Assembly: GCF_048593235.1 (NCBI RefSeq)
Contig: NC_133620.1
Coordinates: 464,099,261 to 464,163,260 of the forward strand
Reading direction: 5' to 3'
DNA length: 64,000 nucleotides
DNA from: Sminthopsis crassicaudata
Lineage: Eukaryota
Shown: positions 1 through 64,000 of the stretch, piece after piece
Position numbering within the stretch: position 1 is the stretch's first letter
How the letters are laid out: each line of letters starts with the position of its first letter
Translations under genes and position numbers: made by a program
Notes under the pieces: model-generated
The model's input: only the letters and a program-made list of their open reading frames with translations
What the model was told of the DNA's origin: nothing
Databases searched by the model: none

Positions 1-591
1 CGCCCTGCGCCCCGTGGATGTTGCATGTACAGGGCATGCTCCCTGAGCCCCAGGCTTCACTGTGCCCTCCCGTGCCCCTCCTCTGCCTTCTCCCTCGCTT
101 GATGTGCCTTGTGCCAGGTCTGACGGGGGTGACGTCGTCGCAGTATTCATCAGCCAGCAGGGGGCCCTCCTCCCACTGCTTGGGACTTTGGGGGAGTTCA
201 AAAACAAAATCCCCACTTGGAGCTGCCCCTGCCCCATTCCTCCCTCCTTCCTGTGGGTGCCCTTGGCGGACACGGGCTCTTGGGTGCACCCAGGTTCCTC
301 CAGGGCTGGTTGTGTGTGGGTGTGAGTGTGTCTGTGTGTCTGTGTGTGGTGTGTGCACATGTGTGTGTATTGTACGTGTGTATGGTACATCTGTGCCCGC
401 GTGCATGGTGCCCTTGCCAGGGCCCACCCAGGCTCCCTGCGCCCCTGCCCCCCAAGGCTTTGCTCCAGCCCAGTGACGGTGACTACTGTCCTGCGCTGCC
501 CCCCTCCCCTCTCCCTTCTCACCAAAGCTCTTGGTGCAACCAGCTGCCCATTTTGTGAAATTTTTATGTAGAATAAACATTTGTATCTGTA
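1..591 (+). other. STX1A: Terminal part of a 3' UTR, most likely syntaxin-1A (CDS lies upstream of the window)
   Basis: Seen: no credible CDS, a GT-rich tract at ~310-395, and TTTTTATGTAG-AATAAA-CATTTGTATCTGTA ending ~591, convergent with the BUD23 3' end. Knowledge/inference: STX1A lies tail-to-tail with BUD23 in human 7q11.23. Assignment is by synteny only. Confidence 0.65.
572..577 (+). terminator. Polyadenylation signal AATAAA (putative STX1A)
   Basis: AATAAA at 572-577 with upstream UGUA and U-rich elements; likely cleavage near 590. Confidence 0.7.
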
Positions 592-2447
592 CCGGGTGGA
601 AGGCTCCGGCTCCTTTATTCCAATGCCGGGCCCTGGTCACTCAGGCACCCAGAGCCCATGGCCTGTGTCCCGTCCAGCCTAGGGGGGCTGAGGGGAGCTC
701 ACCAAGGGCGTTGAGATGCTCAGAGGCTCAGGAAAGCCGGGATCCCCAGGCTGACCTGACAGACCAGCAGCTGCCTGGGGGATGGGGTCTGGGCAAGCGA
801 TGGCCTGGAAGGAGCCCAGTGCCAGGGCACGGGGCTTCCAACCTCCTTCCTGCTCCAAATCCTAGGCTCTGACGTCAGGGGGGAACAGAAATGGCAAACC
901 ATGGTGGGAGACGGAGGCTGTGGTTCCTCACCTCCCCCCCCATTCACCTTAACTCTCACAGTGCCCCCACAATGGGCCCCCCTGCCATCATTTCCGGCCT
1001 GCACCGGCCCACCTGCCACATACCTGCTGCCCTGACATTCTGGGAGCACTCTGCTTAAGAACCGTCGCTAGCTCCCGAGGCCCTCGGCTCACTATCGGGT
1101 CCCACCCTGTCCCTCGACCCCCATTCTAGCCAGACTGACCTCTCCCAGTTCTCACACCAGCTCCTGGCTCCGAGCTTTGGCCCCAGCCAGCTCCTCTGAG
1201 GGACAAAAGACGCTTTTCCCTGTCACTCCCCACTCCCCCCCTCCCAGTTATTGCTCGCATGTTCTAACATCTGGTCCCTGGAGTTCTGTGCCCCCACAAG
1301 GAGCCAGTTTTGCTTTTTAGGGTCCTGTAAATGCGGGTGCCTCCCACGGAGTGTAAATGGATCAAATATAAGAACTCCAGCTCCTGTGAAATGCGTCCAC
1401 ACACATGCGTGCACACTCACTCACAGCTGAGACCCTTACCAGACTGTTATGGAAGTTTATGTCCCTCCCTAGTGGAGGCGGGGGGAGGAGGGAATGGGAC
1501 AGTGACTTGCATTTCTCCGAGGAATCTTTGGCTCCTCACTGGTGCATAAACCCTGGCCCATCTCCTGACACTTGCCAATTAACTGGCATTTACCCAGGAT
1601 TGATTTTCCCCAGGCCAGAGTCTCAGCTGAGCCTAGTGGTCAGAGCAGAGGGGCCCTCCAAACTAATGTTCATAGTTCATACTCTGTCATACACTCTGCA
1701 CCCAGCGAGACTTAGCCCCTGCTCATAACCAGGGAGCCCCGGGACCTCTGAGAAGTTAAGAGCGTGGGTGACACAGACCCAGGACTTTCCCCAAATGAGG
1801 AATAAAAAGAGGCAAGAAACCGATCAGCCCCCATCCCATTTCTAAATTCTTCCAACTCACTGCACCCTCGTTCCAAAAGCGTCGGGGAGAACTCTCCTTT
1901 CCTGTGATTCCCCCCAAAACACTCCAGCACCGGTCTCATCTTCGCTTCCTTATCGCAGACCTAGCACAAGGCCTGACTAATGGCACAACCTGAACCCTGG
2001 TCCCTCACTAGAACACAATCCTCTGCTCCCTTGGTTCCATTAACCCCTCTGGGGCAGCAAGCTGGGCTCTCTGCGCCCCATTCCCCTCAAGAGGTCCCAC
2101 GCATCCAAACTCCCAAGCTACCCACCAGCAGCAGACAAGGCACAGGCCAAAGCAACTGCGCCAGGCCGGCCAGCATTTTCGCTCTCCTCCTGTGGGCCTC
2201 TCACCACAGCCTCTTCCCTTTTCTCTCTGGTTTCCTCGGCCCTCACTGCTTAACAAGGAGGAGGATGGCTCAGTGGGAAGAGCCTGGGAAGCTGGGTCAA
2301 TGCCCCCACTGCCCCACTGCCCCAAGCTGACTGTCTCAGGGCTCCATGAGCTGGAAGTCAAGTCAATGAAATGGGAAGTGGTCAGTCTCCTACGGCAGGA
2401 AACATGACATCCACTTTCAAGAATGTCTCACTTTTGCCAAGTTGTAC

Positions 2448-2453
2448 TTTATT
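2448..2453 (-). terminator. Polyadenylation signal of BUD23
   Basis: TTTATT on + (AATAAA on -), ~375 nt downstream of the BUD23 stop codon. Confidence 0.7.
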
Positions 2454-2826
2454 CAAAAATAAGATGAAATGATCCAAGTCTTTTCTTGCAGGAACCTTGC
2501 TCTCCCCAAGCCCCCCAACCCCATGCCCAGGCTGCCATTTCACAGTGGGGCAGGCTCTTGCAAACACCAGCCACGGACCCAGGAACAGGCCACTCCCAGC
2601 CTCCAGCCCCACTGTGCCCCTTTGGCAGAAGCTAGAGCCAGTCACCACCTCCTGGGTCAGCAAAGTTAAGGCACAAATGGAGAGCCACAAGCCCTGGGGA
2701 ACCAATGGTGGGCTCCTGGGGGCCACAGCCGCTGGAACGTGGCAGACAAGCAGCAGATGAGCTAGAGCGGCCCAAAGGGCAACGGGGCTGAGCTCTGGGC
2801 CGGGTTGAGAGGACGCATGCAGCTGC

Positions 2827-2881
2827 TCAGAAGTGGGGCCTCCGCTTGCGGCCAGTGTAACGTGTGTCAGCTCGCACCTCC
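2827..2881 (-). CDS. BUD23: BUD23 exon 12, coding part ([17 protein letters not shown])
   Basis: ccccttgtag acceptor; TGA at 2829-2827. Confidence 0.95.
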
Positions 2882-5800
2882 CTACAAGGGGAACAGGGTG
2901 TCAGAAGGGAAATGAATAGAGGAACCCACAGGAGGCCACGGTTTACCCCCTAAACCACTGAGAACATGAGACCCAGGGGGAGATCCAAGGTCCAGTATGG
3001 GGCAGGCCGTCTCCTGAGCCAGACGGGGAATGTCCCAAGCCATCTCTGTCACCCACATCCTGCTCCCAGATGGGGAGGACAACCAAGGCTGGGGGAGGAC
3101 GTGGGTGGCGTCCCTGACCTCCCCACCTGGCCTCGGCATATTCCAGGATTCACTAAAGGGACCATCCTGCCTCTATTCCTTCACCCCCGAACGCACAGCC
3201 AGACCTTCCACACACTCACTTGCCCTGCCGCCGCCGCCTCTCCTTCTTCTCCAGTATCCAGTCCCGGCTCTTCTTCAGCGACTTCCCCTTCGCTGTCTTA
3301 TAACGCATCCTGGAGGGAGGAAGATTTGTGAGCTACGAGGTCACGTCCCCCATCCCGCCCTCTCTACCACCTCGGCAATGATCATTCCTTCCCTCTTCTC
3401 CAAGTGCCAGTGGCAGACTGCACACAATGCAGCATTGGCCAGGAGGAGCCCCACTCCCCATGGCGTGCTCTCCTGGGAAGGGCCCGTCCCCCAGACAGCC
3501 CTCCTCTATCCCCGAGCTGCCTCCTGCCCCTCTCATAGCTTCCAACTCCAAGGCCGCCTCTCCATGAAGCTGCCTTTGTCTCTCAGCCAGGAATGATTCT
3601 TCCCTCTCCTCTTGACCTCAGAGATCTGAGACTCACTGTTTTCAATGTTATTCTATTTATCTTTGCCCAGTCTTATCTCCACTGAAAAATTTTAAGTCTT
3701 TACTGTCTCCTTAGACACTCATTCATTAGCTACTATGTGCTTGTTCAATGTCATCAGATGGAGATCCCAGCGTTCCAGCCACTCTGGACCCATGGATACC
3801 TGTGCCTAGTAGCAACTACTTGTTCCAGTAAAGCAATCGGGGCGGAGGGAGTCCCAAAAGGGCAAAAAGGGGCCAAGTGCTGGGAGCCCCCACCCCAAAA
3901 AAGTCCAAGGCGGCACTCCAACAGGTGGCCCACAACTCACTTCAAGTCACTGTGCTGAAGTTAAAATAATTATCTGGCAAGGGCTGCTTTTTAAAATTTT
4001 AAGAAAATGCCCTAGGCTCTAAAAAAGCTGTTAAAATTTGGGAGCAAAGGAAAGTTACACCTGAATGGGAGCCAAGAGGCCAGGCTCAGGCTGAACTGCC
4101 CTAGAGCTGTCACCTGAGCACGCCTCATCCTCCTTGGACCTGTTTCACCACCTGTAACATGACAGGGTTGTGTTCTGACAGCCTAGGACTCAGCTGACAG
4201 ACAGGAGGGCTGGTGGAGCTCTTGCCCTCAGACCAGAGCCCAGAAAACCCACAGATGGGCCAGGCAGCACCCACTCAACAGCGCAGAGGCACTTTGGTGT
4301 CTGAGGCAGGAAAACGCGGCCGCCGTGGCTAAGGACGGCCCCGACGAGAGTCCTTCAGGGATGCTCTTGGTCCCTTGCCCCGGCTGCTAGGGGCAAGCAT
4401 CCCAGCAGCCCCACAGCTCAGAGACGCTCAGGATGACGGCCAGTCTGGGTCTGTGAGGCCATCCATCAAGACCAGGTCGGAACGTTTTGGGGAGTGAGCC
4501 GCACAATCAAGTTTCACTCCCCTCACTTGTTCCAAATCTTTTCTCTCTCCTTCCTTCTTTGGGCCCAACTGTTACAATTAGCAATTCTTAATCCTTTTAA
4601 GCTGCTCCAGACATAAAGGGCAGGAGGAGAGAACGGTTGAAACAGGGAGTCAACACCAGACCCCACAGACTTTTCCCAACACGATCTCACTGTTTAAAGT
4701 AAACCACGGGGAGGACAGGGAAAGCTGACCATCTCTACAAGCTTCCTGCCCCAAGGGGGACTTCCTCCTCCCTGACCATAGTCAGAGCTCTCCAATCTCC
4801 ATCTCCTTCCTCCCTGGGTATTGCCCAAACCAGCCAGGAACAAGGCTGCATCAGAAGTCTACCTTTCCTTGGAGAACTTGGACTCTTTCCTCTCTTGTTC
4901 ATCTCCACACTCAGTGCCCAGGCCCTGCAAACAGAGTCAAGGTCAGAAGGCAGGGAGGGCCCAGTTGTGGGAAGGGCACCAAGCACACCAACCCGAACAA
5001 CTGCCCCCGCCCTGGGTTTGAAGCCGGCCTCTGCCAACTGTCCGGCCCCAGGCAAGTCATCTCCCTCTGTGGGTGGGCCCCTACTTCTGAGGGGGTGTAA
5101 AGAAAGCAACCCCCCCACACACACATATCCAGGAGTTTCTCAGAGCAGGTTTTGGGCCCCTTTGGGGTACCCAGAGACAAGTCCGACAAAACAAAGTATA
5201 AAACCTCCCTTGAGTGACCTAAAGGACCATGCCTCTGGCCGTGCTGGACATTGTGAGTGTCCAGCGAACATTCTCTGACTTCCCAGCCCACCCTGCCCCC
5301 TTTCCTTAGACAGCAAGAGGGACGAGGCACCATGTTCTTTGAACAAGAAGCTCTTCCTTACCGTGGGCAGCACACCCGAAGGCCCAACAAACAGACAGAG
5401 GAAGAATCTGAAGAAAAAGCACATCAAGGAGCTAGTCTTGAAGAAGTAAGTGCCCTCATTTCCCCTGATGCTCCCTTAAGGTAGCGCCGCCCCCGCCACG
5501 TCAAACACACCAGCAGCGTGTGCCCATCTGGATGGCCGTTCTCTCCACCCCCACCTCCCCAGAGACAGGATGACGACCCCAGACTCACTTCTTAGCTTTT
5601 GTGCTGTTGGGGAAGTCCACCACCATGCCTCCAGTGAAGCCGGCCTTCATGGCCTGGGTTGTGATCAGCTCCAACTGTGGGCAGAGAAAGTCCCCCGGGA
5701 GCAGGCTTCAGGAGCGGCCCAACTGCCCCGGCCCCAGCCTCTCCTGAAGCCCGCGGGGCCGTCAGATGCCTCTGGCCCTCGCCAAACCCGAGCGGTAGGG

Positions 5801-8800
5801 ACAGAGCGAAAGGCGCCTTCCCCGAGCCGCCCCAGCCTGGAGGCGCCGCCGACGGGAGCGAGCGTTTCACAACAGGGCAGTTTCCTTGCCTGCCTCGTGC
5901 CCTCCGCACTAAGGACCGTGTCCGCCACGTAGGAAACACATAACAAAGGAGTCCTTGCTTCCACTGTGTGAAAACGACCCGGGCGCCTCACAAGGCTCTC
6001 GGGATTTCCCGAGCTGTGCAGGAGGAGCCTCCCCGGGACATCTTGTGTCCAGACCACAAAAAGAACCTCAACTTCCCACAAGCTGCCCCTGAGCTCCATG
6101 AGCACCATTCCCAGCCTGAGGTGAGACCAAACCCCCCCACCCCACAACAAGAAGTCGGGTCCACGGTCCCCGTGGTGGGAAAGTCCCAAAGCCCCGGAGT
6201 CGCTGCTCTCCTCTGAAGGCTTTTGGGACTCACGTCCCCTCTAGGCAAGGAGAGTCTTACAGAATTATGGTCAACAAGTGCTCAGGCTCCAGTCCGGACT
6301 GGGGAAGGGGGCGCAGTCTTCTTGTCAGACCCGGAGTATGCAGAGATCCAGGACTAGCAAAAGGAGCGCTCCCCCCCGCTTCTAACCAATCACTGGTGGA
6401 CACAACCCTACGCCTTTCACCAACACTCAAAACTGAGGCATGAAGGAAAGGAAAAATCCGCTAAGTCTTAGAAAAAAGGTTTTCAGCCTTTTTAATGCTA
6501 GGAACCAGAGGCCTATGGGTTCCTTAGAAGAGCGAGATTTTTTTTTAAGTATGTGAAATAAAATCCATAGGATTAGTTCAAATAAAGATGGCGCGATATG
6601 GAGAACATCCCTTTCGGGTAGAGGCTGGCCTCGGAGGTCCTCTCCCCCCCTCAGACGCCGGCCGTCCCCTCAGAGTTTGGAGCCCGGCTCCCCAGCTCGT
6701 CCCACGCCAGTGGGCTCACCTGCTCGGCGTTCTCCGGATACAGCTGCAACACCGCTCGAGCTCCTCGGGCCTGCAGGAGAATGGACACTGTGGGTCTCTG
6801 GACAGCCCCCGGGCCACCCCCAAAAGCCAGGAGGGCGCCTACTCACCAGCACAGAATAAAGGGACGAAAAGAAGCAGTGCAGGCGCTTGGCGGGGTTGTG
6901 CGTCCTCTGGTCGGCGTTGCAGAGCCACTGCACGGCGGAGATGCTGACGAAGGACAGAAGGCGTCTTTGGGAGCACGGCTGAACCTGGCAGGCCGGCCTC
7001 CCCGCCCCCCCCCCAGCTGCTCCCTCTCCATCCCCCGCTCCCGTCCAACCGCCGTCCCCTGGAATCCGAGCCTATCGCCTCAGTCTCCTGCCGCCTCTGC
7101 TCGGACCTGGTCGATTTCTGCCATTTAGCCCAAGAACGTCCCCGAAGGGCACAGGTTCACCCTTGAAGGCACAAGATGCTTTTTCTCAGCCCTAGCCTAG
7201 CCAACCTTCCGCTTGCCTTTGCAAGTTGCTTTTCCCTCGCCTCGTATGGGTCTTTGCCTGGATTGTTTCTCCAATTAACTCAAAAATTCACCCTCATTAG
7301 ATAAGGATACAAGCAGCCCCCCCCCCCTTAAAATGTCGGAAAGTTAGACTGTAACTTTCCCCTCCTCTCTCCTGATCTCCTTCCCCAAGAAGTCGTCCCC
7401 AGTGGGAGGAGCGGCTCAGCATCCCTGAAAGACCCTCTGGACTCCCCCCGGGCTTTCTCCCCGTTTCACGTTCCAGTCCAAGGTGACAGAGCGAGGTTAC
7501 CGCTCAGCGCCCTCCACACTCCCCTCCCAGCACCACAAACACTGCACACGCTGCAGCCAAACACAGGACGGCCGAGACCTCTCCGACCACCCGGCCGGAG
7601 ATCCAGACTAGAGAGCCCCAGGCGAGTCTTCCCGCCTCTGGGCCCGCCCCCCCCCCCTCGGCTCCCACCGGCACGGCCCCTCCCCCGACACCGGGCCCAG
7701 CGTACCTGATACAGCCGTCGAACGTGCCGGGCCTGAAGGGGATGCCCTGGCCCATGTCCCCCTTAAGCAGGTCTCCCTCCACCTCGCGGTCCACGGCCAC
7801 ATCTGCGTGAGAGACGATGGCACGAGGGGCTCGAGCCGGCCCTCGCCCCCCCACACACACACACAGTGCCCGCCGCCCCGCCGGCCCACTCACCCAGCAT
7901 GGCGGAGCTGATGTCGATGCCCACCCAGTGGTGCCCCTGCCCCGAGATGAAGTCGCCACTGAGCCCGGAGCCACAGCTGGAAGGCAAAGTGGGACGAGAG
8001 TCAGGGGAGCGCGAGCAGCCCCGAGGGCGCCGGAGACCTCCCGGGGAAGCCCCCGCCTTACCCCACATCCAGCAGGAAGCAGGGCTGGTCCTCGGGCAGA
8101 CTGAGGAGCTCCACGGCCCGCTCCGACATCTGGGTCTGGATCTCAATCATCCGGGAGCTGGGGGGAGGGGGGAGCACACGGTGGCTCAGCCCTGTCTGCA
8201 GCCAGAGGCAAACAAGGCGGGGCCAGAGCTCCGGCTCATCCCTCAGCAGCCCTTCTACCTGGCACTTCCCACGGCCCCTCACACAGGAGCCTCAGGCTGC
8301 AGGCCCCAGCGTCACCTAGGGCCCTCTGCCGGTGCGCCGGACCCCTCCCCAGAGCGCCCCCCATGCCCCTCCCCCTCCCCCACTATTCCCCTACCCGGAT
8401 CTATTCCTGCCCCTGCCCCTCCCCCAGCAGGCACCCCCCCTCGGCGGAGGAATCATCAGGGTCCTTCTGCTGCACAAAGGCCGCCACTCCCGTGTCCCGA
8501 GGATCTCTCGGCAGGGCCCGCGAACAGCGTGGTCAAGGCCCCGGGCTCCCAGTCCTGGCCCATGTTCCCCCTCAGAACCGGAGGCTGAGAGGCCCCATGA
8601 CCCCCCCCCCTTCAATTCCTTATGCCACAGACACCCACCCCACGGGCCATCGGGGAGCTCCCGAACCTCTCCCCACGCTCACCCACTTAGTCGCTGGGCC
8701 TCTGCCGACCCCATCTCCTTTTGCCCTCACACCCACCCTGGGGGCGGGGGGGTGCTGCCGTTATTCCCATTTTACAGCTAAGAAAACTGAGGCAGGTCCA

Positions 8801-9045
8801 GGGAGAACGAGCGGACTCCAGGCCCCGCCCCCTCCCGGCTCCCCAAACTTCCGCCAGGCCCGGCTCTTACTTGTGAGTGTACTTCCGGGCTTCTTCCTCA
8901 TTGTAAAACTGCGGGGGAGACAGAGAGAGAGAGGGCGCCAATAAGAGGGGGGTCGGAGGCAGCGGGGCCGGAGCTCGGGGGAACGGGAGAGGCTCACCAG
9001 CTCAGGGGGCCCGCGGTGCTCCGGCCTTCGGCCGCCGCACGCCAT
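2827..9045 (-). CDS. BUD23: 18S rRNA (guanine-N7)-methyltransferase BUD23/WBSCR22, 12 coding exons, 849 nt = 282 aa + stop
   Basis: Exons (minus strand): 9045-8998, 8908-8871, 8157-8062, 7976-7894, 7802-7706, 6943-6847, 6770-6720, 5674-5589, 5407-5362, 4924-4863, 3309-3220, 2881-2827. All introns are GT-AG and phases are compatible. Protein starts [26 protein letters not shown], carries SAM-binding motif LLDVGCGSGLSG and [29 protein letters not shown], and ends [17 protein letters not shown], matching human BUD23 as I recall it. Confidence 0.98.
3220..3309 (-). CDS. BUD23: BUD23 exon 11 ([30 protein letters not shown])
   Basis: AG/GT boundaries, 90 nt; basic NLS-like segment. Confidence 0.95.
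4863..4924 (-). CDS. BUD23: BUD23 exon 10 ([21 protein letters not shown])
   Basis: tgtttgcag acceptor, gtagac donor, 62 nt; phase fits both neighbours. Confidence 0.9.
5362..5407 (-). CDS. BUD23: BUD23 exon 9 ([15 protein letters not shown])
   Basis: AG/GT boundaries, 46 nt. Confidence 0.95.
5589..5674 (-). CDS. BUD23: BUD23 exon 8 ([29 protein letters not shown])
   Basis: AG/GT boundaries, 86 nt. Confidence 0.96.
6720..6770 (-). CDS. BUD23: BUD23 exon 7 ([17 protein letters not shown])
   Basis: AG/GT boundaries, 51 nt. Confidence 0.96.
6847..6943 (-). CDS. BUD23: BUD23 exon 6 ([32 protein letters not shown])
   Basis: AG/GT boundaries, 97 nt. Confidence 0.96.
7706..7802 (-). CDS. BUD23: BUD23 exon 5 ([31 protein letters not shown])
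   Basis: AG/GT boundaries, 97 nt. Confidence 0.96.
7894..7976 (-). CDS. BUD23: BUD23 exon 4 ([27 protein letters not shown])
   Basis: AG/GT boundaries, 83 nt. Confidence 0.96.
8062..8157 (-). CDS. BUD23: BUD23 exon 3 ([32 protein letters not shown])
   Basis: AG/GT boundaries, 96 nt. Confidence 0.96.
8871..8908 (-). CDS. BUD23: BUD23 exon 2 ([13 protein letters not shown])
   Basis: cccccgcag acceptor, gtaaga donor, 38 nt. Confidence 0.95.
8998..9045 (-). CDS. BUD23: BUD23 coding exon 1 ([16 protein letters not shown])
   Basis: ATG at 9045 in GCCATGG context; donor GTGAGC. Confidence 0.95.
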
Positions 9046-9300
9046 GGCTACACTTCACGACTGCCTTCAGCGCGGCATCCGCGTCATCTCCCAGCGCCGC
9101 CCTTAGGACCCAACCGCCGCTTCGGGGCCACGAATTGCGTCATATTCCCGCGCAGGCGCAAGCGCACTGCAGCCCGTCCTAGCCCCGTCCCTTCCTGAAC
9201 CGACTTCTTCCTCTACGCGATTGGCCCTGAGCAGAGTTCGTCAGGTAACCCGCCCCGTCTCATTGGCCGGCCCTTCCGACTCCACCCCGCCCGGCGCAAG
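9046..9300. promoter_or_regulatory. Bidirectional promoter shared by BUD23 and DNAJC30
   Basis: 255 bp between divergent ATGs. NRF1-type CGCGCAGGCGCA (9149-9160), CRE/AP1-like TTGCGTCA (9135-9142), two inverted CCAAT boxes (ATTGG 9220-9224, 9262-9266), GC box (~9249-9257), YY1 motif CAAGATGGCGGCC (9297-9309) overlapping the DNAJC30 ATG; no TATA box. Confidence 0.9.
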
Positions 9301-9960
9301 ATGGCGGCCCTAGTGGGCCGGCGGTGTCCGCCGGTGTGGTGGCCCGCTGGGCTTCAGGAGGTCCGGACCAGCTCCTCCGGCAGAGGCGGCTACTGGACCG
9401 GGAAGGACCAGGCAAGCGCTGGCTCCTCCCGGTACTCGCGCACGGCGTTGTACGACCTGCTGGACGTCCCGGTCACGGCTACCCAGGCGCAGATCAAGGC
9501 GGCCTACTACCGGCAGAGCTTCCTCTATCACCCTGACCGCAACTCGGGCAGCGCGGAGGCGGCGGAGCGCTTCACGCGCATCGGCCAGGCCTACATGGTG
9601 CTGGGCAGCACGGCGCTGCGCCGCCAGTACGACCGCGGCCTGCTGGGCGCCGAGTACGCGCAAGTCACCACGCACGCGCCCCCGTCCCCTCGGACCCCGC
9701 GGACCGAGTCTGCGCACTCCGCCTACGGCCCCCAGCGCGCGCGGCCCGCCCCGGGCGGCCAGCACATGTTTGACTTCGACGCCTTCTACCGGGCGCACTA
9801 CGGGGAGCAGCTGGAGCGCGAGCAGCGGCTGCGGGCGCAACGCGAGGCCCTGCGCAAAGCCCGCGAAGTGCGCGCCCGCTCGGGGCTGCGCTGGGATGAC
9901 AGCATGCTCCTGGGCCTAGTGCTGCTGCTGGGCTTCATGGGCTTGTCGCACCTCAAGTAG
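9301..9960 (+). CDS. DNAJC30: DnaJ (Hsp40) family member C30, mitochondrial; intronless, 219 aa
   Basis: J-domain [47 protein letters not shown] with HPD motif, conserved [23 protein letters not shown] segment and hydrophobic C-terminal TM helix; head-to-head with BUD23 as in human. Confidence 0.98.
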
Positions 9961-10274
9961 TCGGACTGCCGGGGCTTCGGTCCCGCCCTGCGCCTGCAGG
10001 AGGACGCGGGGGGCGGGGTCCCCAGAGCCAAATGAACCGTGTCTCAATGCATCCTGAGCTTCTGTCTTTGTTATCAGTCACCGGCTGCAACCACAGGGGA
10101 TGGCGGTGGGTCTGTGCGGCCTCGCCCGCTGTAGATGCCTTGTGTCCAGCGCCCCATGGGAAGCAGTGGGCTGAACCGGAAGACCCTCCGGGGTCCTCTC
10201 TGTGTCTGAGATTTTATTGAAGCCGAAGGTGCCAAGGAAGCCGCCGGTTGCTTTCTCTCCTGGCCAGTTTCCCC

Positions 10275-10280
10275 AATAAA
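10275..10280 (+). terminator. Polyadenylation signal of DNAJC30
   Basis: AATAAA ~315 nt after the stop codon. Confidence 0.65.
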
Positions 10281-12439
10281 AAAGTATTCTCCAGCACCGA
10301 CTGTACTGCTCACTAGTTGGCTCTGCAAGTGGTTGACGCTGTGCCCACGGCTGGAGAACTGTCACAAAACCCGGGCCCCACTAAAATGCAGAAGGGAAGG
10401 GGAGCGGGGGATGGGACAGGCAAGTATTAGGCACCAAAAGCACCTCTCCGGTAAAGGCGGCTCCAGTGTCAGGCTCCACGCTGCCTGCCGAGCTACCTCT
10501 GACGCTGTGAGATGTGGTGTTTGGGTTTAAGTGGGACACAGAAGGTGTAGGGAAATGACTGCATGGACCCGAGCAGGTGAGTGCCGTCTGTTCGGTGGTG
10601 GTGGAGGAGGAGGAGGAACTCAGATAAACGGAGTTTTTAACAAAGTGTGGAGGCAAAAGAAGCAAGTTACGGGGAGTGATGAGTAGGCAGCCCGGTTTTA
10701 GACTTCACTGAGTTTGGGCATTCAGCGGGGGATGAGGGTGGCCAAAGTGATGGGTTTGGAACTTGGGAGAAAGGTCAAGAGAAAGATTTAGAAACCATCT
10801 GCTAACTGTGTGATTGAAGCCCTGCAAGTAAGATCACCAAGAGCCGGGACAGCCCCTCCTGAGGCTGGTAAGTGTGGCAGAAGGAAGGAGCATTCAGAGG
10901 GAAGTCTCCTTTGTCCTCTGGGAAGAGGAAACGGAGGCCTGTGCTGATCTTAAGCCAACCTGTTCCAGCCTGGTTTGGGGAGGGACAGATCGCAAATGCA
11001 GCTGAGTTAAGGCAGCACCGAGTATCTGTCACTGAAAAGATGGGTCAGTGAAAAATCAGCAGGGCTTCATCCGAAACAGCTGTCTGCCTGGTCAGGAGAT
11101 TAGCTCCCTTGTGGTTGCATTTCAATTCCCTGTTCAAACCTGTGTCCTTGGGCCCTTTCTTGTGGGCCAGTCTGCTCTGGCCCTTTAAATATCCCAGGCA
11201 TCTCAGACGAGACACCTCATTTTCTGCTGCGCTTTTGGCCTAACCTTTCCTGGGTGTCTTTGGATGAGTCCTTCCTGTCATGTGCCTGTCCCCCAAGGAC
11301 CAGGCAAATAAGCATCGTCTTTTCCAGTCCTGTGGAATGATAGAGATTGGGGGTAACATGGCTCAAGATGTGGGATGGCGAAGGTTAAAACTGGCAGTGG
11401 AGTCGGCTTCAGCAGCCAGGGTCACTCAGCTGACAGATGAGGTGGGACTTGAATGCCCTGCACCTCTAGAAGGGATTTCTGAGCCCAGAAGGATTGTCTT
11501 AATGCTTTAAACCTTTCTCCAGAATGGGATCATTCCTCTAATCTCTTTATACTTGAAAAACTAGGTCCATCTTGACCTAGTCTGTTTTCCCTGTCCCTTG
11601 GTGCTGCCCTCCCTCATTTACCTCAGCTCTGTCTCTTGAACTGGATTCCCCCCCTGAAACCGAGTGTGGTGCGACATCAACAGCTTCTCCTGTTAAATGC
11701 TCATTGTCAGTTGTAGCAGCAGCGGCTGGCGTTCATAGAACGTTCACCTTAAGGTTTATGAAGCACTTTCACTACAACCTGCTAGAGTGAGCAGCAGAAG
11801 TAACAGTTGTCTTATTTTACAGCTAAAGAAATAGTCAGAAGGTGAAGGGCTGGCTAAGGGAGTCACCCAAGCAACAAGTGTCAGAATCAGAGCTTGTGAG
11901 CCAGAGATTTCCTAATGTTCTTCCCAGCATTCCCCGGGACTGCTGGGGTGAGAGAGGAGTGCCCCTAAGAATGGGAGCACAGCACTTCTCTGTTTTTCTG
12001 TTCTGTCAAGCCCAGAGGCCTTTGCCAAAGTGCCATAGCCATGGACTCCCAAAGTCACCATCCAGGTGCTGTTTGTAAGTGATGTTACCTGGGCCTTTCC
12101 TATCCCTAGGATCCTAAGAGCAGCCCAGAGAGACTGAACATTCCCAAGAAGAACAGGTGTCTCCCTGCCCCCGTTAGCCTCAAATTCTACCCAATAGGGG
12201 GGAACAACTGGCTTGGGAAGAAGCCAGAAGCTAAAAGTGCATTCCCTCACAGGATCCTGGGCAGCAGCACAGTCAAATCCCCAGGCTCACTATCCTACCC
12301 ACCCCAGAACACAGATTTTGGAAGAGAGAAGCAGCAATCTTTGTATTGTCATCCTAGGTAAAATTGCAGTCATTCAACAGTTCCAAGCAGGCACCTAACT
12401 CTGGCCCAGAGACAAAAGTAGTAGACATACTGTGACCTT

Positions 12440-12910
12440 GGAGTTTCCAATCTAAGGTGTATAATACAGACATAGGGAAGCCAGTGCAGACTGGAAGCAA
12501 AAGAAATGCAGCGATGGGAGGGATGAGACAATCGGGGAGCCTGGGAAGCACCTCAAGGAAAGTGATGTTTGCACAGATCAGTGAAGGGCCCTGGCTTGGA
12601 GCACGGGATGGGGCGTCACTGGTGGGCAGAATGTTGTGAGATCAGGGAGTTGATACATTTGGCTGACGATAGTGTATGAGGGGGAGGAATGTGTGGCTGG
12701 ATGTGCCAGGCCTGGCCGTAGATGCCAACGAGGAGTCTGTATTTTATACCCAAAACAATGGGAAGGCACTGAGGTTTCTTGAGTGAAGAAGTGACAGATG
12801 TGCGCTAATTAGGGATGTCACTTTGGCAGCTGTTCAGATGGCAAAGCGGAGTGGGGAGAGAGACTGAGTCCTCAGAGACCATCCGGGAGGCCACGGTGGT
12901 GCACGCAAGA
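12440..12910. mobile_element. Decayed L2 LINE fragment
   Basis: Purine-rich text typical of L2 (gaaggcactgaggtttcttgagtgaagaagtgacagatg...gatgtcactttggcagctg...); recognised from memory of the consensus. Confidence 0.5.
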
Positions 12911-14982
12911 GTAGTGGGCAGAGGGAAGGACGAGGGCTGGGGCAGTGGGGAGCATGGTGGCAAGCACTGAAGGAGGGCACGGTGTTCTGGGGGAGCCCGC
13001 CTCCCACCTCCTCATCCCCCGGTTAGAGTTAGAGGATTTGGAGTTGGCTGAGTCAGAAAGAAGCTGGATCCCCATTTCCTTTAGAAGCTCCGCTCCTGAT
13101 TTACTGGGTGTCTTTGGCTGAATCCTCCCACTCTGTGCCCTCAGGACCAGCCAGTACTAGCTCATGCCCCACATTCTTTCCCTGGAGGTTTAAAGATTGA
13201 TGGTTCATCCCTCTAACCAGGCATCCGCATCCTTCCTACTGCAGATCAGATTTCAGCTCCTTGCTCTTATTTCCATGTCACTGACCAATAACACGTTTCA
13301 ATTCAGTTCAATGTGTTCCAGACACTGTACTCTGCTCTCCTCAAGTGTCTCAGCCTGGCATGGAGGAGACGTGCATGGACGATAAAGCCGGTGACTTCTG
13401 TCTCCTGAGAGAGAAAGGCTTCAAGTGTAGCCTGAACACCACGTTCAGAGAGATTCATTCGTGTCGGCCAGAAGATGCCGGGGTCTTCAGACACCACTAC
13501 TCTGACAAGGGTCAGAAGCCCCAGGTTGGGTCCCAGCTGCCCTTGGACAGCTCAGCCAACCTCATCCAATGGGGATAATATTGCCAACAATACTTCTTAA
13601 AGTGACAATGAAATAAAATTCTAAACCATAAAGTGTTATATAAATGTGACCTGTCATTGAAAGTGCTAATAAACTAATACGGAAAGATTGGAGAAAGAGG
13701 GGTTGGCTGATGGAGCTTAAACCCCGGGAAGATAGGTTCTGTTCTTCCTGTCTATTTCCCATGATGTATATATTTCTTATGGAGAGACAGCCTCATTTCT
13801 GTGTTTGTCCATGGTGTCTTGCATGTTTCCTGACACTTAGACACTTAATAAATACCTATTAATTAAGTAGAAGCGTACAGCTAACTTGGTGGGGAGGGCT
13901 TACTCATTCTTGTCCCCCCTATCCTCTCATCCTATTTGGATGGGTACCACTGAAGAGAGTAGAACCTAGACCTGAAAAAAAAGAAAAATCAAGCAGCTTC
14001 ACAATCTGCCTCACCCCTAACCACGAGAGGTCTAGTCAAGATTTGGCCCGTGAAATTCCTTCTGATCTCGGAGAATGACGACGTTCAGGAGCTCCAAAAC
14101 TCCTGGAATCTAGAAAAATGGAAGATGTCCAGAAGCTTCCTGTCTGGCCTAGCCAGACCAAGCAGCCACATCCTGGCCCAATATGGTGCATTCATTGCCA
14201 TCTCTCAGTCACAGTGCCTCTTTTTTTGCCCTGTGTGCAAGTGTGCCAACTCCAATATCTGAACTAATGCTTAACGTCACAGATCAACTAAGAATGGCAC
14301 CCTCTAAGGCTTTCTGGGAAGGGTCCTTGACCAGAACCCTGAATAGCTCCAGTCTCCGCAAGTCCCTCTGTTGAAGCTGCCCTGCTATCTTTTCCATCAC
14401 CAACTAGAAGGGGAGCCACACCCCCTTCCCAACCCTACTCAGTCAGGACTCCCATTTCTAGGCTGGGAGATAAGTTAAAATTTAGCCTCTTGTAAAAGCT
14501 GGGAACCTACTTGTGATCTTTCTTTTTCAGTGCCATTAGCACACCTCATTTTATGCAAGAAAAGGACTCCAAAAAGGCTGATTTTGTATTATGTTAAAGG
14601 AATAGTACTGGGGAGGGAAATGCTTGTTAAAGAAATCCATTGGTTAGAACTCCTGTAAAGCAGAGTCCTGGAAAGAAACTGGCACCTTTGGCTTTGGAAA
14701 GAGTTTTCAGATTTTCTTAAAATCTAAGTGGTCCAGGGAGCTTCATGGAACAAGGTCACATCTCTAACCGGGTCTGCAGCAGGAGCCGAAGCAGGTTGAT
14801 GACTTCGCCGTGCGATTTCTTTATGAAAAATCAGAATTAGCTGGGGCGGCCCACCTCTTAATCCTCCGAGTGCTAGGGAGCCCCTTCTGAAATGGTTTGT
14901 TCCAGTGCAAGTGGTTTGGTCTGCAATAACCAAACACTTCCTTATTATTCCTCATTATGCATGGGTACCTGCCTGCGTGTGC

Positions 14983-14998
14983 GTGTGTGTGTGTGTGT
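14983..14998. repeat. (GT)n microsatellite
   Basis: Direct reading. Confidence 0.85.
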
Positions 14999-15322
14999 CA
15001 TGTCTGCTGGCTAGCACATCCCCAGCATTCCCTTTGTTCCCAGCTTTAGAGCCATTTTCCTAGCCCAGCTTGCCTCCTGCCTGCCAGTCACCTGCTTCCC
15101 CTCCCCCTCTACTGCCCAGTCAGGGCCACATCCTGAAGCCTTTGGTTAATGAAGTTTCTCATTAACCAGCCAACTCTAATGTTCTCTCCCTTCTTCCTCG
15201 GAGGCAAGCCCACTGGGTGGCGAGCCCCGCCCCTCCCGTCACCACCATCTCCCAAGGAAACAGCAGACCAGAGTCCCTTTAGTACAATGGGATCACTGAG
15301 GGATCTACTGAGTGCCCCCCAC

Positions 15323-15350
15323 CACACATACACACACACACACACACACA
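15323..15350. repeat. (CA)n microsatellite
   Basis: Direct reading, one interruption. Confidence 0.9.
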
Positions 15351-15387
15351 GAGCCCTTCTATGATGAAGCTTTTCAAGGGCCTTCCA

Positions 15388-15401
15388 GTTGCCATGGCAA
15401 C
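15388..15401. promoter_or_regulatory. Perfect palindromic RFX X-box GTTGCCATGGCAAC
   Basis: Exact match to the established 14-bp RFX consensus; binding not demonstrated. Confidence 0.6.
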
Positions 15402-16644
15402 ACTTCTCCCTAGCAGGCCCCTCGGCCCCTCCCAAGGGCCCATCCCTGTGGTGAGAACATCCCGGCCTCCTCCCCCAACCTGCTTCCAGCCCACCAGATG
15501 GTCCTCCCAGGTCCTGGGGGGAAAGGAGGCTGACTCAGGACCCTACAGACTCAATTACCTGCCTCCAGGCTCATCCCCCAAGTCCCTAGGATGCTTGGCT
15601 TCCTAGAGAATAACCCTGCCCCGGTCTCTTAACCCCAATGGGGGAAGATCACTGGGTTTAGGGGTCAGAAGACCTGGGTTCAAACCCCAGCTCTGCCCCT
15701 TTGTACCTGAGGATCTTAAGCAATCCACTTCTTTGCAAAATAAGGGATTCTTAACTCTTGTGCCATCAGCCCCCTTGGCTGCTGGTGAAGTGCCATAATC
15801 CTTCTCAGAATGGCTTTAAAGGCATAAAATCCAGAGCATTACAAAGGAGCCAATTATGTCAAAATAAAGTTATCCAAAAATGTTTCTAATACTTCTGGGT
15901 GGGCCTGGTGGTCATGCTTATGCTCCCTATTGCTGGGGAAGCGAGGTTCCCAGCTGTAATGAGCTTTGTCGATTTGGGGATCTACTCGAAGTTCGGCCCA
16001 TGGGAATGGGGTCTAAGATGGTCTGAGGAAGGCTCAGGTCAAAACTCGGGGGCTGATGAGAGCTGGACCCTGCCTAGAAGACCCTGTCTCAAAAAAAGGG
16101 GGTGGGGAGTGATCCTCAGATTCAGTTGTATTGGCTAGTCTGAGGTCTGGACCGGGTCTCCAGGCCGGGCCTCCCGGCCTGCCTCAGGTTTTGGTGCTTG
16201 TTTAAGGAAGGACCATACCAGTAAGAGGCAGGAGGGATCCCATGAAGAGAGTGATCCTAGATTGGGAATTCAAACCCCAGCTCTGCCCCTTACCACCTGT
16301 GTGACCCTGGAAAACCCCCTCACCTCTGTCAGCCTCAGTTTCCTCATCTATAAATTAAGGGGACTGGACTAAATGGTCTCTTGGGCCTCTTCCGGCTCTA
16401 AAGCTTCAGATTCTATGCCATGTCTCTCCATGGGACCAGGGGAAAGCCCCCGTCTGCGGGCCAACCTCCATATTCCCAGCAGAGGATAGTCCGAGTGGCC
16501 AGAGATCCAGCCTGGAACAGGTGGAGGGGAAGCGGCCCCCAGGGAACAAGGCGATGAGGTCCGAGGGGCCAGCCGAGGCCCGCTGGCACATACCCCCTCT
16601 CTGTTGTGTTTCCAACTGGGCAAGCAGTGCACACAAAAAAAGAC

Positions 16645-16650
16645 TTTATT
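16645..16650 (-). terminator. Distal polyadenylation signal of VPS37D
   Basis: AATAAA on - followed by U-rich/GU-rich GTCTTTTTTTGTGTG. Confidence 0.7.
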
Positions 16651-16819
16651 GCCTGGTGGGCTTCATGGCAGAGGTAGGACTCTGGAGGGCGGGCGGGCGG
16701 GCGGGCGGGAGTTGGCGAGGCACAGAGGAAGGGGAAGGACAGTGCAAGCAGAGAAGGTGGGAATGAGCTGAGCATGCAGTGTTCAGTAGGCCGGTCTCAT
16801 CATCATCTTCACCATCACA

Positions 16820-16825
16820 TTTATT
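16820..16825 (-). terminator. Candidate proximal polyadenylation signal of VPS37D
   Basis: Second AATAAA on -, 175 nt upstream of the distal one; weaker downstream element. Confidence 0.4.
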
Positions 16826-17611
16826 GAGGGGCCTGGTGGGCAGGGCACTAGACAGAACACACAAAGACAAGGACCCTGCCCTCTGGGAGGTCCCATTCTA
16901 AAGAGACAAGACAGAAAAGGACAGAGTGTTCTCGTTGCCGGGCATTCTGGTTCGCCCGCTCTTGTTGCTGGACAGAAGCGCCCCCTCCCCCCCAATGCCA
17001 CAGTGCCCTCACCCCTTCATGCCGGGGGTGCCCAGGGCTTGGAGTGTATGGATGGGGGATGGGGGAGGGGGACGGTGTGTGGTCCCAAGGGCTACCTGGC
17101 CATCCTGGGTGAAGGCCCTCCCAGTAGCCACAAGAATGGAACCAGGGGTTGGAGGAGAGGAAGAGACCAGGTAGAAATCTGAGGACATCTCCAGCTGCCT
17201 TGGCGTCATGCCTGGCGAGAGGCCCCTTCCCAGGTTACTGGTGGATCATGGAAAATGCCCCCACCCCCACCCTGCAAGCCTAGATGTGGGAATGCTCCCT
17301 TCTTGGGGCATAGGAAAAAGCAAGCTCTGGCCAGCCCGGAAACCCTCCCCCCACCCCAGCCAGGGAGAGAGAAATAGCAGTTCCCTCAAAGCTAGGGGGC
17401 AAAATCCCCTGCTCCCCCCAGCTCTACCCACTGTCTCATCTTCCTGGAGCCCCTTTTCCTGGGCTCTGCCTCCAGGGGCAGGGACCTTGCTGGAGTCCTG
17501 GGGGAAGGGGAGCCTGCCCCTCCAACACCTCACTCCTCAAGGATGGTGGTGGTAGGAGCCTGGTGTCAAGTCTGTCTGGGGGCCCTCCTAGCGGGGGCCA
17601 CATCCTAAGCC

Positions 17612-18019
17612 CTACCGATGGGGGGGTTCGGACTGCGGGGGCCGGGGGCTCAGCGAGGAGGCCTGGCCGAGCAGGCGCAGGGGGGAACCCTGGCCTGGCG
17701 GGAGGACAGGGCGGGAGTCCAGAGGCGGGAGGTTTCGGGGGGCTGCTGGCAGGCCCCTGGCAACCCCTGAGGGCAGCAGAGCTGCTGTGGCAGGGGCCAA
17801 GGCATAGCGCAGCTGGAAGAGTTTGGTGGGTGCTGCGGCAGGAGGGGGCGAGGGGGGAGGGGGAGGGGTGGGAGGCTGGGGCCGCCCCTGCTTTAGCAGC
17901 AGTTCCTGAAGCTTCTCAGCCTGGGTCCGTCGAAGATGGGCCAGCGCCCGGCCCCTCTGGAAGGCCGGCAGGAAGGCCTCTAGACTCTGCTCTCCGAGTA
18001 GCAGCTGTTCCATCTGCTC
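17612..18019 (-). CDS. VPS37D: VPS37D exon 4, coding part
   Basis: gtgccccag acceptor; 136 codons to TAG. Confidence 0.95.
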   Translation of the reverse strand, partial: EQMEQLLLGEQSLEAFLPAFQRGRALAHLRRTQAEKLQELLLKQGRPQPPTPPPPPSPPPAAAPTKLFQLRYALAPATAALLPSGVARGLPAAPRNLPPLDSRPVLPPGQGSPLRLLGQASSLSPRPPQSEPPHR

Positions 18020-21000
18020 CTGGGGCACAAGGAAACAAGAGAAGAGCTTTGTGGTAGAGAGGAAGGAGGATGAGGAATCAAGAGACAAAAATCGAGATTG
18101 GGGACCTCAGCCCCTCAATGTGGGGGCCACCTCGTATCCTCCACCACTGTGTCCCCTCGGCACTGAGAAGAGCCTGGCTACTTGGGAGAGAGAGCACGGG
18201 GTTGGAAGGCAGTCACCATACCAGGGTACCGATCCTAACTTCTGCCATTGCCCCCACTGAGGGGCCTCTGCAGCTTGGACAAGGTGGTGTTTAGGATTCC
18301 ACAGCTAAATATTGGCTCACAAGGGCCAACTGTAAATGTAGCCACTAATAGAGAGATCTGCCATGGTCGAGGAAGGCTCCTCAGAGGAAGGAAGCTACAA
18401 GAAGGGCTTGGAAGCATTTGGATAAAAGAAAAGAGGAAGGGAAGAGAGAGACCCAGAGATGGCAGTGCAGAACAGAGCCGTCCCAATAGCCTGGTTGTTG
18501 GCAGGATGAGCAGTCATGTCTGGGGGAACAGGGAGAGAGCTTTAGAATAACTAGAGCAGTGAAGCAAATTCTCCCTCCCCTTCTCCTCTCCCCTAAGTCC
18601 CATCAAAACAACGCCCAAAAGGGCTAAACAAATTATGTGCATGAACAAAAGCAAGAGCGGCATCTAAGAAATAAAGTATTTCAGAGAAGCATGGGAAGAT
18701 TTTTCCAAAGGGATTCAGAGTGAAGTAAGTAGAATCAATAAAATAATATTATAACTATAATACAATGTCTATAATAAACTAAGCCAAAAGTCCATAAAAA
18801 TTGTGTAATTATAAGGAGCAAGCTTCACCCTGAAGAAGCATTTAGAAAAATATATCTCCCTCCTTCCTTGTAAGAGGTGGACTATGGGGGTGGAATACAA
18901 CCTTTGCTGTCATTTGTTTTCATTTTGATAAACTTCTTTCCCCTCAACATGTTTTAATCTTTAGTACAAGGGCTGGACTGGCTAACAGGGAAGGAAAAGG
19001 GAGATAATTTGGAAATGGATGTGATGTGAAAATGAAAAATAGTAGTAAAAACAAGACAAATTTTATAATCACAAGAAAAAGAAAAGCAATGCCTCCCCCT
19101 CCTCACCTCAGCCTCCTGCTCAGCTTCCTCCAGTTCTGCCCGGAGCCCGTTCAGGGCACACTGGGGGTTCCAGCGTTGCACATTCACCTCTGGGGACCAC
19201 AGGAACAAAATAAAACTAGCCCCCCTTCCTTCTCCTGGATGGAACCAAGACCCCCTAAGCCCAGGAATTTATCTTCCTGGAGTCACCTCACCCTTCCTAG
19301 TGGGAAACCAGAAGGGCCCAAAGTGCACAGAGTTCTGGGACTGAAGTGATCCAAATTTAAAACCTGTCTCAGACACTTAACTAGCTATGTGACATTTGGG
19401 CAAATCCTTTAACCTCAGTTTGCCTCAGTTTCCTTATCTGTAAAATGGGGATAATAATGACCCCTATCTTCCAGAGTTGTAAAAATCAAATGAGACAATG
19501 ATTGTTTAGCACACTACCTAGCACATAGTAAATGGTATATAAATATTAGTTATTATTTAGTGTTTCTTTCCCTTTGCAAACCCTTCTAATATGTATCAGA
19601 AGGTACCTAGTCCCTAAATTAGAGATAAGGATGGGGACTGGGGGTATGATTTAACTGGTATAAGATCCTCCAGAAAAAGAAACTCCCTCTACCTGCAGGC
19701 AGCACCTTTTTTGCACCTCAGAGTGCCTAGGGACGCCGAAAAATGAGGTAACTTATAGAGGGAAAATCATGGAGCCAGAACAGGTCAGAATTAAGACTTG
19801 AATGCAGTTTTTCCTGCTTACAAGCCCCATACAGTACAAGCCCAATACAGTACAACCCCATTTCTTGTAAGGTAAAGAAGGGGGAGCTGTTGTTCTGTGG
19901 CACGACTTGGGGATTTTGAGGGTGTCGAAGATCCAGGGCTGAGAATCTGAGTGACTTCATTCCCATAGTCCTTCACTTTGGGGATGCCTTCCCTCATCCT
20001 CCTACTCAGTCTCAGGCCAGAATGAAGGGGAGGGGGGAGGAAGAGCCAGAGGCCCAGGGCCAACCCCAAGCCAAAAAGGTAGCTCTAGGCACTCTTCCCT
20101 TATTTCTTCCCACTGTAAATATAAGATTGCCCATAAAGTCCTGCCCTTTCCTCAGGAACTCAAAGCTCTAGACTTACCTTCATCTGCTTCCCTTCAATGT
20201 TTATCTTTACAACCCCCCCCCCATATTCTGCCCAAGCTCTCAGGGCCTTGCTCCAAGCTTTCTAAAATGACACTGAGCTAATCCCTCCTTTGCTCACAGG
20301 AAGCCAGTGTGGTACCAGACCAAGCCCCCACCTTCATGGTCGAGTCCATCGATGACTTTAATGGGGCAGGAGGGGACGCTTCTGAGAGCAAACAGTGGGA
20401 AAACTTTGCAGAAGAGCAGGCTTGGGATGGCTCCTTGCACTTACCCAGCCTCTGCTGTTTGTCCCAACAGCTCTCCACCAGCTCCCGGAGCTCTTGGTAC
20501 TTAATGGCCAAAGCAGCTTTGCCCATCTCCAGCCGAGGCCGAAGGGCCAGGTTCTCCTTGGCCAAGGTGTAGTTAGAGGCCAAACAAGCCTCTCGCTCCA
20601 GCTGCAGGCCCTGGAACTAGAAAGAAAGAAGTGGTCTGTCCAACCGTCCATCCATCTGTCCAGACAGCCATCCATCTGTCCAACCATCCATCCATCTGTC
20701 CAGACAGCCAATGATCTGCCCACACATATATATGTACATTCATAATTGTCCATCTGTTTATTTATCTGTCTATCCAGTCATCTATCCCTCCACCTATCCA
20801 GCCCCTTTTTTATTAAGTACCCCTCTTCTGTGTGCCCAGCCCGTAGCCCAACATTCATCACAGAAGAGAGGAGAAGCCACAGTTCCTGCCCTGAGGAGGC
20901 TTTCCTTCCCTGGACAGAGACAAACCCAACCACCTGTATAGTGCGCTCCCGGGTGTCAGTGGACAAACGACATCCTCATTTAGCTTTGGGCATTATGCAA

Positions 21001-22979
21001 TCAATCAGTCAAAAAACATTTATTGGGTTTCACTCTGTGCCAGACATCAGGCTGAGCACCAAAGACCCCCAAATGTGGCACAGGGGAAAGAGCACTGGGG
21101 TTGAAGGCGGAATACTTCAGAAGTTTCTTCCTACTATAAATCTATGAGTCTAAGACACAGTTTAAGATACAATGTAGTGAAGGGGGAAAAACAAAAACAA
21201 AAACAAAAAAACAAAAAACAAAACAAAAAGATACCATGTAGTAGGCAAGGCACCTAACTTGGAGACAGGAAGATGGGTTCAAATCCCCCCATACTTACCT
21301 ATTCTGTGACCCTGATCTCAACTTTTCTTTCCCCAAAAAATTGGGAGAATTATAGCCAAAATTCATGGAACTGCACCCCCAAAATGGGAGAATTGTACTC
21401 CAAAGGGGAAGAATTGTACCTAAAATGTGGGGAATGGTACCCCCAAAATGGAGAATTATACCCCAAGTGGAGAGAAATATACCCCAAATGTGGGGAACAG
21501 TACACTAAATGGGGTAAATTATACCCAAATTTTTGGGAGTTACCCCCAAAATGGGGGGATTGTACCCCAAATGGGGAGAATTAGAGAGGGTTGAGATGTG
21601 GGTGACATAGGATGATTGTAAGAGGGCTTTGTAAACCTTAAAGCACGACATAAATGTAAGCTGTGTCTTTCATTTGCTATGGGACTTCACACAAGACACT
21701 TTACTTCTCCAGACTCTAGCTTCCTCCTCTATTAAAAAAAAAAAAAAAGGGGGGGGGGGGACTGAACTAAATGACCTCTGAGGTCAGGAATTGGCCAATC
21801 CCACATTCCCAGAGTTCATCTTGTTTCACATGTGCACCCACTATAGTTGGGAGAAAGGAGCACTCTTTCTAGAAGTGCCAGCCCCGACAGATATCTAAGA
21901 GGGGGATGGGCAGAGGGTGGAGCCCCAGCCCCGAGCAGGCACATCTCCCAACACAATCTGTCTCCAGTAAGAGTCCTGTCCCTAAGTCACAGGCAGGATG
22001 GCAACCAAAGAGCATTCAAGCTGAGAGAGACAGACCTCAGAGATGGAACCCAGTGTCCTCCACTCACAGAAGACTAGAAAAAGGTCATGTGGCTAGCAGA
22101 GTTTGACTCATTAAGCACTACAAACAGGACACTGCATTTTCTAAGGCTTTTCAAAATACCTGATCTGGACAGTACAACCCCAAAGCAACGAGAACCTAAA
22201 CAACAAAGCAAATACATGGGAAGAGGAAACTGATAAAGGGTGTCCAACTGGATGCAGGGAAACTGCCTGGGCAGGAGTCAAAGGTCAGAGGGAGCAATGC
22301 CCAACTTCCCATAGGACCTCTGACATTACATGTCCTTCCCTTTGTCCATGGGACAATGGAGTAGCTTTGAGAGATTTTATAGTTTGCTAGAGATGGTGAG
22401 TCCAGTTCGGTGGGCCTCTGAATTAAAACTTGCACCACAGAATTGTTTGTTTGGGGATTTTGTTTGTCTGTTTTATTGGTGCCCTTTGTATTTTTACTAG
22501 AGTCATTTCCAGATATACTCTTTCCCAACTCAGCTCCCGAGGTGAGCCTTCCCTTGTAACAAAAATAAAATAAAAATCACCTTAGGTAGAAACTACAGGG
22601 TACCACATTACACACCTAGACCCCCCCACCTCTGCCTCTATCTTTACAGTTGCAAGGAGCCTAGGAAAAATTCTAGTCAACCTCCTTCATCTTGCAGATG
22701 AAGAAACTGAGCACCAGACAGATCAAGTTACCTGCCCAAAAGACTGGATCTGAACAGAAATCTTTTGACTCCAAATCCCAGAGTAGGAAGGGATGTCTCT
22801 GATCACAGAGATCTTTTGGATTAGGAAGATACCTGCTTGGTCTTATTTATGCTGAAGGACACTCCTCTCTACTTTCTATAAAATTTCAACCATTCAGAGC
22901 TGAAGTATATGTACATTCACTCAGGGCCCACATTCACCCAACTTTTGCTGTCCTCATATATGAGGAAGCAACATGGTAG

Positions 22980-23013
<34 letters not shown>

Positions 23014-24584
23014 AGAGGACCTGGGTTCAAATTCCACCTTGATGTTCTCTTCCTGCATGGTATTGATCAAATCACTTCTTACCTTCCTCTAGCCTCAATT
23101 TCCTCATTTGTCAAATAAAGGAGTTGGACTCTAGAAGTCCCTTCTAGAATGTACATATATACCTGTCTTCTTTCAATCCCTAATAACAACCTTGCTTCCC
23201 TGAGGTTTACAATGATTTTTCTCCTAGTAACCCTGTGCTACAAAGAGCCCAAGTATTATTATTTCCCTGCTACAGGTGAAGAAATGGAAAGTTTAAGTGA
23301 CTGGCCCATGACTACATTGTTAGTAGGTATCAAGCCTTGATACAATGTATCTCTTCTGTGCATTCTCTCCTGTAATATACATACCCCCTCCTGCTGTTCT
23401 GAAGAGCCCAAGTACAGGAGAAGAAATGGAAAGTTTAAGTGACTGGCCCATGACTACATTGTTAGTAGGTTTCAAGCCTTGATACAATGTATCTCTTCTG
23501 TGCATTCTCTCCTGTAATATACATACCCCCTCCTGCTGTTCTGAAGAGCCCAAGTACAGGAGAAGAAATGGAAAGTTTAAGTGACTGGCCCATGACTACA
23601 TTGTTAGTAGGTTTCAAGCCTTGATACAATGTATCTCTTCTGTGCTTTCTGTCCTGTAATATACATACCCCCTCCTTTCTGTTCTCAAATGCCTTTCTGT
23701 GGCCTATTAGGATAGAATGCTTTAACTCAATGCCTTTTCCTTCTCTTGCCCACAGAATACCTACATACATAGCCTTCTCCTTTAGCCCATAAAAATGCAC
23801 ACCTTCTTCCCCTCTATGCCCTGTAGAATACATCAGTCCTGAACATTACTCTAAAAAACATGTGAGGTAATGTATATATTCCTTCTGCCCCCCACAGACC
23901 ATATAACCCTTCTTCTATCCTCTTTAGAATGAACGTACATGCATTCCTCCAGCTTTCCCCCTAAAATATGTCCCTTTCTGTCTTCTACAGAATAGACAGC
24001 CTCATATCATTGTCTTTTATAGGCTATATAGCCTCCCCTTCTATCCCAATAGAATGCACCCATCTTCTCCTTCTAACTTCCATAGACAACTTATGTCTTT
24101 CCCCTCAGGATGCAAAACAATCCTGCCCTTTACCCTCTGTAAAATGCACACAGATCTCCCTTCCCTCCTGCCTTCTATTCCTTCCCTAGATTCTACACAT
24201 CCTCCTTCTGTCTCTGGTCACATACCTTCCTTTCTGGCCCCTATGGACCATATTCTCTCTGAACCTAGGAAAGACATAAGCCTTGGGTCCCTCAGAGAAA
24301 GCACACCCCTCTTCCTCTGGGAGCCCCCTCAATACACTTTCCCCCCAGTTCTGCAAGGATGTGCCCTCCCTTTGCCCCCTGCAGAATGCACACCCACTCC
24401 TCTCTTATTCCTTGCAGATTGGACCCTCTCCTCCTTTAGCCTCCTATAGAACACACACCTTCCCTTCTGTCCTCTATAAGACAGATTCTCCCCACCTGTC
24501 CCCTTCAGAATGCACACCCACCTACCCACCCCTCCCCTTTTGTCCCCCGTGAATGTACACACCGCCTCCTCTTTGGGCCCCTAT

Positions 24585-24633
<49 letters not shown>

Positions 24634-25316
24634 ACACACACACAAACACACAAAACACACACACGCCCCTTCCCCTCTGTCCTCTATAGGGCAAGCCCAC
24701 CCCTCCGCGCGCTGGCCGTGTAGAGCCCCGGCCCCTCCCCCTCTGTCACCTACAGAATGCCCCCACCCGCCCCCTCCCGTCCGGTCCCCACAGACTCCTG
24801 GGGCCTTCCCGGTCGGCCCCCTCCCGCCCCCCCGCCGAGTGCCCAGCCGCCCCTCCCCCGAGCCCGGGGAGGATGGATGCACACCTGTCCTCTCCCCCAC
24901 GGCCTGGGAGCCCCGACTAGGCGCGGCCACACCGCCCGCCGCCCCCCGGGGGTCCCCCCAGACCACAGCGCCTCCGTGCTCGGCGCCCCCTCCCCCAGTC
25001 CCGAGCTCCGGCCTGGTCCCGAGCCCCCAGCCCCAAGCCCCGGGGGGACCCCCCAGCAGGGGCAAGTCCCAGGGCGCCTCCCTCCCCGCCCCGGGCCCAG
25101 AGGCGGAGCAGGGCGGGGCGGGGCGGGGCCGGCCGCGTCTACACGGCCCGCCCCGTCTACACCGCTCCTACCTACCTTCCTGCTGAGCCTCACGATCCGG
25201 TCGAGCTTGGGCTCGTCCTGCAGCAGATCCCGGAGCTGGCCCGTGCTGAGGATCCCGAAGCGGCCCCCGGGGCTCCCGGGGTCCGGCCCCGCGCGCACCG
25301 CCCGGGCCCGGTACAT
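17612..25316 (-). CDS. VPS37D: ESCRT-I subunit VPS37D, 4 coding exons, 804 nt = 267 aa + stop
   Basis: Exons (minus strand): 25316-25176, 20616-20445, 19189-19107, 18019-17612; GT-AG introns with compatible phases. Protein MYRARAVRAGPDPGSPGGRFGILSTGQLRDLLQDEPKLDRIVRLSRK-FQGLQLEREACLASNY...-EQMEQLLLGEQSLEAFLPAFQRGRALAHLRRTQAEKLQELL (Mod(r) domain) with Pro-rich tail ending SEPPHR*, matching recalled human VPS37D. Confidence 0.97.
19107..19189 (-). CDS. VPS37D: VPS37D exon 3 (VNVQRWNPQCALNGLRAELEEAEQEAE)
   Basis: AG/GT boundaries, 83 nt. Confidence 0.95.
20445..20616 (-). CDS. VPS37D: VPS37D exon 2
   Basis: ttctttctag acceptor, gtaagt donor, 172 nt. Confidence 0.95.
20635..20712. repeat. 20-bp minisatellite with alternating variants (40-bp higher-order unit)
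   Basis: tccatctgtc-caaccgtcca / tccatctgtc-cagacagcca, ~4 units, followed by a looser (TCCA/TCTA)n tract. Confidence 0.85.
21331..21582. repeat. ~21-bp degenerate minisatellite (consensus ~GAATTGTACCCCAAAATGGGG, ~11-12 units) inside a CORE-SINE
   Basis: Direct reading of periodicity; MIR/Mar-type SINE text flanks both sides. Confidence 0.85.
23271..23685. repeat. Tandem triplication of a 142-bp unit containing a MIR-like fragment
   Basis: gaaatggaaagtttaagtgactggccc recurs at 23281, 23423 and 23565; copies nearly identical. Confidence 0.95.
24591..24663. repeat. Compound (CA)n microsatellite
   Basis: Direct reading. Confidence 0.95.
25176..25316 (-). CDS. VPS37D: VPS37D coding exon 1
   Basis: ATG at 25316, 47 codons, donor GTAGGT. 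Confidence 0.95.
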
Positions 25317-25406
25317 GCCGCCGCCACCGCCGCCGCCGCCCCCAGGCCCGGCCCCGGCTCCGGCTCCGGCTCCGGGATCGGCCGCGGGATCGGCCGCAGC
25401 CCAGGC

Positions 25407-25425
25407 TGGCCGCCAGAGGGCGCTG
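25407..25425 (+). promoter_or_regulatory. Strong CTCF motif TGGCCGCCAGAGGGCGCTG
   Basis: Near-perfect match to the established CTCF consensus TGGCCASCAGRKGGCRSTR. Confidence 0.65.
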
Positions 25426-28400
25426 CCGCCGCTCTTAAAGGAGCCGCCGCCCCGGCCGCCCCGACCCCGGGGGCCCAGAAGCCCCCACTCCTCGGCCCGA
25501 ATCGCGGAGGCCCAGTGATCCCCGGCAAGCGTCGCCTCTGCCAGGCGAGCGGCATCCAACCCTGATCCCGGTTCACAACTTCCTGCCTTAGTCACCAAAC
25601 CCCTGGCCTGAAGACTGAAAGGGAAACTGAGGAAGGAGCCCTTAGTCTGGTCGGCTGGGATAGACCCAGCGCTGGTCTGTTCGGGGAGGCACAGCTCTAA
25701 CGCTGGGGAAACTTCCGGCTAGTGGTTGAAACCCGACCCTGCACTCGGAGAGTCCCTGCACTCGGGCAGATTTGCGCCCCGGGATGGTCTGAGCTTCTGG
25801 ACAATCCCTTCTGCCTGAAGGGCAGGAATGGGGGTGGGGGGAGAGATCCGGCCCAGCGCCTTTCCCTGGGGAGCCCCTGCTCCTGCTCTGATGGAGGAAG
25901 AGTCTGCCTTCCAGAAGCCTTCGATCCAGGGAACTTGAGACAATCCCAATTAGTCAATAAGCATTTATCGAGCACCTCCTGTGTGCCAGACACTGTGCTA
26001 AGCGCGCTGCTCCAGGAATTCTGCGCTCAGAGAGAGTGGGGGAGAGGGGGGAAGGGAAAGATCTTGTCTCTCGGAAAGCCCAATCTGATGGGGAGAGAGA
26101 GAGAGCAGACTCTTGAGCCCAGGTAGGGGAATGTCCTGAAAGAAATACGAACTACCAAAATACCAAGTCAGAGACCAGGAAGGAAACAGGCATTTATTGA
26201 ACACCTGTTGTGTACCAGGCATTTTACAAATGTTTTATCTGATCTTCACGATTTTCCAGTTGAGGAAACTGAAACAAAGAGATTAAGTGACTTGCCCAGA
26301 ATCTCACTGTCTGTGGGTGCATGGTAGGTGATTTGAACTTAGGTCTCCCTGACTCCAGGCCTAGCACTTTATCCTCTGGGCTATCCAGCTGCCCAAAAGA
26401 TAAATCAAGGGCAAAAAACCATAGCTCATTTATTTCATATTAAACTTTAAAAAAAAAAGTACCTACTGTGAGCAGAACAAATTCTGGGCTTGGATCTCTG
26501 GGAGAACTACAAAGCTTCAATGGTCAAAAACGCCTCCCTAAAAACCTCCAACTTAACACCCCCTCCCCTTTCAGGAAGCCAGTCTGAAGAGGATTGTTTA
26601 GGAGAAGGAAGGCTCCCCTACTGCCCCCCCCCCCCCCCGGGTTCCTTACTCGACTCATCCACAGTATCCACACTAGTCTCACTCTCATCCCTAAATTTGG
26701 AAGTAATGGAAACACTTCCCTATCCCCAAAGGGCTGTACTTCCAGCTATCGTTCATCTCTGTGGCTGGCCAGTCTCTGTCATCTTCTGGAAAGAATATCC
26801 AATCCAGAACATAACTAGGGCTCTCAGGTGAAATTGATGAAGAGGAAGGAGCAGGAAATCCCCAGTTAGGGCAGGAAACAGTGGTGTGGGCTTTCCATGC
26901 CTTTTGTCTGTCCCCATGTCCCTCTCTGTCTTTCTTTCCTCCATGTCCTTGTCCTTATTCCACGTCTGACCATCCCTTCTTCCATGTCTCCAACCCCATC
27001 ACCCATACCTCCATGTCCTTCTTGTCCATCCCTTGGTGTCTCTGTTCCTTCCCCTGTCCCCCCCCCTCCCCACCACCCCCGTCAGGTTCTTATTGCTGTC
27101 TAAACTTTCATCTCTAGACAATCAGTCCACATTTACTCTGTATCAGACACTGGATTTGGCACCAGGGACCCAGAGTCTCCCTGCCTTCAAGCGGCTTATT
27201 TTTTCTGCCAGGTGAATACAATTCACAGTTAACCACATCCAGAAGAGAGACAAAATCAGGATTAGGAAAGGAGGTAGTTATGAACAGCTGGGAAAATTGG
27301 GGAGAGCATCTTGCTGGAGATGGTTTGAGTTAAGCCTTGAAGGAAGCTGGGGTTTTTAAGAAGCAGAATAAGGGGGGAGGGAGGTCACTACCAGCACTAA
27401 GCATTTTGTGCACAAGGACAGAGATGGGACATGAACCGTTGTGGCTAGTTTGCTGGGAACATAAGGGTGCTGAGGGAAATAACGCTGCTGATTGCCTTGG
27501 AAGGAGAGGCTGGAGCCCAATGGGGAATGGCTCTAAGAACCTAACAGAAGAATTATTATTTTATTTTAAGAACAAAGAGGAGCTGGTGAAGCTTCTTGAA
27601 TCTGTCTCTTTCCCACCCTACCCCCATGTCTCTATCCCTTCTTCCATGTTTTTTTTAAGTGTTTGGGGAGAACTTGGGCAAGTCCCTACCATCACCCCGC
27701 CATCTTGGCTCTGCCTCTTCTATGTTCTTTTTTCTCTCCCAAACCCTGTCCTTGCCTGACTAATTCTAGGCTGGAAGAATAATGATATTCCCTCAGGCTA
27801 AGTTTTTTCTTCCTTCCTTGAGATTTAAACTAAACCTCAGAGACTAAACTCTGCTTTGCCAGGTTCCCATCTAGCTTTTCTTTCATGGATCACTTCCTAT
27901 AGAATGGTCCCTATGATGTCTACTCCAAGCACAGGGAGAGTTTCCCCAGCAGAATGAGTGGATGAGACACAAAGGTGGCCGAGGAAGGAATACTTAGCAC
28001 CTGGTCAGATGTGGAAGATGCCAGTCCACTGCATCCTGCAGTATCCTGACTTTGTCTCACCCCTCGACTTCAGTGATTTTGGAAGAGAGAGTGAAGCTGA
28101 TGGCTTTGGCCAATTCTGTCTCATTTAAATCCGATTTCCAAGGAGTCAAGACCTCACCTGTAATGTCACTGGTCCTCTTTGAAATGGAAAATGAGCAACT
28201 GCTTGCACTCGTTTAGGTGGTAAGAATCTCAAGACCCTCTCGGTGTGCCCAACACAATGCTTTGAGCACAGAAAATGGTTAATATCTGCTTGTTGATTAA
28301 ATTCAATTGAATCATTTTCAGAAAGTGCTTCAGGATATTTCCGAGGTAACCTAAGGGAACCTCGGAGCTGGATGCCCTTTCACCCTAGGACCCTGCAGCT

Positions 28401-28672
28401 TCCTCTTCATGGGAAAAGGAGCCCCCTTGCCCAACTGCAAAATCCATGCCCCTTCAGGCTAAGCCAGTTCAGAGAAGAGCTCACTCTTCAGACTTCACAC
28501 CTGGCCCTTGGGCCTTTCTAATGTACTTGTCATGTAATTAAACATGTGTTAAAATTACATATATGTGTGTCTTATTTTCCCCTCTTAGACCTTAAGTCCA
28601 ATAAGAGTAGGACTGTGTCCCATTGAAGCTTTATAGTTCTCCCAGAGATCCCAAGCCTAGGATGTGTTCTAC

Positions 28673-29081
28673 NNNNNNNNNNNNNNNNNNNNNNNNNNNN
28701 NNNNNNNNNNNNNNNNNNNNNNNNNNNNNNNNNNNNNNNNNNNNNNNNNNNNNNNNNNNNNNNNNNNNNNNNNNNNNNNNNNNNNNNNNNNNNNNNNNNN
28801 NNNNNNNNNNNNNNNNNNNNNNNNNNNNNNNNNNNNNNNNNNNNNNNNNNNNNNNNNNNNNNNNNNNNNNNNNNNNNNNNNNNNNNNNNNNNNNNNNNNN
28901 NNNNNNNNNNNNNNNNNNNNNNNNNNNNNNNNNNNNNNNNNNNNNNNNNNNNNNNNNNNNNNNNNNNNNNNNNNNNNNNNNNNNNNNNNNNNNNNNNNNN
29001 NNNNNNNNNNNNNNNNNNNNNNNNNNNNNNNNNNNNNNNNNNNNNNNNNNNNNNNNNNNNNNNNNNNNNNNNNNNNNNNNN
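28673..29081. other. Assembly gap (N)
   Basis: Run of N. Confidence 1.
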
Positions 29082-30589
29082 AAAATAAGTGAGCTATGGT
29101 ATAGGAAGAAAAGAGCAGATCACAACAGAATGGTAGTTCTCTGGGGTTAGAAAATCTAGAATAAGTGTTTTCTCTCTGAATATGTTTCTTCACCTCTAGA
29201 ATTAAGCTAGATGACCTCAGCAGTCCCTTCTAGTTCCTGGTCTATGAATGGACTCTTGGAAAGCCTCACAAGACTGGCCCCAGTCTTGTCTCTTCAGTCA
29301 ACCTAGAAGACTCCCTGGCTCTATGAAAGTCCTGAATTCACCTGCAGAGTTGACCAACCCAAATGCCTGTATTAACTGGCCATTGGCCCAATGTTGTATC
29401 CCATTTAGGAGAGAGAAAAAGGGACAAAGCTCAGTTGGGATTTGGGCCAGTATGGCCAAGAACTGCATGCAAGAAAAGGTAGGAGAAGCTAGTTATGGAG
29501 CCAGTAATTTGCAAGATTATATGATTTCTCCTGAGCTCTCCATAGGTGTTCAGAAAGGAAGGTGTGAAGCCCCTGGATGTTAGGCAGCAGGATCCCCTCA
29601 GTATGCAGGATGAAGGGTCAGTCTTAAAAAGGATGATGGTAGCTCAGTATGAGGGATGGGAGTGAGGAACATGTTGGAAACAAGGGTTTACTGTTGGGTA
29701 AATGAGTTTGGGGTCAGATGAGAGGATGAGAGAAAGAGGAGGAAGAGCTGACTGAGGAAGGGCCTGTGCTGGGTGAAAGGTGGATGCTGTCAGGGATGGG
29801 GCTCAGTAATAAAATCATCACTCAATGAAACCCTACAGATTAGGGATTTAACTTTCCTCCCTTATTTGCAGAAGTGAAGGACTATGGGTGTGAACACTAC
29901 ACACTTTGGGCAAGTGAATTAGTCTCCCTAAGTAGACTTCAGTTCCCACCTATGTAAGGTGAAAGGTTATGACAAACTGGCCCCTAAGGGCTTTGGAGTT
30001 TTAAAGCTATGTTCCCATGATCCTTCATTCTGTCAGGTGTGAGTGATATGCTACTTGGTCTTGCTGAGCTGTTTTTCTTTTCTCTTTATTTTTTATTCTT
30101 TGGCATAAAGAATGCCCCTGCGTGTGGAGGGGGAAAGGAATATACTGCATAATGAATGTGACAGAAAAACAAAACCTATAAATGAAAATGTATTTAAAAG
30201 AATAGTGGCTTGGTGCTGGCACAAAGCAAGCTCTTAATAAATATTGGTTGGTTTACTAATTGATGAGAACCGTAGGATCATTTCTGGGGACAGAAGTCTC
30301 AGCTGATGGATGGATGGTTGGATGGATGATTATCGAGGATGGGAGCCCAAGATTAGGAATAAAGGCTCAGTGTGGTGATAGCACTTTAGTACTTTCAGGG
30401 GCATGGGTTCAGGGTAAAGGAGAATGGCCCTGTGTCCTGGCAGAGGGACTAGAACCTCAAGAACCCAGGCTATAAGCAATCTGAGAGATTGCTCCCTCCC
30501 ACTGGTTGGTAGGATACCCCAAATGGTTCCTTCCTCTTCCCTGGGCTCCACAGCTTAGGGGCTGGGCACCCAGAAACTCAGGCGGTGGA

Positions 30590-30760
30590 GTGAGGTGAAA
30601 GGTAAGCAGGCACGAGAAGAACCCAGGACTGCGATTGGCAGAAGCACCCAGCTCCTGCTCCCGGGCATGGCTACCCCACAGGCTGTTCGCCCGCTGATCG
30701 GCTGCCTCCCACGTGCTAAGGAGAGAAGGAGGCACCAGAGAGAGGGTCAAAGGACACCTT
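30590..30760 (+). promoter_or_regulatory. MLXIPL: Candidate MLXIPL alternative (ChREBP-beta, exon 1b) promoter
   Basis: Seen: DR1 AGGTGA-A-AGGTAA (30593-30605), ChoRE-like CACGAG-aagaa-CCCAGG (30611-30627), inverted CCAAT (30634-30638), E-box CACGTG (30710-30715), DR1 GGGTCA-A-AGGACA (30744-30756), local CpG retention. Knowledge: eutherian ChREBP-beta has an upstream promoter between VPS37D and MLXIPL exon 1a with an E-box/ChoRE and an HNF4A DR1 site. Orthology is inferred. Confidence 0.65.
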
Positions 30761-33309
30761 CAAGAGACCGGCAACAGGCAGCCAGGGGACAGATCGTGGG
30801 GAACTGCTAGAAAGCTCAGAGCCTCGGGCAGAGCAGCACGCAGAGCCCTCTGGTGCCTGAGCAGAGCAGAGTGACTTGGGCAGCCGGGGCAAGGAAGAGG
30901 GACAGAGCATCCCGAGCTACCCCTGGGACTTCCCCAGAAGGGGCAAGTGAAGGAGCAGCCACTGCTACAACCCACATCTCCCAAGGAAACCAGGTGAGGA
31001 ACCTTTGAATTGGGAAAGGGAAGAAAAAGTGGTAGAGAAAAGGAGGGAGCTAATGAAGGAGGGAGCAGGGGGCCCAGCACAAGATGATTTCCTCTCTGGT
31101 TATCTAGTCTATAATTGAGCCCAGGAGCTGTCAGAAACAAGGAGCTGTCTCTTGGACCTCAGTCTTGCCATCTCTTAAATAGGTATGGAGGAGTGGTTCT
31201 CCAGTCTCAGTAGGAGCCAAGAGCCAGGAATTCCTGGCCCCTATAGTGCCAATGGGGAACACTCAGCTTCAACTCCCCTAGGAAAAATGAGTTTAAATCC
31301 TTGGGAGAAAGCACAGAAGAAAGGATCCAAGCATTTGGGCCCCCAGCACCTAATCTACTATATATACATATACATTCATACTTATTTGTTTGTATATTTG
31401 TGTGTGTGAGGGGTGATGAGAGTGGGAGACATCTACATTTGTCTATTTATTCCATTTGCTAACTAAATTCTCAAAAGTCAAACTGAGACAGAAATCTAAG
31501 AATCAGGACCAGAGAAAGAGCTTTTGCAGTTAAAGGATTCTGTGGGTTGGAGGGAGGCAGCTCAAGGAAACCAAGAGAGGCCCCCTACTCTTAAGGTTTC
31601 CCTTTCCATGAGAAATATCAGCTTCCAAGTGACTAATGTTAGGTATGAGCAATGGCAATGGAGAACTGAGTTCCCCAGCTCCCACATGGCTGAGTCAGAG
31701 GAGGATAAGATTCTTTGTTCAAGGGGATAGAATTGTGGGATGGGGGAGCCTGGGATTTGGTATACCCAAGCAGCACAACAACCAGGTGTCCAGCCAAGTT
31801 GGTGGGAAAGGAGAATGAGGGGGCGGAGGGAAACTGACCTCAAGAAGTCCAGCCCTTTTCACCTGGGATAAGTGAAAGTAATGGAAGATTTCTTATTGGT
31901 CAATAGACCAATCCGGGTTATTCTTATTGCCTGGGAAGTTAAATCTCAGTTCTCCTTATCCCTCTCCCTCCTGCCAAAGGATTATTCTTGTCTTACCTTT
32001 TAAAGAAAATTTCAAGGCTGAGTCTGAGTTAAGATTTAGCAGTCCTAGGAGTCTCAGAGTTCCCAACTGAACAGGTGACTTGTTTAAGCAATCTTTCCTC
32101 CTAGCTCCACCTTGCTCATTTGTAAAATGAGGCAATTGATGTTCCTGGAGGGTTTCTGGTGAGATATGTTACCCACCTCCTGACAGGGAGATAATAGACA
32201 CAAAATGCAAAGGGATATATTTCTGGACACAGCATTTGTTTTTGCTTTGATCATGTTTATTATTATAAGGATTTGATTTGGATTTTTTCCTTTCTGTTAA
32301 TTCAAGGAAAGGCTATCAGAGGAGGAAAGGGAATTGACAATAGTGATTTAAAAAAAAAAAAAAAAAGAGCCAATGAAACATTTTTTAAAAATAGAAGGAA
32401 GTTCATAAAGAAGTCTAGACAAGCAGGATAGTTTTGAAAGCACTTTGTAGAATGTATAATATACTTTCTTTAAAAGCAATTGTTCTGAAATGGGGATAGC
32501 TGGTTTCTTCTTTTTATGTCTTATTATGTGTATGGAAATGCTCTCCTCTTTTGGTGTTTAAGTTCAGAATTTTTTTAAAAATTTAAATTTAAAAGTAAAT
32601 AAAAAAGTTAAAAAAAATTTTAAAGTAAAAAAATTAAAAGTAAAAAAAAAATTGGATTGGGTGACCTTCAAATTCCCTTTCCACTCCAACTACAGGTTCT
32701 TCTTTATAATACAGCCCTTTCATGAGCTTCAGAGTCCCCAGGACTCTGGGGCCAGACAGAGGGCATGGCCAGCATCAGTTTGACCATAGAAGGAAGAAGT
32801 AGGAGTTATAAGTCAGTAACTTAGTAGTAAGTCAGTAGTGCTACGTGTAGATGAGACTGGGTGGAGCTAGGTGATTCAAGTCCTTCTGTGATTGACCTGA
32901 AACCTTTTCTTTGCTTCCCCTTCCTTCCTCAACCCAGATTTCTGACTTTCAAAAGACCTTTTAACTTCCACATATGCAGGGGATCAGGGCTCAGATCAGG
33001 GTCCTGAAAAGATCCAAAAAACTATTCAATGAAACTCTTATTCAGGGGAGACCATTTCTCCCTTGCCCTTTAGTTCTAAAGCTCTTGTCCATCTAGCTGG
33101 GATATTTTCACATTGCCATGTATGAAACATTTGAATTTCTCTTGGGCAGAAAAGAGAGCATTCCTGCCCCCCTAGGGAGTCACAAGTGGGTTTAGAGCAG
33201 GTTTTTTCCCTTGGTGGGGCTGCGGTGCATCGAACTATCCATAATCTCAATTACCCTCTATGGCCAAAGCTAGGTATGGTCTATGACTGTTATTAAGAAT
33301 CAATAGATT

Positions 33310-33441
33310 GGGGCGGTTAGGTGGTGCAGTGGATAAAGCACCAGCCTTGAAGTCAGGAGGACCTGAGTTCAAATCTGACCTCAGAAACTTAAGATTTCCT
33401 AGCTGTGTGACCCTGGGCAAGTCACTTAACCCCAACTACCT

Positions 33442-33475
<34 letters not shown>
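33310..33475 (+). mobile_element. WSINE1-type CORE-SINE, full length, with poly(A) tail and TSD
   Basis: GGGGCGGTTAGGTGGTGCAGTGGATAAAGCACCAGCC...CCTCAGC-A(n); TSD aagaatcaatagat (33295-33308) / aagaatcagtagat (33476-33489). Confidence 0.9.
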
Positions 33476-33479
<4 letters not shown>

Positions 33480-33834
33480 ATCAGTAGATCACAGGTAATA
33501 TAGGTTAGTCTGTGACTACAGTTAAAGTTATTGTAAATGTGGGGATTAGTGTGTCTAGGGTTAAGACTAAGGTCTCACCTAGGTTTTAGATAAACTGCCC
33601 CCTTGTTTCCTGTACATGACAATTTATTTCTAGCCTTCATGACTTTATGTGGACCCCAATATGTGTATATATAAGGGAGGAAGGGGCATAGTAAATAGCA
33701 CCCTAGATTTGGAGGGCAATCAATTACTAGCTTTATCCAGAGCAGGTCTCTTAATCTCCATCAAAAGAATTTTGCAAAACTTAAAAAACTATAAACATCT
33801 TAGTTCTTATTATTATTATGTTATTGTTATTTTC

Positions 33835-33977
33835 TTTTTTTTCCCCTGAGGTTGGGTTAAGTGACTTGCCCAGGGTCACACAGCTAGGAAGTGTTAAGTA
33901 TCTGAGACCAGATTTGAACTCAGGTCCTCCTGAATTCAGGGCTGGTGCTCTATCCATTGTGCCACCTAGCTACCCCC
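33835..33977 (-). mobile_element. WSINE1-type SINE, antisense
   Basis: Reverse complement of the same consensus with T-rich tail. Confidence 0.88.
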
Positions 33978-36750
33978 TGGACAATTATACTTTTAAAGGA
34001 ATTATTTTATTCATTAGTTTTTTTTTTCCATTTCATCAATTCTATTTTTCAAGGAGTTGTTTTCTTCAATCAATTTCTGTGTTTCCTTTTCCAAACTCTC
34101 CTGCAAAGCTTTTATTTCCTTTCTTCATTTTTCTCCTAATCCTTTTAAGATCCATTTAGAATTCTTCCAAAAGAACCTTTTGAGTTGGAGACCAGTTCAT
34201 ATCCCACTTTGAGGCTTCATTTGGAAATATTTTGCCTTTGGGGTTCTTCCCTGTCTCCATAATAGTTATCTATGATCAAAGCTCTTTTTGCTTTTTTGTT
34301 CATTTTTAAAGGTTGGGGTCTGCTCCTAAGGCACAGGGAAGATTGTCCTGAGTTTCCTCTGCTAAACTGGAGCCAGTGCTGCAGGCTTCCCCACTGGGCT
34401 AGTTGAGCTGGCCAAGCTCCTCTAATTATATTGGGATTCATGGCTCACTATTTGCTTTCTGTAGTTGCAATGAAGGTCTCACAGCTAGTCTGCTGATCCA
34501 TTGGCCTTCTGAATCAGGATAGAGTAACCAATGTTACTATATTTTGGCTAAGAACTTCCCACCATATTCCCTGCACAGGGCCAATCTCTGGCCTGAGCCT
34601 CCCCTCCCTGTACCTTCATTGGGCCAGTTCCCCCCTCCCCCGCCCCTGCCCAATTGGGACAGCCTTTTCCTGAAATCCTTCCAAGACATCTTCTGCTGGA
34701 AGTTTATTACATTCCAAATATATGTGGGTTCTGTCACTTCAAAATGCATTCTGAGACTTGATCTAGTGTTAATTCTGAAGGAAGCTAGGAAGAACTCAGA
34801 CAAAGTCTTGTCTATTCTCTGTTATCTTGGATCCACCCCCAATATTTTTCTAAGACATTCAGAAGCCTGAAATTCAAAGCCAGGGTGAAAAGGTATATAT
34901 ATGGTCCAATTCCCCCATCAAATGCACATGCACAAATGTGAGGGTGAGGCAACATGTACCCATACTTCCCTGGAACCTAATGGAACTAGAGGTTTAGGCT
35001 CAACTGGTTTCAGTTAAATATACTCCCATAATTACTGTTTATGGGACTTTAGGTAAATTTCTTGGCTATCTGAACTTCACTCTCCTCATCTGTAAAATGA
35101 GAGGATTGGACTAGATGGCCTCTAAGCTCTCTTTCAGTTCTAAAGCTGTGATCCTCTTTGACCTAAAGAGTTCTTTTACTCTTGACTGCTGGGGTCCCAT
35201 GACCTCTGTTTGCCAAAGTCTATAACCTCTGAAATAGGCACACCTAAGAAAATAGAGAAGGACCCAGGGGTTGTATCAAGTATGAAATTATTGCTACTCT
35301 TATGACTGATTCATCACAAACAAACCTTTCAAGGGTCTTTGTGCTTGAACTTTGGGCGACTAGGTCCCCACATAATCTAGAATACAAGACTTCTCCAGGG
35401 ACATACATAATACAGTACAATCCAGAGACATGCAGGAAAAACCACTCAGGAACACCAGAATCTCTCTCACTTGTATCATTCTATTGCCTCTGTCCTAATT
35501 CAACTTGTCCATAGCCAACCTATAAAACAAGCCAAAAAACTTCTCCCATCTTCTATGTACTGCCTGAAGCCAGAATAAGAAAGGGATTGTGGCCCTATTC
35601 AGAGATTTTGACCTCAGCTGCTGACTCAGAGACCTCCCCAAGATGATGATGAGAATAAAAAAGAATAACTAGAAACTATCTGGCCCAAGAAATTTGGAGG
35701 TGACCAAGGCTTAAGTTGTAGAAAGTAGAAAGCTATTGAGGGTCATAAAATGTCCTATATATAGTCCTGTAAGCTGCGATTTCTCATTCCTATATCTTCA
35801 GCCAAGAAACATACATGGCTTACCGATGATTCAAGGTTAATCATTATCATCTGTAACACACCTAAATTGCATTTAATATTTTTCCAAATCACTTTCCTCT
35901 CCAATTTTACCCATGATTTCCATAGTATTTCTGAGCTAGAGGCACAGCAGGGAGAGATTATTATTTGTGACTCAATGGAAATAGTAAGAAACTTGAAGTT
36001 ATAAGAGATGAGTTCAAATTCTAACTCTCCCATTTCCTGCCTCTGTGATCTTGGGTAAATTATTTAACCTGTCCTGGGCTTCCCTTTCCTCATCTATAAA
36101 ATGAAGGGATGGATCTAGATGACCTCTGATGTCCTATCCTGACCTGGGTCTAGGATTCTATGAAGGTATTAACTATCTGTGAATGTGAAGGAAGGAGGAA
36201 CCTGTCACACACAGAGTAAGTGACAGAGAGAGATATCATGGGATGCTGATTGTCATTTGCCAGAGTTTTAGACATTTGCAGGGAATGCTAAGGTCAATGA
36301 CTTACCCAAGATCATACAGCCTATGTGTTTCAGAGGCAGAACTTAAGCCCAGCTTTGAATTCCTCCTCAATCCTCGCTTTTGTACTGGGGATCCCCTAGG
36401 GTCCTGACCCCAGAAGAGAACATTCCCTGAATAGGTAGCACTGATAAGGATGGAATAAATGATACCTTTCCCTGAGCCAGCCTCAAAGATAAATGAGTTA
36501 GAGAGGGAACAAACCATTCTCAGATGAGGGATCTGCCTGCCTCCCACCAAAGAGCTCAACATGGTCGGGCCACTCACAGTAATGACCCCCATCATCTGCA
36601 TAACAAGATTTCCCACCCATTGTCCTGTTAGATTTTCAATACATCCCCTTTTAGAACAGCAGGGCCAGCAATGTTGTCTTTGTTTGACACTTGGGGAAAC
36701 TAAGGCCCCTAAGTCATTTGCCTAAGTTCATTCAGCAAGTAATGGAGCCT

Positions 36751-36784
<34 letters not shown>

Positions 36785-37199
36785 TCAAGATCCTCTAGCC
36801 CAGGGCTCTTTCTACTGTGCCAGGCTGTCAAACAAGCTTCACACAAGCTTGTGTGCCAATATCTGGAGCTCCTCATCCCTGTTTCTTCCATAACATCAAT
36901 ACAACTTCTATAGGCTATATGCAAACACTTGTGTTTTCCAATTCAAGAGTGAGGGGGGCACATCTGTGGGGAAGAGAAGCAGTGATGAACTAAGATGGTA
37001 TGGAAGAGGCAAAAGATGTAAAACTGGGATTATTTCAGTCATGTCTGACTCTTTGTGGGTTTTCTTGGCAAAAATGCTGGAGTGGTTTGCTATTTCCTTT
37101 CCCAGTTCATTTTATAGATGAGGAAACTGAGGAAGCAAAGTCACACAGCAAAGCATCCGAGGTCAGGTTTGAAGTCAGGTAAGCAGGAAGTTTCCAAGA

Positions 37200-37865
37200 A
37201 TTTTTTAATTTGTTAACATTTTCATATGAAGTTTTGAGTTCCAAATTGTATCCCTCCCTCCCTCTTCCCTGAGATGGTAAGCAATCAGACATAGGTTATA
37301 CATGTGCAATTATATAAAACATTTCTATATTAATTATTCTGCTCAAGAAGACTCAAATAAAAAGGAAAAAAGAAAGAAAGTGAAAATAGCAGGTTTCAGT
37401 CTGTATTGAAATAATATCCGTTCTGGAGGTGGATAATTTGCTTTATCGAGTTTTTTAAAATTCATCTGGATCATTGTATTGCTGAGAATAGCTGTCATTC
37501 ACAATTCTTCACAGAAAAATACTATGCTACCATGTATAACATTCTTCTGATTCTATTCACTTCACTATGCATCCGTTTGTATAAGTTTTTCCAGGTTTTT
37601 CTGAAATCATCTTGCTTGTTATTTTTTTACACAATATATTCCATCACAATTCATATAGCACAGCTTGTTTAATCATTTCCCAATTAATGGGTTTCCAATT
37701 CTTAACTACCACGAAAAGAACTGCTATAAATATGTTTATACAAATAGTTTCTTTTCCCTTTTTTTGGATGTCTTTAGGATACAGACCTAGCAGTGGTATT
37801 ACTGGATCAAGGGCATGCACAGTTTTATAGCTCTTTGGGCACAGCTCCAAATTGCTCTCCAGAAC
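37200..37865 (-). mobile_element. Marsupial L1 3' fragment, antisense
   Basis: Typical L1 3' UTR/ORF2-end text (ggatacagacctagcagtggtattactggatcaaggg...ttgctctccagaa). Confidence 0.8.
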
Positions 37866-37994
37866 TGTTGGATGAATTCACAATTTTATCTCTGGGTCTC
37901 AGTTTCCCCCATCTGCAAAATGGAAGCACTAGCCTCCAACTTAAACACCTGCACAGAATTGTCCTATCCATTCCCCTTGAAGTTAGGAGAGCAG

Positions 37995-38413
37995 CTCTTC
38001 AACACTGAGATGATTCAAATCAGTTCCACTTGTTCAGTGATGAAGAGAGCCATCGACACCCAAAGAGAAGACCATGGGAGTTGAGTGTGGACCACAACAT
38101 AGCATTCTCACTCTCTCTGTTGCTATTTGTTTGCATTTTGTTTTCCTTTTCAGGTTTTTTTCTTTCTTTCTAGATCTGATTTTTCTTATATAGCAAGATA
38201 ACTGTATAAATATGTATATATATATATTGGATTTAACATATAATTTAACATATTTAACATGTATTGGACTATCTGCCATCTAGGGGAGGGGGCAGAGGAA
38301 AGGAGGGGAAAAGTTGGAACAGAAGGTTTTGCAAGGGTCAGTATTGAAAAATTACCCATGCATATGCTTTGTGAATCAAAAGCTATAATAATAATAATTA
38401 AAAAAAAAAAAAA
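37995..38413 (+). mobile_element. 5'-truncated L1 3' end with poly(A) tail and TSD
   Basis: L1 3' UTR with G-rich tract and A-tail; TSD gaagttaggagagcag (37979-37994) / gaaattaggagagcag (38414-38429). Confidence 0.88.
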
Positions 38414-38995
38414 GAAATTAGGAGAGCAGGCAACTTTGCCACAAGGTCATCTCTCCATTTCTATGCTACTGTCAGGAATTGTGCTTAAGACTTTAAAAAA
38501 TCTCACTTGATCCTCACAATCCCATGAAATAGGCACTGCTATTCTTCCTATTTTACAGGTAAGGAAACTGAGGCACAGAAAGGTTTAATTGATTTGCCCA
38601 GCATCACACAATTAGGAAGGATCTGAGCCTGGATTTGAATCCACATCTTCTGACTATAGGGTGGGTGCTATTCTTACTGGACCACCTTGTTGCCTAAGAA
38701 AACAGGAAAAGAGAAAGGTTGATCCACCAGTGGTTTTCTAAATGTGATAATTTACATTGAAGATACTTTGCACAATGTGGGTCAAAAACTCCGGCATAGA
38801 AGAGCTCTCAGAAAGTCTGAGGTTCAAATCCCAGTTCAGACCCTTATTTTGTGACCCCAGGCAAGTCAGTTTAACCCTTATGTGACTCAGTTTCTTTCTT
38901 TCTTTCTTTCTTTCTTTGCTAAGGCAATTGGGGTTAAGTTAATTAAGTTAAGTTAATTGCCCAGGGTCACACAGCCAGGAAGTGTTAAGTGTTAA

Positions 38996-39337
38996 GTTCT
39001 GGAGAGCAATTTGGAGCTGTGCCCAAAAAGCTATAAAACTGTGCATACCCTTGATCCAGTAATACCACTGCTAGGTCTGTATCCTAAAGACATCCAAAAA
39101 AAAGGGAAAATGAACTATTTGTATAAAAATATTTATAGCAGTTCTTTTCGTGGTAGTTAAGAATTGGAAACCCATTAACTGGGAAATGATTAAACAAGCT
39201 GTGCCATATGAATTGTGATGGAATATTATTGTGTAAAAAAAAATAACAAGCAAGATGATTTCAGAAAAACCTGGAAAAACTTATACAAACTGATGGATAG
39301 TGAAGTGAATAGAATCAGAAGAATGTTATACATGGTA
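38996..39337 (+). repeat. Inverted copy of 37528-37865 (L1-derived)
   Basis: Reverse complement matches closely, including the shared end ctccagaac/gttctggag. Confidence 0.9.
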
Positions 39338-40229
39338 TAACTTGAACCAGTTATTATTTAGAAAGTCTGAGTCTCTATTATTTATAACAGTTTTAAGAAG
39401 ATATATGATAACTTTAACATGGTAGCGATTACACTGCTCTTCTTGCCCTTTTGATTTTCTCTTTGCTCTCTTCTGCATCTTTTTCCTCTTTGAAATTATT
39501 TTCTTTGGGCGGATCTCTATTACTAGGATCCCCCCATAACTTCAACCCTCCCCCAATAAAAATAAAAATCCTTTCTAATAACAGATAAGTTTTGTTCAGA
39601 GCAAACCCAAACATTGGTCTTATCTGAAAATGTCTCAATTTTCCAAATCCATCACCTCTTAGTCAAGATGTGAGAGTCATCTTGAACCTTCTTCAAGTTC
39701 TTGCTCCTCACTCTGTTTTTCACTGTCTTCCAATCCCCTTCAGACACTGTCCCATTCTGAATTGCACTTAAACTGAATTGCCTGCTTCCATATTTGAAGC
39801 ACTTCTTTACCTCCTTCCTCACATTTTTCTATTTCTTATATTTCTTTTCCTATTCTTCTCTTTCCATATCTCTTCCTCCTTCCTCCATTCTTTTTCTTAT
39901 TTTTTAAACTGGCAAAAATTACATGTATAAACTATATCAAAATGCCTACCATCTTCAGAAGAGGGGAAGGGAAGGAGGAAGAAAAATTAAGAGCTGAAAA
40001 TCTTGTAAAAATGAATGTTTAAAATTTTTTTCTTGACACATAACTGGGGGAAAATAAAATGCCATTTTTAAAAAATTGGCAAAATCCCTTATTGAAAAAA
40101 GAAAACAAAATCTTTGCAATAAATATGTTTAATCTAACAATATATATTACTATCTTGGCCATGACCAAACAATATGCTTCAGCTTGCATCCTTAGTCTGT
40201 CACTTCTCTCTCAGGAGGTCCTACCTCCT

Positions 40230-41650
40230 ATATTGTCAGTTATGCAGATGACACAAAACTTGGAGAGATGGCTAATATGCTAATAGGTAAAATCTGGGTC
40301 CAAAGAGATCCTTGCAGGTTAAAATTATGAGATATATCGAATCAGAAGGTACTGAATTAGACAATTTTGAAAGACTCAATAATCCTTGAAAATCCAATAA
40401 GATTCCAAAGGACTAATCATGAAGCATGCTATCCACTTCCTGACAGAGATGTGATGGCCCAGTGATGTGTATTCTGAAGACATGGCCAATTTAGGTGTCT
40501 ATTTTACTTTACTCTACATATTTGTTGCAAGAGTTTGAGGTTGTTTTTTTTTTTAATTGGGAGTTAGGAGGTAGGAATAACAGAAAATTAAATTTCTGTT
40601 TATTGAAAAAAATAAGTTACTTTTTTGAATGTACTAAATAAAGACAAATGTAAAAATACTACTTGTGGGTTCAAAAAATTAATTTCATAAATTCAAAATG
40701 GGAAAAACATGACTCGTTTGTGTTAAAAAAAAAAAAAATCTGAGGGTTTTACCGGATTACAAACTCAAAATTAGGCAATTATATAGGAGACAGCATCGTA
40801 TCACTGAATGCTAGAATTGGATAATTTAATCTTACCAGGAAACGTATACTAAATTTAATCTTTTGAATTAAACAGTGTTTTCTGAAAGCCTAGAAAACTA
40901 ATGCAATCTTAGATTACATTAAGACAGAGGATGGACTGAGGAAATCATGATTCTGCTGTCTAAATCTCTGGTCAGAATACATCAAAGCATTATGGGGTTC
41001 TGGAAGCACATTTTTGGAGGCACATTTGAAAATGTACAGAGCAAAAAGACCAGTATGATAAGGTGCATGTAGATTATATCCTATGAGCTTCATCTGAAGG
41101 ATCTGGGAATGTTTAGCTTCAAGAAAAAGAGTCTGGGGTGATATGAGATCACCCTCATATCCTCAATATTTTGAAGGACTGCCATGAGAAAGAGATTCAA
41201 CTTGTTTTTCTAAGAACTAATGGGCAGAGGGAGAGCAATGGGAACAAATTTCTGAGAAAGATATTTCTGGATCTTTGTAAAACTTCTATAAGGTTCTCTG
41301 GCCCCTTTGTATAGGTTATGTGTTCTTAGCTCTTGATATCTTCTATGAGGTTCTCTGGCCCTTCCTGTGGAATATGTGCTCTTAGTTCTTGCTAACTAAT
41401 TAGTCGATTAATCTTTTTGAGAATCATTTCCTCCATTTGGACTTCAAGGGCAAAGGGTGATACTTCCTAACTTATATGAACTATGGGCTATCTTGGCAAT
41501 AGTTGAGTTTCCTATCACTAGAAGTTTTCAATTACACCCACGAAGATCTCTTATCAGGGAGATTGTAAAGAAAAAATGATGTAACATTAGGGTTGAACTA
41601 GAACCCTCTTTTGTACCTGACATTTCAGTTTTAAATTCTGTGATTCTCCA
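40230..41650 (+). mobile_element. Ancient L3/CR1 LINE 3' remnant, interrupted
   Basis: gcagatgacacaaaacttgg encodes ADDTKL (CR1 RT motif); ctgaaggatctgggaatgtttagc resembles LKELGLFSL; ends in an attctgtgattct-type tail. Confidence 0.7.
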
Positions 41651-41679
41651 TCTTTCTTCCTACACTATTTCCTATTTTC

Positions 41680-64000: not shown

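Follow-up and report, generated by a model that had tools for sequence, protein, structure and literature searches.

The ChREBP-beta promoter of eutherians

Sugar-driven lipogenesis is amplified at the step of ChREBP-beta, which is also a marker of de novo lipogenesis in adipose tissue and liver. In the ChREBP-beta promoter of humans the ChoRE has been placed at -95 to -79, with E-box 1 at -84 to -79, and DR1-C at -50 to -38 (Meng et al., PMC4814918); the ChIP primers used for this promoter are printed in the same paper (PMC4814918). The functional ChoRE has been remapped in two independent papers, in the rat to -109 to -92 and in the mouse to an E-box at -98 to -93 (PMC4725739, PMC7290792). 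An exonic ChoRE at +158 to +174 of the mouse was originally described by Herman in 2012, and its position is given here as reported in the papers that cite that work. Cooperative activation by ChREBP and HNF4-alpha has been reported both for ChREBP-beta and for Pklr, which encodes L-type pyruvate kinase (PMC4814918). A literature search joining ChREBP with a marsupial, made with a query that discriminated poorly, found no paper.

The locus described here, from the fat-tailed dunnart Sminthopsis crassicaudata, shares with Pklr the arrangement of a ChoRE adjoining an HNF4-alpha DR1 (PMC4814918). It differs from that module in being part of another gene, with no sequence relationship, and in that its target would be the alternative promoter of the regulator itself, forming a feed-forward loop. 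The closest comparison is with the ChREBP-beta promoter of mouse, rat and human, and a stretch at ~30590-30993 of the window (the whole 64,000 nt of DNA analysed) is very probably the dunnart orthologue of this MLXIPL beta promoter and its non-coding exon 1b, with a mechanism that is likely to be of the eutherian type.

Locus and gene context

The gene order in the window is BUD23 (minus strand), DNAJC30 (plus), VPS37D (minus) and MLXIPL exon 1a (plus), with MLXIPL exon 2 lying beyond the end of the window. A VPS37D protein of Sminthopsis crassicaudata matches the window at 99%, and the locus retrieved for this protein (GCA_048593235.1) has 100% identity to the window; the VPS37D search used the last exon alone as query. 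The positions that define the interval are as follows.

9301-9960, plus strand: DNAJC30
17.6-18.1, ~19.1 and ~20.3-20.6 kb, minus strand: remaining VPS37D exons (four coding exons in total)
25176-25316, minus strand: first coding exon of VPS37D, ATG at 25316, divergent from MLXIPL
59619-59914, plus strand: MLXIPL exon 1a (ChREBP-alpha start), 98 codons plus 2 nt, donor AG/GTGAG

The start codon of VPS37D is 5.4 kb away from the candidate element (30.6-31.0 kb), which precedes exon 1a by 28.8 kb, in agreement with the ~29 kb given in a first-pass annotation of this DNA. The element is therefore situated between VPS37D and exon 1a, in the MLXIPL sense, and this is the interval that holds exon 1b in mouse, rat and human; the distance to exon 1a is greater than the 17 kb of the mouse. 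The description of the DNA as non-repetitive and CpG-retaining was likewise borne out, the 411-nt stretch at 30590-31000 being present in one copy only within the window and containing 13 CpG, where the kilobases on either side have 4 and 2. Runs of N occur in the window at 28673-29081, 56413-56865 and 57478-57623.

Promoter elements in the dunnart

All six features that had been named from the sequence were found in place when the letters of the window were re-read. Those of the promoter are given below, with the parts of each that are shared among therians.

30593-30605: upstream DR1, AGGTGA-A-AGGTAA, identical in six of six marsupials
30598-30607, plus strand: AAAGGTAAGC, the 3' part of the upstream DR1; as AAAGGT[A/G]AGC, invariant in the nine aligned therians, this is the only portion common to eutherians
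30609-30616, plus strand: GGCACGAG, invariant in nine of nine aligned therians; 5' half of the 'ChoRE-like' site
30611-30627: 'ChoRE-like' CACGAG-n5-CCCAGG, the 3' half CCCAGG not kept in eutherians
30633-30638, minus strand: inverted CCAAT box, GATTGG (ATTGG at 30634-30638), invariant in all aligned therians
30676-30683, plus strand: CCACAGGC, invariant in nine aligned therians
30699-30715, plus strand: orthologue of the functional ChREBP-beta ChoRE, an E-box-like hexamer, a 5-nt spacer and CACGTG (30710-30715)
30716-30743, plus strand: ChoRE-DR1 spacer, near-invariant in therians to ~30738
30744-30756, plus strand: DR1, GGGTCA-A-AGGACA, orthologue of the human HNF4-alpha site DR1-C (-50 to -38)

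The printed human primers allow these elements to be placed on the published promoter. The forward primer of the DR1 region matches window 30708-30727 at 20 of 20 positions, the reverse-complemented primer of the ChoRE region matches 30715-30734 at 20 of 20, and for the reverse complement of the DR1 primer 16 of 20 positions agree with 30738-30757, so that the dunnart span 30708-30757 is the same 50 bp as the human amplicon of -86 to -37. From these matches and the identical spacing it follows that the CACGTG at 30710-30715 is exactly the published E-box 1 and the second DR1 exactly DR1-C. The dunnart ChoRE at 30699-30715 is equivalent to human -95 to -79, to rat -109 to -92 and to the mouse E-box at -98 to -93, and as in these species an E-box-like hexamer is followed after 5 nt by CACGTG, with DR1-C 28 nt downstream of the E-box. 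The 'ChoRE-like' site at 30611-30627, which the first-pass annotation had listed, did not stand as the functional ChoRE: only its CACGAG half is kept, and the orthologue of the functional element is the one at 30699-30715. The inverted CCAAT box is a putative site that probably binds NF-Y. Rabbit, which was read separately from the nine-therian alignment, has CCACAGGA in place of CCACAGGC.

Two differences from the eutherian promoter concern the DR1 sites. The dunnart DR1-C agrees with the eutherian GGGGCA-A-AGGACA at 12 of 13 positions, and its 5' half-site, GGGTCA where eutherians have GGGGCA, is the nearer of the two to the consensus. The dunnart lacks the 5' half-site of human DR1-B (window 30737-30749): this is GGATCA in eutherians but AGAGAG in all six marsupials, and it is at this place, the last bases of the spacer (~30739-30743), that marsupials and eutherians differ. 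As judged from these alignments, human DR1-B is not conserved in marsupials and the therian-wide constraint is on DR1-C only.

Conservation among marsupials and eutherians

Loci extending 10 kb upstream of VPS37D, located by way of VPS37D proteins, were compared between the dunnart, five further marsupials (Sarcophilus, Antechinus, Notamacropus, Dromiciops and Monodelphis), eutherians (Mus pahari, rabbit and four assemblies of the P0021 VPS37D cluster) and two monotremes (platypus and echidna). In every therian locus the order of the block in the MLXIPL sense is ChoRE, a spacer of ~21 nt and DR1. A core of ~75 nt is more than 90% identical between marsupials and eutherians; the core letters were compared from the loci of the other species, dunnart places 30699-30740 being masked with N in the scripts. 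The only collinear matches between dunnart 25600-35300 and the eutherian flanks are at 30523-30696 and 30743-30897, on either side of the masked core. This direct alignment covers mouse-type, rabbit and cetartiodactyl-type loci, with the human sequence reached through its primers, and it bears out the expected alignment to the eutherian exon 1b region. In the 10-kb alignment of six marsupials the identity common to all three distant species is greatest in 30517-30716 (0.75) and 30717-30916 (0.72) and is 0.0-0.6 elsewhere in the interval, with the 5' end of VPS37D alone being higher. An nhmmer profile of nine therian sequences found a eutherian locus held out of the profile at E=1.5e-60. Taken individually the motifs are short and the 'ChoRE-like' site has a mismatch, but the identity of the core, the recovery of the held-out locus and the restriction of the collinear dunnart-eutherian match to this block within ~10 kb refute a chance cluster of transcription-factor motifs in neutral DNA, a reading to which virtually no probability can be given.

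Predicted exon 1b and its donor

The exon that would be transcribed from this promoter can be outlined by transfer of the published start sites and by the conserved 5' splice site.

30791-30807, plus strand: predicted transcription start zone, at ~30791 by human numbering and at 30807 by the RACE start of the mouse
~30791/30807-30993, plus strand: predicted exon 1b, non-coding, with a length of 187-203 nt according to the start used
30841-30852, plus strand: exonic block CAGAGCCCTCTG, 11 of 12 bases invariant in marsupials and eutherians, Mus pahari having G at the second base
30991-30999, plus strand: 5' splice site CAG/GTGAGG, exon end at 30993, eight of nine consensus positions

The predicted start zone is 79-93 nt after the E-box, as in the promoters of mouse, rat and human, and the predicted exon resembles theirs in being ~170-200 nt long and without ATG. 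A scan of the dunnart letters found no ATG between 30741 and 31052; the predicted exon contains an open frame of 39 codons. The absence of an upstream ATG was considered as a conserved feature and is a weak one, the tammar and Dromiciops having a uORF of three codons and Antechinus an ATG near the start zone. In marsupials the reverse complement of CAGAGCCCTCTG with its flanks (30836-30857, minus strand) resembles a CTCF core at ~12 of 14 positions, counted by eye.

The donor CAG/GTGAGG is the only one to score at least seven of nine between 30780 and 31400, and it is kept in six of six marsupials, spanning the split between Australidelphia and Didelphimorphia. Two observations bear on its orthology to the mouse donor. 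The published primer of mouse exon 1b has an exact match in Mus pahari that is followed 5 nt later by CAG/GTGAGC, and the base with which the exon ends in mouse corresponds, column for column of the multiple alignment, to window 30993. The splice site that the first-pass annotation had placed at 30993/30994 is thus the orthologue of the donor of mouse exon 1b. In marsupials 281-284 nt separate it from the E-box, as against 265 in Mus pahari. A reading in which the human and mouse beta primers lie end to end, with the donor after GTGAGG, was ruled out, the mouse donor being orthologous to CAG/GTGAGG. The mouse ChoRE of +158 to +174 maps to window 30981-30997, where it overlaps the donor, and the dunnart keeps only its CAGGTG E-box; such a loss agrees, at the level of sequence, with the papers that call that element weak or non-functional. 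In Monodelphis (L002:~1470-1800, GCA_027887165.1) an uninterrupted poly-G run of ~330 nt lies inside the orthologue of exon 1b, the donor after the run being intact; this run may be an artefact of the assembly or a genuine expansion of a G-tract.

Donor usage among eutherians is less uniform. The published human beta primer contains CCAGGTGAGG. Two NCBI models of MLXIPL start inside the block (L010:1922-2283, GCA_048773025.1, 913 aa; L012:1922-2283, GCA_009834535.1, 900 aa), with a coding sequence whose initial ATG lies, in both, 55 nt upstream of the E-box and which runs through ChoRE and DR1. They are probably an annotation artefact that makes the beta promoter and exon 1b coding. At L010, the only locus analysed for frame, the model keeps its frame only if a second donor is used, 23 nt 3' of the mouse-orthologous one. 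The human primer and this frame together indicate that donor choice varies among eutherians, some of which seem, from their sequences, to use a nearby downstream donor. In contrast to these eutherians, with a second donor ~23 nt downstream, the dunnart, as known from its sequence, has a single donor, none other being found in the scan of 30780-31400.

Sequencing runs were also sampled. Four runs of one study, each of 0.65-0.85 G letters and none on record as RNA, held 80-85% of the sampled words of 30760-30993, and none of these words was present in 15 further runs labelled with that species. An unenriched genomic library of 0.65-0.85 G letters could hardly hold the stretch, which makes an enriched library likely, and the four runs are probably RNA or chromatin-enrichment libraries.

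Proposed mechanism and alternative explanations

The synteny, the human primers with their identical spacing and the direct alignment to eutherian loci uphold the identification of this stretch as an orthologue of the MLXIPL exon 1b promoter; its sequence orthology, its syntenic position and the deep conservation of both promoter and donor are direct observations. We infer from them that transcription, splicing partner, factor binding and glucose response in the dunnart follow the eutherian pattern. Glucose-activated ChREBP-alpha/MLX would bind the ChoRE at 30699-30715 and HNF4-alpha the DR1 at 30744-30756, NF-Y would probably bind the inverted CCAAT box, and transcription would start near 30791-30807. 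An exon of ~190 nt would then be spliced from 30993 to exon 2, with exon 1a skipped, and translation from the Met of exon 4 would give a constitutively active ChREBP-beta.

It may be asked whether the orthologous block acts in marsupials only as a distal glucose- and HNF4-responsive enhancer, for the exon 1a promoter or for VPS37D, without a stable exon 1b-exon 2 mRNA. Such a role would suit the 28.8 kb that separate the element from exon 1a, as against 17 kb in the mouse, and the extent of conservation, which reaches beyond the putative exon on both sides. Marsupial conservation of 0.59-0.60 continues for ~300 nt 3' of the donor (31000-31300), for example at GGAAAGGGAAGAAAAAGTGG, so the edge of the exon is not marked by conservation, and a further intronic regulatory element may lie in 31000-31300. 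Against it stand a consensus donor, in the place orthologous to that of the donor of mouse exon 1b and invariant in six marsupials, and the conservation of exon-internal blocks such as 30841-30852, and we consider this explanation unlikely.

Considerably less probable again is that the stretch is the promoter of some other transcript (a lncRNA that is not annotated, or one related to VPS37D and upstream of it) and has no more than motifs in common with the beta promoter. On the other strand VPS37D does start at a distance of just 5.4 kb, but the block aligns base by base with the eutherian exon 1b promoter at identical spacing, its conserved donor is in the MLXIPL sense, and eutherian MLXIPL gene models begin within it. 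The dunnart element is therefore best regarded as a genuine orthologue of the known eutherian switch, its function being presumed from that orthology.

Age of the promoter

ChREBP-beta has been dated to the tetrapods from the conserved ATG of exon 4 alone, in the one evolutionary study found, whose scope did not extend to the promoter or exon 1b (Singh and Irwin 2016, PMC4766361). The dunnart stretch is the marsupial counterpart of the second MLXIPL promoter, so that the switch, as DNA, is older than the marsupial-placental split. This had been anticipated in the first-pass annotation, and for the DNA the synteny, primer matches and alignment bear it out; the glucose feed-forward would follow by analogy with eutherians.

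In the platypus, MLXIPL exon 1a (tblastn 2e-20) lies 5.7 kb from VPS37D (L007:3917-4312, 4313-10000), and the interval between the two genes is complete and without N. When the 24-kb platypus locus was searched with BLAST and with the nine-therian nhmmer profile, neither found the exon 1b promoter block. Two platypus CACGTG sites were considered as orthologues of the E-box and rejected as non-orthologous, both being situated within SINE-like repeats. The echidna flank contains neither the block nor exon 1a and is therefore uninformative on age. We tentatively suggest that the exon 1b promoter may be a therian innovation, made after the monotreme split in an interval that is 5.7 kb in the platypus. 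The published tetrapod origin of the isoform is qualified by the failure to detect the promoter in the platypus. If the suggestion is correct, the ChREBP feed-forward loop was put together in the therian stem lineage and not with the tetrapods as published. The start codon in exon 4 of which the promoter makes use is far older, being tetrapod-wide (PMC4766361).

Implications

The module of ChoRE, DR1 and CCAAT box, together with the donor, has remained nearly unchanged over roughly 160 million years of therian evolution. Constraint on this scale separates elements that have been debated experimentally, the upstream ChoRE and DR1-C being kept and DR1-B and the exonic '+158' ChoRE not. It also brings out further invariant candidate motifs in this promoter, namely GGCACGAG, the inverted CCAAT box, CCACAGGC and, at 11 of its 12 bases, CAGAGCCCTCTG.
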